Source: Prochlorococcus sp. AG-409-J03
GTDB taxonomy: Bacteria > Cyanobacteriota > Cyanobacteriia > PCC-6307 > Cyanobiaceae
Assembly (NCBI GenBank): GCA_003215695.1
Contig: QCJZ01000002.1
Location: forward strand, 18,074-82,073
Direction of reading: 5' to 3'
Length of the DNA: 64,000 bases
Numbering within the stretch: the first letter of the stretch is position 1; every line of letters starts with the position of its first letter. Shown piece after piece: positions 1 to 64,000 of this stretch. The notes under the pieces were generated by a model. That model had not been told where the DNA came from and did no database searches. It saw nothing but the letters and a program-made list of their open reading frames with translations. A program made the position numbers and the translations under genes.

Positions 1-159
1 AGAGATGATTTTCCTAAGCCAATTTTTGATTCTTGGGATAATTGCTAATATTTTGATTGATTGTAAAAGGAGTGCTATTTAGAAATGCTTAAAAGATGAG
101 ATCTAATAACTGACTTATTCCATTAATTCTTATATAAAAAATACATTCTAGTTCTAAAT

Positions 160-1053
160 ATGTATAATAGATTTTTGAAAATTTATTTTATATTTCAAAT
201 GAAGGATAGTTTATTTGATTTGAATAATATAAGGATTGAAATATCCTTTAAGTCTTATGACGAACTTCGTAAGATTCTCTCTTTTTACGAAAGGAATAAT
301 CTTTATAAAATAAATATACCTTGTAAAAATAATTTAAAAAAAGATGTCCTATTACAGTCGATCAAAATTTCAAGAGAGGAGTTTCCATGCATAGATCTCA
401 TACCGCACTTTAGTATCCTTCATGAATTTAAAAGAAATAGAATCAATACTCAGTATTCATTTATTAAATTTCTTCAGACTGTAGAGTGTTTAGGTTGCAT
501 GCAAGTCCTTCTTGTTTCTGGTTCTCAAAGAAGATCTACATTAGATTCTGTTGCAGCTTTGTCTATGCTTAAAGATAATCCATCAACTTTTAATCAAGAT
601 ATTTCTTTTGGCGTTGCATTTAATCCATACCTACCTTCTTTTTTGTTTGATGAGGAGATTTTAAGATTAGAAAAGAAACTTCAAACAGGTCTAGTAAGTT
701 CTATATGGATTCAATTTGGAACTGATTATAAACTCCTCAAAAGTAGAATTGAAATACTATTAAATATCATATCCAACACTATTATTAATAATTCTAAGAT
801 TTCAAATATTCTGCTATTTGGGAGTATATTAATTCCATCTAAACAATTTCTAGTTAGATTTAAATATAGACCATGGAAAGGTGTTTATTGTTCTAGTGAT
901 TTTCTAGAATCGTTAGAAATTGCCAATAAACTTGTTTCAAATATACTAAAAACATATAAAGAGTATCAAATTTGCCCAATCATTGAAACCAATATTACCA
1001 ATGAATATCATCTGAAAAAATTAAAAATGATTCTTCTTGGTAATTATACTTAA
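160..1053 (+). CDS. Divergent methylenetetrahydrofolate-reductase (MetF)-like TIM-barrel flavoprotein
   Basis: 297-aa ORF (start may be the second Met). Motifs LIPHFS, VLLVSGS, FGVAFNPY and LEKKLQTG..IWIQFG appear in the same order as MetF motifs IPHLT, VLALRGD, IGVAGYP and LKRKVDAG..ITQ. Confidence 0.55.
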   Translation: MYNRFLKIYFIFQMKDSLFDLNNIRIEISFKSYDELRKILSFYERNNLYKINIPCKNNLKKDVLLQSIKISREEFPCIDLIPHFSILHEFKRNRINTQYSFIKFLQTVECLGCMQVLLVSGSQRRSTLDSVAALSMLKDNPSTFNQDISFGVAFNPYLPSFLFDEEILRLEKKLQTGLVSSIWIQFGTDYKLLKSRIEILLNIISNTIINNSKISNILLFGSILIPSKQFLVRFKYRPWKGVYCSSDFLESLEIANKLVSNILKTYKEYQICPIIETNITNEYHLKKLKMILLGNYT

Positions 1054-1548
1054 GGCATTATAATTTAATATATCATTTTAGTTGTTTACAAATTTATTTC
1101 ATATTATATGGATAATAAAATTTCGTTATGCTGCTTTAAATAAAATAACTTTATATTCAATTTGTTCGTATATGATTTAATAAAAAACTTTAGATAAAAT
1201 GGCCCTCAAAGAACGGAACTATTAGATTGAAGAGATTTATCTTTATTGTTATCTATATGGCCATAAACCCTTAAACTTTTATGGTTATCATTGCGGTTTT
1301 TTTCTCCTTCTTTTCCTAAACTTATTATTGGCTAAAAATTCCTTTGTATTAATAATATTTGAGTTGATGATTATTTAATGGCTCTTTGGAAAAGATTTCT
1401 GCTCCTCTCTTTTTATTTGTGTAAGTCATAGTTGAATTTAGCTGGCAATCTAGCCTTATTTACTTTTCAATGGCTGGTTGAGTCAGGTTCGTTTTTCTTC
1501 GCAGTTGATGGAAATTTCAATTAATTTGGTATATCTGAAAAAAATTAG

Positions 1549-1752
1549 ATGTTTTCATCAAGAAAAGAAACACAACAAAAGGTCAGTCTTCAAAACACTT
1601 CCTTTGCTTCGGATACAATTTTGCTCAGGAGAGCATCTGAATCTGCAAGATACAAGATAGCTGCTTTGATGATGTTTGTTTTGGGCGTAGCCTTACTAAC
1701 TTTAGGTACTTGGGTCCTTAACGATTTTGATTTTCTGACTTTTACAAATTAA
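1549..1752 (+). CDS. Small hypothetical membrane protein
   Basis: 67 aa, ATG start, one C-terminal hydrophobic helix (IAALMMFVLGVALLTLGTWVL). Confidence 0.65.
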   Translation: MFSSRKETQQKVSLQNTSFASDTILLRRASESARYKIAALMMFVLGVALLTLGTWVLNDFDFLTFTN

Positions 1753-1892
1753 ACAAGTAAATTGATATTTACTTCTTGTGAAGTGTTGAATTGCTAATGT
1801 CTTCTTCAGATTAGTTAGAAAATTCTTTTCCTTTACCTTCAACATGCACCAAATTCACTTTAGAATTATAAGTGAACAGGTGAAGACTTTTT

Positions 1893-2231
1893 ATGTCTAA
1901 TTCTTGGGATAAATATTTTTCGCATTATTCTGATTGGGATGATGCTCATTGCTTTAATGTTCGATTAGAACTCAAATTTGAGGATGAGATAAAGAGACTT
2001 GGTTATGTTGAATACGTTGATTCTGATGACGTGATGTATCTTGGAGATAATAAGATTTCTAATATTAATCTAATTAAATGTAAAACTTATATCAAAAATG
2101 AAAATGAGATTTTACTCTCTCTAGAGGTCCCTTACGATTGGTCAATAGATACAGATTGGGAAGATAAAGCGCTTGTCCTTCTAGGTATATCTGATGAGTG
2201 GGTCATAGACTCATGCGTGGAAGATAAATAA
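1893..2231 (+). CDS. Acidic hypothetical protein
   Basis: 112-aa ATG ORF, D/E/W-rich, long for this AT content. Confidence 0.7.
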   Translation: MSNSWDKYFSHYSDWDDAHCFNVRLELKFEDEIKRLGYVEYVDSDDVMYLGDNKISNINLIKCKTYIKNENEILLSLEVPYDWSIDTDWEDKALVLLGISDEWVIDSCVEDK

Positions 2232-2257
2232 TAATTTCTAAGTTATTTTTAATTCAT

Positions 2258-2524
2258 TTATGAGTAGAAAATTAATGCAAGTCCTTTTTGCGTTAGATAA
2301 AATTCTTTTTCTTCTCGACTTAAATCCATTGCTAATTCCGCACCTTCTTTAATAGCTTGATCATATGGAGGCTTTGAAGGGGCATTCCCTTTGTAAATTG
2401 CTGCAATGCCTAATGGAGTCGCGTTCCATTCGAAATTAGCTGTCTCTCCAATTTGGGGCTGATTTAATGCTTCTTCAAGAAGTATAGAAGAATTTGAGGT
2501 GGGACGATTTGTTGTTGATGTCAT
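2258..2524 (-). CDS. Conserved hypothetical protein
   Basis: 88-aa ATG ORF with protein-like composition (FEWNATPLGIAAIY). Confidence 0.7.
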   Translation of the reverse strand: MTSTTNRPTSNSSILLEEALNQPQIGETANFEWNATPLGIAAIYKGNAPSKPPYDQAIKEGAELAMDLSREEKEFYLTQKGLALIFYS

Positions 2525-3169
2525 TTTTATATTTAAGGTTTCGTATGAAAAACTTGTTTAGTGATCCTTAGAAGAACATATACTTTTACTTTCTAATACA
2601 TTGGAATGTTTTATGCGTCATATTTGTTGATCTCTGCATCCTTTATGAGGTGTAAACCTTTTAAATATTTCTTAGAAGTAAATATATTTAATAAAATATT
2701 TTATGGAAACCTTCTTATTATTTATTTTTTTTGTTTTAGAATATGTTGTTTGGACTGTTCAAATAAACCATATTTAGTCTTTTCTATTAGGAATTAGAAC
2801 CTTAATTAAAAATTTACATTTTATATGGAAACATATATATAGCTGTGATTAATAATTATGATAACTAAATCTTGGTGCTAAATTGTCCATCCTATTATCA
2901 TGCAAAAAAGATTCTTTCTAGATAGACCTGAAGTGTTTGTAGATCTATTTCACATCTTTCTATCAGTATTTATTAAAGAAAATAGACCTTTTAATTTTTA
3001 TCAGCTGAGTTTTTCCCTGATTTTTATTTTGGGTACCTTCTCTTGTTAATTTATTGATGGTAGATAATAATTTTTGTGAAGAGAATAGAACCTATTATAA
3101 GGAATTTTAATTTGCTTTCTCTTGTGGTTAAATTTCGAGTGTTTTATTTATGACTGAACATATAAATTT

Positions 3170-3346
3170 TCAAAAATTCCATTCAGCCATCATTATTTTT
3201 GCTTTTTGAATTTCATTATTTGCCTTAAGTTCATTGATCTTTTTTAGGGCTGAATATGCCATTTCTCCTTTTTCCCAACAACGGATGTGATTTGTCGGGC
3301 TTAGAAGATTAGATTCAATTCCGGAGTTTGTAATTTTTTTAGTCAT
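3170..3346 (-). CDS. Small hypothetical protein (not in ORF track)
   Basis: Read by hand: MTKKITNSGIESNLLSPTNHIRCWEKGEMAYSALKKINELKANNEIQKAKIMMAEWNF*, 58 aa. Confidence 0.55.
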   Translation of the reverse strand: MTKKITNSGIESNLLSPTNHIRCWEKGEMAYSALKKINELKANNEIQKAKIMMAEWNF

Positions 3347-3518
3347 TCGATCATCAAAAATAGTTATTTTTCTATTTGAATTAAATAATCGTATTAATTC
3401 AAGAATAGACTATTGACGTGCTCTTCTATAAAAAACTAAAAATAAAGTGAAATAAATTCTTTAGCAATTGAGTTATGAAAAGGGTTTATACTTATATTTA
3501 TTACTTGATCATGCGGTT

Positions 3519-3734
3519 TCAAATTTTTTTGTCTTCAGGAAATTCAGGCTTCTCTTTCTTTTTTCTTCTTCCGTCTGAAAGCTCTAGTAAAGTTGAAAGC
3601 TGTTCATAAACTGATCTGAGTGATGAAAGCTCAGGGAGCAAACCGTCATTCCTGAGGTCTTCATCCATATATCGAAGCTCTTGTCTCACGTAGGAGAGAA
3701 TAGATTTTGCTTCATCTCTTTTTGGTCCAGCCAT
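3519..3734 (-). CDS. Small helical protein, paralog of 6750..6953
   Basis: Likely start is ATG 3734 (MAGPKRDE). 35/65 ungapped identities with the 6750 ORF. Confidence 0.8.
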   Translation of the reverse strand: MAGPKRDEAKSILSYVRQELRYMDEDLRNDGLLPELSSLRSVYEQLSTLLELSDGRRKKKEKPEFPEDKKI

Positions 3735-3940
3735 ATTTTTTTTTTTATCTTTGAAAAGATACAACAAAAATGAACTGAATTAAGATTTCAACTGCGTATC
3801 AAGACAATGTGTTTCTGTCCAATATGGTTTTTGTTTTAATGTAATTTAAAATATTATCTTTTTAAATTTTTAAACTTTTCTTAGATTCAAAAAAATAAAA
3901 AGTAATAATAAAATATTAATTATCAGAAATTTATTGCTAG

Positions 3941-5164
3941 ATGGGCTCAGATCTTATCATTATTGGTGGTGGCGCCTCAGGCTTTATGGGAGCGATCACA
4001 GCGATTAGTAGTGGACTTAGATCTGTTCTGATATTAGAAGGGACTTCAAAAGTACTTGAAAAAGTTAGAATTAGCGGTGGTGGTAGATGTAATATAACTA
4101 ACTCATGTTCTGAAATTTATAACTTAGTTAATAATTATCCTAGAGGAGAAAAGCAACTTATAAGCTTATTTACTAGATTTTCTACAAGTGAAGCTTTTGA
4201 TTGGTTTCAGAATAGAGGACTTAGTCTTAAAATTGAGAAAGATGGAAGAGTTTTTCCAAGTTCTGATTCTTCTGATGATGTAATAAAATGTTTGCGAACT
4301 CTTGCCAAAAAAGCTGGCGTAAAAGTATTCACCAATTCTCATGTAAAGCAAATAAGAATTTTAAAAAGTGGCTTTAACTTGTTAATTAAAGGACAGAATT
4401 CATTTGAGGCAAAGAATATTTTGATTTGTACTGGTGGTCACCCTAGTGGAAGAAGATTAGCTGAGAGTCTTGGGCACTCAATAATTAAACCTGTTCCATC
4501 TCTTTTTTCTTTTTCTACTTCTGATAAATCATTAGGGTCTTGTTCTGGTATAACTTTAAATGTACAAATTAAACTTAAAGTAAACAAAAAAAAATTTGCA
4601 GAGAGTGGGCCTCTTCTTATAACTCATAATGGCTTTAGTGGACCAATAATATTGAGACTTTCTGCCTTTAGTGCTAGAGATCTACATGCTAATAAATATA
4701 AAGGTGAATTAATAATAAATTGGCTTTGTATAAATGAGGATGAAGCAAGGTTAAAAATAGATTTATTTAAACAAAAAAATGGTAAGAAGTTAGTTTTTAA
4801 TAATAAACCTTTTGAGAAGTTACCAAGAAGTTTGTGGAATATTTTTTTATCTATATTGGGCTTTGATAGTCAACTGAAATGGGCTGATATATCTAAATAC
4901 AAAAAAGAGTCTTTAATTAAATGTTTAACAATGAGTACCTACACCATAAATAGTCGTGGACCTTTTGGGGAGGAATTTGTAACTGCTGGTGGAGTCTCAC
5001 TTAAGGAAATTAATTTTAAAACTATGGAAAGTAAGATTTGTCACGGACTATTTTTTGCAGGTGAGGTTTTAGATATTGATGGTGTTACGGGTGGTTTTAA
5101 TTTTCAGCATTGCTGGACAAGCGGTTGGGTAGCTGGTAAATCGATTGCTTTAAAATATTCATAA
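3941..5164 (+). CDS. HI0933/YhiN/BaiN-family NAD(P)/FAD-dependent oxidoreductase
   Basis: GGGASG dinucleotide-binding motif, KVRISGGGRCNITN, FVTAGGV, GEVLDIDGVTGGFNFQ. Confidence 0.92.
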   Translation: MGSDLIIIGGGASGFMGAITAISSGLRSVLILEGTSKVLEKVRISGGGRCNITNSCSEIYNLVNNYPRGEKQLISLFTRFSTSEAFDWFQNRGLSLKIEKDGRVFPSSDSSDDVIKCLRTLAKKAGVKVFTNSHVKQIRILKSGFNLLIKGQNSFEAKNILICTGGHPSGRRLAESLGHSIIKPVPSLFSFSTSDKSLGSCSGITLNVQIKLKVNKKKFAESGPLLITHNGFSGPIILRLSAFSARDLHANKYKGELIINWLCINEDEARLKIDLFKQKNGKKLVFNNKPFEKLPRSLWNIFLSILGFDSQLKWADISKYKKESLIKCLTMSTYTINSRGPFGEEFVTAGGVSLKEINFKTMESKICHGLFFAGEVLDIDGVTGGFNFQHCWTSGWVAGKSIALKYS

Positions 5165-5222
5165 CATGTATATTTTTTGCAAAATATTCTAGAAAAACTT
5201 TATACAAAAAAAAGATAAATTT

Positions 5223-5306
5223 TCAACCAAGTGAAGCGATTAGTGCTGGTATCGCAACTGCTATCAGACCAACAGCAGCTGTCGCAGTTAGTAATGATGT
5301 GCTCAT
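5223..5306 (-). CDS. Putative 27-aa single-helix membrane peptide (not in ORF track)
   Basis: MSTSLLTATAAVGLIAVAIPALIASLG*, lying in a GC-richer patch within an AT-rich intergenic region. Confidence 0.55.
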   Translation of the reverse strand: MSTSLLTATAAVGLIAVAIPALIASLG

Positions 5307-5356
5307 GAGTTGCCATAAACAATTTTAATACTACACATTGATTTGAATTTTTTTTG

Positions 5357-5370
5357 TGAGTATTAATACT
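5357..5370. promoter_or_regulatory. Second copy of palindrome core TGAGTATTAATACT
   Basis: Identical to 14 bp of the palindrome at 5498-5527; lies about 50 bp upstream of the 27-aa ORF. Confidence 0.5.
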
Positions 5371-5497
5371 AGTTAGAGAAACTTATGTACGTTTTTCTTT
5401 ATTAATTAAAAATAATGAATCATGTTTAACTCTTGTATTGAATTTATATCACCAGAGAAAAAATATTTTTCGAGGAATCCTTGCAAGAATCCTAAAG

Positions 5498-5527
5498 TCG
5501 ACGATGAGTATTAATACTCATCGTCGA
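5498..5527. repeat. Perfect 30-bp palindrome, candidate operator
   Basis: TCGACGATGAGTATTAATACTCATCGTCGA equals its own reverse complement; lies upstream of doxX. Confidence 0.85.
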
Positions 5528-5585
5528 AAGCTTATCTTTCTGTTTCCACGCTTTATGCTCTTTCATCTCTAAAGTTCAGATCAGT

Positions 5586-6158
5586 TTGTCCTGGGTCAAA
5601 TTGCTTAACTCGATCTTCTATAAAACCATACTAAAAGATCTTGCTTTTTTAGTTTTAAGAGTATTTACTGGAGCACTCCTAATTCATCATGGATTCGAGA
5701 AATTAAATGATATTAATAATTTTGCTGATGCGTTCGTACGTCCACTTCATTTACCTTTCCCTGTAACTTTGTCTTACATAGCCGCGGGATCTGAGATAGG
5801 TGGAAGTTGGTTATTGATATTTGGTCTTGCTACCAGATTAGGAGCATCAGCAATACTTGGAACCATGAGTGTAGCCATTTATCACGCAATTGTTACGTCA
5901 GGATTTAATATATATTTACTGGAGCTTTTAGCACTTTATTTTGGATGTGCTTTTTCAATACTCTTGTTAGGGCCTGGCATGTTATCTGCTGATTATATAA
6001 TAAAAGAAACTTTCGACACAAAAACTTATTCTTTTAGTTCTGTTCTTAATCAACAATCAACAAATAGAAATAGAACAACTTCAAGCAGAAATTTAGGTAT
6101 ATCAAACAAGCAAAAGAAATCATTTGATTTCCCTTTCTCTAGCTTTTTATCTTCGTAA
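5586..6158 (+). CDS. DoxX family membrane protein
   Basis: LVLRVFTGALLIHHGFEKL, EIGGSWLLIFGLATRLGA, ELLALY; four TM helices. Confidence 0.9.
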   Translation: MSWVKLLNSIFYKTILKDLAFLVLRVFTGALLIHHGFEKLNDINNFADAFVRPLHLPFPVTLSYIAAGSEIGGSWLLIFGLATRLGASAILGTMSVAIYHAIVTSGFNIYLLELLALYFGCAFSILLLGPGMLSADYIIKETFDTKTYSFSSVLNQQSTNRNRTTSSRNLGISNKQKKSFDFPFSSFLSS

Positions 6159-6168
6159 TAAATTCCGA

Positions 6169-6483
6169 TTATTTTTTGTTATTTTCTTTTTTCTTCATTG
6201 ACAAATAGAACCACATCCAAGTTGGTAAAGTAATAAAAAATCCAATTAAGATGATATAACTTTTAGTTGTATTCCATGCAGCTTCATCACATTTTTCTTG
6301 GATTTTAATGGATTGGTTTACTTGGTTGCTTAAATTCCTGCAAATATTTAGGCCATGAATACTAAGGGTTCCATATGTTATGGCGGTTGGGACTGTGGCA
6401 AGGGATATCGCTAGTATTAAATTGCCTAGCCTCAGGTTGAGGTCTTTTCTTTTTTGTTGATCCATATATATATTTTTATCCAT
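6169..6483 (-). CDS. Hypothetical membrane protein
   Basis: 104 aa, two hydrophobic helices flanking a loop with two Cys. Confidence 0.65.
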   Translation of the reverse strand: MDKNIYMDQQKRKDLNLRLGNLILAISLATVPTAITYGTLSIHGLNICRNLSNQVNQSIKIQEKCDEAAWNTTKSYIILIGFFITLPTWMWFYLSMKKKENNKK

Positions 6484-6749
6484 ATCTAAGGCATGGAGCT
6501 GTATAGTTCTTATTTTTTTACAAAGCAGTAGTTTCTTCAGAAGAGCTCATGAATTTTTTGCTTTGCATTTTTAAAAGTGAAAATCTCTTAGCTTTGTATG
6601 TAATTAATAGATATAGATTTTTTATGTGAGGAGCTTGCTTGAAAGTTTGGTTTTAACTTGTGGGTTTATAAATTTTGTAAATTTGTAGATGCTTAATTTA
6701 CTAATTTTAGGTTAAAGTTGATATCTAATAACAATTAGTCAATTTTATA

Positions 6750-6953
6750 ATGTCCACCAGTAAGAGAGAAGAGGTAAGTTCGCATTTGCGATATATCAGG
6801 CAAGAACTTCGAGACTTGGATCAAATGCTTGGTCAATACGGCTTATTGCCTGAGTTGTCTGAGCTTAAAGAGGTCTACAATTCTTTAGATGCTCTACATC
6901 AATTACTTTCAGGCAAAGTTAAAAAGAAACCTAAACCTGAGTTTGATGATTGA
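6750..6953 (+). CDS. Small helical protein, paralog of 3519..3734
   Basis: YIRQELR..GLLPELS..KKKPKPEF shared with the 3734 ORF. Confidence 0.8.
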   Translation: MSTSKREEVSSHLRYIRQELRDLDQMLGQYGLLPELSELKEVYNSLDALHQLLSGKVKKKPKPEFDD

Positions 6954-7309
6954 TAACAATCCTTGCTAAATAGAGAATTAATAAAAAACAATTCTATTTA
7001 TTTGCTTGATTTAATTCTTTTTTTTTTTTTTGAGCATTATTTTATGGAGCCAGTAAAAACACATTAAAAATATATAAGAAAAATAGTTTTACCAATAAAT
7101 AATGTGGTTTGAAAATTCAATATTATCAAGTTAAAGTTTTAACTTACTACTTTAACTAATAGATGATGGCCAGAATAAATCTTTACTTTAAATCTTAATT
7201 CAAATATTTAATGGATAAATTTGAAAAGAGTAAGCGTTCTGGAATTATTAGTATTAAACCTTCTTTATTACTTATCTTTGGAAAGTCTAATATTTTATGT
7301 GCTTCTTTT

Positions 7310-8386
7310 TTATATCTTTGTTGAGAAATAGTTTTTTTCTAATAAGTCATGAATAATTATTTCTTTAACAAATACTTGAATCACTACAGCCATTGGAATT
7401 GCTAGTAACAATCCAAGTGGACCAAAAATAATAGTAAAAATAAATTGTGCGGTAATAGTAAGTCCAGGTAGTAATTTGACTTGTTTATGCATTATGGAAG
7501 GAGTTATTACATAGCTCTCAATATTTTGAATCACTACATATAAACCTAAAACAGCAAGTGATTTCCATGGGGTATCCAGCAATGCAACAGAAAGAGGGAA
7601 AATAGTACTTATAGTTGGGCCAACATTAGGTATTACATTTAAGACACCAGCTATTAAGGCATTCGCTATTACCAATTTTATTCCTAATAAATATAGGCCA
7701 AGAGAAGCAAGTATTGCTACACATATTGAGCTTAATAAAACCCCTGACATCCAGCTACTTAGCGCTTCACCACATCTTAATAAAATAGTTCTTGCACGTC
7801 TTCTATAAAATGATGGTACTAATAAGATAGCAACTTCTCTATAAGAGTTGGGCTGTAAAGTTATCATTAGACCAACTGATATTATAAATAATAATTGTAG
7901 TATTCCTATCCCAACATTACTTACTAAGCCAACTAATTTTGTGATGCTATCCGTTACACCACTAGCTAAAGTTGCACCATCTGGTATTATGCTAAGTTTA
8001 TTTGTTAATGTTGTTCTATCAGCTAAGTTGGGGATATTATCTTTATATATAATTTCCGTGAAATTGAAAAATGTATTTATTGAGAGCTCCCATAGTTTAC
8101 TTGCTGCTGATGGTATTTGATTAACTAGTTCCTGAAATTCGCTAGTGAATTGTGGGATTATTATTACTATTGAGATACTTGAAATTAGTAAAATAGAAAA
8201 TATTGTTATAATTAATGATGACCATCTGGGGATTTTAAAAAAATCTTTGATTTTGCCAGTAAGTGTACAAAGAGCCATTGCTATTACAATCGAAGCAAAA
8301 AATAGTATTATTGTTTCTTTTAAACTCCATAAAATCAATACAGAAATAACTAAGGCTGTTATTGATAGTAAACTAGTCGATTTCAA
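7310..8386 (-). CDS. AI-2E family transporter (PerM-like)
   Basis: Multi-TM; NVIPNVGP, QNIESYVITPSIM, GPLGLLLAIP. Confidence 0.9.
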   Translation of the reverse strand: MKSTSLLSITALVISVLILWSLKETIILFFASIVIAMALCTLTGKIKDFFKIPRWSSLIITIFSILLISSISIVIIIPQFTSEFQELVNQIPSAASKLWELSINTFFNFTEIIYKDNIPNLADRTTLTNKLSIIPDGATLASGVTDSITKLVGLVSNVGIGILQLLFIISVGLMITLQPNSYREVAILLVPSFYRRRARTILLRCGEALSSWMSGVLLSSICVAILASLGLYLLGIKLVIANALIAGVLNVIPNVGPTISTIFPLSVALLDTPWKSLAVLGLYVVIQNIESYVITPSIMHKQVKLLPGLTITAQFIFTIIFGPLGLLLAIPMAVVIQVFVKEIIIHDLLEKNYFSTKI

Positions 8387-8395
8387 TTTAAAAAA

Positions 8396-8737
8396 TTAAT
8401 TATGTGACATAGAATTGGCATACCTTGATGCGAAACGCATAAATCTCTCAAATTCTTTTTCAGAATTCCAACTATAAGTAGATTTAACTTCTTTAACATG
8501 ATTTTCTGAGACAGATAAATCTATTTTTTTCGTTGAAAGCTCACCTTCGGAATCAATTAGATACATTTTTTTGACTAGTTTAAAATTCTTAACTGTGATT
8601 GTTGTAGGTTTATGAAATTTATATATAGCTTTACCTTTTTTGCCATCCTGATCTCTAAATAAACGAATCTCAGGTTGTTTCTTTTCGTTTTTACCTTTAA
8701 AAAATTGAATAGTTACATTTTCATTGATTTCAGTCAT
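8396..8737 (-). CDS. psb28: Photosystem II assembly protein Psb28
   Basis: IQFFKG..PEIRLFR..DGKKGKA..YLIDSEGE..FERFMRFASRYA. Confidence 0.9.
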   Translation of the reverse strand: MTEINENVTIQFFKGKNEKKQPEIRLFRDQDGKKGKAIYKFHKPTTITVKNFKLVKKMYLIDSEGELSTKKIDLSVSENHVKEVKSTYSWNSEKEFERFMRFASRYANSMSHN

Positions 8738-8780
8738 TTTTTCTTTTTATATTTAAAAATAGATTTATCCCTATAAAAAA

Positions 8781-9833
8781 CTATAAAGGATTGAGGTTCT
8801 CATTTAGGATTTTATTTAAAGATGATTTTAGACTTAAACCACTTATATCAATTGAGGTTATATTTTTTGTTTTTCTAAGTTCGTATTCATAACACTTATC
8901 ATAATAATCAAGCATAGCTTCACAGGCTTTTGCCCATTCTTGGTTATCAATTGCAGTTAATGCTTCCTGTGTTCTATTTGGCCCTAACCTTTTGCTTATT
9001 CTATTTACAGCATCTTTTAAATCAGTTTGAGAATTTACGCTATAAATATTGACTAAATTTTCCACTCGTTCATTTTTAGTTTTAATTATTTCAAGGATTG
9101 GAGCTTTTTTCATTTTTGTATACAAATTATTTGGTATGCGACATTTACCTAGATTAGAACTTTCAGCTTCAAGCCATATCTCAATAGCATTATTGTTGTG
9201 AAATTTATCAAGTGATTCTGCGAGAATGTTTTCAAATTGTTGAGTTGTAGGTTGCTTTTTCATGCCTAATGAACCAAAACTACTTCCCCTGTGATTAGCA
9301 ATTCCCTCTAAATCAATTACATATATATTCTCTATATTAATGGAATTTAGTAGATCTGTTTTTCTCGTACCTGTTTTGCCTCCTATAAGCCTTATAGGTA
9401 AATCAGTATCAAATTGATTTAAAACCCATTTCCTGTAGCTTTTATATCCACCTTTTAGCAAATTTGTTTCTATACCAATTGTTCTTGCAAGCCAAGCAAA
9501 AGCATTAGATCTCATGCCACCTCTCCAGCAATATATTCGCAATGATCGATTTAATACTCCTTTTTTTTTAGTCGTTTGATGGATTATTTCTAAAAGTGTT
9601 TTTGTTTTAGGTAATGTTATTTTTAGTCCGTTTAATATTGCTTTTAAGCGACTTTCTTTTTTATAGCTTTTCCCAATTGTCTCTCTTTCAAAATCGGAAA
9701 ACAAGGGGATATTAATAGCACCTGGCATATGCCCTTGGCAAAATTCACTAGGACTTCTTACATCAACAATCGGACTAGTTAAATTTCGAAAATCCGTTAC
9801 GGGATGATTCGAATTGGTAGCTTTCTCTGACAT
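8781..9833 (-). CDS. mnmH: tRNA 2-selenouridine(34) synthase
   Basis: Rhodanese DVRSPSEF and YCWRGGMRS, P-loop-like GKTGTRKT, ANHRGSSFG, YYDKCY. Confidence 0.93.
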   Translation of the reverse strand: MSEKATNSNHPVTDFRNLTSPIVDVRSPSEFCQGHMPGAINIPLFSDFERETIGKSYKKESRLKAILNGLKITLPKTKTLLEIIHQTTKKKGVLNRSLRIYCWRGGMRSNAFAWLARTIGIETNLLKGGYKSYRKWVLNQFDTDLPIRLIGGKTGTRKTDLLNSINIENIYVIDLEGIANHRGSSFGSLGMKKQPTTQQFENILAESLDKFHNNNAIEIWLEAESSNLGKCRIPNNLYTKMKKAPILEIIKTKNERVENLVNIYSVNSQTDLKDAVNRISKRLGPNRTQEALTAIDNQEWAKACEAMLDYYDKCYEYELRKTKNITSIDISGLSLKSSLNKILNENLNPL

Positions 9834-9866
9834 AGTATAAGTGCTTAGGTCATTTTAGACCTTTAG

Positions 9867-10589
9867 TTGATTATGACTGAAGAAAAATCAAATCCCAATA
9901 AAGAGAGCATTGAGATGGTTTTGGAGTCCTTTAAAGGGGCTTCAGAAAGAAAACGATTTGGGTTGTTAGATGTTTTTGCAGAAAGGGTTGAGGAGCTTCT
10001 TAGCCTTGGCAGTAATCTGATGACTGGTTTTGACCCTGATAGTTGTGATTGGACTGCGGGTTTCATTTTGCAACTCATTCATAAAACTGATCAGAATTTC
10101 ATAAAAAATACTCTTAATTGCAATGATCTTTCTTGGTTTAATGCTCCATCAGATGCTGGTTTTGATTACTCGCCTCTTCAGAGATACTTATTAGATGAAT
10201 CTTATGAGGATGCTGACCGTTTTACCAGCGCAAAACTGAGAGAACTCGCCGGAGAAAAGGCAGTAAAAAGAGGTTATGTTTATTTTTCTGAGGTAGAATC
10301 AATACCTTCAATTGATTTGTCTACTTTAAATAAGCTATGGGTTGTTTATTCCAGAGGAAAATTTGGCTTTACAGTTCAAGCGAAAATATTAGATTCATTA
10401 GGGGGAAGATACGACAAACTTTGGCCTCGAATTGGATGGAAAAAAGATGGAATATGGACTAGATATCCGAAATCTTTTAATTGGTCAATTGAAGCTCCAA
10501 ATGGTCATATGCCATTGGTAAATCAACTAAGAGGTGTTCGACTGATGGATGCTTTGTTGAATCATCCAGCATTTAAAGATAAAAGCTGA
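9867..10589 (+). CDS. gun4: GUN4 porphyrin-binding protein (Ycf53)
   Basis: ADRFTS..LRELAG, LWVVYSRGKFGF, APNGHMPLVNQLRGVR. Confidence 0.9.
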   Translation: MIMTEEKSNPNKESIEMVLESFKGASERKRFGLLDVFAERVEELLSLGSNLMTGFDPDSCDWTAGFILQLIHKTDQNFIKNTLNCNDLSWFNAPSDAGFDYSPLQRYLLDESYEDADRFTSAKLRELAGEKAVKRGYVYFSEVESIPSIDLSTLNKLWVVYSRGKFGFTVQAKILDSLGGRYDKLWPRIGWKKDGIWTRYPKSFNWSIEAPNGHMPLVNQLRGVRLMDALLNHPAFKDKS

Positions 10590-10718
10590 CATTTAATTAT
10601 AATTAATTAATTTTTTCTCATAAAATACTATTTATGGCTTAAATTAAAAATAAATTTTAATTACTAAACTAAATTTTTTGATCAAAAGATTAATTTACAA
10701 AGAATATTTTAATTAATT

Positions 10719-11111
10719 GTGAAGCCTTCTAAGAATTGGGCTGTATTTACTCATCCCTCTACTTTAAAACTAGCAAAATTTGTTGAAACTTTGCTAGAAC
10801 CAGTAACATGTGGAGAAACTTTAAAAAAGATTGAATTAGGATTGCATGAGGCTCTTGTTAATGCAGTAATACATGGAAATATGTCTGATCCTAATAAAGT
10901 TATTCGTGTTAGAAGAATTCTTACTCCAAACTGGATTGTTTGGCAAATTCAAGATGAAGGATTAGGTATACTTAAAAATAAAAGAGTAAGTTCTTTACCT
11001 TTGGAAATTGATGTTAATAGCGGAAGAGGAATTTATTTAATTCACAAGTGTTTTGATGATGTTAGATGGAGTAGGAAAGGGAATAGATTACAATTATCAA
11101 TAAAAAGATAA
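10719..11111 (+). CDS. Anti-sigma regulatory factor / HATPase_c_2 (RsbW-like)
   Basis: ELGLHEALVNAVIHGN, IQDEGLG, SGRGIYLI. Confidence 0.85.
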   Translation: MKPSKNWAVFTHPSTLKLAKFVETLLEPVTCGETLKKIELGLHEALVNAVIHGNMSDPNKVIRVRRILTPNWIVWQIQDEGLGILKNKRVSSLPLEIDVNSGRGIYLIHKCFDDVRWSRKGNRLQLSIKR

Positions 11112-11115
11112 ATCT

Positions 11116-11373
11116 TTAATGACCATCACATCCTGCATCTTTAATCTCTTCTGTTATCCATAATATTGCTTGATTAAGCAAGTCTTCTATATCTTCTTCA
11201 TTTCCATCATTAATTAATTGTGAAACAGCGGAGATAATTAATTCAGCACTTCTTCTATGTTTGTTTCCCCTATATTTATGCCAGTTATGATTATTGAGAC
11301 TGACTTCATTATGAAGCTCTTTTACAAGTAAATGAGCTTTCTCTGGCCAAATATGTTTATTTCTTTTTTGCAT
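11116..11373 (-). CDS. Conserved cyanobacterial protein (DUF6439-like)
   Basis: LNNHNWHKYRGNKHRRSAE..QAILW..DAGCDGH. Confidence 0.75.
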   Translation of the reverse strand: MQKRNKHIWPEKAHLLVKELHNEVSLNNHNWHKYRGNKHRRSAELIISAVSQLINDGNEEDIEDLLNQAILWITEEIKDAGCDGH

Positions 11374-11419
11374 GATGTGTTATTTAGTTGTGATCCCTAA
11401 AATATATGTTTGAAAATAA

Positions 11420-12481
11420 CTAAATTGGCTTGTATGCTTTCCAAACTTTAGTCATAAAGTGAGACTCTGAAGTTATCGAAGAAAAGCCACTTTCTTCCAA
11501 TTTTAAATTAATATCATCAACTATATAGTCTCTATAATAAGGTTCATGGAATATTTTATGAAAGTTTTCCATTATTGCGGTGAACTTTGGAGAATCTCCA
11601 ATTTGAATGGAGTCTGCAAGAACAAGTGTTCCTCCAGGTTCTAATAATCTGAAGCATTCATTCAAAACATTCTGGCGAGCATCTCTAGGAAGTTCATGTA
11701 ATAGATATACACAAGTTAAAGCCTGAAAATCTTCCGATAGATAGGGCATGTTTTCTGCATTCCCTTTGGTTAGTTGAACAAGATCTCCACTTCTTGAACT
11801 CAAATATTTACTTGCTTGCTTTAGATATGAACCTGATAAATCAAGACCATAAAGTTCAACTTGAGGTAAAGCACTTTGTATTTGCTGAAGCGTTCTTCCT
11901 GTCCCAGTAGCAACATCTAAAATTTTTACTTTCTTTGAGCCTTCAGATAAATATTTTTTTAGGCCTCTTTTTAAAGGAGCAAGAACTCTTCTTCTCATTG
12001 AATCTGCCGTTCCATTGAAAAGAATCTCAACTTGTATGTCATAGATTTCAGCAGAATTCTCGCTTAGGTACCCATCAGTTTGATGATGAAAATTTTGTAA
12101 ATAATAATCTGGATAATCATCTTCATTTATATCTCTGGGTATCTCTCGAGTTTGATTTTTTTTGCGCCTCTGCCAAGTTTGAGGCATATCTAGCCAAACC
12201 AAAGGGTATTTTTTTGCCCATTCCAACCATGGAGCCTCAAATAATTGTGATTTCGGGTACACCCCTTCCTCAGCTTCTTTCCAATCAATACTTTCTAGAT
12301 TGCTAATTGATCTTCTAACTTCTTTTATCAAACTTTGATTGATTTGAAAATTTCCTGTAGATGCTTCAGGAGCAAAGACTTCCATTAATCTTGTACTCAA
12401 CTCTTTATGTGCTAAGCCAGCAAGTGACTTCCCTTGTTGAAGAGTGTGATATGCAATTTTACTGAGGCTTGGCGCTGCCAT
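11420..12481 (-). CDS. Class I SAM-dependent methyltransferase
   Basis: YYLQNFHHQTDGYLS, LDVATGTG, YLLHELP, LEPGG. Confidence 0.9.
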   Translation of the reverse strand: MAAPSLSKIAYHTLQQGKSLAGLAHKELSTRLMEVFAPEASTGNFQINQSLIKEVRRSISNLESIDWKEAEEGVYPKSQLFEAPWLEWAKKYPLVWLDMPQTWQRRKKNQTREIPRDINEDDYPDYYLQNFHHQTDGYLSENSAEIYDIQVEILFNGTADSMRRRVLAPLKRGLKKYLSEGSKKVKILDVATGTGRTLQQIQSALPQVELYGLDLSGSYLKQASKYLSSRSGDLVQLTKGNAENMPYLSEDFQALTCVYLLHELPRDARQNVLNECFRLLEPGGTLVLADSIQIGDSPKFTAIMENFHKIFHEPYYRDYIVDDINLKLEESGFSSITSESHFMTKVWKAYKPI

Positions 12482-12544
12482 GAAACGCTTTTTTAATATT
12501 CTATTATCTAACAGATTTTATTGATTAGTGACGAGTTAACTAAA

Positions 12545-12586
12545 AAAATTAAGGTCTATGCATATTTATACATAGACCTTAATTTT
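12545..12586 (-). terminator. Intrinsic terminator of glnA
   Basis: 16-bp inverted repeat AAAATTAAGGTCTATG / CATAGACCTTAATTTT with a 10-nt loop, about 30 nt after the glnA stop; followed by a U-tract on the - strand. Confidence 0.8.
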
Positions 12587-12616
12587 GATTTCTAGAGTTA
12601 ATTCTAAGGAAACAAA

Positions 12617-14038
12617 TTAGGCGTCATAGTACATAGTGAATTCATGAGGATGAGGCCTTTGTCTAAGCTGTTGAACTTCTTCGTATTTAAGTTCTATCCA
12701 GTTATTAATGAAATCTTCGGTAAATACTCCTCCTTCAGTTAAATATTTGTGATCACTTTTTAATGCTTCTAATGCATCGTTCAATGAGGAGGGAACTGTG
12801 TCTATTTTTGATAATTCCTCAGGCGGAAGCTCAAACAAGTCGACATCAACCCCATCACCAGGATCAATTTGATTCTTGATTCCATCAATACCTGCCATCA
12901 TCATTGCTGAAAAAGCAATGTAAGGGTTAGCTAATGCATCACCAGAACGGAATTCAAGTCTCTTTGCTTTAGGACTTGGACCAGTTAAAGGAATTCTTAC
13001 GGCTGCTGATCTATTTCCTTGTGAATAAACTAAATTTACTGGTGCTTCGAAACCAGGAACTAATCTTTTGTAACTGTTAGTGGTTGGATTTGTAAATGCT
13101 AGGAAAGAAGGAGCATGTTTGAGTATTCCACCTATATACCATTTGGCTGTTTGAGATAGATTTGCATATGTGCCTTCTCCATAAAACAAGGGCTGCCCAC
13201 TTTTCCACAAACTTTGGTGAACATGCATCCCTGTTCCATTGTCATTGAAAACTGGTTTAGGCATAAAAGTCGCAGTTTTTCCATATTTTTTCGCTACATT
13301 TCTGACGACGTATTTATAAATCATTACGTTGTCAGCAGCATTGATTAGTGGCGCGAATTTCATCCCCAATTCATGTTGTCCAGCTCCTGCCACCTCATGG
13401 TGATGTTTCTCAATTGGTATTCCCAATTCACCCATCAATAGAAGCATCTCAGACCTCATGTCTTGAGCTGTATCGTTAGGGGAGACAGGGAAATATCCTT
13501 CTTTAAGTTGAATTTTGTATCCAAGATTTCCACCTTCTTCCACTCTGCCTGTATTCCAAGGAGCTTCTATCGTATCTACGCTGTAAAAGCTTCCACCTTC
13601 CCCTGAGTTGTATCGAACATCATCAAAAATAAAGAATTCTGGTTCAGGGCCAAAGAATGCAGAGTCTGCAAAACTAGTGCTTCCTAAATAATTTAGTGCT
13701 TTTTGCGCCAATGCTCTTGGACATCTAGCATACGGTTCTCCGCTTCTAGGCTCCTGAATTGAACAAATCAAGCTAAGAGTTTTATGGTTGTAGAAAGGGT
13801 CTATCCAGCTTGTTGTTGCGTCTGGAACCATTGACATATCTGATTCGTTTATAGCTTTCCAACCTCGAATGGAAGAGCCATCAAAAGCAAGTCCTTCTGA
13901 GAAAGAGCTTTCTTCAATAAGGTCTGAAGCTACAGTTAAGTGTTGCCACTTGCCATGTAGGTCAGCAAATTTTAAATCTATTAGCTCAATGCCCTCATCC
14001 TTGATTTGACGAAGAACATCTTGAGAGGTCTTACTCAT
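12617..14038 (-). CDS. glnA: Glutamine synthetase type I
   Basis: [39 protein letters not shown]. Confidence 0.98.
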
Positions 14039-14074
14039 GATGAATTTGATTTGCAGCAGAGTTACTTAATTATG

Positions 14075-14116
14075 AACGTAATCATCGTTTGCATCTCTTT
14101 TTGTATTGACAAGCAC
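14075..14116 (-). promoter_or_regulatory. NtcA-type promoter of glnA (variant GTG-N8-TAC)
   Basis: On the - strand: GTG-CTTGTCAA-TAC (14116-14103), exactly 22 nt, then TACGTT (TAN3T, 14080-14075). This is the canonical NtcA-activated spacing. Confidence 0.75.
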
Positions 14117-14146
14117 TTTTTTTAGACTTTTCACAGAAATATCTGA

Positions 14147-15421
14147 TTGATTTCTGTCTTATTAGGAGAATCTAGCAAATTCCTATTGCAATCCCTAAAA
14201 AAAACACCCCGACTTTGCCTATGGCCTTTTAGGCTCATAAGATATAAACCGATCTTTTTCTTGGCCACTCAAATTCTTCCTTCTGTTGATAATCAACATC
14301 GTAAAGATTTTGGTCCAACTGTTACTCCCGAAAGGTTATTGCTTGGGCCAGGTCCATCAAATGCTGATCCTGCTGTTCTGAAAGCTCTTTCTCAACCTCC
14401 TGTTGGTCATTTGGATCCTTTTTATGTGGATTTAATGAGTGAGGTTCAAGAGTTACTTAGATATGCGTGGCAAACTAGCAATCGATTAACACTTCCAATG
14501 AGTGGTACAGGAAGTGCTGCAATGGAGGCAACGCTAGCAAATGTTGTTGAGCCTGACGATACAGTCTTAGTAGCCATCAAAGGATATTTTGGACATCGTC
14601 TAGCGGATATGGCAGGAAGATATAAGGCAAATGTTGAAACAATAAAGAAAGATTGGGGAAAGGCATTCAATCTTGAGGAAATAGAAGAAGCATTAAAAAA
14701 ATATAATCCAGCTGTATTAGCTATTGTTCATGCGGAGACCTCAACAGGCGTTTGTCAACCAATGGATGGGATTGGTGATTTGTGTCGAAAATATAATTGT
14801 TTGCTTCTTGTCGACACCGTGACATCTTTAGGAGGAGTCCCTCTTTATTTGGACCAGTGGAAAATTGATTTAGCCTACAGCTGTAGTCAAAAAGGTTTAA
14901 GTTGTCCTCCTGGTTTAGGGCCATTCTCAATGAATGAGAGAGCTGAAAATAAAATGGCTAAGAGAAAAGATAAGGTTCCTAATTGGTATCTTGATGTCTC
15001 TTTACTAAATAAATACTGGGGTAGTGATCGTGTTTATCATCATACGGCTCCTGTAAACATGAATTTTGGCATTAGGGAAGCGCTTAGATTGTTGGCAGAA
15101 GAAGGATTGGAAGTTTCATGGGATAGACATAGAAAAAATGCGATATCTCTTTGGAATTCGTTAGAAAATATTGGTTTGGAATTACATGTTGAAGAGGAAT
15201 TGCGCTTACCTACTCTAACTACAGTGAAAATACCTGATGGCGTTGATGGTAAGGAATTTGCTAAACATTTACTAAATAATTTTGGTGTTGAAATAGGAGG
15301 AGGCCTTGGTGATCTCGCTGGGAAAGTATGGAGAATTGGTTTAATGGGATTCAACTCAACTTCTACAAATGTAGATAAGATAATAAATATTTTTGAAAAT
15401 GAATTACCTAGATTTAGATAA
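14147..15421 (+). CDS. spt: Serine:pyruvate / alanine:glyoxylate aminotransferase (class V PLP)
   Basis: LLLGPGPSN, VHAETSTG, SCSQKGLSCPPG, YHHTAP, WRIGLMG. True start probably TTG 14261. Confidence 0.92.
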   Translation: MISVLLGESSKFLLQSLKKTPRLCLWPFRLIRYKPIFFLATQILPSVDNQHRKDFGPTVTPERLLLGPGPSNADPAVLKALSQPPVGHLDPFYVDLMSEVQELLRYAWQTSNRLTLPMSGTGSAAMEATLANVVEPDDTVLVAIKGYFGHRLADMAGRYKANVETIKKDWGKAFNLEEIEEALKKYNPAVLAIVHAETSTGVCQPMDGIGDLCRKYNCLLLVDTVTSLGGVPLYLDQWKIDLAYSCSQKGLSCPPGLGPFSMNERAENKMAKRKDKVPNWYLDVSLLNKYWGSDRVYHHTAPVNMNFGIREALRLLAEEGLEVSWDRHRKNAISLWNSLENIGLELHVEEELRLPTLTTVKIPDGVDGKEFAKHLLNNFGVEIGGGLGDLAGKVWRIGLMGFNSTSTNVDKIINIFENELPRFR

Positions 15422-15943
15422 TAAATTATTTCTAGACAGAACCCTTTTTTCTTTAAACCAATCCACTATTATCTTTCTAGATTCTTTCTCCATTATCCCT
15501 TTCTCAATCAACATATTGTGGTGGGCACTTTTATGTTCCGCGAGATTAATAGTTCCCCCTAATGCACCTCTTTTTTTGTCTTCAGCACCATAGATAATCA
15601 TCCCCATCCTTGCTTGTATTAAAGCGCCTGCGCACATTGGACATGGCTCAAGATTGACTATTAATGTGCAATTATTAAATCTCCAATCATTATTTATCCA
15701 AGAAGCTTGTCGAAGTGCAACCAACTCTGCATGACCCAAAGGATCTTTCATTGCTTCTCTTCTATTTTCCCCATAGCCTATACATCTACCTCTTTTGTCG
15801 AGAATGACTGCAGCAATGGGAACTTCTCCTCTTTCACCTACAAGCTTTGCTTTAGTTAGCAATCTTGTCATCCACTTTATTTTTTCTTCCTGACTCAGTG
15901 CGATTGGTTTTGACAATTTTTTAGATGTTTGGAGAATTATCAA
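15404..15943 (-). CDS. tadA: tRNA adenosine deaminase / nucleoside deaminase
   Basis: GEVPIAAV, HAE, LEPCPMCAGA. Confidence 0.88.
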   Translation of the reverse strand: MIILQTSKKLSKPIALSQEEKIKWMTRLLTKAKLVGERGEVPIAAVILDKRGRCIGYGENRREAMKDPLGHAELVALRQASWINNDWRFNNCTLIVNLEPCPMCAGALIQARMGMIIYGAEDKKRGALGGTINLAEHKSAHHNMLIEKGIMEKESRKIIVDWFKEKRVLSRNNLLSKSR

Positions 15944-16025
15944 ATAAAATAGTTACTTAGAGATTAATCATTTTTTTTTGGTTTGAACTGGATCATCCAA
16001 TACTACAAATAGAGGCTTATTTTCT

Positions 16026-17396
16026 TTGGACCCTTTCGCTTCGCCTCACAATTTAGATAAAGAACTTCATTCTTTACTTTCTAAAGCCTCAAGTAATCTT
16101 TGTAACTGGTTTGCCGATTCAGGTACGCAAGGCCCAATGCCTGATTCATTTGATTTACCTCAAGTCTCTCCAGCAAAAGAAGGTGTTTCTAATGAGGTTT
16201 TATTGGGCGAACTTCAATTATTGATGAATGGGGCCTACCGACCATCACATCCAGGATCTCTAGCTCATTTGGATCCACCACCTTTATCAGCTTCAATTGT
16301 GGGAGAACTAATTTGTGCAGGTTTAAATAATAATCTTTTAGCCGATGAATTATCACCTAGTTTGTCATCCTTGGAAAGAAACTTATGTAATTGGTTTTGT
16401 CAGAAGTTAGGGCTTGGCGATTTATCTGGAGGTGTAGCCGCTAGTGGAGGAAGTTTAAGCAATTTAATGGCTTTAGTAGTGGCAAGAAAAATTGCTGGTC
16501 TAGAAAATGATCCCACTGCTGTCTTCTTTGTAAGTGATGATTGTCATGTTTCATTTTTGAAAATCCTTACGATTATTGGACTGAAACAGGAATCTCTACA
16601 AAAAATTCCTATAGATGAAAATGGTCAATTAAAAATCTCTAACCTGCGTTCGAGTTTTAATAAAATTAAATCTGAAGGGAAGAAATGTTTCGCCGTTGTA
16701 GCGACAGCAGGAACTACTGTAAGAGGAGCCATTGATCCACTATCTGAAATCGCTCAGTTTTGCCAAAAAGAGAAAATCTGGCTTCATGTTGATGGTGCAA
16801 TTGGTGGGATTTATGGCTTATCAAGAAAAACCGCAGAAATCCTTGATGGCTTATGTTCTGCCGATTCCATAACTGTTAATCCTCAGAAATTATTGGGGAT
16901 CGCCAAAACTTCTTCTTTACTACTTGTAGCTAATAAAAAACATCTTTCTTCTACTTTTTCAACTGGACTTCCTTATGCCGAACCAATTACAGGAAATGAT
17001 TTTCATGGAGGAGAACTTGGAATTCAAGGAACTAGATCCGCCGAAACATTGAAATTGTGGATTGGCTTAAGACAATTAGGTGAAGAGGGTATTGACAAAA
17101 TCCTCTTAGATTCTATTAGACGAAGATGTTATTTAGAATCATTAATTGACTCTTCAAAATTTAAAATAATTTCAGGACCACTACATCTTCTAGCTTTAAC
17201 ACCGATCAAATATAGTGTTTCTGAATCATCCAATTGGTCTGTGAAAACAAGACACTTTTTGTTGGCTGAAAAGTTTATGCTTTCAAGACCATTCTATGGA
17301 GATAGATATTATTTAAAAGCTGTTATGGGAAACCCTAATACTAAATTCGATGATTTAAAAAAATTAGCTCACCTTATTAACTATTCAGTTAATTGA
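16026..17396 (+). CDS. Group II PLP-dependent amino-acid decarboxylase
   Basis: SGGSLSNL, ATAGTTVRGAIDPL, WLHVDGAIGG, DSITVNPQK. Confidence 0.88.
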   Translation: MDPFASPHNLDKELHSLLSKASSNLCNWFADSGTQGPMPDSFDLPQVSPAKEGVSNEVLLGELQLLMNGAYRPSHPGSLAHLDPPPLSASIVGELICAGLNNNLLADELSPSLSSLERNLCNWFCQKLGLGDLSGGVAASGGSLSNLMALVVARKIAGLENDPTAVFFVSDDCHVSFLKILTIIGLKQESLQKIPIDENGQLKISNLRSSFNKIKSEGKKCFAVVATAGTTVRGAIDPLSEIAQFCQKEKIWLHVDGAIGGIYGLSRKTAEILDGLCSADSITVNPQKLLGIAKTSSLLLVANKKHLSSTFSTGLPYAEPITGNDFHGGELGIQGTRSAETLKLWIGLRQLGEEGIDKILLDSIRRRCYLESLIDSSKFKIISGPLHLLALTPIKYSVSESSNWSVKTRHFLLAEKFMLSRPFYGDRYYLKAVMGNPNTKFDDLKKLAHLINYSVN

Positions 17397-17403
17397 TTTT
17401 AAA

Positions 17404-17568
17404 ATGAACAAGGATATTTTTAATAAAAAAAATATATTGGCCTTAATAACAGCTTTTATATCTATTCTAATTGGCTTAATTTACTTGGCATTGGTTTTTG
17501 TTCTAGATTTTAGAGGTCCGATGAGTCCTCCACCCTCTGAGGCCTTGATCTCGGTGCTAATCTTTTGA
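17404..17568 (+). CDS. Small membrane protein (not in ORF track)
   Basis: MNKDIFNKKNILALITAFISILIGLIYLALVFVLDFRGPMSPPPSEALISVLIF*, 54 aa, starting 7 nt after the decarboxylase stop. Confidence 0.7.
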   Translation: MNKDIFNKKNILALITAFISILIGLIYLALVFVLDFRGPMSPPPSEALISVLIF

Positions 17569-19063
17569 GTTTCTTTTCAACTAAAGGATCAATAACTCTC
17601 TCATAAGCTCTCCGAATAAAACTTTTGAAATACTCATCTCTTTTGTTTAAGTTGTAGTGATATTCAACAACTTCTTGTATTCCTCCATCTCCCCAGTTTT
17701 GGTCTTGCTGGAAATAAGTAATAAAACTAGATCCAGCAATTCTGGTAAGCCAAGAAACACTTACACCTTGAATAACTTTACTTACAAATAATGTTGGCAG
17801 TGATAAACTTAATGTAGAGCTTATTAATGAAACTCCACCTTTCACTAGTCCCATTGTTGCAAGTATTTTTCCTACCGATAGAGCTAAATTCTTTGCTCTT
17901 TCATTTGTGATTTTAACACCATATATGTTTGCTATTTCTATTACCATTTGCGCATTGACAGCTGCTGCTGCGATCATATCTACAACAGGTAGTGGAGTTA
18001 GTATTAATACACCGCTGCTGAGCCAACCATATTTATCGATACATTTTTTGGCTGATTGACTTCTTTGTTTAATTAATAATTTTTTTCCTTCTTTACCTAA
18101 ATTACTGCATTGAATTAAAATATTATCTGCAATTAATTCTTCACCTTCTTCGTGTAAGATATTTGCTAATCTTCTAATTAAACTATTGATTTCCGGTTCA
18201 GGTTGATAGGGCCTTTTGCCAGGGATTGCAATCGTCTGAGGTGACGCGGATGTACAAATAATATCATTTGGAACAATAAAATCTTTACATCTTGAATTTA
18301 AAATTTTGATTAATCTTTTTTCTTCATTTTCTCCTCGTAAATCTATTTTATTCAGAACAAGTAATAGTCTTTTGCCTAATTGGGATAAACTCCTAATTAT
18401 TCTTGTCTCTTCAGAACGTAAATCACCTTCTATTATTACTAATATTAAATCAGATTTACGTGCCTCTATTAATGCCTTTCTTTCTCTTTCTCTTCCTACT
18501 TCTCCAGCTTCTAATATTCCTGGAGTATCAATAATTTGTATTCCTCTTTGAAGTCCTTTAAGTTTCAACCGGAAAGTTTCCTTTTCTCTTGTTGATCCCA
18601 TTTGAGGACTAACCTCGCCGACTATTCTTTTTAAGAGTGCTCTTATTAGTGAAGTTTTGCCGCTAGACCCAATTCCAAAAATCACCAAAATAATATCCCC
18701 TCTTTCCAACTCTAATGAAACTCTATCCTTTTTATCCTTTAAGGCTTTGGCCTTGACTTTATCATTAATTAAATTGATCATCTGATCAACACTTTTTAGT
18801 GATTTATCTGCAGCTTGCCTTTTGCTGGATAATGAAAAATCTAGTAGTTTTTTTTCATTTTTAATTTTAAATAAGGATTTTTTAATGTTATTCAAAAACT
18901 CTATTTTTTTTGAATAAATTAAAGTACCAACTATTAATGCAGTAATAAATATAGAAGATATATTTATTAATCTGATTATTGCTCCAACTAAACCTACAAA
19001 TATCAGGCTAATGACAAATATGAATATATAAAATATAATTTTTTTTGAATTATATGTTTTCAT
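17510..19063 (-). CDS. GTP-binding protein with DUF697/YcjF domain
   Basis: GIGSSGKTS, DTPG, NKID; N-terminal TM helices; C-terminal TPLPVVD/QDQNWGDGG. Confidence 0.88.
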   Translation of the reverse strand: MKTYNSKKIIFYIFIFVISLIFVGLVGAIIRLINISSIFITALIVGTLIYSKKIEFLNNIKKSLFKIKNEKKLLDFSLSSKRQAADKSLKSVDQMINLINDKVKAKALKDKKDRVSLELERGDIILVIFGIGSSGKTSLIRALLKRIVGEVSPQMGSTREKETFRLKLKGLQRGIQIIDTPGILEAGEVGRERERKALIEARKSDLILVIIEGDLRSEETRIIRSLSQLGKRLLLVLNKIDLRGENEEKRLIKILNSRCKDFIVPNDIICTSASPQTIAIPGKRPYQPEPEINSLIRRLANILHEEGEELIADNILIQCSNLGKEGKKLLIKQRSQSAKKCIDKYGWLSSGVLILTPLPVVDMIAAAAVNAQMVIEIANIYGVKITNERAKNLALSVGKILATMGLVKGGVSLISSTLSLSLPTLFVSKVIQGVSVSWLTRIAGSSFITYFQQDQNWGDGGIQEVVEYHYNLNKRDEYFKSFIRRAYERVIDPLVEKKLKRLAPRSRPQRVEDSSDL

Positions 19064-19075
19064 AGAATCATAAGA

Positions 19076-19558
19076 CTAATAATTTTCCCTTGATTTATAT
19101 TGGGTCTTAATCATATCAATGATAAAACATACTATAGCAATATTTATTGATATATCTGCTACATTGAAAATAGGAAAATTAATTGGAATTATCTCCAAGA
19201 AATCAAGAACATAACCTTTGAATAGTCTATCAATTCCATTGCCAACTGTCCCGCCTAAAAGATAGGCCAGTCCAATTGAATTCCAAAATGATTTTGGTGG
19301 TGAAATTAAGATAATAGAAATTAATAACAACGCTGCTAGAATACTTGTAATAGTAAGAATGTTTGTTGAATTACTAAAAAGACTAAACGCAGCGCCTTTG
19401 TTTTTTACTAAGTTTAAAGTTAATAGATTTGTAAATATAATTTTAGATCTTTCATAACCTAAAGTACTTAAAACTAAAAATTTGGTAAGTTGATCTAAAA
19501 AAATAATGTAAAATGAGCAAGCTATTATTTTCTTTTTTTTACTTTTTAGTAAATTCAT
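19076..19558 (-). CDS. lspA: Lipoprotein signal peptidase II
   Basis: DQLTK, NKGAAFS, GNGIDR, VLDF, FNVAD. Likely ATG 19558 overlaps the bioY stop (ATGA). Confidence 0.93.
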   Translation of the reverse strand: MNLLKSKKKKIIACSFYIIFLDQLTKFLVLSTLGYERSKIIFTNLLTLNLVKNKGAAFSLFSNSTNILTITSILAALLLISIILISPPKSFWNSIGLAYLLGGTVGNGIDRLFKGYVLDFLEIIPINFPIFNVADISINIAIVCFIIDMIKTQYKSRENY

Positions 19559-20127
19559 CTTAGTATTAATATACGTTTTAAAAATACCGATATTAGGCTT
19601 ATTGATATGCACAGCAATAATTGATTTGGTAAAGGTAGAAAAGAATTGATTAAAATAAGATCAAATAAATTATCTATCCATTTGAAAAATATTTTACCAA
19701 AAATTAGATAAATTATACCAATTATATGCATAATGCATATTGATAAGGTTGTATAAATTGAATAATTAATTAAATTTGCCTTTGAATATTTTTTTGTTAA
19801 AGAACCACATGTCCATGCTGCAGGAATGAATCCTAATAAGTATCCAAATTCATGGGTTAAAATATAACCAACACTACCACCTCCATGAAAAATCGGTAAA
19901 TAGAACAAACCTATAATCAGATAGGAAAGTGCTGAAATTGTTCCTACGTGGGGGCCGCAAATTAATGATGTCAAAAGTAGGCCCTGAATTTGCCAGTTGC
20001 TATTAAGAGGGATGATTGAGAGCGATAGGTCTACTTGAGGTAAAATTATAGATGACGGTATCATTGCGCATATTATGATCAACATTACGCCAGATACTGC
20101 TTTTAAACCACTATTAAATGTGTGCAA
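19555..20127 (-). CDS. bioY: Biotin transporter BioY
   Basis: YLIIGLFYLPIFHGGGS, FGYLLGFIPAAW. Confidence 0.88.
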   Translation of the reverse strand: MHTFNSGLKAVSGVMLIIICAMIPSSIILPQVDLSLSIIPLNSNWQIQGLLLTSLICGPHVGTISALSYLIIGLFYLPIFHGGGSVGYILTHEFGYLLGFIPAAWTCGSLTKKYSKANLINYSIYTTLSICIMHIIGIIYLIFGKIFFKWIDNLFDLILINSFLPLPNQLLLCISISLISVFLKRILILR

Positions 20128-20211
20128 AGATTTTAATTAGCAGTTCTCATACAGTATTATTTACAAATTGATTGATATGTCAATAAGATTATTTAGACCT
20201 ATAAAATATTA

Positions 20212-20427
20212 ATGAAGTTTTCAGTTGGAGAAAAAGTATCCTTACAGGTTCCTTTGCCATATCTGAGGACATCTGATTCTATCTCGATGTTGAGACCGCC
20301 TGATCTGGTCTCTCTTGATGAGATTGGCGTAATAATTGGTATAAGAACAGATGATTTAGTAGAGGTACAATTCAGAAGGGGAAATTTTTTGATACCTACA
20401 GAAAGACTACAGATTTTAGATAAATGA
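20212..20427 (+). CDS. sipA: NblS-interacting regulatory protein SipA (DUF3148)
   Basis: PYLRTSDSISMLRPPDL..FRRGNFLI matches the SipA pattern PYLKTAxPMPMLRPPD. Confidence 0.8.
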   Translation: MKFSVGEKVSLQVPLPYLRTSDSISMLRPPDLVSLDEIGVIIGIRTDDLVEVQFRRGNFLIPTERLQILDK

Positions 20428-20443
20428 TCATAAGAAAAATTGA

Positions 20444-21688
20444 CTATATAAGCCAGTGCGCTCTGATTTTTCGAATAACCTCTTTATTGCTGCATACACT
20501 TAGCGATGGGTTCTTTAAATATTTATTTGCAGCATCCTTGATTTCTTTACTAGTTACATTCTCCAGTCTTGATAGAACCTTTTGATCATGATCCTTAGTT
20601 AGTCCGATTCCTAGGAGATGGGCTTTATGCTCTGCTCTTTGACTAATACTCTGAAACGAATGGGCCAGTTGACCTCGATACTTTATCTTTACTAATTCTA
20701 ATTCTTCAGGAGAAATTTCAAAGTCAATAATTTTCCTCCAGCATTCTTTGAGTAAATCAAGAGTAAGGATCGCTTTCTCTTTAGTGGTAGATGCATGCAT
20801 TACAAATGGTATTTGACTCTCTCTAATCGGATGATACATTCCTGCTTCATAAACTACTCCATACTTCTCTCTGAGGACCTTAAATAATAAACTTGACATT
20901 CCGTAGCCTAAGTAACATGACAATAATCTAAGTAAAATGTCCGATTTATTATCATATCTAATTGTTGCTTTTCCTAAAATCAGAATAACCTGTTGTGTAT
21001 CTAATGAATTTGTATAAATACTGTTTGTGTGTTCATAGGGAATATTAATTTTATTATTTATATATATATTTTTTTTATTATAATGATTTTGACTAATCCC
21101 ATTAAATTCAATTGAATTTTCTATATAATTCTGAATATTAATGGGAAATTTTCCAGAGATTACTAGGACTTTTTTTCTATAAATTAATGATTTTGCTATT
21201 GGAATTATATGTTCTTTCTTTATTTTGTTTATATCTTCAATTGATCCAAGTGGATCATGGCCATAAGGTCCAATTCCGTATACGGCCTTTCTCCACCCAT
21301 CAAAAGCTTTCTGGTAATTACTCTCTTTTTGTCTTTTAATTGCTTTTATCGTTAGATCTTTTTCTAATTCAATCTGATCCATTTCTAGTATTGGCTTTGT
21401 AATCATCCAACCAAATAAAGGAATAAGTTTGGAAGCATCACTCTCGACGCATTTAAGACTTAAAAGAAGTCCATCTTCGTAAGTTTCACAGTTTAAATTT
21501 GCTCCAGAATTTTCTACTATTTCGGCAATTTGTTGATTATTGTATGGTCCACAGCCTCTAAGCATTGTTGAGCTTAAAAGTTGGTGAATCCCTTTCTTAT
21601 CTTTGGGATCATTTCTACTTCCATCTTCTATCCAAAGCTTTGCTGCCATTATATTTCTGCTATTAAGTTTGTCTAGAATTATATTCAT
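20444..21688 (-). CDS. M16 peptidase family protein, non-catalytic-type subunit
   Basis: GIHQLLSSTMLRG (no HxxEH), SSLLFKVLREKYGVVY. Confidence 0.88.
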   Translation of the reverse strand: MNIILDKLNSRNIMAAKLWIEDGSRNDPKDKKGIHQLLSSTMLRGCGPYNNQQIAEIVENSGANLNCETYEDGLLLSLKCVESDASKLIPLFGWMITKPILEMDQIELEKDLTIKAIKRQKESNYQKAFDGWRKAVYGIGPYGHDPLGSIEDINKIKKEHIIPIAKSLIYRKKVLVISGKFPINIQNYIENSIEFNGISQNHYNKKNIYINNKINIPYEHTNSIYTNSLDTQQVILILGKATIRYDNKSDILLRLLSCYLGYGMSSLLFKVLREKYGVVYEAGMYHPIRESQIPFVMHASTTKEKAILTLDLLKECWRKIIDFEISPEELELVKIKYRGQLAHSFQSISQRAEHKAHLLGIGLTKDHDQKVLSRLENVTSKEIKDAANKYLKNPSLSVCSNKEVIRKIRAHWLI

Positions 21689-21690
21689 AT

Positions 21691-22923
21691 TTATTTCTCA
21701 GGTTCAGCAATTAATGTAAATGCACTTTTTGGATTAAATAATGGAAATATTAATTTTTTTAAGCGTGATGTTGTCCAATATGAGATATCCTCTACTGATT
21801 GTAATATTGGTTGATGTCTTCCCCATAGACATTGATTACCTAATATTGAAGTGATTTGCGTACTCAATTCGAGACCAAAATAAATATTATTTATAACTAA
21901 CTTTTTTGCACGTTCTAAATCTTTGTCAGCAACTAAACCTTCAGCTAATTCTTTCAGAATGAAATTGATTTCACTTTCGGCAGTTTTAATATTCTCTTCT
22001 GGACAACTTACATCTAGGAGAATTAATCCACCCTCTTCAAGGATTTGTAAATCAATATCTATTGATTCGATAATACGCTTTTCTTCTCTTAATTTCTTAA
22101 CAATAAAACTATTTTTACCTTCGCATAACATTGTTGCAGCAATTTCTGCACCTAAAATTAAGATCTGCTCTTTGGCTGGAGGAAGTTTCCATGCTTTCAA
22201 TATTCTGCCTCCCTCAAGTCTGGGGATGGTTTCATTTTTATAACCTATATTAAAAGTAGTTTTTTTACTTTTAATTGTTTCTTCAGATATTGCTTTTAAT
22301 TCATTAAGTTTACTATTGTTAACGATCGAAAAGATTTCTTTAGGCAATTCTCCTGCGATACAGAGTGAGCAGTTTTTCCCTACATAGTGATTTTTGTGGA
22401 ATAATTTCATTTGCTCAGGGGTTATTTTTTTTATAGTCTTTTCATTGCCAAGTATTGGTTTAGAATATCTATGAGGTGTTAAACATTCTTTTAATAATTT
22501 CATATAAATAATTTCATCTGGCTGTTCAATACTCTGTGCAATTTCCTCTAAAACTACTTCTTTCTCCATTTCAAACGCGTCTGGTTCAATTTTAGGAAAC
22601 AATAGTAATTCTAATAACAATTTTAATCCTTCTTCTACTTTTTCTGGTGGTAATAGAACGTGATAATGAACATCGTCTAATCCAGTTGCGGCATTACTAC
22701 TTCCACCAAGAGATTCAATTCTTAAATCGAATTCACCCTCTTTAAGACTTTTACTACCTTTAAATATCATATGCTCTAGGAAATGTGCAATACCTTCTTC
22801 ATCTTTCATTTCATAAAGACTCCCTCCTTTGCACCAAAAATCTATACAAGTCAATGTTGATTGTTCTATATCCGCTACAACACATGTAGCACCATTAGGT
22901 AATGTCCAATGATTTACATTCAT
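21691..22923 (-). CDS. M16 zinc peptidase, catalytic subunit
   Basis: GIAHFLEHMIFKGS (HxxEH), EKEVVLEE. Confidence 0.92.
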   Translation of the reverse strand: MNVNHWTLPNGATCVVADIEQSTLTCIDFWCKGGSLYEMKDEEGIAHFLEHMIFKGSKSLKEGEFDLRIESLGGSSNAATGLDDVHYHVLLPPEKVEEGLKLLLELLLFPKIEPDAFEMEKEVVLEEIAQSIEQPDEIIYMKLLKECLTPHRYSKPILGNEKTIKKITPEQMKLFHKNHYVGKNCSLCIAGELPKEIFSIVNNSKLNELKAISEETIKSKKTTFNIGYKNETIPRLEGGRILKAWKLPPAKEQILILGAEIAATMLCEGKNSFIVKKLREEKRIIESIDIDLQILEEGGLILLDVSCPEENIKTAESEINFILKELAEGLVADKDLERAKKLVINNIYFGLELSTQITSILGNQCLWGRHQPILQSVEDISYWTTSRLKKLIFPLFNPKSAFTLIAEPEK

Positions 22924-23285
22924 TCTCTATATCTTAATGGATTCTAATTGTTTATGCATATACATATGCAAATAAGATTGATAAATTAAAAACCTATGGT
23001 TTTGGAAATTTTAAATTCATAAAATTCATTTTAAAATTTATATGATTTTAGATATATGATTATTTTATATTTGAATTGTGCTTTTTTAGATGTTTTGTTA
23101 TTAGAAACTTAATATTTTTTTTTTACTTAAAGATTGAACCTTTGTACATAATCACTTTTCTTTGCATAACTATCTCTTTTTTAGTTTTTTTTAGCCTTAA
23201 TAATCATATAATACTGTATAAGCACATTTATAAATAAACAGTTTTATGAATCTTCTCTTAAACCTTTTAGCCTGAGCTTTTTGTT

Positions 23286-24011
23286 TTGAAGACAGTTTTT
23301 TGCACTCAAAGAAAATCGAATCCTCTTTTGGTTGAGGCTTTCGAACTTATCAAAAATAAAATCAATTCGTTGACTGATGTTGAATATTTAAACGTTGATC
23401 CTAAGTCGTGTCAGATTTACAGCAAGATAAATCAGGAGGAACTATTGATTGGCAACGAGTTTTACCAAGCAAGAGGATTTAGAAAGATACATTTGGAAGT
23501 CGCAAAACTTGGGAAATCATTGGAAATCCTCCATTGTGTCTTTTTCCCTGATCCTTGCTATGAGCTCCCAATCTTTGGTACAGATTTGGTAGTTAATTCA
23601 AATAATATTTCCGCTGCCATTGTTGATTTATCCCCTGTTGGGAAACTTTTGCCTGATTTCCTAGTCTCTGAAATGCAATCATTACAAGTTCCTAAATTCC
23701 ATGAGCCTGGGAAGCTTCCGGAGTGGGGATTTATCTTTTCTCCTTATGTATGCTTTATTAGACCAGTTAATTATCTCGAAGAGAAATTATTTTTAAAAAT
23801 AATTGACCAATATTTGTCACTACTATTATCTTTATTAGTTAGAGTAGATCCTAATGAAATTGATTCTTTAGATGCAATGGTTAGACTTGATTATCAAAAA
23901 CGATATTGTTTAAATCAAAAACGTAATGAAAAAACAAGAGGTATTTTAACTAAATACTTTGGTTCATCTTGGGCAGAAGAATACATCAACAAAATCCTTT
24001 TTGAATGTTAA
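23286..24011 (+). CDS. pcyA: Phycocyanobilin:ferredoxin oxidoreductase
   Basis: GFRKIHLEVA, ILHCVFFPDP, LPIFGTDLV, SAAIVDLSP, QKRNEKTR. Confidence 0.93.
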   Translation: MKTVFCTQRKSNPLLVEAFELIKNKINSLTDVEYLNVDPKSCQIYSKINQEELLIGNEFYQARGFRKIHLEVAKLGKSLEILHCVFFPDPCYELPIFGTDLVVNSNNISAAIVDLSPVGKLLPDFLVSEMQSLQVPKFHEPGKLPEWGFIFSPYVCFIRPVNYLEEKLFLKIIDQYLSLLLSLLVRVDPNEIDSLDAMVRLDYQKRYCLNQKRNEKTRGILTKYFGSSWAEEYINKILFEC

Positions 24012-24922
24012 CTATGTTTAAATATCAGTCTATAAAATTCATATTAGCTATAGCTCTTACCCCTTTATGTTGTGGTTTAGTTAGTGGCTGTAGAAGTAAA
24101 GATTTAGAAGTAAATCCAATTATTAATAGTACAGAAGTAGTTGATAGAATTGATGGTGTAGCTGCTTTAGGCCAATTAAATCCTCTTGGCGAAGTAAGAC
24201 AATTAGCTGCTCCTACTAGTGGGAAGGGTGGCACCCCAAGACTATCTAAACTATTAATTCGTGAAGGCGACCCTATCGTTAAGAATCAAATTTTAGCTGT
24301 TTTTGATAATCGTCCTAAAATCGAAGCTAACTTGAAATCTGCGCAAGCGAATCTAAATATATTAATGAGTGAAATTAATATAAAAAAAAGGGAAATAAAT
24401 AGATATCAAGCTCTTGTAGATAAAGGTGCTGTGGCACTAATTGTTTTAGATAGGATGAAAGATGATTTATTTATTTCTGAGACCAGAATTTCAAAACTTA
24501 AATCTGCAATCGATGCAATAAAAGTTGATTTAGATCAAACACAATTAAAAAGCCCCATTGACGGGATAGTTCTGCAAATCTTGATTCGTGAAGGAGAGAG
24601 ACCAAAATCGTCAGGTGTAATGAATGTCGGCGCCAATCAATTAATGGAAGCGCTTATTGAGGTTTATGAATCCGATATAGATAGAGTTTATATGGGGCAA
24701 TCTGTTGAGTTGATTAGTGAGAATGGAGGATTTAACGGGTCATTAAGAGGACAAGTAAGTTTAATCAGTCCTCAAGTCAGGCAAAGAAGAGTGCTTTCAA
24801 CTGATCCAACTGGCGATGCTGATTCAAGAGTTATTGAGGTTAGAGTCAAGCTTGATAATCCATCAGCTGAAAAAGTTTCTCATCTCACTGGGATGAAAGT
24901 CATTGCTCGTTTTCAGCAGTAG
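24005..24922 (+). CDS. devB: HlyD-family membrane fusion protein DevB
   Basis: VAALGQLNP, SPIDGIVL, EVYESDI, DSRVIEVRV; first gene of devBCA. Confidence 0.85.
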   Translation: MLTMFKYQSIKFILAIALTPLCCGLVSGCRSKDLEVNPIINSTEVVDRIDGVAALGQLNPLGEVRQLAAPTSGKGGTPRLSKLLIREGDPIVKNQILAVFDNRPKIEANLKSAQANLNILMSEINIKKREINRYQALVDKGAVALIVLDRMKDDLFISETRISKLKSAIDAIKVDLDQTQLKSPIDGIVLQILIREGERPKSSGVMNVGANQLMEALIEVYESDIDRVYMGQSVELISENGGFNGSLRGQVSLISPQVRQRRVLSTDPTGDADSRVIEVRVKLDNPSAEKVSHLTGMKVIARFQQ

Positions 24923-26097
24923 TGGTAATAAATAATTTTCTAAAACAAAGGAAAATTCCTCTTGCTTGGCTTTTGCTGACGAGACAACCTTTGAGGATTT
25001 TGGTGGCTATCGCAGGGATTGCATTTGCTGGGATTTTGATGTTTATGCAATTAGGTTTTAGAGATGGTTTGTTTGACGCAAGTGTTACTGTTCATAAGTT
25101 ATTTGACGCAGATCTGGTCTTAATCAGTCCTCGCTCAAAAAGTTCAATAAGTATGAGTGGCTTTCCTCGTAGAAGATTAGTTCAAGCGATGGCACATAAG
25201 GACGTTATTGGAACAACAGCTGTTAATTGGAATTTTTTGCTTTGGCGAAACCCTGAAAACTTATCAACAAGATCTATTCTCGCTTTAGGCTTTGAGCCAA
25301 GTAAACCATTATTGATTGATTCTGATTTTGAAAGAAAGGCTAAAACTCTAAAAAATAAAAGAAGGGTTTTGTTTGATGATCTTTCCAGAGATGAGTTTGG
25401 GCCTATTTCTTCATGGTTTAAATCAGGGCGTTTAGTTGAAACAGAAGTCGCGGGTAAAAGAGTAAGGGTTTCTGGAATAGTTTCTTTAGGTCCTTCCTTT
25501 GGCGCAGATGGTAATTTAATAACTAGCAGTGAAACATACTTAGATTTATCTCCTGGTATACCTAAAGGAAGTATTGAAATTGGTTTAGTAAGATTAAGGA
25601 AGGGATCTGATGTTGAAAAAGTTGTTCGCTCTTTGAATTTGAGTTTGCCTAGCGATGTTACGGTTATGTCTCTGAAATCATTTATAGATTTTGAAAAGAA
25701 TTATTGGAAGAGTAGTACATCGATTGGATTTATTTTTACTTTGGGTGCTGCAATGGGATTTATTGTTGGTTGTGTAATTGTCTATCAGATTCTTTATAGT
25801 GATGTTAGTGATCATTTACCTGAATATGCAACCTTAATGGCTATGGGTTATAACTTAAGAAGCTTGCTAGGAGTGGTAGCTAGAGAAGGTTTTATTTTAT
25901 CAATTATGGGATATATTCCTGCATATGTTTCTGGACAAGTTTTATATGCGTTAGTTAGAGCATCGACCAAATTACCCGTAGAAATGAGTTTTAGCAGAGC
26001 ATCAATAATATTTTTCTTGATACTTTTTATGTGTATGGGATCAGCAATAGCAGCTATGAAAAAATTGGCAGATGCTGATCCTGCGGAGATTTTTTGA
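24922..26097 (+). CDS. devC: ABC transporter permease DevC
   Basis: LMFMQLGF, GPSFGADG, VYQILYSDVSDHLPEYATL, ADPAEIF. Confidence 0.92.
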   Translation: MVINNFLKQRKIPLAWLLLTRQPLRILVAIAGIAFAGILMFMQLGFRDGLFDASVTVHKLFDADLVLISPRSKSSISMSGFPRRRLVQAMAHKDVIGTTAVNWNFLLWRNPENLSTRSILALGFEPSKPLLIDSDFERKAKTLKNKRRVLFDDLSRDEFGPISSWFKSGRLVETEVAGKRVRVSGIVSLGPSFGADGNLITSSETYLDLSPGIPKGSIEIGLVRLRKGSDVEKVVRSLNLSLPSDVTVMSLKSFIDFEKNYWKSSTSIGFIFTLGAAMGFIVGCVIVYQILYSDVSDHLPEYATLMAMGYNLRSLLGVVAREGFILSIMGYIPAYVSGQVLYALVRASTKLPVEMSFSRASIIFFLILFMCMGSAIAAMKKLADADPAEIF

Positions 26098-26131
26098 TGA
26101 ATAAATCAAATATTTTAAATTCAAATAATTT

Positions 26132-26824
26132 ATGAAAAACATAAATAAAAAAACGTTAGAAATTACCTCTTTGAATCATTGGTATGGTTATGGAGAGATG
26201 AGAAGGCATGTTCTCCAATCTATTTCCATGGAAATTTCGTCTGGTGAGGTCGTTTTGCTCACGGGCCCTTCTGGATGTGGAAAAACTACTCTTTTGACTT
26301 TGATCGGAGCTCTTCGTAAAGTTCAAGATGGTGACCTTAAGGTGTTTGGTAGACAACTTTTTGGAGCTACTAGAAAAACAAGGCAGAATCTAAGGAAAAA
26401 TATTGGCATGATTTTTCAGGGGCATAATTTATTGAGATGTCTTACTGCTGAACAAAATGTCCAAATGGGTGCTGATCTTTTAAATGGATTTTCATACAAG
26501 GCTCGAAGGGCTCAGTCTAGAGAATGGCTTAGAGCTGTAGGGTTGGAAGATCACTTCTCTAAGCTTCCGCATGATTTATCAGGTGGTCAAAAACAGAGAG
26601 TTGCTATTGCCAGAGCTCTTGCTGCTAGACCAAAATTACTTTTAGCTGATGAACCAACATCAGCTTTAGATAGTTCAACTGGTAGAGAAATTGTTGATTT
26701 GTTAAAAAAACTAGCCATAGAACAATCCTGTTCAGTGTTGATGGTTACTCATGATCCCAGAATATTGGATGTAGCAGATCGTCTTTTGCGAATGGAAGAT
26801 GGCCAAATATTGCCCACTGTTTAG
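26132..26824 (+). CDS. devA: ABC transporter ATP-binding protein DevA
   Basis: GPSGCGKT, LSGGQKQR, LADEPT, VTHD. Confidence 0.92.
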   Translation: MKNINKKTLEITSLNHWYGYGEMRRHVLQSISMEISSGEVVLLTGPSGCGKTTLLTLIGALRKVQDGDLKVFGRQLFGATRKTRQNLRKNIGMIFQGHNLLRCLTAEQNVQMGADLLNGFSYKARRAQSREWLRAVGLEDHFSKLPHDLSGGQKQRVAIARALAARPKLLLADEPTSALDSSTGREIVDLLKKLAIEQSCSVLMVTHDPRILDVADRLLRMEDGQILPTV

Positions 26825-26859
26825 TAAATTAGTTATATATAAAATTTTTAGGCTTTGGT

Positions 26860-27015
26860 ATGTCCAAAAGAAGAAATCTTAAGAAAGAGAAGCAAGAGAG
26901 AAATCGCGCTTATGCGAGGAAATTTAAGAAACGTAAGCTTCGCAATGATGGAAGGGGGGAAGGTGCCGGTAATGGCGTTACCGGTACTGCAAATAATGGT
27001 GGAGCTGCTGATTAA
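26860..27015 (+). CDS. Small highly basic protein (not in ORF track)
   Basis: MSKRRNLKKEKQERNRAYARKFKKRKLRNDGRGEGAGNGVTGTANNGGAAD*, 51 aa, ATG start, GC-richer than its flanks. Confidence 0.75.
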   Translation: MSKRRNLKKEKQERNRAYARKFKKRKLRNDGRGEGAGNGVTGTANNGGAAD

Positions 27016-27114
27016 TAAATCGTTATTCAAATCAATAAATATTTATAAAATTTTATAAAATCCTTTAATTTAAAGTGTCTAATAAAAAAATTGATTTTAT
27101 TTATTTAATAAAGG

Positions 27115-28047
27115 ATGTTAATTAGCGTTGTTATACCCACTTACAACAGACTTCCGATACTAATAAAGTGTCTGAATGCATTAGAAAGTCAAATTTTGGA
27201 TGATGAAATTTATAATTTTGAAATCGTATTGGTAGATGATGGGTCAACAGATGGGACCGTTGGTTGGCTTCTGAAAAATATGGAGAATTATCCTCATCTA
27301 AGACTTTTTGAACAATCACATGGAGGCCCTGCTTTAGGAAGAAATCTTGGCGTAGAAAAGTCAAAAGGAGAATTAATTGTTTTTATAGATAGTGATCTAG
27401 TCGTTGATAGATTTTTCCTGATAAATCATATTAAATCCTTGTTAAGATCATGGGAAAAACTTGGTAATAGAAAATGTTTCACATATGGATCTGTTATAAA
27501 TACTTCTAATTTTGATAATCCAAATTCCGAATCTTTTAAATTTCAGGACTTGTCTTGGGCTTATTTCGCTACTGGAAATGTTGCTATTGATAAAAAACTA
27601 TTAGAAACATCAGGCCTTTTTGATCCCTCTTTTCGATTATATGGTTGGGAAGATTTGGAATTAGGAGAAAGATTAAAAAATATGGGAGTGAAACTTATCA
27701 AATGTCCCAATGCTGTTGGATATCATTGGCATCCAGCGTTAGATCTTAATCAAATTCCTCATTTAATTCAAATTGAAAAAGAGAGAGCCAAAATGGGCCT
27801 GGTCTTCTATCGTAAACACCCCAGTCTGAGAGTAAAATTTATAATTCAATACACATTTATTCATCGTTGTCTTTGGGAATTTTTAACTTTTGGTGGACTT
27901 ATTAATACAAAGACACTTAGACCTCTATTGGCTTTTCTAATCAAGAACGGTCAATCTGGTTTGGCTATGGAATTGCTAAGATTACCTCTTAATTTAATTG
28001 GAGTAAGACAAATTTTTAGAGAAGCATCATTAAATGGACTTAGGTGA
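27115..28047 (+). CDS. Glycosyltransferase family 2
   Basis: SVVIPTYNR, VDDGSTDGT, FIDSD, GWEDLELG. Confidence 0.92.
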   Translation: MLISVVIPTYNRLPILIKCLNALESQILDDEIYNFEIVLVDDGSTDGTVGWLLKNMENYPHLRLFEQSHGGPALGRNLGVEKSKGELIVFIDSDLVVDRFFLINHIKSLLRSWEKLGNRKCFTYGSVINTSNFDNPNSESFKFQDLSWAYFATGNVAIDKKLLETSGLFDPSFRLYGWEDLELGERLKNMGVKLIKCPNAVGYHWHPALDLNQIPHLIQIEKERAKMGLVFYRKHPSLRVKFIIQYTFIHRCLWEFLTFGGLINTKTLRPLLAFLIKNGQSGLAMELLRLPLNLIGVRQIFREASLNGLR

Positions 28048-28079
28048 ACCACAGTTTGTTAGATTAGTATCGAAAATTA

Positions 28080-28185
28080 AACCCGCACACCTGACTGTTT
28101 CGGGTGATATCTAAATTTTGATTCTTTAATCATTATTTAATTTATCCCTGTTGGGTGGAGGCGAACCCGGAACCCTCAAAAAAAC
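28080..28185 (+). promoter_or_regulatory. rpsB 5' leader (t44-like, S2 autoregulatory RNA)
   Basis: CCGCACACC..CGGGTG and GGGTGGAGGCGAACCCGG elements directly upstream of rpsB resemble the CACAC / UGGAGGC signatures of rpsB leaders. Confidence 0.6.
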
Positions 28186-28878
28186 ATGGCTGTAGTTTCT
28201 CTCTCGGAAATGATGGAAGCTGGTGCTCACTTTGGGCATCAGACAAGAAGATGGAATCCTAAGATGTCTCGCTACATCTATTCTGCTCGGAATGGGGTTC
28301 ATATTATTGACCTAGTTAAAACGGCTGTTTGTATGAACAGTGCTTATAAATGGACAAGAGGAGCAGCGAGAAGTGGCAAAAGATTCCTATTTGTTGGCAC
28401 TAAAAAACAAGCTTCAGAAGTCGTAGCGCAAGAAGCTACCAGGTGTGGGGCCTCCTACGTTAATCAAAGATGGTTAGGAGGGATGCTTACAAATTGGACA
28501 ACAATGAAAGCAAGAATTGATAGACTTAAAGATCTTGAAAGAATGGAATCGAGTGGTGCTATCGCTATGCGCCCAAAAAAGGAAGCGGCCGTACTACGTA
28601 GAGAACTAGAACGATTGCAAAAATACTTAGGCGGACTTAAAGGTATGAGACGTCTGCCTGATGTTGTCGTTTTAGTTGATCAAAGGCGAGAAACAAATGC
28701 TGTTTTAGAGGCCCGAAAACTTGATATTCCATTAGTATCAATGCTTGATACTAATTGCGATCCAGATCTTTGTGAAATCCCTATACCGTGTAATGATGAC
28801 GCAGTCCGATCCGTTCAACTGGTCTTGGGGAGATTGGCTGACGCTATAAACGAAGGGAGACATGGTCCCAATGATTAA
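28186..28878 (+). CDS. rpsB: 30S ribosomal protein S2
   Basis: [32 protein letters not shown]. Confidence 0.98.
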
Positions 28879-28938
28879 TTAGCATATTTATTTATAAATT
28901 CCTATTAACCTCTTTTTTCTCTCACTACCCAAATTAAA

Positions 28939-29595
28939 ATGTCGGAAATAACAGCAAAACTCGTTAAAGAACTGCGAGATAAGACATCTGCAGGAATGAT
29001 GGATTGTAAAAAAGCCCTAATTGAAAATAAGGGTGATATGGATAAGTCTATTGAGTGGTTAAGGCAAAAAGGTATCGCCAGTGCTGAAAAGAAATCGGGC
29101 AGAGTTGCTGCTGAGGGTGCTGTAGGAAGTTATATACATACAGGTTCTCGTGTAGGTGTACTTCTCGAATTGAATTGCGAGACTGATTTCGTTGCTAGAG
29201 GAGATTTATTTCAAGGCCTTTTGAGAGACCTGTCTATGCAAATTGCAGCTTGCCCGAATGTTGAGTATGTAAGTGTTGATGAAATTCCTGATAGAATTGC
29301 CAATAAAGAGAAAGAAATAGAGATGGGAAGAGATGACCTTTCAGGTAAACCTGATCAAATCAAAGCTAAAATTGTTGAAGGGAGAATAGGAAAGAGATTA
29401 AAAGAAATGGCTCTGCTAGAACAGCCATTTATAAAAGATAGTTCAATAAATGTTGAAGAGTTGGTAAAACAGGTTGCTGGTAAAATAGGAGAAAATATAA
29501 AAGTGCGTAGATTTACTAGATACACACTTGGAGAGGGGATCGAGGTTCAAGGACCTGATTTTGCAGAAGAGGTTGCTTCTATGACTTCAGGTTGA
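28939..29595 (+). CDS. tsf: Elongation factor Ts
   Basis: [29 protein letters not shown]. Confidence 0.98.
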
Positions 29596-30797
29596 CCTTG
29601 ATTGAAAAAAAGCCTTTATCTGATCTTGAGTTTGATCCTTTAGATCAAATAAATTTACTCAAAGAAAAATGTAATAATATATCTTCTCATTTATATAAGG
29701 TTAATTCATTTTATCTTGAGGAACTAAGAAGTTTCTTGCCTCAAACTATAAAAACGTCATTATTCTTTTTGATCACTGATAGATTTGGAGAAAATTTTGG
29801 GTTCTCAACTGTTCGGTCAAGAAAATTATTTCAGGTCAAGATTGATAAATTAGTTGCAGACACTCTGTCACTAATAACAATTGAACATTTAAATGAATTG
29901 GCAAAAAAAATTGATGAAGAAAATACTCTACATTTAAATAATATTAAAAATGAAATGTCAAATTCACTAAGTATGACAAGAGATTCGGAGAAATCGGGAT
30001 CTTTTGTCAGTGTTAATTCTATTGATATAAGTTTAACTCCGCCTTTGGAGGATTTGTCAATTACTGAAGGGTGGAATGGAGAATTAAAAATCCCATATTC
30101 AATAGAAGATAAAGATCATTCTCTGAAAAGTAAAATATCAGAAAGTGACTATCTAATTCAAAATAAAACTAATGAATATGAGTCATTAAAAGATGATCCT
30201 AAAGATTCCGATAATTTTAATTTGAAGAATAAAGATATTGAAATTTTACAGTCAATATTCGCTTTGACTGATGCATCTAATTCAAATGATCTATATTCAG
30301 AAACTGAAAATTCATCTGATCAGACTCAATATTTGGAAGATGTAAAAAATAATCGATTCTTACCACAATCACCAATTGGCTTGTATGAGTGGATGATTTC
30401 TATAGATGCAGCTTTGATTCGAAGATTGCGTGATCTATCACACTCAATTAATACTGAGCTTTTAAAATCAGGCTTGGTAAATACACTTGTTCCAATTAAT
30501 ATATTAGATGCTGCTTTGTCAGGCCAATTAATTTCCTCTAAATCTGTATCTAATATTCTTTCTTTCAAATTACCAACAAATAATCCATTGGCTTCTGGTG
30601 GATTAGATGTTGATTGCTTGCTAATTACCCCTTCGGATATGGAATTTGACAATCCAAGACTTAGAAAAATTAGAAATAACATTAGAGATTATCAAAATGT
30701 GCTTATGGGTATGATTAAACAACAACGTTACTGGCAAGGTCGCTCCATCGCAGAAGAGGTTAATAAAGAATGGTGGAAGGATACAACAAAAATATAA
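29592..30797 (+). CDS. Conserved hypothetical protein
   Basis: 401-aa ORF coupled between tsf and recG; [15 protein letters not shown] motif; no catalytic motif recognised. Confidence 0.75.
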
Positions 30798-33310
30798 ACA
30801 GTGCTGAGGTAAAATCTACTTCTGATAGACAAGTGGGTGAACTAATAACTTGGATTCGATCTTTACAACAAGCCTTAACAGTTGAAGTCGATCATGGGTT
30901 TATTAATATTCAAGGTAGGTCAAGCAAATTTTCTGATTTTATAAGTGGATATTTATTAAGTGGTCCTTGCGAAAGTATTAACGAGTGTGATTTTAATAAA
31001 TTAAAGGAATTATCAGTGAATTATAAGAAATATTCAACTATGTCTATAGATTGTAGACGTAGATTAATTGTTCAAACAAGAAAGTCTCTTTATAATCTTT
31101 CCAAGCATCAAGAAGGTGTAGAGAATAGAGAGGGAAAAAAATTAAATATAAGAAGAACATATGACGCTATTTCTTATAAGAAAATCTCCTCGACAGATTC
31201 ATTATGTTTAGATAGTCCGATTTCAGTTCTCAAAGGTGTGGGCCCAAAATATGCAGAGAGATTGTCTGCATTGGGCCTTGTTTTAATTCGTGATCTTATA
31301 ACTTATTTCCCTCGTGATTATGTTGATTATACTTCATTGAAAACAATCGATAAAACGCAAGCAGGTCAGACTGTGACAGTCGTCGCAAAAGTCAGACGAT
31401 GCAATTCATTTAAAAGCCCTAAGAACCCAAATCTTTCAATTCTAGAGTTATTTATTAAAGATAGAACAGGAGGAATGAAAGTTACTAAATTCTTTGCAGG
31501 TCGTCGCAGCAGCAGTATTTCTTACGTAAAATCTCAACAAAGTTTATATGCTGTTGGCGCGACTGTTGCTGTAAGCGGTTTAATCAAGGAAGGTAAATAT
31601 GGCAAATCATTACATGATCCAATAATAGAAGTTATTGATAGTCCAAATAGTTTTTTAAAATCGAGAACTATTGGACAAATTATCCCAGTTTATTCTCTAA
31701 CAGAAGGTATTACTGCTGATAAATTCAGAGATATAATTCAATCGATCCTTTATTTGATATGTGAAATAAAGGACCCACTTCCAAAAGATACATTGAAGAA
31801 ATTAGATCTACCTACTAAGAAGGAAGCTTTTTTTCATATTCATAATCCTGAAGATTCAACAACTTTGGCTAGAGCAAAAAGAAGAATTGTCTTTGAAGAG
31901 TTTTTATTATTGCAACTTAGTCTTCTCTTAAGACGCGAATTACATAAAAAATGTAATTCACCTAAATTAAGTTTTCAGACCAATGTTGATAGCCTAGTCG
32001 GGAAATTCTTGAGTATTCTTCCTTTCTCTCTGACAGATGCCCAAAAAAGAGTTTTAAAGGAAATCGAATCAGATATAGTCAAAGCTGAACCAATGTCTCG
32101 ACTATTACAAGGTGATGTTGGTAGCGGAAAAACTGTTATCGCTATCTCAGCACTCCTCACCGCAGTTCAATCGGGATGGCAGGGTGCTTTTATGGCACCA
32201 ACTGAAGTACTTGCTACACAACATTATCAAACACTCAGCAAATGGATTCCTCAGCTTGAGTTAAATGTAGATCTGTTAACTGGCTCTACACCCAAGACTC
32301 GTCGTAAACAAATTCTTACTGATTTAGCAAATGGTTCTACAAAAATCCTTGTGGGAACGCATGCACTATTCGAAGACTCAGTTGTCTTTGATCGTCTTGG
32401 TCTTGTGGTTGTAGATGAGCAACATCGCTTTGGTGTTAAACAGAGGAACGAGCTTTTGAATAAAGGTTTACAACCTCACTTGCTAACAATGACTGCTACA
32501 CCAATACCTAGAACCTTGACACTCACTCTGCATGGTGATCTAGATGTTAGTCAATTAGATGAGCTTCCACCAGGCCGAACCCCTATCAATACTCAGCTAA
32601 TATCACCAACAGATAAAAAGTATGCATATGATTTAATAAGGAGTGAGATTAATAAAGGACATCAAGTTTATGTTGTTCTGCCTTTGATTGAGGAGTCTGA
32701 GAAGCTTGAACTTAGTGCAGCAGTTGACGTACATCATCAATTGTCTACTGAAATTTTTTCAGATTTCACTGTTGAATTACTTCATGGCAAAATGAAGAGT
32801 TTAGAAAAACAAAAGGTTATTCAGAATTTTCTTAACAAGAAAAGCGACATACTAGTTTCCACTACGGTTATAGAAGTAGGTGTTGATGTCCCAAATGCCA
32901 GTGTAATGCTAATAGAAGATTCTGATCGTTTTGGCCTTGCTCAATTGCATCAATTAAGGGGCCGAGTTGGAAGGGGAGCCTCCAAGTCATACTGCCTGTT
33001 GAGCCATCAAAATAAAAATAAATTATCTCGACAAAGATTGGAAGTTTTGGTTGATTCCAATGACGGATTTGAAATTTCTGAAATTGACTTGCGTTTTCGT
33101 GGACCAGGACAAATTTTAGGTACTAAACAATCGGGGGTCCCTGATTTTGCTCTAGCATCATTAGCTGATGATTCTGATGTACTGGAACTTGCACGGAATG
33201 AGGGTCGAAAAATTTTAGATGCTGATCCTTTGCTTAGGAATAACTCAATGCTTCGTTCGCTAATAAAAGATAAGTGGGAGAAACTAAAAATTGTTAATAA
33301 ATTAAATTAA
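30770..33310 (+). CDS. recG: ATP-dependent DNA helicase RecG
   Basis: LLQGDVGSGKT, DEQHRFGV, MTATPIPRT, QLHQLRGRVGRG, DLRFRGPG. Confidence 0.97.
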   Translation: MVEGYNKNINSAEVKSTSDRQVGELITWIRSLQQALTVEVDHGFINIQGRSSKFSDFISGYLLSGPCESINECDFNKLKELSVNYKKYSTMSIDCRRRLIVQTRKSLYNLSKHQEGVENREGKKLNIRRTYDAISYKKISSTDSLCLDSPISVLKGVGPKYAERLSALGLVLIRDLITYFPRDYVDYTSLKTIDKTQAGQTVTVVAKVRRCNSFKSPKNPNLSILELFIKDRTGGMKVTKFFAGRRSSSISYVKSQQSLYAVGATVAVSGLIKEGKYGKSLHDPIIEVIDSPNSFLKSRTIGQIIPVYSLTEGITADKFRDIIQSILYLICEIKDPLPKDTLKKLDLPTKKEAFFHIHNPEDSTTLARAKRRIVFEEFLLLQLSLLLRRELHKKCNSPKLSFQTNVDSLVGKFLSILPFSLTDAQKRVLKEIESDIVKAEPMSRLLQGDVGSGKTVIAISALLTAVQSGWQGAFMAPTEVLATQHYQTLSKWIPQLELNVDLLTGSTPKTRRKQILTDLANGSTKILVGTHALFEDSVVFDRLGLVVVDEQHRFGVKQRNELLNKGLQPHLLTMTATPIPRTLTLTLHGDLDVSQLDELPPGRTPINTQLISPTDKKYAYDLIRSEINKGHQVYVVLPLIEESEKLELSAAVDVHHQLSTEIFSDFTVELLHGKMKSLEKQKVIQNFLNKKSDILVSTTVIEVGVDVPNASVMLIEDSDRFGLAQLHQLRGRVGRGASKSYCLLSHQNKNKLSRQRLEVLVDSNDGFEISEIDLRFRGPGQILGTKQSGVPDFALASLADDSDVLELARNEGRKILDADPLLRNNSMLRSLIKDKWEKLKIVNKLN

Positions 33311-33400
33311 CTTTTTGTTTAATTCTAAATATTGAACACATTTATTTTTATAGGTAGGATTAGATGAATTTTAAATTTAATACTTATATTTTTAGAAACT

Positions 33401-34156
33401 ATGAATTTGAGACCCTGGAATAATATAAAAATAAATGAATGTAATGAGCCTTTTATATCTATTCCAAAATCTATTTATCGATTAACACCTCACCCTTATA
33501 TGTCGTTAGGTGCCCCATATTTAGCTGGAGCAGATCCATGGATTTTACGTAAAAGTGTTTTAAAAAGATTGGTACGTGCGCAACAACACCTTTCCGAGAT
33601 TAATCCGCAGTTACAATTGGCCTTGTTTGATGCTTGGAGACCTATCTCTGTCCAAAAATATATGTTTAATTACACTATTGTAGAAACTTGTAAGTCGAAG
33701 GGGCTTGATATTAATGCTATTACTGTAAATGGAGGCATCAATGATGTGATTGAAGAGGTTGGCCATTTTTGGGCTAAACCATCTTCTGATCCTCTTACTC
33801 CACCCCCGCACAGTACTGGTGCTGCTATTGATTTGACGCTTGCTGATTTGACTGGTACCCCATTAGATCTAGGGGGAGAAATAGATTTTATTGGACCCGA
33901 ATCTGACCCTGAATTCTATAAGAAAGACTCCATTAGGATGCCTTTGTCAACACATCATACTTTTCATAAGAGAAGGTCCCTTTTGTTATCAGTTATGGAA
34001 CACGCAGGATTTGTTCAACACCCTAAGGAATGGTGGCATTTTAGCTATGGAGACCAACTATGGTCTTGGTTAAACAAGAAAGATAATGCTATTTATGGAG
34101 CGCCACTTGAGGTGAGTAAAGACATTACACTTTCAGAACCAAGTTTAGTAACATAA
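33401..34156 (+). CDS. D-Ala-D-Ala dipeptidase (M15, VanX/DdpX-like)
   Basis: DAWRP, PPHSTGAAIDLTL, EWWHFSYGDQ. Confidence 0.88.
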   Translation: MNLRPWNNIKINECNEPFISIPKSIYRLTPHPYMSLGAPYLAGADPWILRKSVLKRLVRAQQHLSEINPQLQLALFDAWRPISVQKYMFNYTIVETCKSKGLDINAITVNGGINDVIEEVGHFWAKPSSDPLTPPPHSTGAAIDLTLADLTGTPLDLGGEIDFIGPESDPEFYKKDSIRMPLSTHHTFHKRRSLLLSVMEHAGFVQHPKEWWHFSYGDQLWSWLNKKDNAIYGAPLEVSKDITLSEPSLVT

Positions 34157-36237
34157 TCTCCAAGACTTAATGAGGTACCAGCTTCTTTCCAGCTAAGGAA
34201 TAGAGGTTCTAATGTCTTCTCTAATTCATTTATAGACATTTTTGGTAGATATGAAGTAGCCAATCTTTGTAAGTCAGTGCTACCACCTAGCCATAGTTGG
34301 TATTGATTTAACCCACTACCAACAAGAGCTAATTCTGCCATGTATGGACGAGCACATCCGTTTGGGCAACCCGTTACTCTGATTATTATTGATTTATTGA
34401 TCCCTAGCCTTTTTAATTGATTGTTTATTCGTTTCAAGAGCTCTGGTAAAAATCTTTCTGCTTCTGTCATCGCAAGTCCGCATAATGGAAGAGCTGGACA
34501 GGCGATGGCATGCCTGGCTAATGGATTAGGACTCCCTGGATTCTCAAAACCTATATTTTTTAGCGAATTTTTCACACTGATTTTTTGATAATTACCAATA
34601 TTACATAAAAGTAAATCTTGGTTAGGAGTTAAACGTACATCTAAGGCATATCTTTCAACTATTTTTCTCAATTCTTTCTTTATTTCCCCAGTAAGCCTAC
34701 CTGATAAAAGTGGTAGGCCAACAAACCAGAGTTTGTCAGATTGTCGATGCCAGCCTAAATAATCTTCAAGTATTTTTTTCCCTTCGTTCCTCATACCGAC
34801 AATCGGTTTTGTGAAATATTTGCTTGTTAACTGTTTCTTAAACCAATCGACGCCCATATCATGCAAAACATATTTAAGTCTTGAATGTCTCCTCGTCTTT
34901 CTATCTCCATAATCTCTTTGAAAAGCGAGAATAGATTGTACAAGCTCTAAGATATGTTTCCCTTCAACATAACCAATGGGATCTGCAATCCTAGCAAAAG
35001 TTGTATCTAAGTTATGTGTTCTACCCATACCTCCACCTACGTAGACATTACATCCCTCTAAAATCCCTTTTGCATTAGTGAATGTAACTAGACCTATGTC
35101 ATGAGTAAGAATATCCACAGAGTTGTCTCCTGGCACTGTGGTGGCACATTTGAATTTTCTTGGTAAGTAGGTTGCACCATATAAAGGTTCATTTTTGTCA
35201 CCACTAAACACACCACGATTTAGTTGCAGTTTTCTGTTCTTTTTGACTTCCAAGGATGGCTTGATAGCATATTTAATTTCACCATCAACCCATAAATCGA
35301 TGTATGTCTCCTCTGCTTTCTGGGGCGACAATAAATCAGCGATATTTTTAGCTAATTTTCTGGCTGCGGGATAGGATCCTTTTTCGTATGGTGCCGCTGG
35401 AGCCATAACATTTCTGTTGATATCTCCACAAGCGGCGAGAGTAGATCCCATCGACTTAACTATTGTTCCTATTACTTCTTTAATATTGTCTTTTTTTATT
35501 CCATGCATTTGGAAGCATTGACGAGTTGTTGCTCTCAGCGTTTTGTTTCCTAGTCGATCCGAGAGATCATCCAATGCTACAAAAAGGGGGCCAGGGACCA
35601 AACCAGCTGGATTTCTTAGTCTCAGCATCATTTGCCAATCTTTACCTGTGCCTCCTTTTTTTCTATGTTCCCGATCATCTTGTTGATAACTACCATGAAA
35701 TTTTAAAAGTTGTACTGCATCATTAGTGAAGTGATCGCTGTTGTTTAATAATTCACTTTGTAGGGGTTCATTCAAGTAATTACTATCGGCTTTAAATTGT
35801 TCGAATTTGGCTCGAGGGGAATTATTCGCTATGCACGGTGAAGGAACAGTTTTTTCCATATCTTCCTGACCTTTTATTTCATTTTCTTCAAAATTGATCA
35901 GAGCTTCAATAGCCCCATTACTAAACCCAGCATCTTTTAAGTCTTTTTTTATATTTTTGGCAGATTCTTTTGAATTGCCTTTACTAATCGCTTCGAGTTT
36001 AAATCCCTTAGGCAAAGATTTGTTGATCTGTTTTGCCTCTTCTTCTCTTAGCTTTTCCTCGAATTTTTGTTGAATAGCTATTTCTGCTGAATTAATGTTC
36101 TCTTTGGCTTCTTCTTTAGTGTTTCCTATTTTTTTTACTACATCACATGTCCCAAAAGCATCCCTTAATTTCCCTCTAGGTACAGCAACTCTTAAGTAAA
36201 ACCCGGATCTCCCAGGGATTTGTATGATCTTAGGCAA
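34093..36237 (-). CDS. sir: Ferredoxin-sulfite reductase with ~126-aa integrase-like N-terminal extension
   Basis: LLKFHGSYQQDDR, ACGDINRNV, YLPRKFK, ACPALPLCGLA, TGCPNGC. The Sir core starts near Met127 (ATG 35859). Confidence 0.95.
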   Translation of the reverse strand: MPKIIQIPGRSGFYLRVAVPRGKLRDAFGTCDVVKKIGNTKEEAKENINSAEIAIQQKFEEKLREEEAKQINKSLPKGFKLEAISKGNSKESAKNIKKDLKDAGFSNGAIEALINFEENEIKGQEDMEKTVPSPCIANNSPRAKFEQFKADSNYLNEPLQSELLNNSDHFTNDAVQLLKFHGSYQQDDREHRKKGGTGKDWQMMLRLRNPAGLVPGPLFVALDDLSDRLGNKTLRATTRQCFQMHGIKKDNIKEVIGTIVKSMGSTLAACGDINRNVMAPAAPYEKGSYPAARKLAKNIADLLSPQKAEETYIDLWVDGEIKYAIKPSLEVKKNRKLQLNRGVFSGDKNEPLYGATYLPRKFKCATTVPGDNSVDILTHDIGLVTFTNAKGILEGCNVYVGGGMGRTHNLDTTFARIADPIGYVEGKHILELVQSILAFQRDYGDRKTRRHSRLKYVLHDMGVDWFKKQLTSKYFTKPIVGMRNEGKKILEDYLGWHRQSDKLWFVGLPLLSGRLTGEIKKELRKIVERYALDVRLTPNQDLLLCNIGNYQKISVKNSLKNIGFENPGSPNPLARHAIACPALPLCGLAMTEAERFLPELLKRINNQLKRLGINKSIIIRVTGCPNGCARPYMAELALVGSGLNQYQLWLGGSTDLQRLATSYLPKMSINELEKTLEPLFLSWKEAGTSLSLGDYVTKLGSESVMSLLTSSGAP
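35860..36237 (-). mobile_element. Putative tyrosine-integrase N-terminal remnant (DUF6538-like) fused in frame to sir
   Basis: GRSGFYLRVAVPRGKLRDAFGTCDVVKKIGNTKEEA..AEIAIQQKF fits the [WFY]Y.R..VP..LR...G...I.K.LG.T..EA pattern. No catalytic R-H-R-Y domain follows. Confidence 0.6.
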
Positions 36238-36238
36238 T

Positions 36239-36261
36239 GGTACCTACACCGGTACCTACAC
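36239..36261. repeat. Tandem direct repeat GGTACCTACAC x2 (12-bp period), arm-site-like
   Basis: Copies at 36239-36249 and 36251-36261, partial GTACCTA at 36284-36290; 1 bp from the TTG start at 36237. Confidence 0.8.
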
Positions 36262-36416
36262 TATATCATTTTCGTGTTGTTTTGTACCTAATTGTTCAGA
36301 AAATACCATGACTGATTAATGAGCAATTAATTGATGGTTAGATTTTTTCTAAGACACAGAATGTAGAAGTAATTCAAATTTAGACCTAATCTTGTAAAGC
36401 ATATAAGGGGATTTTT

Positions 36417-38579
36417 TTGTCTACTTACCTTTTAGAAATCGGAACTGAGGAACTACCAGCTGATTTAGCTGAATCGGTTATTTCTCAGCTTGAATTAAAT
36501 GTAAATAATGATTTGAATTCTTCTCAAATAAAATTTAGTCAAATAAGTGTTACTACTACCCCCAGAAGAATTGCATTAACTATTGAAGGACTTGCTCCAT
36601 GTTCTGAAGATAACATTTCAGAAAGAAAAGGACCTCCTGCTTCTCAAGCTTTTAATGATGGAAAACCTACAAAAGCTGCAATAGGCTTTGCTAAAAGATA
36701 TAAAATTTCTCCAGAAAAACTAGAGATTAGAGAAACTCCTAAAGGTTCGTTTGTTTTTGCTAAATCAATTGAGAAAGGCAAGCCCGTTGAGAGCCTGTTG
36801 TCTGAGTACTTACCCAGATGGATCAGTAAAATTCAAGGAAGAAGATTTATGAGATGGGGCAAAGGTGATTTTCGTTTCTCGAGACCTATCCGTTGGATTG
36901 TTTCTTTAATTGATTCAGAAATTTTGTCTTTTAAAATTTCAGGGTGCGATCCGGAAATTCAAATAGGAAATATTTCAAGACCACATAGGTTGCATGGATC
37001 AAAATTAGAAATAAAAAATGCTGAAACTTATTATGATCAATTACAAGATGTTGGAGTAATAGCTGATAGGAACAGTCGCTTATCAAATATCAATGATTTA
37101 GTTAGTAATCACGAACTAAATAACAAAGTTAAGCCAGATCTGACAAAACATCTTCTAAATGAGCTTACAGATTTAGTTGAGTCTCCTCTCCTGGTAATTG
37201 GTGGCTTTGATGAATCCTTCCTCGAATTACCTCCTGAAGTTTTGTCTACAGTGATGAAGGTTCATCAAAGGTATATTCCTTTATATAAAGCGAATGTTGA
37301 GTTTGATCCTTTATCACTTAATTCCAAAGACATTTTACGCCCTAGCTTTTTGTGTATCAGCAATGGTTTATCTTCAGCAAAAGAAAATATTATTTTAGGA
37401 AATGAGAAAGTTTTAAAGGCTAGATTTTCTGATGCGTCATTTTTTATAAAGTCTGATTTTTTAATTAGTAGTAGTAAACGTATTGATAAATTAAAAGATG
37501 TTACTTTTGCTGAAGGATTAGGTTCTTTATATGAACGTGTAATTCGAATAGAATGGCTTACTAAATTAGTGACATCAAAGCTTCAATTTAATAAAGAAGA
37601 TATTGAAAAATCCATCAAAGTTGCACATTTTTCTAAACATGATTTAGTTAGCAATATGGTTGATGAATTTCCAGAGTTGCAGGGAATAATTGGATCTAAA
37701 TACTTACTTCATGAGGGTGAATCAAGAGATGTATGCTTAGGGGTTTTGGAACATTACAAGCCTAAAGCGACTACAGACTCTCTTCCCTCAAATAACATTG
37801 GCAATGCTGTTTCATTAGCTGAGCGCTTTGAGTTGCTTTTTAGCATTTATTCAAAGGGTGAACGTCCCTCTGGCTCATCTGATCCATATGCCTTGAGGAG
37901 GGCTGCTAATGGAATATTGCTGATTTTATGGAACAAGGATTGGCAATTAAATCTCAATGAAATAATTAATGATTCATTAATATATTGGAGGCAGCTTTTC
38001 CCTTCTCTCTCCTTTGAAACAAGTACTCTTGCGCATGAATTGATGGAATTTTTTCGTCAAAGAATTATTAGCTTATTAGAAGAGAAAGGTATTGATTTTG
38101 ATATTATTCAGGCAATTGCAGGAAATACAACTTCAACCTTAGAATTATTAGAAGATCCAACAGACGTTGATTTTCGTTCTTCATTATTAATGGAGATGAG
38201 GAGAAATAATACACTTAGTTTGTTGCAAGCTGTAGTAACTCGAGCCTCTAAATTGGCAGCTAAAAGTGATATCTCAAAAGATGTAATAGATCCTTTAGGT
38301 ATTGTTGATAAGACCCTATTTGAAAAAGCTTGTGAAAGCGACATGTTTAATATTTTGGAGAAATTAAAACCTCTAGCAATAAATGGCAATCGTATTAAAT
38401 ATAAGTTGTTGGCTGATGGTTTGGTTTCAAGTGCTGAAACTTTAGCTAACTTTTTTGATGGAGAAAGCAGCGTAATGGTTATGACAGATGATATTGAGTT
38501 AAGAAATAATAGGCTTAATTTACTGACGATCTTAACAAACCAGTCTTTAAAGCTTGCTGATTTTAGTAAGCTAAGTTAA
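36417..38579 (+). CDS. glyS: Glycine--tRNA ligase beta subunit
   Basis: LLEIGTEELP, MRWG..FSRPIRW, EFPELQG, GSSDPYALRR. Confidence 0.97.
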   Translation: MSTYLLEIGTEELPADLAESVISQLELNVNNDLNSSQIKFSQISVTTTPRRIALTIEGLAPCSEDNISERKGPPASQAFNDGKPTKAAIGFAKRYKISPEKLEIRETPKGSFVFAKSIEKGKPVESLLSEYLPRWISKIQGRRFMRWGKGDFRFSRPIRWIVSLIDSEILSFKISGCDPEIQIGNISRPHRLHGSKLEIKNAETYYDQLQDVGVIADRNSRLSNINDLVSNHELNNKVKPDLTKHLLNELTDLVESPLLVIGGFDESFLELPPEVLSTVMKVHQRYIPLYKANVEFDPLSLNSKDILRPSFLCISNGLSSAKENIILGNEKVLKARFSDASFFIKSDFLISSSKRIDKLKDVTFAEGLGSLYERVIRIEWLTKLVTSKLQFNKEDIEKSIKVAHFSKHDLVSNMVDEFPELQGIIGSKYLLHEGESRDVCLGVLEHYKPKATTDSLPSNNIGNAVSLAERFELLFSIYSKGERPSGSSDPYALRRAANGILLILWNKDWQLNLNEIINDSLIYWRQLFPSLSFETSTLAHELMEFFRQRIISLLEEKGIDFDIIQAIAGNTTSTLELLEDPTDVDFRSSLLMEMRRNNTLSLLQAVVTRASKLAAKSDISKDVIDPLGIVDKTLFEKACESDMFNILEKLKPLAINGNRIKYKLLADGLVSSAETLANFFDGESSVMVMTDDIELRNNRLNLLTILTNQSLKLADFSKLS

Positions 38580-38600
38580 CTATTAAAATTAATAATATTA

Positions 38601-39935
38601 TTATTTTTTACTAGTCTTTATACCACCTTTAATTGAACTTACAGCTAACATTTTATTAACTTCCTTGTCATCTCTAACTGCACTTGGTACTGGCTTGTAT
38701 GTGCTTGGTGCTAAAGCCTTACCTCTTAAAACTGAACCAATTGTTAATAGCGTAAGTTTTAATTGTTGAAGCGGCTTCATCGCTACTACAGTTTTGTAAA
38801 GATAACTGTCAAATGTAAGTCTTTGTACATCCATGTCGCCACACATCTCTACAAAAGCTTCTCTTGCTCCATCGCTGGTATAGAAAATTCTTTGAAGAAT
38901 ATCTAAAACTGTATATGTAGTTCCATACTTTTTATCCCATTTTTTTAAATATTTTTTGAGGTCTTTTTCTGTGGGTATTACTTTCCCATTTTGACTTGAT
39001 TCGACAATTTGTTCGGCACACATCCTTCCACTTTTGGCAGCAAAATAGATGCCCTCTCCTGAACTTTTTGTTACATAACCAGCGGCATCTCCGACTAGAG
39101 CCATTCTGCCAACGACTCTTCTTGGCCTGGGATGCTCAGGAATGGGATGAGCTTCTACTTTTATAACTTCTCCATTTACCAGTCTCTTCTTCGCTCTCTC
39201 TCTGACACCAATCTGGAGGCTTTTTATTAAACCACCATTTTGTTTCATTGTTCCTGTACCAGCTGCTACATGGTCGTATTTTGGAAAAACCCAACCATAG
39301 AAGTCTGGTGATACATCTGTTCCTACATACATTTCAGCTCTGTCTTCGTAGTACTTCATTTCCTCTTTAGGAAGTTTTATTCTTTCTTGAATTGCTACTG
39401 CATAGTTGTAATCACCTGCATCCATTGCTTTTGCAACTCTGCTTGTTGCACCATCAGCGCCAACAATTAAATCTACCTCAAGTTGCTTGCCTTTCTCTTC
39501 TGATTGGTCGTTAAGGATTTCGGTGTAATGAAGTGTGTATGGTCCTTGCTTGTTAGTACCAGTTTCTATTTTTGAGACTAGTCCGTTTACTAATGTTGCG
39601 CCAAGTTCTGCGGCGCGATTTCTCATGAATGAGTCCATTACCTCACGTCTTAACATGCCTATATATTCTTTGTCGCTTCCTGGATAAATATCATCCAAAA
39701 TAATATCTACTTCTCTATTTGATGGGGATATCATTTTCATATTCCTTACTTTCCGATCAATAATTGATTCTGGAAGGTCGAATTCAGAAACCATACACAA
39801 TGGAATCGCACCTCCACATGGTTTTGCATTATCAAGCTTTCTCTCGAAAATCCAAGTTTTAACTCCCGCTTTGGCCAAAATTTCTGCAGCGCATGATCCA
39901 CTTGGACCACCACCAATAACAGCAACTCTTAACAT
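38601..39935 (-). CDS. chlP: Geranylgeranyl reductase
   Basis: GGGPSG, AKPCGGAIPLCM, SPDFYGWVFPK, SGEGIYFAAKSGR. Confidence 0.97.
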   Translation of the reverse strand: MLRVAVIGGGPSGSCAAEILAKAGVKTWIFERKLDNAKPCGGAIPLCMVSEFDLPESIIDRKVRNMKMISPSNREVDIILDDIYPGSDKEYIGMLRREVMDSFMRNRAAELGATLVNGLVSKIETGTNKQGPYTLHYTEILNDQSEEKGKQLEVDLIVGADGATSRVAKAMDAGDYNYAVAIQERIKLPKEEMKYYEDRAEMYVGTDVSPDFYGWVFPKYDHVAAGTGTMKQNGGLIKSLQIGVRERAKKRLVNGEVIKVEAHPIPEHPRPRRVVGRMALVGDAAGYVTKSSGEGIYFAAKSGRMCAEQIVESSQNGKVIPTEKDLKKYLKKWDKKYGTTYTVLDILQRIFYTSDGAREAFVEMCGDMDVQRLTFDSYLYKTVVAMKPLQQLKLTLLTIGSVLRGKALAPSTYKPVPSAVRDDKEVNKMLAVSSIKGGIKTSKK

Positions 39936-40072
39936 CTTTGGATGAAAAATTTAGTTCTCTATATATAAAACTTACATCCTAATCTCATAGAAAGTATAAA
40001 GATTGGAGATACTCGTTACTATCGAAACATCATTTTTGCGAATTCCAATTGTTTGGACCATAAGCAGATCGT

Positions 40073-40783
40073 ATGAATTATCAAGATGACATCCCACTGG
40101 CCAAAAGGTTTAGATCCATCAAAACCCTTACTATTAAGTCTTCTTTTGGTTTAGGAGCTCTATTTGTTGGACTTGGTATTTCGTTAACGTTAATCGCTAA
40201 CAAATCATTCTTGGTGAAAGTAAAATCCATAGATGATTCCAATACCCCCACTAGTGAAAATAAAAATAAAAGTTTGTTAGGCCATCTCCCTTACCCTGAG
40301 GCCTCAAAAGATGAATTAATTCTTTTCTCTCCAGGTATTTATGTTCATAAAGAGATTTATGAAAATTTCAAGGAAATGCAATTTATAGCGGCACAACGAG
40401 GAGTCTCTTTACAACTATTAAGTGGTTATAGATCAATTGATTTGCAAAGAGATATTTTTTATGAAAATAAATCCATTAGAAATCAAACGGCTGTTGAACG
40501 CTCTAATGTCTCAGCTCCTCCTGGCTATTCTGAACACAGCACTGGATATGCTATCGATGTTGGTGATGGTAATTATCCAGATACTCATTTTGAAGCTGAA
40601 TTCGAGCAAACGCCTGCTTTTAAATGGATGAAGAGGTTTGCCAATAAATATCATTTCGTTCTTTCTTTTCCACCCAACAACAAACAAGGAGTAACTTATG
40701 AGCCTTGGCATTGGAGATTTGAAGGGACTGTGAATGCTTTGAGGAAATTTGAAGCTGCCAATAAAATTACAAAATTCAAATAA
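40073..40783 (+). CDS. D,D-carboxypeptidase (M15B, VanY-like)
   Basis: SGYRS, APPGYSEHSTGYAID, YEPWHWR; N-terminal TM. Confidence 0.9.
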   Translation: MNYQDDIPLAKRFRSIKTLTIKSSFGLGALFVGLGISLTLIANKSFLVKVKSIDDSNTPTSENKNKSLLGHLPYPEASKDELILFSPGIYVHKEIYENFKEMQFIAAQRGVSLQLLSGYRSIDLQRDIFYENKSIRNQTAVERSNVSAPPGYSEHSTGYAIDVGDGNYPDTHFEAEFEQTPAFKWMKRFANKYHFVLSFPPNNKQGVTYEPWHWRFEGTVNALRKFEAANKITKFK

Positions 40784-40909
40784 TTTTGAATTAAATTTTC
40801 TTACTTCCAATTCATTATTCGATATTTTAATTGGCATTTAAAACACTAAATGAAGTCATTGTGAGATATTCTTTATGTTTGTATTAACCAAGAAAATTTT
40901 ATTTAAATT

Positions 40910-42712
40910 ATGAGTTTTGATATACAAGCCATAAGGAATATCGCAATAATCGCTCACGTTGATCATGGTAAGACAACTTTGGTTGATGCACTTTTAAATC
41001 AATCTGGGACTTTTCGTGATAACGAGGAAGTACCCACTTGTGCAATGGATTCAAATGATTTGGAACGTGAAAGAGGAATAACAATTCTTTCGAAAAACAC
41101 AGCAGTTACATATAACGACACCAGGATAAATATTGTTGACACACCAGGTCACGCAGATTTTGGAGGAGAAGTGGAGAGGGTTTTGGGTATGGTAGATGGC
41201 TGTCTTCTTGTTGTTGATGCCAACGAGGGGCCCATGCCACAAACTCGATTCGTACTAAAAAAAGCCTTAGAGCAGGGGTTAAGACCTATTGTTTTTGTAA
41301 ATAAAATTGATCGTGCAAGAGTAGAACCTGAGACTGCTGTAGACAAAGTTTTAGATCTATTTTTGGAATTAGGAGCTGATGATGATCAATGTGATTTCCC
41401 TTATTTATTTGGTAGTGGATTAGGTGGTTTTGCAAAGACTGAAGTAAAAAGTGAAAGTGAAAATATGAAACCTTTATTTGAAGCTATTATTAGGCAAGTT
41501 CCCCCTCCTGTGGGTGATAAAAATAAGCCTTTACAATTACAGGTCACCACTCTTGATTACTCAGATTTTTTAGGAACAATTATTATTGGAAGAGTACATA
41601 ATGGTGTAATCAAAAATGGCCAAAGGACATGTTTAATTAAGGAAGATGGAACTTTAAAAAAAGGAAGGATTAATAAGCTATTGGGATTTAAGGGATTAAA
41701 AAGAATTGAAATAGATGAAGCAAATGCTGGAGATATAGTCGCTTTGGCTGGATTTGAAGATGTTTCTATTGGAGAAACAGTAGCCTGTCCTGATGAACCA
41801 AAACCTTTACCACTAATAAAGGTAGATGAGCCTACATTGCAGATGACTTTTGTTGTCAACGACTCTCCTTTTGCAGGTAAAGAAGGCAAGTTTGTAACCA
41901 GTCGTCAGTTGAAGGATCGTTTAAACAAAGAACTTCTTACGAATGTTGCCTTAAGAGTCGAGGATACCGATTCACCCGATCGTTTTTCTGTAAGCGGAAG
42001 AGGAGAGTTACATCTAGGAATTCTTATAGAAACAATGCGAAGAGAGGGGTATGAATTTCAAGTTTCTCAACCACAAGTCATTTTTAGGACTATTGATGAA
42101 ATTAAATGCGAACCAGTTGAGACCTTAGTTTTAGATGTCCCTGAGGCTTCGGTTGGAGCTTGTATTGAAAGTATTGGAGTAAGGAAGGGTGAAATGCAAA
42201 ATATGGAAACTGGTACTGATCATCGAACTCAACTTGAATTTGTTATTCCATCAAGAGGCTTAATTGGATTTAGGGGGGAATTTATTCGTGCAACAAGAGG
42301 TGAAGGGATTATGAGCCATTCGTTTTTTGAATACAGACCGTCTGTTGGAGATTTTGAACAAAGGAGAAATGGAGTACTTATTTCCTTTGAGGAGGGTGTA
42401 GCTACTTTTTATTCCTTAAAAAATGCAGAAGACCGTGGACAATTTTTTATTACTCCTGGAGCCAAAGTATATAAAGGGATGATTATTGGGGAAAATAATC
42501 GCCCACAAGATCTTGAATTGAATATATGTAAGGCTAAACAACTTACAAATATGCGTTCAGCTGGCGCAGATGAATTAGATCAATTGCAATCCCCAATTGA
42601 AATGACATTAGAAAGAGCTCTTGAATACATTGGGCCAGAAGAGATGTTGGAAGTTACTCCTGAATCGATAAGGCTGAGAAAAATTAATGGAAAGAAAAAT
42701 ATGAAAAAATAA
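40910..42712 (+). CDS. typA: Translational GTPase TypA/BipA
   Basis: [40 protein letters not shown]. Confidence 0.97.
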
Positions 42713-43092
42713 TGACTCTTATAGATAAACAAGATGATTTGTTCATAAATGACTCTCGTTTTGAAATAGGAATGAAATTATTTAATTCTTGTCAGTGGTA
42801 CAAATCACACGACGTTTTTGAAGAGATATGGCATGAGACTGACGATCCTGAAAGGCAGTTATTGCAAGGTATTTTGCAAGTGGCTGTTGCACAAGTCCAT
42901 TTGGAAAATAGCAACACAAATGGGGCTACAATACTTTATGGAGAAGCTTTGGGTAGATTAAAAAGATTTCAGCATTCAAATTTTGGATTAGATATTGAAG
43001 GACTTTCTAAATGCGTTTTAAGAAGATTGGAATTTCTACAAATTGGTAAGGAGATATCTGGTTGCACTTTGCCCGTTTTAAGGTTCCTTTAA
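42712..43092 (+). CDS. DUF309 domain protein
   Basis: LFN..WYKSHDVFEEIW..LQGILQVAV. Confidence 0.88.
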   Translation: MTLIDKQDDLFINDSRFEIGMKLFNSCQWYKSHDVFEEIWHETDDPERQLLQGILQVAVAQVHLENSNTNGATILYGEALGRLKRFQHSNFGLDIEGLSKCVLRRLEFLQIGKEISGCTLPVLRFL

Positions 43093-43249
43093 AAACATGT
43101 AAAGCCTCTTTCTTTTTCTCTATTGAAAGATAGGTGATTTTATATGATTGTTCTTATTATGATTTTTACTCTGTTTCAACTTTGAGTACAAAATAAAAGT
43201 ACAATTTGTATTAATTCAATTATATAGATCGACATTCTGCAAAATCAAA

Positions 43250-44806
43250 ATGGAATCAAGAAAAATCAACCAAATACAATTACCTGATCACCGCTTTTAT
43301 GAGTTGTTCTTCCCTATTTTATTTATAATTATAGGTCTATTTGGTGTATTTAATCATGCACTATGGAGAGATGAGATGCAAGGATGGCTCGTAGCATGGC
43401 AAAGTGATAACTTACTAGATTTATGGAAAAATAATGCACCATCTGGTCATCCTATCCTCTGGTCTTTATTAGTTTATTTTTCAAAAAATATTACTGGAAC
43501 TCCTATAAGTATGCAAATAATGCATTGGCTTTTAGGTAGTTCTGCGATTTTTATTTTTTGGAGATTTAGTCCTTTTAATCTAATAACTAAATCTTTATTT
43601 ACATTTGGATATTTTCCATTTTGGGAATATTATTTTGTGTGTCGTCATTATGTAATTGCAGAATTATTAATATTTATATTTTGCTCTATTTTTCATTTAA
43701 GACAAAAAACTTATATACCTTTTGCGATATGTATAGGACTTCTGGCTAATACACAAGCTTTATCTTGGTCATTAGCATTCGCTATTGGAATGACTCTTGT
43801 CTTTGATTGGTTTTTAAATTCACATCAAAGACAAAAATTTATGCAGAATAAAAATTGGATTTTTGATTTGACTTCAAGTATTACTATATCTTTATCATTA
43901 TTATGTTTTGGAGCTTTTAGTCTTCTTCAGGTAAGAGATTCAGTTAAATTAATTTCTTCTATCGTTGATATACGACATTTTCTTAGAGTAATAGGGCAGC
44001 TTTTCGGAGGCTACATGCTTATTATTCCAAATTCTAGTAGATTTTTCGATTTAGTTCTATGTGCCTTAATTACATTTATTTTGCTTATCAGCAATATTAA
44101 ATTTATTAACTTTTATCGTCCAGCATTAATTTATTTTTCTAGCGGTATTATATTTTTATTTCTTTTTAATTATTTTTTATTTTTAGGTGATGGGGCAAGA
44201 CATTATGGGTATTATTTCTTATTAATCATATCCTCACTATGGATAGCAATTTCTAATCAAGAGCAACAACTTACGTCTAGAGAAAACCAAAGTTTATTCA
44301 GAAAAGGTAATTTATTTTATTTTCCTAGATTACTTACAATTTGTTTGGCTATACATATGGTTGTGGGTATTCATATGGTCATTAATGATTTTCGGTTGCC
44401 ATATTCAGCTGGAAAAGAAACTGCACAATATATAGAGGCTAAGGGGTGGGAGGATTCTCCTATATTCGCTACTAGAGATGTTGAGGTGGCGACAGTATCT
44501 GGATACCTTGATAGAGAATTCTACCTTCCCGAGTTGAATGGATTTGGTAGTTATGCTCAGTGGGCTAATCGGGTTACGATAGACAGAACTAAAACCCTCG
44601 ATGAAGTACAAGTTTATTTAAATAAATTCCCCAAAATAAACAAATTTTTACTACTTTTAAGTAATCGATCTTCTATTAAAAATTTAGAGCCAGGTGAATC
44701 TTATTCCTTTGAAAAGTTCAGGGTAGTTGCTGATTCTAAATTTGAGAATTCCTTTCATGATTCAGAGAGATTCTACTTGTATTGGGTTGAGAGGATTATT
44801 GATTAA
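43250..44806 (+). CDS. Polytopic membrane protein, GT-C (ArnT/PMT-like) glycosyltransferase candidate
   Basis: HALWRDEMQGW after TM1, GHPILW, YYFVCRHY; about 11-12 TM helices plus a soluble C-terminal domain. Confidence 0.65.
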   Translation: MESRKINQIQLPDHRFYELFFPILFIIIGLFGVFNHALWRDEMQGWLVAWQSDNLLDLWKNNAPSGHPILWSLLVYFSKNITGTPISMQIMHWLLGSSAIFIFWRFSPFNLITKSLFTFGYFPFWEYYFVCRHYVIAELLIFIFCSIFHLRQKTYIPFAICIGLLANTQALSWSLAFAIGMTLVFDWFLNSHQRQKFMQNKNWIFDLTSSITISLSLLCFGAFSLLQVRDSVKLISSIVDIRHFLRVIGQLFGGYMLIIPNSSRFFDLVLCALITFILLISNIKFINFYRPALIYFSSGIIFLFLFNYFLFLGDGARHYGYYFLLIISSLWIAISNQEQQLTSRENQSLFRKGNLFYFPRLLTICLAIHMVVGIHMVINDFRLPYSAGKETAQYIEAKGWEDSPIFATRDVEVATVSGYLDREFYLPELNGFGSYAQWANRVTIDRTKTLDEVQVYLNKFPKINKFLLLLSNRSSIKNLEPGESYSFEKFRVVADSKFENSFHDSERFYLYWVERIID

Positions 44807-44881
44807 CCTTGCCTATGTTAGGTATTATTTATTTGTAGACAATTCGTATGTATAAACTTTTTCTCTGCCGGTTCTATTGAA

Positions 44882-45607
44882 ATGACTCTGCTTATTGAGA
44901 GTTTGGACTTAACCTTATCCAATAAAATTATTGTTAAAGACATCAATTTAAATGTTAAACCTGGTGAGGTTGTTGGCCTTTTGGGACCAAATGGTGCGGG
45001 AAAAACTAGTACTTTTAATATGATAGTTGGCTTGATAAAGCCAAACAAAGGCAATATCTACTTCGAAGGAAATAGTATAAAAAATTGTTCTATGACAAAA
45101 AGAGTTCAATTAGGTATAGGTTACTTGCCCCAAGAACCAAGTGTTTTTAGAAATCTTACCGTTATTGAAAATTTGGATATTGCCCTTTCTCAATCTAACT
45201 TGTCAATTTCTTTATTGAGGAAAAAGCGCGAAGAATTGATTGAGGAATTTAATTTGGTTTCTTTTCTTGATCGTTTTGGTTATCAACTTTCTGGTGGAGA
45301 GCGACGAAGATGTGAAGTGGCACGAGCATTAGCAGTTGGACGTTTAGGACCTAAATTTTTACTTTTAGATGAGCCTTTTGCAGGAGTTGACCCTATTGCT
45401 ATTAATGATCTGCAGAATTTAATTTTGAAATTAAAAAATAAGAATATAGGCATATTAATTACTGATCACAATGTTAGAGCAACATTGGCAATAACAGATC
45501 GATCTTATATCCTTAGTAAAGGTGCAATTCTTGCTGATGGAACGTCGGATCAATTAACAAGAAATGAAGTTGTAAAAGAGAGTTATCTTGGGAATTCATT
45601 CGATTGA
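44882..45607 (+). CDS. lptB: LPS export ABC transporter ATP-binding protein
   Basis: GPNGAGKT, GYLPQEPSVF, LSGGERRR, DEPFAGVDP, TDHNV. Confidence 0.93.
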   Translation: MTLLIESLDLTLSNKIIVKDINLNVKPGEVVGLLGPNGAGKTSTFNMIVGLIKPNKGNIYFEGNSIKNCSMTKRVQLGIGYLPQEPSVFRNLTVIENLDIALSQSNLSISLLRKKREELIEEFNLVSFLDRFGYQLSGGERRRCEVARALAVGRLGPKFLLLDEPFAGVDPIAINDLQNLILKLKNKNIGILITDHNVRATLAITDRSYILSKGAILADGTSDQLTRNEVVKESYLGNSFD

Positions 45608-46802
45608 TTTAGATATGTTTAATATTCTTTTCTTATTCTCTAGATTCCAAAAGTTAGTAGAGAGAAAGTGGAAAATAATTCCGTTGTTAGATAGATGGAT
45701 ACTTTTTGAATTATTGCCACCTTTGTTTTTTTCAATAGCTGCTTTTACTGTCGTTTCTCTCTCCGTAGGTGTTATTTTTGATCTTATTCGAAAAATAGTT
45801 GAGATTGGACTTCCTTTTTCTGTAGCTATACAGATACTTTTTCTAAAATTACCAAGCTTTATTGTTATTTCTTTCCCTATGGCAATGTTACTTTCAACTT
45901 TGCTGGCTTATGGTGGGCTTAATGATAATAGTGAAATAAAGGCATTAAAAAGTATAGGTATATCAATTTATAGAATTATTTTACCAGGCATAATCTTATC
46001 AATATTTATGTCATATATGACCTTTGTTTTTAATAATAATATTGTTCCTAATACAAATAAATATTCCGAGGTTATCCTGGCTAATTCTTTAGGAAGATCT
46101 TTCGCGAATGAACAGGGAGAAGATATTATTTTTTCAAAGAAAGGAGAAATCCAAGATCCATACTCAAACTATAAAAAAAGAGGAGTTACTCATCTTTTTT
46201 ATGCTTGGAAATTTATTGAGGGGGAGATGATAGATGTTACTGTAATTGATTTCTCAAAGCTAGGTTTTACTCAAATGCTTAAGGCAAAAAAAGGAATTTG
46301 GAATAGTGATAAAAATAATTGGGAATTTTTTGAAGGAGATATTTTGACACTTAGTCCTGATGGAAGTAATACAAGAACTAAATTTTTGAGTTTTTTATAT
46401 CCATTAGGTACTGAACTTACAAACATCGCACAACTACCAAAAGATGCTAATGAGATGAATCTTGGAGAAGCGAATACGGCTATGGAGTTATATCAAAGAA
46501 GTGGAAATATTAAAGAAGCAAGAAGAATGAAAGTAAGAATTCAAGAAAAATTCACTTTACCAATAGCTTGTTCAGTTTTTGCCTTGATTGGTTGTAGTTT
46601 TGGCGTAATGCAAAACAAAGGTGGAGGTAGAAGTCAAAGCTTTGGATTAAGTATTATTTTGATACTTATTTATTACATTTTGAGTTTTAGTTTTAGCTCT
46701 CTTGGAGTTAAAGGAATTATAAATCCTTTCTTTGCAGCCTGGTCTCCTGTTTTTTTGTCTATGTTGGGGGGAGGTTTTTTGTTACAACAGGCAAGCAAAT
46801 GA
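45588..46802 (+). CDS. LptF/LptG family permease
   Basis: LDRWI, SEIKALKSIGIS, QEKFTLP, AAWSP; follows lptB. Confidence 0.9.
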   Translation: MGIHSIDLDMFNILFLFSRFQKLVERKWKIIPLLDRWILFELLPPLFFSIAAFTVVSLSVGVIFDLIRKIVEIGLPFSVAIQILFLKLPSFIVISFPMAMLLSTLLAYGGLNDNSEIKALKSIGISIYRIILPGIILSIFMSYMTFVFNNNIVPNTNKYSEVILANSLGRSFANEQGEDIIFSKKGEIQDPYSNYKKRGVTHLFYAWKFIEGEMIDVTVIDFSKLGFTQMLKAKKGIWNSDKNNWEFFEGDILTLSPDGSNTRTKFLSFLYPLGTELTNIAQLPKDANEMNLGEANTAMELYQRSGNIKEARRMKVRIQEKFTLPIACSVFALIGCSFGVMQNKGGGRSQSFGLSIILILIYYILSFSFSSLGVKGIINPFFAAWSPVFLSMLGGGFLLQQASK

Positions 46803-46838
46803 TCTGGTCTTTTTAAATAATCTCTAGTTGCTTTTCCC

Positions 46839-47783
46839 ATGGTTGATTTTCAGTTAAATAAACTTTCCTTTGATCCTGTCGTCTCCCTTGGCTTTATAGC
46901 TTTTATTTCCCTGTTGATTGCATTACCTATTTCATTTTGGTCAGTTGCTGGTAGCAGTGGGTCCTCAAAAGCTAGATTTTTAGTTGCAATTTCCAATCTT
47001 TTTTTAACTAGCCAATTGATCCTGAGATGGTGGCAATCGGGACATTTCCCAATTAGTAATCTCTATGAATCACTTTGCTTTTTGACTTGGGGTTGTACGT
47101 TGACTCAACTTTTTGTCGAAAGGGCATGGCGTTCTCCAATCGTTTCAGCAGTTGCGACTCCTGTCTCATTGCTTTCAATTGGTTTCGCTAGCTTTGTTTT
47201 ACCAGAAAATTTGCAATCTTCTGCTCCTTTAGTTCCAGCTCTTCGTTCTAGTTGGTTGGTAATGCATGTGAGTGTAATTATGTGTTCATATGCTGCATTA
47301 TTAATAGGTTCAATTTTGTCTTTTGGTGTTTTTCTCTTTGACGGGGAAAAGCAATTCAATATTCGCAATAGCTCTTTTGGATCTGGTTTGTTTAGGCAAA
47401 GTTCTGAGCTATATCTTGATGATAGAAATGAGAACTTAAATTCAATCCAACCGGTCGAATTTACAAATGCTGAGCAACTTGATTCTTTAAGTTATAGATC
47501 AATAACTGCTGGATTTTTATTGCTTACAGTTGGTCTTATTAGTGGTGCTGTATGGGCTAATGAAGCATGGGGTAGTTGGTGGAGTTGGGACCCTAAGGAA
47601 ACATGGGCTTTAATATGTTGGTTGGTCTATGCGGCTTATTTGCATACCAGACTAACAAGAGGATGGCAAGGTAAAAAGCCTGCATTCATTGCCGTGGCAG
47701 GCTTTTTGGTTGTTATTATTTGCTATATTGGAGTCAATCTACTTGGGGTTGGTTTGCACAGTTATGGTTGGTTCTTTGATTAA
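46839..47783 (+). CDS. ccsA: Cytochrome c biogenesis protein CcsA/CcsB (system II)
   Basis: [40 protein letters not shown]. Confidence 0.95.
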
Positions 47784-47804
47784 TAGTAACTAACAATTAA
47801 TGAA

Positions 47805-48557
47805 TTATTTTTCGATAATTATTCCATTCTGTGCATCATTCGCCACTTTTCTTAATGCGTCACATCCTTCTTTAAGTGTTGGGTAAGCAAACATACCACT
47901 TCCAGCGATGAAACAGTTTGCTCCTGCAGCACAGCATTGAGATAATGACCAATCCGCTTTTATTCCTCCATCAACTTCTATATCTACGTTATATCCATTT
48001 TCTAAAATTATTTTTCTTAATTGAGTTATTTTGTTGAGCATTGTTGGAATATAAGCTTGTCCACCAAATCCTGGATTGACCGTCATTACTAGTACATGAT
48101 CAACCATATCAAGGACATCTTTAACCATATCCATTGGAGTATGAGGATTAAGAGCTACGGAGGGTGACCCTCCAAGTTGACGAATCCTGCCAAGAATTCT
48201 ATGAAGGTGAACATTAGCTTCAGCATGAGCAATTACTACCCCTGGCTCTCCATTCGCACCCTTACTTGCTTCTACATAACCCTCAAGCATGGTTTCACAA
48301 TTGTATTGACTAACCATTAACTGAGTCTCAAATGGAACTTTGCAATACTTTCGGCATGCGGAAATCATTTCTGGGCCAAATGTGAGATTGGGAACAAAGT
48401 TCCCATCCATCACATCAAATTGAATCCTGTCTACACCTGCTAATTCAAGATCTTTTACGCACTGGCCCATGTTTGCCCAGTCGGCTGGCAAGACTGAAGG
48501 GATTATTTGAACTGGACGGTGTTCAGAAAAAATTGCTGAAGAAATGGATTTGATCAT
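47805..48557 (-). CDS. rpe: Ribulose-phosphate 3-epimerase
   Basis: DVMDGNFVPNLTFG, MTVNPGFGGQ, EVDGG. Confidence 0.95.
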   Translation of the reverse strand: MIKSISSAIFSEHRPVQIIPSVLPADWANMGQCVKDLELAGVDRIQFDVMDGNFVPNLTFGPEMISACRKYCKVPFETQLMVSQYNCETMLEGYVEASKGANGEPGVVIAHAEANVHLHRILGRIRQLGGSPSVALNPHTPMDMVKDVLDMVDHVLVMTVNPGFGGQAYIPTMLNKITQLRKIILENGYNVDIEVDGGIKADWSLSQCCAAGANCFIAGSGMFAYPTLKEGCDALRKVANDAQNGIIIEK

Positions 48558-48755
48558 TGTTTTTGTCTTTTGGCAGAGATTCTATTAATTGATGGTCAGA
48601 AGTTCTAGTGTGACCATGCACTGATACAGTAATTGTCGCTTATCAACAGATAATAAGTTTTTTGTGAGTACTTTTTACTGAGCATTTTTCAATGCCCTCA
48701 ATTACTTACAATATTATCTGCCTTAAGGCGACAATTTCTTTACCTAGCTGCAAAA

Positions 48756-49760
48756 GTGGATCGTACTCTCGTCCAAGAAATTCTTGAAGTAGTTGAGCAA
48801 GCTGCAATTGCTTCGGCTCAATTGACTGGTTTAGGTCAAAAAGATGAAGCTGATGCCGCTGCCGTGGAGGCAATGCGAAAGAGAATGGGCACGATTCAGA
48901 TGAAAGGAAGGATCGTTATTGGAGAAGGAGAAAGAGATGAAGCTCCAATGCTTTATATCGGAGAAGAAGTTGGATCAGGCACTGGACCTGGAGTGGATTT
49001 TGCCGTCGATCCTTGTGAGGGGACTAATTTATGTGCTAACAGCCAGCGTGGATCCATGGCTGTTTTGGCGGCCTCAGATAGGGGTGGTTTGTTTAATGCT
49101 CCAGATTTTTATATGAATAAATTAGCTGCTCCACCAGCTGCTAAGGGCAAAGTTGATATTAGAAAAACTCCTACAGAAAATATAAAAATCTTGAGCGATT
49201 GCCTAGGTATCGCAATTAGCGATTTAACTATTGTTGTTATGGATAGAGCTAGACATAAAAACTTAGTTGCTGAAATTAGGGCAACTGGTGCAAGGATCCA
49301 GCCTATTTCAGATGGAGATGTTCAGGCTGCTATAGCTTGTGGATTCGAGGGAACTGGTACGCATTGTTTAATGGGGATAGGGGCTGCTCCTGAGGGAGTT
49401 ATTTCAGCTGCTGCTATGAGAGCACTAGGAGGTCATTTTCAGGGACAACTTGTTTATGACCCTGCTATAGCTCAAACATCAGAATGGGCAGACTATACAA
49501 AAGAGGGAAATATCAAAAGATTGAATGAAATGGGCATAACTGATATCGACAAGATCTATGAAGCAAATGAACTTGCCTCGGGAGAAAATGTTGTTTTTGC
49601 TGGTGGTGGCATAACAGATGGGTTGCTATTTGACGGTGTTAAATTTGAAAAAGATTGCATTAGAACTAGTAGCCTTGTTATTAGTACTCTTGATCAAACA
49701 GCAAGATTTACCAATACAGTTCACATCAAAGAAGGTGCTCAAAGCATCTCTTTGAAGTGA
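48756..49760 (+). CDS. glpX: Class II fructose-1,6-/sedoheptulose-1,7-bisphosphatase
   Basis: [28 protein letters not shown]. Confidence 0.97.
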
Positions 49761-49790
49761 GATTTAATTAAATGAAGTAAGGGGCTATTT

Positions 49791-51116
49791 ATGCATATTG
49801 CTGTCGTCGGTCTTAGCCATCGCACGGCCCCAGTCGAAGTGCGCGAGAAGCTAAGTATCCCAGAGGAACTGTTTGAGAAATCGTTCAACAATTTAAAGAC
49901 AATTGATCAAATATTAGAAGTTTCTATTTTGAGTACATGTAACAGGCTTGAAATTTATAGTTTAGTTAAGGATCCCAAATTGGGGATAGAAGCAATTAAG
50001 TCTTTTCTTCTTGAATTTTCGGGCCTTGAAGATGAGATTCTTTCCCCACACTTATTTAACTTTGTCCAAGAGAAAGCTGTTTCTCATGTAATGAGGGTAT
50101 CTGCTGGTTTGGATAGTTTGGTTTTAGGTGAGGGGCAAATCCTTTCTCAAGTAAAAAAAATGGTTCGTCTTGGTCAAGACCATCAAAGTCTCGGTCCAAT
50201 TTTGAACAGATTATTAACTCAGGCAGTTAGTACTGGTAAGCGTGTAAGAAGTGAGACAAATCTTGGAACTGGTGCAGTTTCTATTAGTTCTGCTGCTGTA
50301 GAACTAGCTCAATTAAAACTGGGGCAAGCATGTGGCAGAGATCAATTGATGTCTTTAGAGAGTGAGAAGATCGCAGTAGTTGGTGCTGGACGAATGAGTC
50401 GTTTGTTGCTTCAGCATCTTCAATCAAAAGGATGTTCTTCTCTTACTCTCTTAAATAGAACTAAAAAAAGAGCCGAGGACCTTTCAGCTGCTTTTCCAGA
50501 TATTAAAGTTGATTGTCAATTAATTGATGAACTTGATAGTTGTCTATCACTTAGTACTTTGGTATTTACAAGTACAGCTGCTAATGAGCCAATTATAGAT
50601 GCAGAAAAATTGTTAAAAATCGATAGAAAACCTTTGCTAAGACTTATTGATATTGGAGTACCAAGAAATATTTCTTCTGATGCAAAATCTGTTGATGGGA
50701 TTGAATCTCATGATGTGGATGACCTTCAAGAAGTAGTTTCAAGAAATCAAGAAGCAAGACAAAAGCTTGCCCTAGAAGCGGAGGGTTTGATTGAGGAAGA
50801 GTGTCGTATTTTTCTAGAATGGTGGGATAGTTTAGCGGCTGTTCCTACTATTAATTGTCTTAGATCTGGTCTGGAGGCAATCAGGAAAGAAGAACTCCAG
50901 AAGGCATTAAGTAGAATGGGGCCTGATTTCTCCGCTAGAGAAAGAAAAGTTGTAGAGGCATTAAGCAAAGGCATAATTAACAAAATACTTCATACTCCAG
51001 TAACAAAATTAAGGGCACCTCAATCAAGGAATGATCGCAGAGATGCTCTTGATGTGATTGAAAAACTTTTTAATCTGGATGTTTCTAGTTCTTTGAATAA
51101 GACAAAAAACAGTTGA
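49791..51116 (+). CDS. hemA: Glutamyl-tRNA reductase
   Basis: STCNRLE, GLDSLVLGEGQI, GAGRM, DIGVPRN. Confidence 0.97.
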   Translation: MHIAVVGLSHRTAPVEVREKLSIPEELFEKSFNNLKTIDQILEVSILSTCNRLEIYSLVKDPKLGIEAIKSFLLEFSGLEDEILSPHLFNFVQEKAVSHVMRVSAGLDSLVLGEGQILSQVKKMVRLGQDHQSLGPILNRLLTQAVSTGKRVRSETNLGTGAVSISSAAVELAQLKLGQACGRDQLMSLESEKIAVVGAGRMSRLLLQHLQSKGCSSLTLLNRTKKRAEDLSAAFPDIKVDCQLIDELDSCLSLSTLVFTSTAANEPIIDAEKLLKIDRKPLLRLIDIGVPRNISSDAKSVDGIESHDVDDLQEVVSRNQEARQKLALEAEGLIEEECRIFLEWWDSLAAVPTINCLRSGLEAIRKEELQKALSRMGPDFSARERKVVEALSKGIINKILHTPVTKLRAPQSRNDRRDALDVIEKLFNLDVSSSLNKTKNS

Positions 51117-51222
51117 AATTATTCTTTTACTTAAGAAATTCTTACTAGATTTCACTTCTTTATGGATTAATGAGCACTCTATCCAGTAAGTTTGCAGCGA
51201 ATAGCCTATTAATACTGCCTTC

Positions 51223-52518
51223 ATGAAGAGAGTACTTGCCATTATTCTTGGCGGTGGAAAGGGATCACGCCTATATCCATTAACGAAAATGAGGGCAAAA
51301 CCCGCTGTTCCTTTGGCGGGTAAATATCGATTAATAGATATTCCTATAAGTAATTGCATAAATTCGGACATCAGTAAAATGTATGTTCTTACGCAATTCA
51401 ATAGTGCTTCACTAAATAGGCATATTTCCCAAACTTATAATCTCAGCGGACCTTTTGGTCAAGGGTTTGTTGAGGTTTTAGCAGCTCAGCAGACACCAGA
51501 AACACCATCATGGTTTGAAGGAACTGCTGATGCCGTCAGAAAATATCAATGGCTTTTTCAGGAGTGGGATGTTGATGAATATTTGATTCTTTCTGGAGAT
51601 CAGCTTTATCGCATGGATTACAGCTTATTTGTCGAACAGCATAGAAAAACGGGTGCAGATTTAACCGTTGCAGCCTTGCCAGTTGATTCAGCTCAAGCTG
51701 AAGCATTTGGTTTGATGCGCACTGATGAATCTGGAAATATTAAGGAATTTCGTGAAAAACCTACAGGCGATTCTTTGAAAGCCATGGCTGTGGATACTTC
51801 AAGATTTGGTTTGGAAGAAAGAGAGGCTAAAGAAAAACCTTACTTAGCTTCAATGGGTATTTATGTTTTTAGTCGTTCTACTCTTTTTGACTTATTAAAT
51901 AAATTTCCTTCCTACACAGATTTTGGAAAAGAAATCATTCCTGAAGCTTTAGGAAGAGGAGACAAGCTCAAGAGTTATGTTTTTAATGATTACTGGGAGG
52001 ATATTGGAACTATTGGTGCATTTTTTGAATCAAATTTAGCGTTAACTCAACAACCAACTCCACCATTTAGTTTTTATGATGAGAAGTTCCCTATCTATAC
52101 AAGACCTAGATATCTTCCCCCTTCAAAAATCGTAGATACACAAATAACTGATTCAATCGTTTCCGAGGGATCAATCCTTAAATCATGTAGCATTCATCAT
52201 TGTGTTTTAGGAGTTAGGAGTCGCATTGAAAGTGACGTTGTTCTAAATGAAACTCTAGTTATGGGATCTGATTTTTATGAGTCTTATGAAGAGAGAATAG
52301 CTCTAAGAAATGGGGGAGGCATCCCCTTAGGTGTTGGGCAGGGAACAACAGTTAAAAGAGCGATCCTCGATAAAAATGCTCGAATAGGTAACAATGTGAC
52401 GATAGTCAATAAAGACAATGTTGAAGAAGCTGATCGAGCTGATCAAGGCTTTTATATTCGAAATGGAATAGTAGTCATTGTCAAAAATGCCACAATTCCT
52501 GATGGAACTATTATTTGA
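51223..52518 (+). CDS. glgC: Glucose-1-phosphate adenylyltransferase
   Basis: [37 protein letters not shown]. Confidence 0.97.
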
Positions 52519-52679
52519 TTTTTATTTAATGTTCTAGAAATTTAATAAGCCTAGCTTTTTCAATATTTTATTATCAAATATTTTTTGAAAGAATCCTTCA
52601 TTCCTGACATTGGGCCCTTTAATGCAGCGAAATTATTTCCTAGTAGTCACACTAACTCAAGTATAAGCTTATTAACTTA

Positions 52680-54098
52680 ATGGCCAAGGCACATTTTGGA
52701 TTAGTCGGTCTTGGAGTAATGGGAGAGAACCTTGTTCTTAATGCGGAGCGAAATGGTTTTTCTAGTGTGGTCTATAACCGTACTTATCAAAAAACAGAAG
52801 ATTTTCTTTTAGGAAGAGGAGTGAATAAATCAATTCAAGGAGCTAAGGATCTTCGAGAATTTGTATCAAAGTTGGAACGCCCAAGAAGAGTATTGATGAT
52901 GGTTAAAGCTGGATCTGCAACTGATGCTGTCATTAATCAAATTTCTCCTTTCCTCGAAGAAGGAGATTTGCTTATCGATGGAGGAAATGCTCAATTTAAG
53001 GATACAGAACGAAGAGTTAAAGACCTTGAGAGTAAAAGTTTTGGATATATCGGGATGGGTGTTTCAGGTGGAGCAAAAGGGGCATTGGAAGGACCTAGTA
53101 TGATGCCTGGTGGGACAAAGACTTCTTACGACGCAATAGAGAGTTTGTTAAACAAAATGGCGGCGCAGGTTGAAGATGGAGCTTGCGTGACTTATATCGG
53201 CCCAGGGGGAGCAGGACATTTTGTTAAGACAGTTCACAATGGAATTGAATATGGTATTGAACAGATTTTGGCTGAAGCGTATGACCTGATGAAGAGAGTT
53301 TGTGGAATGAGCGGTGATGAGATGGCCTCCGTTATGGGCTATTGGAATAAAACCGAAGAACTATCTTCCTATCTTGTTGAAATTACTGAGGCATGTTTAC
53401 GAGTTAAGGATCCAGAAGACAGTTCAGATCTTGTTGAAAAGATAATGGATAAAGCGGGTCAAAAAGGTACTGGTTTATGGACAGTTGTCAGCGCACTTGA
53501 ACTTGGAGCTTCTGTCCCAACTATTTATGCATCTTTGAATGGAAGGGTTATGAGCTCGATGAAAGATCAACGAAAGTATGCAGAAACAATTTTGAATGGA
53601 AATAAGCCTTCGTTTGTTGATCTTGGAAAGCCTTCAGATGGTATGCCTTTGTTAATGGATGCAGTTGTATTGGCTACAATAGCGAGCTATGCACAAGGTA
53701 TGGACATTTTACGACTCGCTTCTGATGAATATAATTACGATCTTGATATGCCCTCCATAGCGCAAATTTGGAAAGGTGGTTGTATAATAAGATCTACTCT
53801 CTTGAGTCGTATACAAGATGCATTTAAAAAAGATCCAAAGTTAAGCAATCTTATTCTAGATAGTTGGTTTACTGATCAGGTGAATAATCGTCTCTCTGGA
53901 TTAACGCAGGTGGTTTCTGTGGCTGTTCATGCTGGTATTCCAGTGCCTTGCCTTAGTAGTACACTTGATTATTTAAATAGTTTTAGAACTTCTAGACTGC
54001 CTCAAAACTTGGTCCAGGCAATGAGAGACTGCTTTGGCTCCCATACCTATGAGCGTGTAGACAAAGCCGGATCTTTCCATACTGAATGGACTGACTGA
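52680..54098 (+). CDS. gnd: 6-phosphogluconate dehydrogenase
   Basis: GLGVMG, KTVHNGIEY, QKGTG, RDCFGSHTY. Confidence 0.97.
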   Translation: MAKAHFGLVGLGVMGENLVLNAERNGFSSVVYNRTYQKTEDFLLGRGVNKSIQGAKDLREFVSKLERPRRVLMMVKAGSATDAVINQISPFLEEGDLLIDGGNAQFKDTERRVKDLESKSFGYIGMGVSGGAKGALEGPSMMPGGTKTSYDAIESLLNKMAAQVEDGACVTYIGPGGAGHFVKTVHNGIEYGIEQILAEAYDLMKRVCGMSGDEMASVMGYWNKTEELSSYLVEITEACLRVKDPEDSSDLVEKIMDKAGQKGTGLWTVVSALELGASVPTIYASLNGRVMSSMKDQRKYAETILNGNKPSFVDLGKPSDGMPLLMDAVVLATIASYAQGMDILRLASDEYNYDLDMPSIAQIWKGGCIIRSTLLSRIQDAFKKDPKLSNLILDSWFTDQVNNRLSGLTQVVSVAVHAGIPVPCLSSTLDYLNSFRTSRLPQNLVQAMRDCFGSHTYERVDKAGSFHTEWTD

Positions 54099-54103
54099 TA
54101 TCA

Positions 54104-54820
54104 ATGACTAAATATGAAATCCAAGTTTCAGAAGACAAAAGTTCTCTTGCTCTTTCTGCTTCTGATTTGATTGCTCAGGTTATTGAGTCAACCTTGAAAA
54201 ATAAAACAAGGGCTAAAATTGCTCTTTGTGGCGGATCTACCCCAAAGTCTGCTTATACTTTATTAGGTAAAAAAAATATTGATTGGACGAAAGTCGATTT
54301 GTTTCTCGGAGATGAAAGATGGGTTGACAGTGGTTCGCAAGATAGTAATTGTTTTTTATTGAACAATTCATTGTTTATAGAAGGGAATCCTGCTCTAAAG
54401 GCATCATTTTTTAGTGTCTCAACTGTTGAATTAGCCTCGCCAGAGGATAGTGCTAAAGATTATGAAAAAATTTTGAAGAAGAATTTTGATGAGGATCCAC
54501 CAAGATTTGATTTGATTTTATTGGGCTTGGGGGATGATGGTCATACAGCCTCCCTCTTTCCTGGATCGGATTCATTATTTGAAAGAGATAGCCTAATAAC
54601 TGTTGGTGAAGGTAAAGGTTATAAAAGAATTACTTTTACCAGTAAACTGCTCAGTTCTGCAGATAATGTGGTCTTCCTAATCAGTGGATCTGCGAAACAA
54701 ACCGCTCTTAAGCGTCTACTTGATCAATCTGAATCATGGGAGCGAACTCCTGCAAAATTAGTTGCACCAAATTCTGAAATTATTATTTTGGCTGATAAAC
54801 ATGCTTACCCATCTTTATAG
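54104..54820 (+). CDS. pgl: 6-phosphogluconolactonase
   Basis: GGSTP, GDERWV, LGLGDDGHTASLFP. Confidence 0.95.
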   Translation: MTKYEIQVSEDKSSLALSASDLIAQVIESTLKNKTRAKIALCGGSTPKSAYTLLGKKNIDWTKVDLFLGDERWVDSGSQDSNCFLLNNSLFIEGNPALKASFFSVSTVELASPEDSAKDYEKILKKNFDEDPPRFDLILLGLGDDGHTASLFPGSDSLFERDSLITVGEGKGYKRITFTSKLLSSADNVVFLISGSAKQTALKRLLDQSESWERTPAKLVAPNSEIIILADKHAYPSL

Positions 54821-54855
54821 GTAGATTATTGTATGAGTAGAGAAGTACTTTTAAA

Positions 54856-55431
54856 TTGTTTCCTGATTCGCCACCGACTCAAATTTCAATAACTCCTCTC
54901 ATACAGGGTTCAGACTTTTCAGGTTGGAAATCACTGAATGACACAATTATGGGTGGATCAAGTCTTGCAAATTGTCGTTCTTCTGAGAAAGGCTTATTTC
55001 TTGAAGGTAACTTGGTAGAAGAAGGTGGAGGCTTTGTTAGTTGTCGATCTCCAATTTTTGAAAAACCTTTTGATCTTTCCAAATATTCTGGGTTAATTCT
55101 TGACGTTGAAGGAGAAGGGAGAACGTTGAAATTTGCGATAGCTTGTGAAAAGAAACCTTTATCACTATCAAATCTTTTAAAAGGTGATATCCGTTGGGTT
55201 GCGTCAGTACCTACTAAGAAAAATGGAGCTAGTAGAATTAAAATACCTTTCAAAGATTTGGAACCGGCTCGTCGAGCAAAGCCTGTTCGACTACCTCTTA
55301 GTTTTGATGCCACATGTATTAATCGATTTCAGATACTTCATTCAAAATTTGGCCAACCAGGCAAAATGAATTCAGGATTTTTTGCTGGGCCTATCAAAAT
55401 CTTAATTAAGTCAATTAGTGCATACTCCTGA
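54856..55431 (+). CDS. CIA30 family protein
   Basis: LNDTIMGGSS, GGGFVSCR, HSKF. Confidence 0.88.
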   Translation: MFPDSPPTQISITPLIQGSDFSGWKSLNDTIMGGSSLANCRSSEKGLFLEGNLVEEGGGFVSCRSPIFEKPFDLSKYSGLILDVEGEGRTLKFAIACEKKPLSLSNLLKGDIRWVASVPTKKNGASRIKIPFKDLEPARRAKPVRLPLSFDATCINRFQILHSKFGQPGKMNSGFFAGPIKILIKSISAYS

Positions 55432-55813
55432 TTTGAAAAATAGCTTGATAGCTGAAGTCGCCAAAGCGGCAGATATTTGTATGAAGCCATATGTTCATTC
55501 TGTCTTTTTAGAAAATCAATTAAATGATGATAATGAGCTTGATGATTTGATTTTTAAAATTCAATGTAGAAATATAGATGGCGAAAGAGAAGAAACTATG
55601 GATATTGAACTTGAAGTTTATAAAAGTGGGAATGAGGTAAATATGACTATAGCTTGGAAATCTTTAATTGATAGGCCAATATTATGGCAAGGGAAGCATG
55701 CTGTTTGGATGGATAGCTCTTCTGGTGTTCAATGCGAAATGCCTTCATATGGAAAGCTTTTTGAGACGCTGGCAAGAAGACTTAGGACGGTTTTTAAGTC
55801 TTCATTGACCTGA
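55418..55813 (+). CDS. Conserved hypothetical protein
   Basis: 131 aa; ELEVYKSG, PILWQGKHAVWMD. Confidence 0.75.
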   Translation: MHTPDLKNSLIAEVAKAADICMKPYVHSVFLENQLNDDNELDDLIFKIQCRNIDGEREETMDIELEVYKSGNEVNMTIAWKSLIDRPILWQGKHAVWMDSSSGVQCEMPSYGKLFETLARRLRTVFKSSLT

Positions 55814-55814
55814 A

Positions 55815-57485
55815 CTATATTTGATCGGTTGTGGCTCCTTGGCTTGATGAACTTACTAATCTGGAATACTTTCCAAGAATGCCATTCTTATATCTAGGCT
55901 TTGGTTTCACCCAATTCTCTCTCCTTCTATCTAGTTCTCGTTCTTCGACATTCAATTGAATTAACAATTTATTGGCGTCAATGGTAATACTGTCTCCTTC
56001 CTCTACTAATCCAATTGTTCCTCCAACGGCTGCTTCTGGAGCAACGTGGCCAACCACTAATCCATATGATCCGCCACTAAATCGGCCGTCAGTAATTAGT
56101 GCAACTTTCTCTCCCAAGCCTTGACCCACAATTGCTGAAGTGGGAGAGAGCATTTCCCTCATTCCTGGTCCTCCTACAGGCCCTTCATATCTAACGACTA
56201 CAACATCTCCAGCTTTAACTTTATTGTCTAGAATTGCAGTTAAGCATTCCTCTTCACTTTCAAAAACCCTTGCGGGCCCAGTTAAAACAGGAGTTTTTAC
56301 ACCACTAATTTTCGCCACACTTCCTTCACTAGCTAAATTTCCTTTAAGAATAGCTAAATGTCCTTTTTTATAAATAGGATTTGTTATTGGTCTAATAACA
56401 TCTTGATTCTCTTTGGGCTTTGAGGGGATATCAGCAAGAACTTCTTCAATTGTTTTACCTTCAATAGTTTTGCATTCTCCATGGAGCATTCCTGCCTCAA
56501 GGAGTAATTTCATTACTTGAGGTATCCCCCCAGCTTGATGAAGGTCTACAGTTACGTATTTACCGCTTGGCTTGAGGTCGCAAATTACAGGAACAGTTTG
56601 TCTTATACGTTCAAAGTCATCGATTGTTAAATCAACTCCTGCAGTCCTCGCAATGGCAAGTAGGTGAAGGACAGAATTTGTTGAGCCACCAACAGCCATG
56701 ATGACACTGATTGCATTCTCAAAGGCTTTTTTTGTGAGTAAATCTAATGGCCTTATGTTGTTCTTAACTGCATTGACAAGCACCTGAGCACTTTTAGCAG
56801 CGCTTTCTGCTTTTTCATCATCTACAGCAGCCATTGTTGAACTAAATGGCAAACTAAAACCCATCGTTTCAATTGCCGCAGACATGGTGTTTGCAGTAAA
56901 CATGCCACCACAACTACCAGGACCTGGGATGGCATTCTTTTCTACTGCTATTAAACGTTCTTCATCGATTTTTCCACTTGTTAATTGACCGACAGCTTCA
57001 AAAGAACTAACTACTGTTAGGTCGCAACCGTCTAATTTCCCAGGCTTAATTGTTCCTCCATATACAAAAATTGAAGGTATATTCATTCTTGCCATTGATA
57101 ACATTGCGCCGGGCATGTTCTTGTCGCATCCACCAATTGCTAATACACCATCCATGCTTTGAGCATTGCAAGCTGTCTCAATTGCGTCTGCAATAACTTC
57201 TCTTGAAACTAATGAATATTTCATCCCTTCTGTTCCCATAGAGATGCCATCACTAACAGTTATGGTTCCGAATGTTTGAGGCATTGCACCAGCCTCTTTT
57301 AAAGCGGCCTCAGCTCTATTAGCCAGGTCCATCAATCCCATATTGCATGGGGTTATTGTGCTGTGACCATTAGCTATTCCAATGATTGGCTTGTTAAAAT
57401 CATCATCATCAAAGCCAACAGCTCTTAGCATTGCCCTGTTCGGTGACCGTTGAATACCCTGTGTTATTGCATTTGATCTAAGCAT
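55815..57485 (-). CDS. ilvD: Dihydroxy-acid dehydratase
   Basis: [36 protein letters not shown]. Confidence 0.97.
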
Positions 57486-57518
57486 TTGATTTCTATTTAA
57501 TTGTTTTAAAAATTAGAA

Positions 57519-57818
57519 TTAATTTGAAGATCCCAGGTCTTCTAATTGTTTACGAACGTCTGCTATTGCGGAATTAAGCTGTTCAACACGTTGTTCAAGG
57601 TGCTCATTACTTTGATTCCCTTCTGTATTTGATTCTAATTCAGTTGCCTCAGAACCATCTTGAATTCTTGGTGCATAAAGCATTGCTTTTTGCTTCCTGG
57701 TTTCTTGCCTTTTTTCTGCTTCAGAAAGCAACCACCAAGCTAGACCTGCAGCTCCTAGTACGGCACCACTAATTAATGATGCCAAACTCCCTGAATTTGA
57801 ATCTCGGTATTGGCTCAT
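57519..57818 (-). CDS. Conserved hypothetical protein (TM + coiled coil)
   Basis: GAVLGAAGLAWWLL, EQRVEQLNSAIADVRKQLE. Confidence 0.8.
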   Translation of the reverse strand: MSQYRDSNSGSLASLISGAVLGAAGLAWWLLSEAEKRQETRKQKAMLYAPRIQDGSEATELESNTEGNQSNEHLEQRVEQLNSAIADVRKQLEDLGSSN

Positions 57819-57842
57819 AACTTTGAATAACTTCTTTAAATG

Positions 57843-58460
57843 CTAGTCCGATGAGGTGACTCTGGTTTTGATACGTAATGATGGATTACCAATTCCTGGA
57901 GATAGTTCATTTTCTGATATTAATTCAGGATCTATGCAAGCACAATAAATATTCAAATCTTGAATATTTTCGCCGATTTCTTTAAGCCCTTGATTTGCGG
58001 CTAATACCGTAATCACTCTTATCCTTCTAGCATCAATATTTTTATCTTTAAGATCATTTAAATCTTTTAAAAGTTGTTTACCGGTTGTTATTTGATCTAT
58101 GTAAAAAATAATTCCTGCATTTTCTTCAATTTCTTTAGGTAGCCCGCCAATACATAAATTTGAATTCGGAATTAAATTTCTAGCACCTCTGAAGAGCTCA
58201 AGCCCTGCAGGCAAATATGGAATTGCCATAATAGGAATATTTGGATCAATAATTGAGCATTCAGTTACTCCTATTGAAGTGGTGATCTGTTCTTTTTTTC
58301 TTGGGATCCAATCTCTCAGAGCTTCATAAGTGAGCCAGGTGCCAAGTTGTTCTAGACCTGTTGCATAAAGAATTTCTGGGGTAGTAGGGTTCCTTAAAAT
58401 AGTTAACCAATGTGATATGAGTGGGTGAGGAGGAACTATTACTCTTAAGCTCATTGACAT
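57843..58460 (-). CDS. upp: Uracil phosphoribosyltransferase-like protein
   Basis: VPPHPLISHWLT, WLTYEALRDW, PGIG; PRPP motif degenerate. Confidence 0.8.
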   Translation of the reverse strand: MSMSLRVIVPPHPLISHWLTILRNPTTPEILYATGLEQLGTWLTYEALRDWIPRKKEQITTSIGVTECSIIDPNIPIMAIPYLPAGLELFRGARNLIPNSNLCIGGLPKEIEENAGIIFYIDQITTGKQLLKDLNDLKDKNIDARRIRVITVLAANQGLKEIGENIQDLNIYCACIDPELISENELSPGIGNPSLRIKTRVTSSD

Positions 58461-58531
58461 GATTCATTCTTGGCCTTATTTGCCATAACGTGAATAATTA
58501 AATTACCTGTTAAAAGTCCTTTTAAGCTCCA

Positions 58532-59044
58532 ATGAACAAAAAAACTTCTTTCATCTCTCATTTTAAAGCAATTGTTTTAACTGTATTTCTTATCTTCGTT
58601 TTTATATTCCCTGCTCAAAGAGTTTTCGCTAGAACGCCTGCTGAGATTCGCAATCAAGAAGAACTTAATATTTCACAAGACATGTCAAGTCAGGACTTAA
58701 GTGGAAATGATTTCGTAAAACTAGATCTTAAAGGAATAAATTTTAGTGAATCTAACCTTACTGGTGCAGTTTTTAACAACAGCAAATTGAATAATGCGGA
58801 TATGCATGGTGCACAATTAACTGATGCATTGGCATATGCGACTGATTTCGAAGGAGCTGATTTAAGGGACGTCGACTTTAATGGTGCACTTTTGATGGAA
58901 AGTACTTTTACTAATTCTCTTATTGACGGAGCAGATTTTACTGATGCAGTAATTAGTAGAATACAGCAAAAAGAATTATGTTCTATGGCATCTGGAACAA
59001 ACTCAAAGACTGGGGAGGATACAAGCTATAGTCTTGGTTGCTGA
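58532..59044 (+). CDS. Pentapeptide repeat protein (exported/lumenal)
   Basis: Signal peptide, A(D/N)L repeats, C-terminal LC..TSYSLGC. Confidence 0.9.
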   Translation: MNKKTSFISHFKAIVLTVFLIFVFIFPAQRVFARTPAEIRNQEELNISQDMSSQDLSGNDFVKLDLKGINFSESNLTGAVFNNSKLNNADMHGAQLTDALAYATDFEGADLRDVDFNGALLMESTFTNSLIDGADFTDAVISRIQQKELCSMASGTNSKTGEDTSYSLGC

Positions 59045-59061
59045 TATGTTGAAAAATAAAA

Positions 59062-60117
59062 ATGAGTAATAGTCGTCTACCGGTAACTGTAGTTACAGGA
59101 TTCTTAGGCTCTGGCAAAACAACACTCTTGAGGCATCTTTTAGGTGAAGCTCATCAACGTCTAGCAGTAGTTGTTAATGAATTTGGAACAGTAGGCTTAG
59201 ATGGAGATCTTTTAAAAAACTGTGGTTTTTGCCCTGATGATCAAGTAGATGAAAGAATAGTTGAATTGAATAATGGCTGTTTATGTTGCACTGTTCAAGA
59301 GGATTTCCTTCCTGCTATGGAAGCTTTGCTCCTTAGATCAAATCAGCTTGATGGAATCATTATTGAAACCAGTGGTCTTGCATTACCAAAGCCTTTATTG
59401 CAAGCTCTTAATTGGCCTGCAATAAGAAGTAAGGTTTTTATTAATGGAGTCGTAACATTGGTTGATGGAAATGCACTCTCAAATGGAAGTCCTGTAGGTG
59501 ATTTAAAAAGTATTAATGAACAAATAATGAATGATAATAGTGTTGACCATTTAACTCCAATAAATGAGCTTTTTAGAGACCAATTGATTTCTGCTGATCT
59601 CGTTCTGATTAGTAGGTCTGATTTGCTCTCTGCAAAAGATTTTGCATTGGTTAGGGATGAGGTGAAAAAGCAAGGAAATCACACTACTAGTATTCTGCCA
59701 ATAGCTAATGGGAAAATTGAACCTTCATTAATTCTCGGTCTTAGCAATGAACAAAATAATATTTCTCGTCTTAATCAAAATGACCATGACCATGACCATG
59801 ACCATGACCATGACCATGACCATGACCATGTTGATGTAATTAGTGAGCATTTAAGATTCGAATTCCCAATTGAGCAAGATGTATTGAGAGAAATACTTGT
59901 AAAACTTGTTCCGGAATATCAAATCCTTCGGTTAAAAGGGAGATGCTGGATAGAGGGTAAAGCTTTGCCTCTTCAGATCCAAATGGTTGGAACTAGATTT
60001 AATTCATGGTTTGAAAGCTCGAATGATGATTCATGGAAACCTTCTAGGGGTGGGCTTGATTTGGTCTGTTTGAGTCTTAAAGGCGGAGTTGAAAAAGCTT
60101 TTGAACGCTCTTTTTAA
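59062..60117 (+). CDS. cobW: CobW / COG0523 metal-chaperone GTPase
   Basis: GFLGSGKTT, NEFG, GCLCC, ETSGLA, His-rich tract, LRLKG. Confidence 0.9.
   Translation: MSNSRLPVTVVTGFLGSGKTTLLRHLLGEAHQRLAVVVNEFGTVGLDGDLLKNCGFCPDDQVDERIVELNNGCLCCTVQEDFLPAMEALLLRSNQLDGIIIETSGLALPKPLLQALNWPAIRSKVFINGVVTLVDGNALSNGSPVGDLKSINEQIMNDNSVDHLTPINELFRDQLISADLVLISRSDLLSAKDFALVRDEVKKQGNHTTSILPIANGKIEPSLILGLSNEQNNISRLNQNDHDHDHDHDHDHDHDHVDVISEHLRFEFPIEQDVLREILVKLVPEYQILRLKGRCWIEGKALPLQIQMVGTRFNSWFESSNDDSWKPSRGGLDLVCLSLKGGVEKAFERSF
59782..59829 (+). repeat. Perfect hexamer microsatellite (GACCAT)x8 encoding (Asp-His)8
   Basis: Eight identical copies, counted directly. Confidence 0.95.
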
Positions 60118-60207
60118 TTAATCGGTTCAAATTATTATATTTATATTAAAAATAGGTTGTTTTTTTGTATATTTCCGCGATTCTTTATTAATTAAGAGAT
60201 AATTCTC

Positions 60208-60414
60208 TTGCATCAAATTTTAAAAGTTTCTAATCCTACCGTTGTTGTGAGTAACGCAGTTTCCAGCAAAGAAAAAAATCAGGTTCAGAGTCTTCCCAAT
60301 ACTTTGAATATAAGAACATGCGTTAAATGTGGTGGTAATGGTTATATGAAATCTAGCCCAAATTGTTATCACACTTGTCTGACATGCTTAGGTAAGGGCC
60401 TAATAAGTGAATAA
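60208..60414 (+). CDS. Small DnaJ-type zinc-finger protein
   Basis: Two CxxCxGxG motifs: CVKCGGNG and CLTCLGKG. Confidence 0.65.
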   Translation: MHQILKVSNPTVVVSNAVSSKEKNQVQSLPNTLNIRTCVKCGGNGYMKSSPNCYHTCLTCLGKGLISE

Positions 60415-60519
60415 ATTGAGAATATCAATTAGAAAATTATCAGATATTATCTACAATAAATTTCTAACCTTATTACTTGGGTTAACCAAGGAAAAGGAAA
60501 ACTACATTAATTTTTAAAA

Positions 60520-60792
60520 GTGTCTTTATTTAAAGCAAGAGTTTTTGTTCATTTAAGGCCTTCAGTTTTAGATCCTGCGGGAGAGGCTACGAGGTCAGCG
60601 ACTAAGAGATTAGGAATTGATGGTGTTACGCAGCTAAGAATTGGCAAATCTATTGAACTTGAAATCGAAGCTGCAAATAAAGACGATGCTCGATCTAAAA
60701 TTGAGATAATGAGTGATCGGTTGTTCGCAAACCCCGTAATTGAGGATTGGACTTTGGAATTTAAGGACGAACTGAAAGCACTTACAAACTAA
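60520..60792 (+). CDS. purS: FGAM synthase subunit PurS
   Basis: [21 protein letters not shown]. Confidence 0.95.
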
Positions 60793-60797
60793 AAAAG

Positions 60798-61451
60798 ATG
60801 AAAATAGGAATTATTGTATTTCCAGGATCGAATTGCGACAGGGATGTGAGGTGGGCTACTGAAGGACGCCTTGGAATTCCTACAAATTTTATATGGCATG
60901 AGACAACTGATTTAAGTGGTTATGACGCAATTGTTATCCCAGGGGGATTTAGTTACGGAGACTATTTACGTTGTGGAGCTATAGCAAGATTTGCACCTGC
61001 TTTAAATTCTTTAATCTCGTTTGTCGATAAAGGTGGAAAAGTTCTTGGTATTTGTAATGGGTTTCAAATACTTACTGAACTCGGTGTCTTGCAAGGAGCT
61101 TTGACAAGAAATAAGAATCTTCATTTTATTTGTGATAATGCAAATTTATCTATTGAAAGCACAAAATCATCTTGGATGAAAAATTACAAAAAACATGATT
61201 CTATTACATTACCTATAGCTCATGGAGAAGGTCGATATCAATGTAGCCCTGACGTTTTGAAAAAATTGCAGGATGATGATTCCGTTGCTCTTAGATATAC
61301 GGATAATCCAAATGGATCAATCCATGATATTGCTGCAATTACAAATAAAAAAGGAAATGTTTTGGGGATGATGCCACATCCTGAAAGAGCGAGTGATGAT
61401 GCTTTAGGCAATATTGATGGTCAGTTAATTCTGAGTACACTTCTTTCCTGA
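60798..61451 (+). CDS. purQ: FGAM synthase glutaminase subunit PurQ
   Basis: [31 protein letters not shown]. Confidence 0.97.
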
Positions 61452-61471
61452 ATTTATATATTAAGGCATTA

Positions 61472-61507
61472 AAAAAGCTGCTATCCAAGAAGAGATAGCA
61501 GCTTTTT
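61472..61507. terminator. Bidirectional intrinsic terminator between purQ and the aldolase gene
   Basis: AAAAAGCTGCTATC-N8-GATAGCAGCTTTTT between convergent genes. Confidence 0.85.
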
Positions 61508-61521
61508 GTTGGTTTTTTAGC

Positions 61522-62589
61522 TTAGTACTTGTATCCAGCTACAAATAATTGTTCATCAGAAGAAGGCTGAGAACCAGCAACATACAATCCTTTTGATGCC
61601 TCAGAGTTTGCTTGAGCTCTTGCTATAAGTGCTTTCTGTCCCTCAGAAGTGTTTGAGCCTTTCCATGCTTTTAGACATGAATGTTGTAAGGCACGACCAT
61701 ATGAGAATGAAACATTCCACTTAGCCTTTCTGTCGATCTTGTTCATCAGATTTAAATAAACTGATGCAGCTTCCTCGCTTAAGCCACCTGAAAGGAAAGT
61801 AATACCAGGTACACTTGCAGGTACACAGCGCTCCATTGTACGGATTGTCATCTCAGCAACTTGCTGAGGATCAGCTTTTGTTGAGCAGTCAGCACCTTGT
61901 ACTGTCATTGATGGTTTTAGAAGAGTTCCTTCGAGAAGTACTCCGTTTACCTGGCAGGCTAAATAAACTTCTTTAATTACTTCTTCTTGAACTGCTGCTG
62001 TTTTTTCAATTGAATGTGAACCATCCATTAGGATCTCTGGCTCAATAATTGGAACCAAGCCTGATTCTTGTACTGATCTAGCGTATCTTGCTAAACCCCA
62101 AGCATTTTCTCTTATAGAAAGTTTAGAAGGGCAACCATCATCTGTTATTTGAAGCACTGCTCTCCACTTGGCAAATCTTGCACCTTGCTCGTAATAATCA
62201 GCAGCTCTTTCAACAAGTCCATCTAAACCTGAACAAAAAGTTTCTACATCGTGTCCACCAGCTAATGGTCTTAGACCTTTATCAACCTTAATTCCTGGAA
62301 TTATTCCTAGCTTCTCAAGCTTTTTAACCATAGGCTCACCATCTGGATGGTTCTGGAAAAGAGTTTCTTCGAAAAGAATTGCTCCACTTATGAAGTCTCC
62401 AAGACCTTCTGTGGTGAAAAGCATACCTCTATATGCTTTTCTATTGTCCTCAGTGTTCTCAACACCTATAGAAGCAAGTCTTTTTCCTACTGTTTTGGTT
62501 GATTCGTCAACAGCAAGAATCCCTTTACCTGGCTGGGCTATGGCACTTGCTGTTTTCTTAAGTTCTTCTGCGTAGTACGAGAGGGCCAT
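61522..62589 (-). CDS. fda: Class I fructose-bisphosphate aldolase (eukaryote/plastid type)
   Basis: GKGILAVDES, GIKVDKG, FAKWRAV, PIIEPE, GTLLKP, FLSGG, SFSYGRALQ, C-terminal Tyr. Confidence 0.95.
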   Translation of the reverse strand: MALSYYAEELKKTASAIAQPGKGILAVDESTKTVGKRLASIGVENTEDNRKAYRGMLFTTEGLGDFISGAILFEETLFQNHPDGEPMVKKLEKLGIIPGIKVDKGLRPLAGGHDVETFCSGLDGLVERAADYYEQGARFAKWRAVLQITDDGCPSKLSIRENAWGLARYARSVQESGLVPIIEPEILMDGSHSIEKTAAVQEEVIKEVYLACQVNGVLLEGTLLKPSMTVQGADCSTKADPQQVAEMTIRTMERCVPASVPGITFLSGGLSEEAASVYLNLMNKIDRKAKWNVSFSYGRALQHSCLKAWKGSNTSEGQKALIARAQANSEASKGLYVAGSQPSSDEQLFVAGYKY

Positions 62590-62688
62590 TTATGCAACAA
62601 AAATTTCCTTAAGATTATTCCATATAAACGTCCCTTTTTGTGGCTTATTACACTTAAAAAATTGTTTTTTGCTTTTTAGTGAATTTCT

Positions 62689-63789
62689 TTAATTTATTTC
62701 AAGCTTCATTCCTATTGAGTTTGATTCTTTGACCTTGTCGCAAACCTTTTGGCTGGCTAACCCCTCAGCTAAGCCTGGGATGACAGGTGTATCGTCTTTT
62801 ATGCTTTGTGCCCACCAGCTTTGTATTCTCGCTACAGGAGCAATTCGCCCATCTTTCCAAGTTGTTGAAAAGGAAAGATCTGAATCTGGTTGAATATTCT
62901 TAAGAACTTCTCCTTTAGTTGAGTACCACAAACCAAATCCGTGGACATAATCGTTCTGGTTGTCGCTGCTGAGTACAAGAGTTCCATTGCTTCCATATAT
63001 TTCCAGACTAAAACCCTTGCTTTGTTTTGTTACTGCAGATAGATTTACTTGGACTGGAATCAAATTGTTATTAATGGTTTTTATTTGTAGTTGAGAAATA
63101 CTTACATCTTCACTTGTTACTTTCTTAGTGTTTTTTGAATGTGTACAAACTCTTTCTTTGATTGAAGTAGAATTTATTGCGCTTAAAGAGTGAGTTGGAC
63201 CAATTAGCCAATGAATCATGTCAAAAGCATGGGTACCTAAAGCTCCCAAGACTCCTCCACCAGAATCTTTATCTGAATACCAATTCCATGGTCTATCGGG
63301 ATTGGCCCTGCTACTCATTAGCCAATCTAGTTTTACAAAATATGGTTCTTGTAGATTCTTATCGTTAATTATTCGCTTTGCTTGCATGAACAAAGGAACC
63401 GCTCGATATTCGTAATCGACAGCTATTTTTAAATTTCTTTGGAGAGCATTCCTTTGAAGCTCTTTTACCTCGTCAGAGTTTAAGCAAGTTGGCTTTTCTA
63501 GCAAAAGATGTTTTCCCGCTTTAATTGCCTCTAGTGCAAGTTCGTATCTGGGTGCTGGTGGTGTGGCTACGATTATTCCATCTATTTTGGAATCATTGAC
63601 TAAATCTTTCCATGAATCGTATGCATGAAGATTGTTTTTATTGCAAGCCTCTTTAAGTCTTTCTTCCCTAGGGTGCCACAACCCAACAAGCTCAATATTT
63701 TTATTAGATAATGATGCAGGAATATGAACACTTTCACCGAAACCTAGTCCCGCAATGGCTATACGTAGCGATTGATCTGTCTTGATCAT
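62689..63789 (-). CDS. Gfo/Idh/MocA family oxidoreductase
   Basis: GLGFG, ATPP, LLEKP, GGVLGALGTHAFD. Confidence 0.9.
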   Translation of the reverse strand: MIKTDQSLRIAIAGLGFGESVHIPASLSNKNIELVGLWHPREERLKEACNKNNLHAYDSWKDLVNDSKIDGIIVATPPAPRYELALEAIKAGKHLLLEKPTCLNSDEVKELQRNALQRNLKIAVDYEYRAVPLFMQAKRIINDKNLQEPYFVKLDWLMSSRANPDRPWNWYSDKDSGGGVLGALGTHAFDMIHWLIGPTHSLSAINSTSIKERVCTHSKNTKKVTSEDVSISQLQIKTINNNLIPVQVNLSAVTKQSKGFSLEIYGSNGTLVLSSDNQNDYVHGFGLWYSTKGEVLKNIQPDSDLSFSTTWKDGRIAPVARIQSWWAQSIKDDTPVIPGLAEGLASQKVCDKVKESNSIGMKLEIN

Positions 63790-63809
63790 TGCTTTAAAAA
63801 TTATCGAGT

Positions 63810-64000
63810 TTAAACATTCTCGCAGCTATCTGAAATCACATCAACTAATAGTTTATCCCCATTTGGGTCTTGCCATTTTGCGGTTAAATTCTTTTTTCCA
63901 TTAACTGAAATATCTTTAAATTTATTAGTTAAACAATTGATTTTCATTACATAAATATTCTCATCTATTTCCCTTGATGTAGAAGTGTCTATTTTTAGGT
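63810..64000 (-). CDS. 3' part of a hypothetical protein running off the window
   Basis: Open frame ..ENIYVMKINCLTNKFKDISVNG..WQDPNGDKLLVDVISDSCENV*, stop at 63810-63812. Confidence 0.6.
   Translation of the reverse strand, partial: LKIDTSTSREIDENIYVMKINCLTNKFKDISVNGKKNLTAKWQDPNGDKLLVDVISDSCENV

Follow-up and report, generated by a model that had tools for sequence, protein, structure and literature searches.

The sulfite reductase gene (sir) in the 64,000-nucleotide stretch of Prochlorococcus sp. AG-409-J03 analyzed here (the window) appears to have captured the 5' end of a tyrosine integrase gene. We consider it likely, at a probability of roughly two in three, that the resulting enzyme binds the repeats in front of its own gene and represses its own transcription, a reading drawn from sequence comparison.

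Results

The fused gene and its enzyme core

34093..36237, minus strand: fused open reading frame of 714 aa and 79.6 kDa with a TTG start, comprising an integrase-derived head and a ferredoxin-type sulfite reductase
34093..35844, minus strand: Sir catalytic core, with the four cofactor cysteines C580, C586, C624, and C628
36417..38579, plus strand: divergent neighbor, which from its sequence we take to be glyS

An earlier note on this DNA had described an in-frame fusion with a stop-free extension, and this description holds: extension and Sir core share one frame of 714 codons with no stop between them, and none of 20,000 shuffles of the 126-codon stretch was free of stops. The same note had called the DNA very AT-rich; compared with the window it is not unusually so, the GC content being 0.349 in the extension and 0.345 in the window. 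Fusions in relatives are open frames as well, of 716 to 750 codons, which together with the dN/dS values reported below rules out an artefact or a pseudogene remnant. Sir HMMs begin to align at aa 135 to 139, and the siroheme/[4Fe-4S] cysteines C580, C586, C624, and C628 are invariant in 49 aligned fusions. The protein passes the cut-off of PRK13504 (740.9 versus 457) and falls 0.1 bit short of that of TIGR02042, the ferredoxin-dependent sulfite reductase model (731.4 versus 731.5 bits). Its core measures 571 aa, as in most short forms, and has no C-terminal extension. The gene order near sir, which includes recG and a D-Ala-D-Ala dipeptidase-like gene, presumably matches the usual neighborhood, and the divergent glyS-sir arrangement also occurs in genomes with a short Sir.

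Of eight RNA runs, six consisted of contigs. The extension is covered by RNA-library contigs, some of which reach across the junction region; DNA may be present in them, and their depth cannot rank the parts of the gene. Two raw-read RNA runs contained no reads on the extension. One adapter-ended RNA contig, a single record, stops 6 nt before the start codon. The NATL2A SIR complemented E. coli to a small but significant degree, and only at 23°C, in a study whose main text does not mention an extension (bioRxiv 10.1101/2020.02.07.937771). Such weak complementation is compatible with a difficult or low-activity enzyme and is no test of autorepression.

Integrase origin and anatomy of the head

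36043..36237, minus strand: arm-binding-like domain, aa 1 to 65, with integrase homology and an AlphaFold2 model; dN/dS 0.063 (aa 2 to 65)
36142..36153, minus strand: motif G29-T30-C31-D32, invariant in 61 of 61 Sir fusions
35965..36042, minus strand: variable linker, aa 66 to 91, of low pLDDT and differing in length among deep lineages; dN/dS 0.18
35887..35964, minus strand: conserved helical segment, aa 92 to 117, integrase-derived and aligning to the integrase fragment P0237; dN/dS 0.082 (aa 92 to 114)
35845..35886, minus strand: fast-evolving tail, aa 118 to 131; dN/dS 0.44 (aa 115 to 131)

Pairwise and profile comparisons identify the head, from aa 1 to about 117, as homologous to the N terminus of a DUF6538-like family of picocyanobacterial tyrosine integrases. 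It is 48% identical to integrase L063 over aa 1 to 62 (pairwise E 7e-14) and 37% identical to P0237, judged by eye to be a fragment, over aa 1 to 117, helical segment included (E 2e-19), so that the integrase origin suggested by the earlier note stands. The more specific label of a DUF6538-like domain at aa 1 to 65 survives in part: a 17-row profile of the head retrieves DUF6538 members above the cut-off (e.g., P0097, P0134, and P0147), but the Pfam model itself (PF20172) scores 12.1 bits (E 0.17; aa 12 to 61, model positions 8 to 57 of 60) against a curated cut-off of 27 bits, of which the donor integrases, at just 12 to 24 bits, also fall short, and the graft extends well past aa 65. As a lead only, an Atlas feature matches DUF6538 clusters at 0.94. 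As the earlier note had stated, the 714-aa protein has no Pfam match to a catalytic integrase domain; nor does it have one to a core-binding (SAM-like) domain, and both are present in the donors. The fused protein is therefore not an integrase and, by the cut-off, not formally a DUF6538 member.

The expectation that non-Sir matches to the extension would be integrases was likewise borne out. Most are proteins of 400 to 470 aa or fragments, and among the donors scanned Phage_integrase matched eight of eight and DUF6538, weakly, six. Searching 1.84 billion representatives with a profile produced 146 matches; the 104 scanned with Pfam were mostly integrases, DUF6538 proteins, fragments, or Sir, with one Rieske fusion. 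PHROGs and NCBIfam yielded nothing for the extension, and the head matched no PDB sequence.

The graft probably comprises about aa 1 to 117, with the junction near aa 117, and the tail behind it (aa 118 to 131) has the length of the native N-terminal tail of short Sir forms. What had been read as a charged helical linker also derives from the integrase and includes the conserved helical segment at aa 92 to 117; Met127, which had served as the boundary of the extension, is not conserved among the fusions. The first codon in 58 fusions is TTG in 54, GTG in 2, and ATG and CTG in 1 each. At codon 114, 43 of 55 aligned fusions have ATG, the window has ATC, and the others have a Leu or Ile codon; since this codon aligns with a hydrophobic integrase position, the methionine is probably structural, and an internal start at this codon could conceivably yield a short Sir form in the lineages with ATG there.

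AlphaFold2 models the aa 1 to 65 domain (mean pLDDT 85) with strands at residues 3 to 5, 13 to 18, and 32 to 38, a short inserted helix at 23 to 28, and a long C-terminal helix at 41 to 65. A three-stranded sheet with a C-terminal helix is the arrangement of arm-binding domains. Foldseek gave no match to the head domain at E ≤ 0.001 and VIA-align a best Z of 4.5; weak rows for a P4-like arm domain (3rmp, E 4.4) and an AP2 domain (Z 3.6) stood among unrelated ones. The full-length model (mean pLDDT 64, linker below 50) is uninformative on contacts between domain and enzyme. Residues R10, G12, Y14, and K36, common to all the integrase domains, are invariant in the fusions, and a one-residue insertion, G22, is specific to Sir. 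Cys31 is not among the five commonest residues of its column in 40 integrases, and we regard it as a candidate sensor thiol.

Distribution, age, and selection

Of 36 same-genus genomes, 27 have the extension, and none of 24 genomes of other families does. In a sample of 401 genomes of the family, 379 had Sir and 27 had the fusion, namely the window's own genome, 25 of the same genus, and one of another genus (G104); within the window's genus, every genome with sir in this sample carried it (26/26, one cut by the contig end). A short Sir within the genus was considered and ruled out, as the 10 same-genus genomes lacking the extension have no assembled sir (six have only NirA-like matches of 27 to 30%, four have nothing). 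The fusion also occurs in deeper low-light Prochlorococcus lineages, and a metagenome scan returned 40 loci, of which 28 were of the fusion type and 12 were integrases or fragments. It is present in named cultured strains as well: the closest named homologue, 88% identical, is the 714-aa Sir of P. marinus PAC1, which we take to belong to low-light clade I.

In a quick tree of Sir cores, 13 of 14 fusion cores fell on one branch (SH-aLRT 98); the remaining one, P0086, lies outside with weak support, and recombination could account for its placement. Deep members have 63 to 72% of the domain and about 77 to 85% of the core in common with the window, which argues that the fusion is old. Pooled pairwise dN/dS (NG86; 50 close relatives, with nonindependent pairs and dS of 0.65 to 1.0) was 0.063 for the head domain and 0.035 to 0.047 for the core. 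The head domain is under purifying selection, and the distribution and dN/dS checks proposed in advance thus both came out in favor of a fusion that is real, old, and selected.

Tandem repeats over the predicted sir promoter

36260..36268, minus strand: extended -10-like box TG-A-TATAGT, whose final T is also base 1 of repeat 1
36251..36260, minus strand: arm-like repeat 1, TGTAGGTACC, with the predicted transcription start inside it, at about 36253 by -10 spacing
36239..36248, minus strand: arm-like repeat 2, TGTAGGTACC, 1 nt before the TTG and over the likely ribosome-binding region

The start codon is preceded by the arrangement TGTAGGTACC-GG-TGTAGGTACC-A-TTG, a 22-bp pair of tandem 10-bp repeats with the consensus TGT(A/T)GGTACC. 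After two duplicates were dropped from 60 fusion loci, the pair was present in all 58 unique ones, with a period of 12 in 54, 13 in 3, and 11 in 1, and it persists in deep lineages in which the remaining upstream DNA is not alignable. Among 50 close relatives, 18 of the 20 repeat positions are invariant, versus 0 of 80 four-fold synonymous sites. A TAnnnT hexamer ending on the first base of repeat 1 is found in 58 of 58 fusions, with eight variants of the middle bases, and the TG extension in 52. A sigma-70 scanner did not call this predicted promoter, because no -35 box was matched. Of the functions that the earlier note had offered for the head (autoregulator, DNA-tethered enzyme, or decoy), the first is strongly favored by these conserved arm-like repeats, which that note had overlooked and which overlap a -10-like box just before the start codon.

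Promoter and ribosome-binding constraints (AGGT in repeat 2) could explain part of the repeat conservation. Taken further, the repeats would be captured expression signals and the domain a structural passenger retained for folding, stability, or a protein partner. The -10-like box and the AGGT word within the repeats agree with this, as do the conservation of helical segment 92 to 114 and the fact that a deep fusion, P0084, lacks this segment, which shows that parts of the head are dispensable. However, both whole 10-mers are near-identical across lineages in which the rest of the upstream DNA is unalignable, R10, G12, Y14, and K36 never vary, and some genomes have lost the linker while none sampled has lost the domain; we therefore regard a mere passenger as improbable.

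Repression might also act after transcription, with the domain binding the repeats in a short 5' leader RNA and blocking translation. A weak start codon (TTG in 54 of 58) does follow repeat 2 after a single nucleotide, and RNA-associated AP2 and dsRBD-like chains are among the weak fold matches. With a transcription start inside repeat 1, however, only repeat 2 would be transcribed whole, and the far-end word of the donor elements described below occurs in both orientations, as for DNA sites, so that we give RNA binding a very small chance.

The perfect repeat pair occurs only at sir in all five complete genomes, and in three of them the two copies at sir are the sole perfect 10-mers in 1.9 to 2.0 Mb. 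This leaves little support for the decoy and tether functions, and a regulon search in the five complete genomes and the window's own genome (55% complete) found none. A Sir attached to DNA or the nucleoid, as for some plastid SiRs, or regulating a wider sulfur regulon would suit the basic character of the head (pI 10.6 for aa 1 to 40) and the few single 10-mers and 3-mismatch pairs seen elsewhere in some genomes. Yet single copies are not commoner than a reversed control word (2 to 6 versus 3 to 10) and, outside sir, are absent from three of the five genomes. The analogy with plastid SiR, invoked by the earlier note, proves weak, since the nucleoid association of that enzyme is tied to, and needs, a C-terminal peptide, according to the accessible text of the source (PMC4898807), whereas the 571-aa core here resembles short forms and lacks it. 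A tethered enzyme or wider regulator is accordingly quite unlikely, and autorepression through the repeats at sir remains the preferred reading.

Repeats of the donor integrases

A tandem 10-mer with a period of 12 to 13 precedes the start in 12 of 15 integrase loci, each clade having its own word; two of the three loci without it are fragments. The word recurs 2.4 to 10.4 kb downstream in 5 of the 15, sometimes in both orientations, and in three loci at the 6S RNA gene (L065, L070, and L072) the far-end copy adjoins target duplications of 23 to 39 bp. Judged by its arrangement, this layout is the anatomy of arm-type sites, of which just the near-end pair remains at sir. Domain and word similarity are correlated (Mantel rho 0.38 for 28 loci, a value inflated by relatedness, as kin are not independent), and the repeat most like that of sir, with 7 of 8 compared bases matching (TGTAGGTACA/TGTAGATACA), belongs to the integrases whose domains are most similar to that of Sir. 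The -10 geometry is found in 11 of 23 integrase loci, comprising 6 of 7 AT-rich (background 4.8%) and 5 of 16 GC-rich ones (background 1.1%), and is absent from the other 11 GC-rich loci. That integrase loci and fusions have this geometry in common points to a joint arrival of promoter, operator-like repeats, and domain.

The earlier note had envisaged an element that inserted at the 5' end of sir and was then mostly deleted. This is plausible, but no insertion intermediate was seen, sir being absent from the fetched flank of all 60 integrase loci; one of the 60 sits on the 3' side of glyS. Donor family members are located at the 6S RNA gene or at the 5' end of a protein gene, and no tRNA was found in 18 fetched flanks (L021, L060 to L075, and the window).

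The donor family has members in the family of the window's genome, and even in its genus. Together with the near-identical word of the closest integrases (TGTAGGTACA/TGTAGATACA), this speaks for a role in immunity, in which the fusion would occupy the arm sites of incoming related elements and block their recombination, the chromosomal repeats being a relic or a feedback valve. The closest integrases, however, are from GC-rich 2.7- to 3.0-Mb genomes of another genus, and G002, the single full integrase seen within the window's genus, has a different word, TGGTAGGACC. Moreover, arm words differ between elements, yet the Sir head domain is frozen, and such a decoy would gain nothing from fusion to Sir. 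We see little prospect for this explanation.

A Rieske oxygenase with the same head

A Rieske ring-hydroxylating-type oxygenase has this domain at its N terminus as well. The combination occurs in 2 of 285 genomes from another Prochlorococcus genus and in P0133 and P0233, in a setting that we take to be an acyl-carrier/FabH/polysaccharide island. Both Rieske loci have a period-12 repeat before the start, with 8 and 9 of 10 bases matching. Among the four Rieske fusions, identity is 50 to 92% in the domain, 26 to 79% in the linker, and 65 to 89% in the enzyme, and by its sequence this is a second fusion event. Sir heads and Rieske heads each group on a single branch with support (97/95 and 99/94). 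An AU test does not reject a joint origin (p 0.47), and independent donors for the two are thus not supported.

Discussion

A proposed model of autorepression

In the proposed model, sir would have captured the start of a tyrosine integrase gene as a cassette, with its predicted promoter, its tandem arm-like repeats, and its first ~117 codons. The long protein would be made, and its N-terminal domain would bind the repeats, probably with one Sir per repeat, so that their occupancy would keep RNA polymerase off the -10 box and start site. By analogy with IntS of prophage KplE1, this would give a one-gene negative feedback loop. The simplest benefit would be homeostatic: an iron-costly siroheme/[4Fe-4S] enzyme would have its copy number capped with no need for a dedicated regulator gene, which would save iron and siroheme and damp noise. 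Isolated arm domains have dissociation constants near 100 nM, and one molecule per 0.2-fL cell would correspond, as a rough estimate, to about 8 nM; from these values Sir would, again roughly, be held at tens of copies. Full integrases gain avidity by multimerizing, and Sir is regarded as monomeric; binding by a lone arm domain on Sir may be weak. A sensing layer would be possible through Cys31.

It is tempting to go further and speculate that integrase 5' ends are portable feedback cassettes of promoter, operator, and repressor domain, which streamlined marine bacteria have repeatedly grafted onto iron-sulfur enzymes. In Sir, such a cassette would be a true sensor, with cofactor loading, redox, or sulfide acting on the fusion-specific Cys31 to switch DNA binding, and through this one gene a cell with few regulators would gain control that responds to sulfur or iron; we hold this wider proposal to be doubtful, though not far-fetched.

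If autorepression is true, a core enzyme can gain its own regulator in one step, as a single graft brings promoter, operator, and DNA-binding domain already matched, and a regulator lies hidden inside a gene annotated just as sulfite reductase. Prochlorococcus has very few regulatory proteins, as stated in the accessible portion of PMC2518516. The presence of the fusion in named cultured strains and the 22-bp candidate operator make the proposal directly testable in vitro and in E. coli, and the domain-repeat pairs of the integrase family would amount to a natural recognition code and supply a small building block for synthetic negative feedback. A literature search, whose coverage leaves out most subscription journals, found no paper on the sir fusion and no match for DUF6538.

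Comparison with known systems

Like the arm domains of lambda Int, Tn916 Int, and P4-like integrases, the Sir head is predicted to form a three-strand sheet with a C-terminal helix. It also shares with the arm domains of heterobivalent integrases its N-terminal position, homology to integrase N termini that are linked by profile to DUF6538, and cognate-like direct repeats. Unlike the arm domains of lambda Int, Tn916 Int, and P4-like integrases, it has an inserted short helix, the G22 insertion, and an invariant Cys31, and it scores below the Pfam cut-off.

The nearest regulatory parallels are IntS of KplE1 and P4 Int, in which arm-type repeats also lie over the gene's own -10 box and start region, and the N-terminal domain is the presumed repressor, with no need for the core site, as far as the text available to us goes (PMC2951348). 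IntS represses its own promoter, and an arm site overlaps the -10 box. Mutation of the core site did not relieve this repression, single arm-site mutations gave no derepression, and the -10-overlapping arm site was inseparable from promoter function (same portion of PMC2951348). In contrast to both integrases, the sir fusion is without catalytic and core-binding domains, drives a core metabolic enzyme, and is fixed rather than mobile.

With tycheposons and other integrative elements of Prochlorococcus, the donor elements share a layout in which a tyrosine integrase at one end of the cargo faces inward, going by the accessible part of the tycheposon study, in whose main text, to that extent, the word "sulfite" does not occur (bioRxiv 10.1101/2020.12.28.424599). 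They differ in that the donor family sits at the 6S RNA gene or the 5' end of a protein gene, with no tRNA in the 18 flanks.

As in ferredoxin-dependent and plastid SiRs, the Sir core is complete, with its four cofactor cysteines, and the gene holds its usual position divergent from glyS. Unlike the plastid nucleoid enzyme, the fusion has ~117 extra N-terminal residues and no C-terminal nucleoid peptide, and one predicted site in place of general compaction.

Enzyme-repressor fusions, or trigger enzymes, include PutA, NadR, BirA (see PMC8449670), and RbkR (see PMC5397151). Like them, the sir product joins a metabolic enzyme and an N-terminal DNA-binding-type domain in one conserved frame, and a candidate operator lies in the predicted promoter of its own gene. 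Unlike them, its domain is integrase-derived instead of helix-turn-helix or ribbon-helix-helix and appears to have brought its own operator and promoter, and no ligand switch is known for it. On these sequence features, we would class the Sir fusion as a new variant of the enzyme-repressor fusions.

Integration targets of the donor integrases

The picocyanobacterial tyrosine integrases of the family that donated the N-terminal domain of the Sir fusion use the 6S RNA gene as an integration target, and 23 to 39 bp of this gene become duplicated. The target was recognized at the following places.

Far ends of L065, L068, L070, L071, and L072: 6S RNA gene target
Near end of L061: 6S RNA gene target
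L241 to L250, upstream: 6S RNA gene target

In those portions of the literature open to our search, no paper was found naming the 6S RNA gene as an integration target in picocyanobacteria. Two further integrase loci, L062 and L066, each carry four arm repeats 150 to 260 nt upstream of the integrase start, built on a word belonging to a different element and followed by a 6S-like fragment; both are stacked elements.

The integrases nearest to the Sir domain, L063 and L064, belong to elements of 2.7 to 3.7 kb, examined at both ends, and a 9-bp core was identified by eye at both ends of L063. These integrases appear to insert into the 5′ end of a gene that we take to be exonuclease III-like, providing it with a replacement start.

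The sir-glyS region and the Sir extension

An integrase of the broader family (L226:1-1500) lies immediately 3′ of glyS, the divergent neighbor of sir, which makes the glyS neighborhood an integration target, albeit on the side facing away from sir. Near the glyS start, a noncoding block (window 36340-36395) is conserved in the window's genus and contains, on the strand that encodes sir, another TAnnnT hexamer; this block is possibly the ancestral sir promoter or a glyS control region.

Within the extension, two terminator-like hairpins were observed, against 0.4 expected from shuffles.

36202-36216, minus strand: terminator-like hairpin
35899-35917, minus strand: terminator-like hairpin

The 36202-36216 hairpin shares its sequence with invariant codons and could therefore be a by-product of them.

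Variation among fusions

In the deep Sir fusions P0084 (locus L104), P0086, and P0102 (673 to 689 aa), the head is shortened: the domain is retained, and a large part of the linker or of the helical segment is missing. L104 also retains the repeats. The integrase N-terminal domain found on Sir is likewise joined to Rieske ring-hydroxylating-type oxygenases, with a period-12 tandem repeat upstream of the start at each locus.

L142:5001-6317, plus strand: Rieske fusion
L255:7311-8636, plus strand: Rieske fusion

P0133 and P0233 are further such fusions. In the tree, the domains of the Rieske fusions form a group that also takes in three short proteins or fragments (P0123, P0132, and P0152). The Rieske fusion lies in a surface-polysaccharide/acyl-carrier island and occurs in 2 of 285 genomes of another Prochlorococcus genus.
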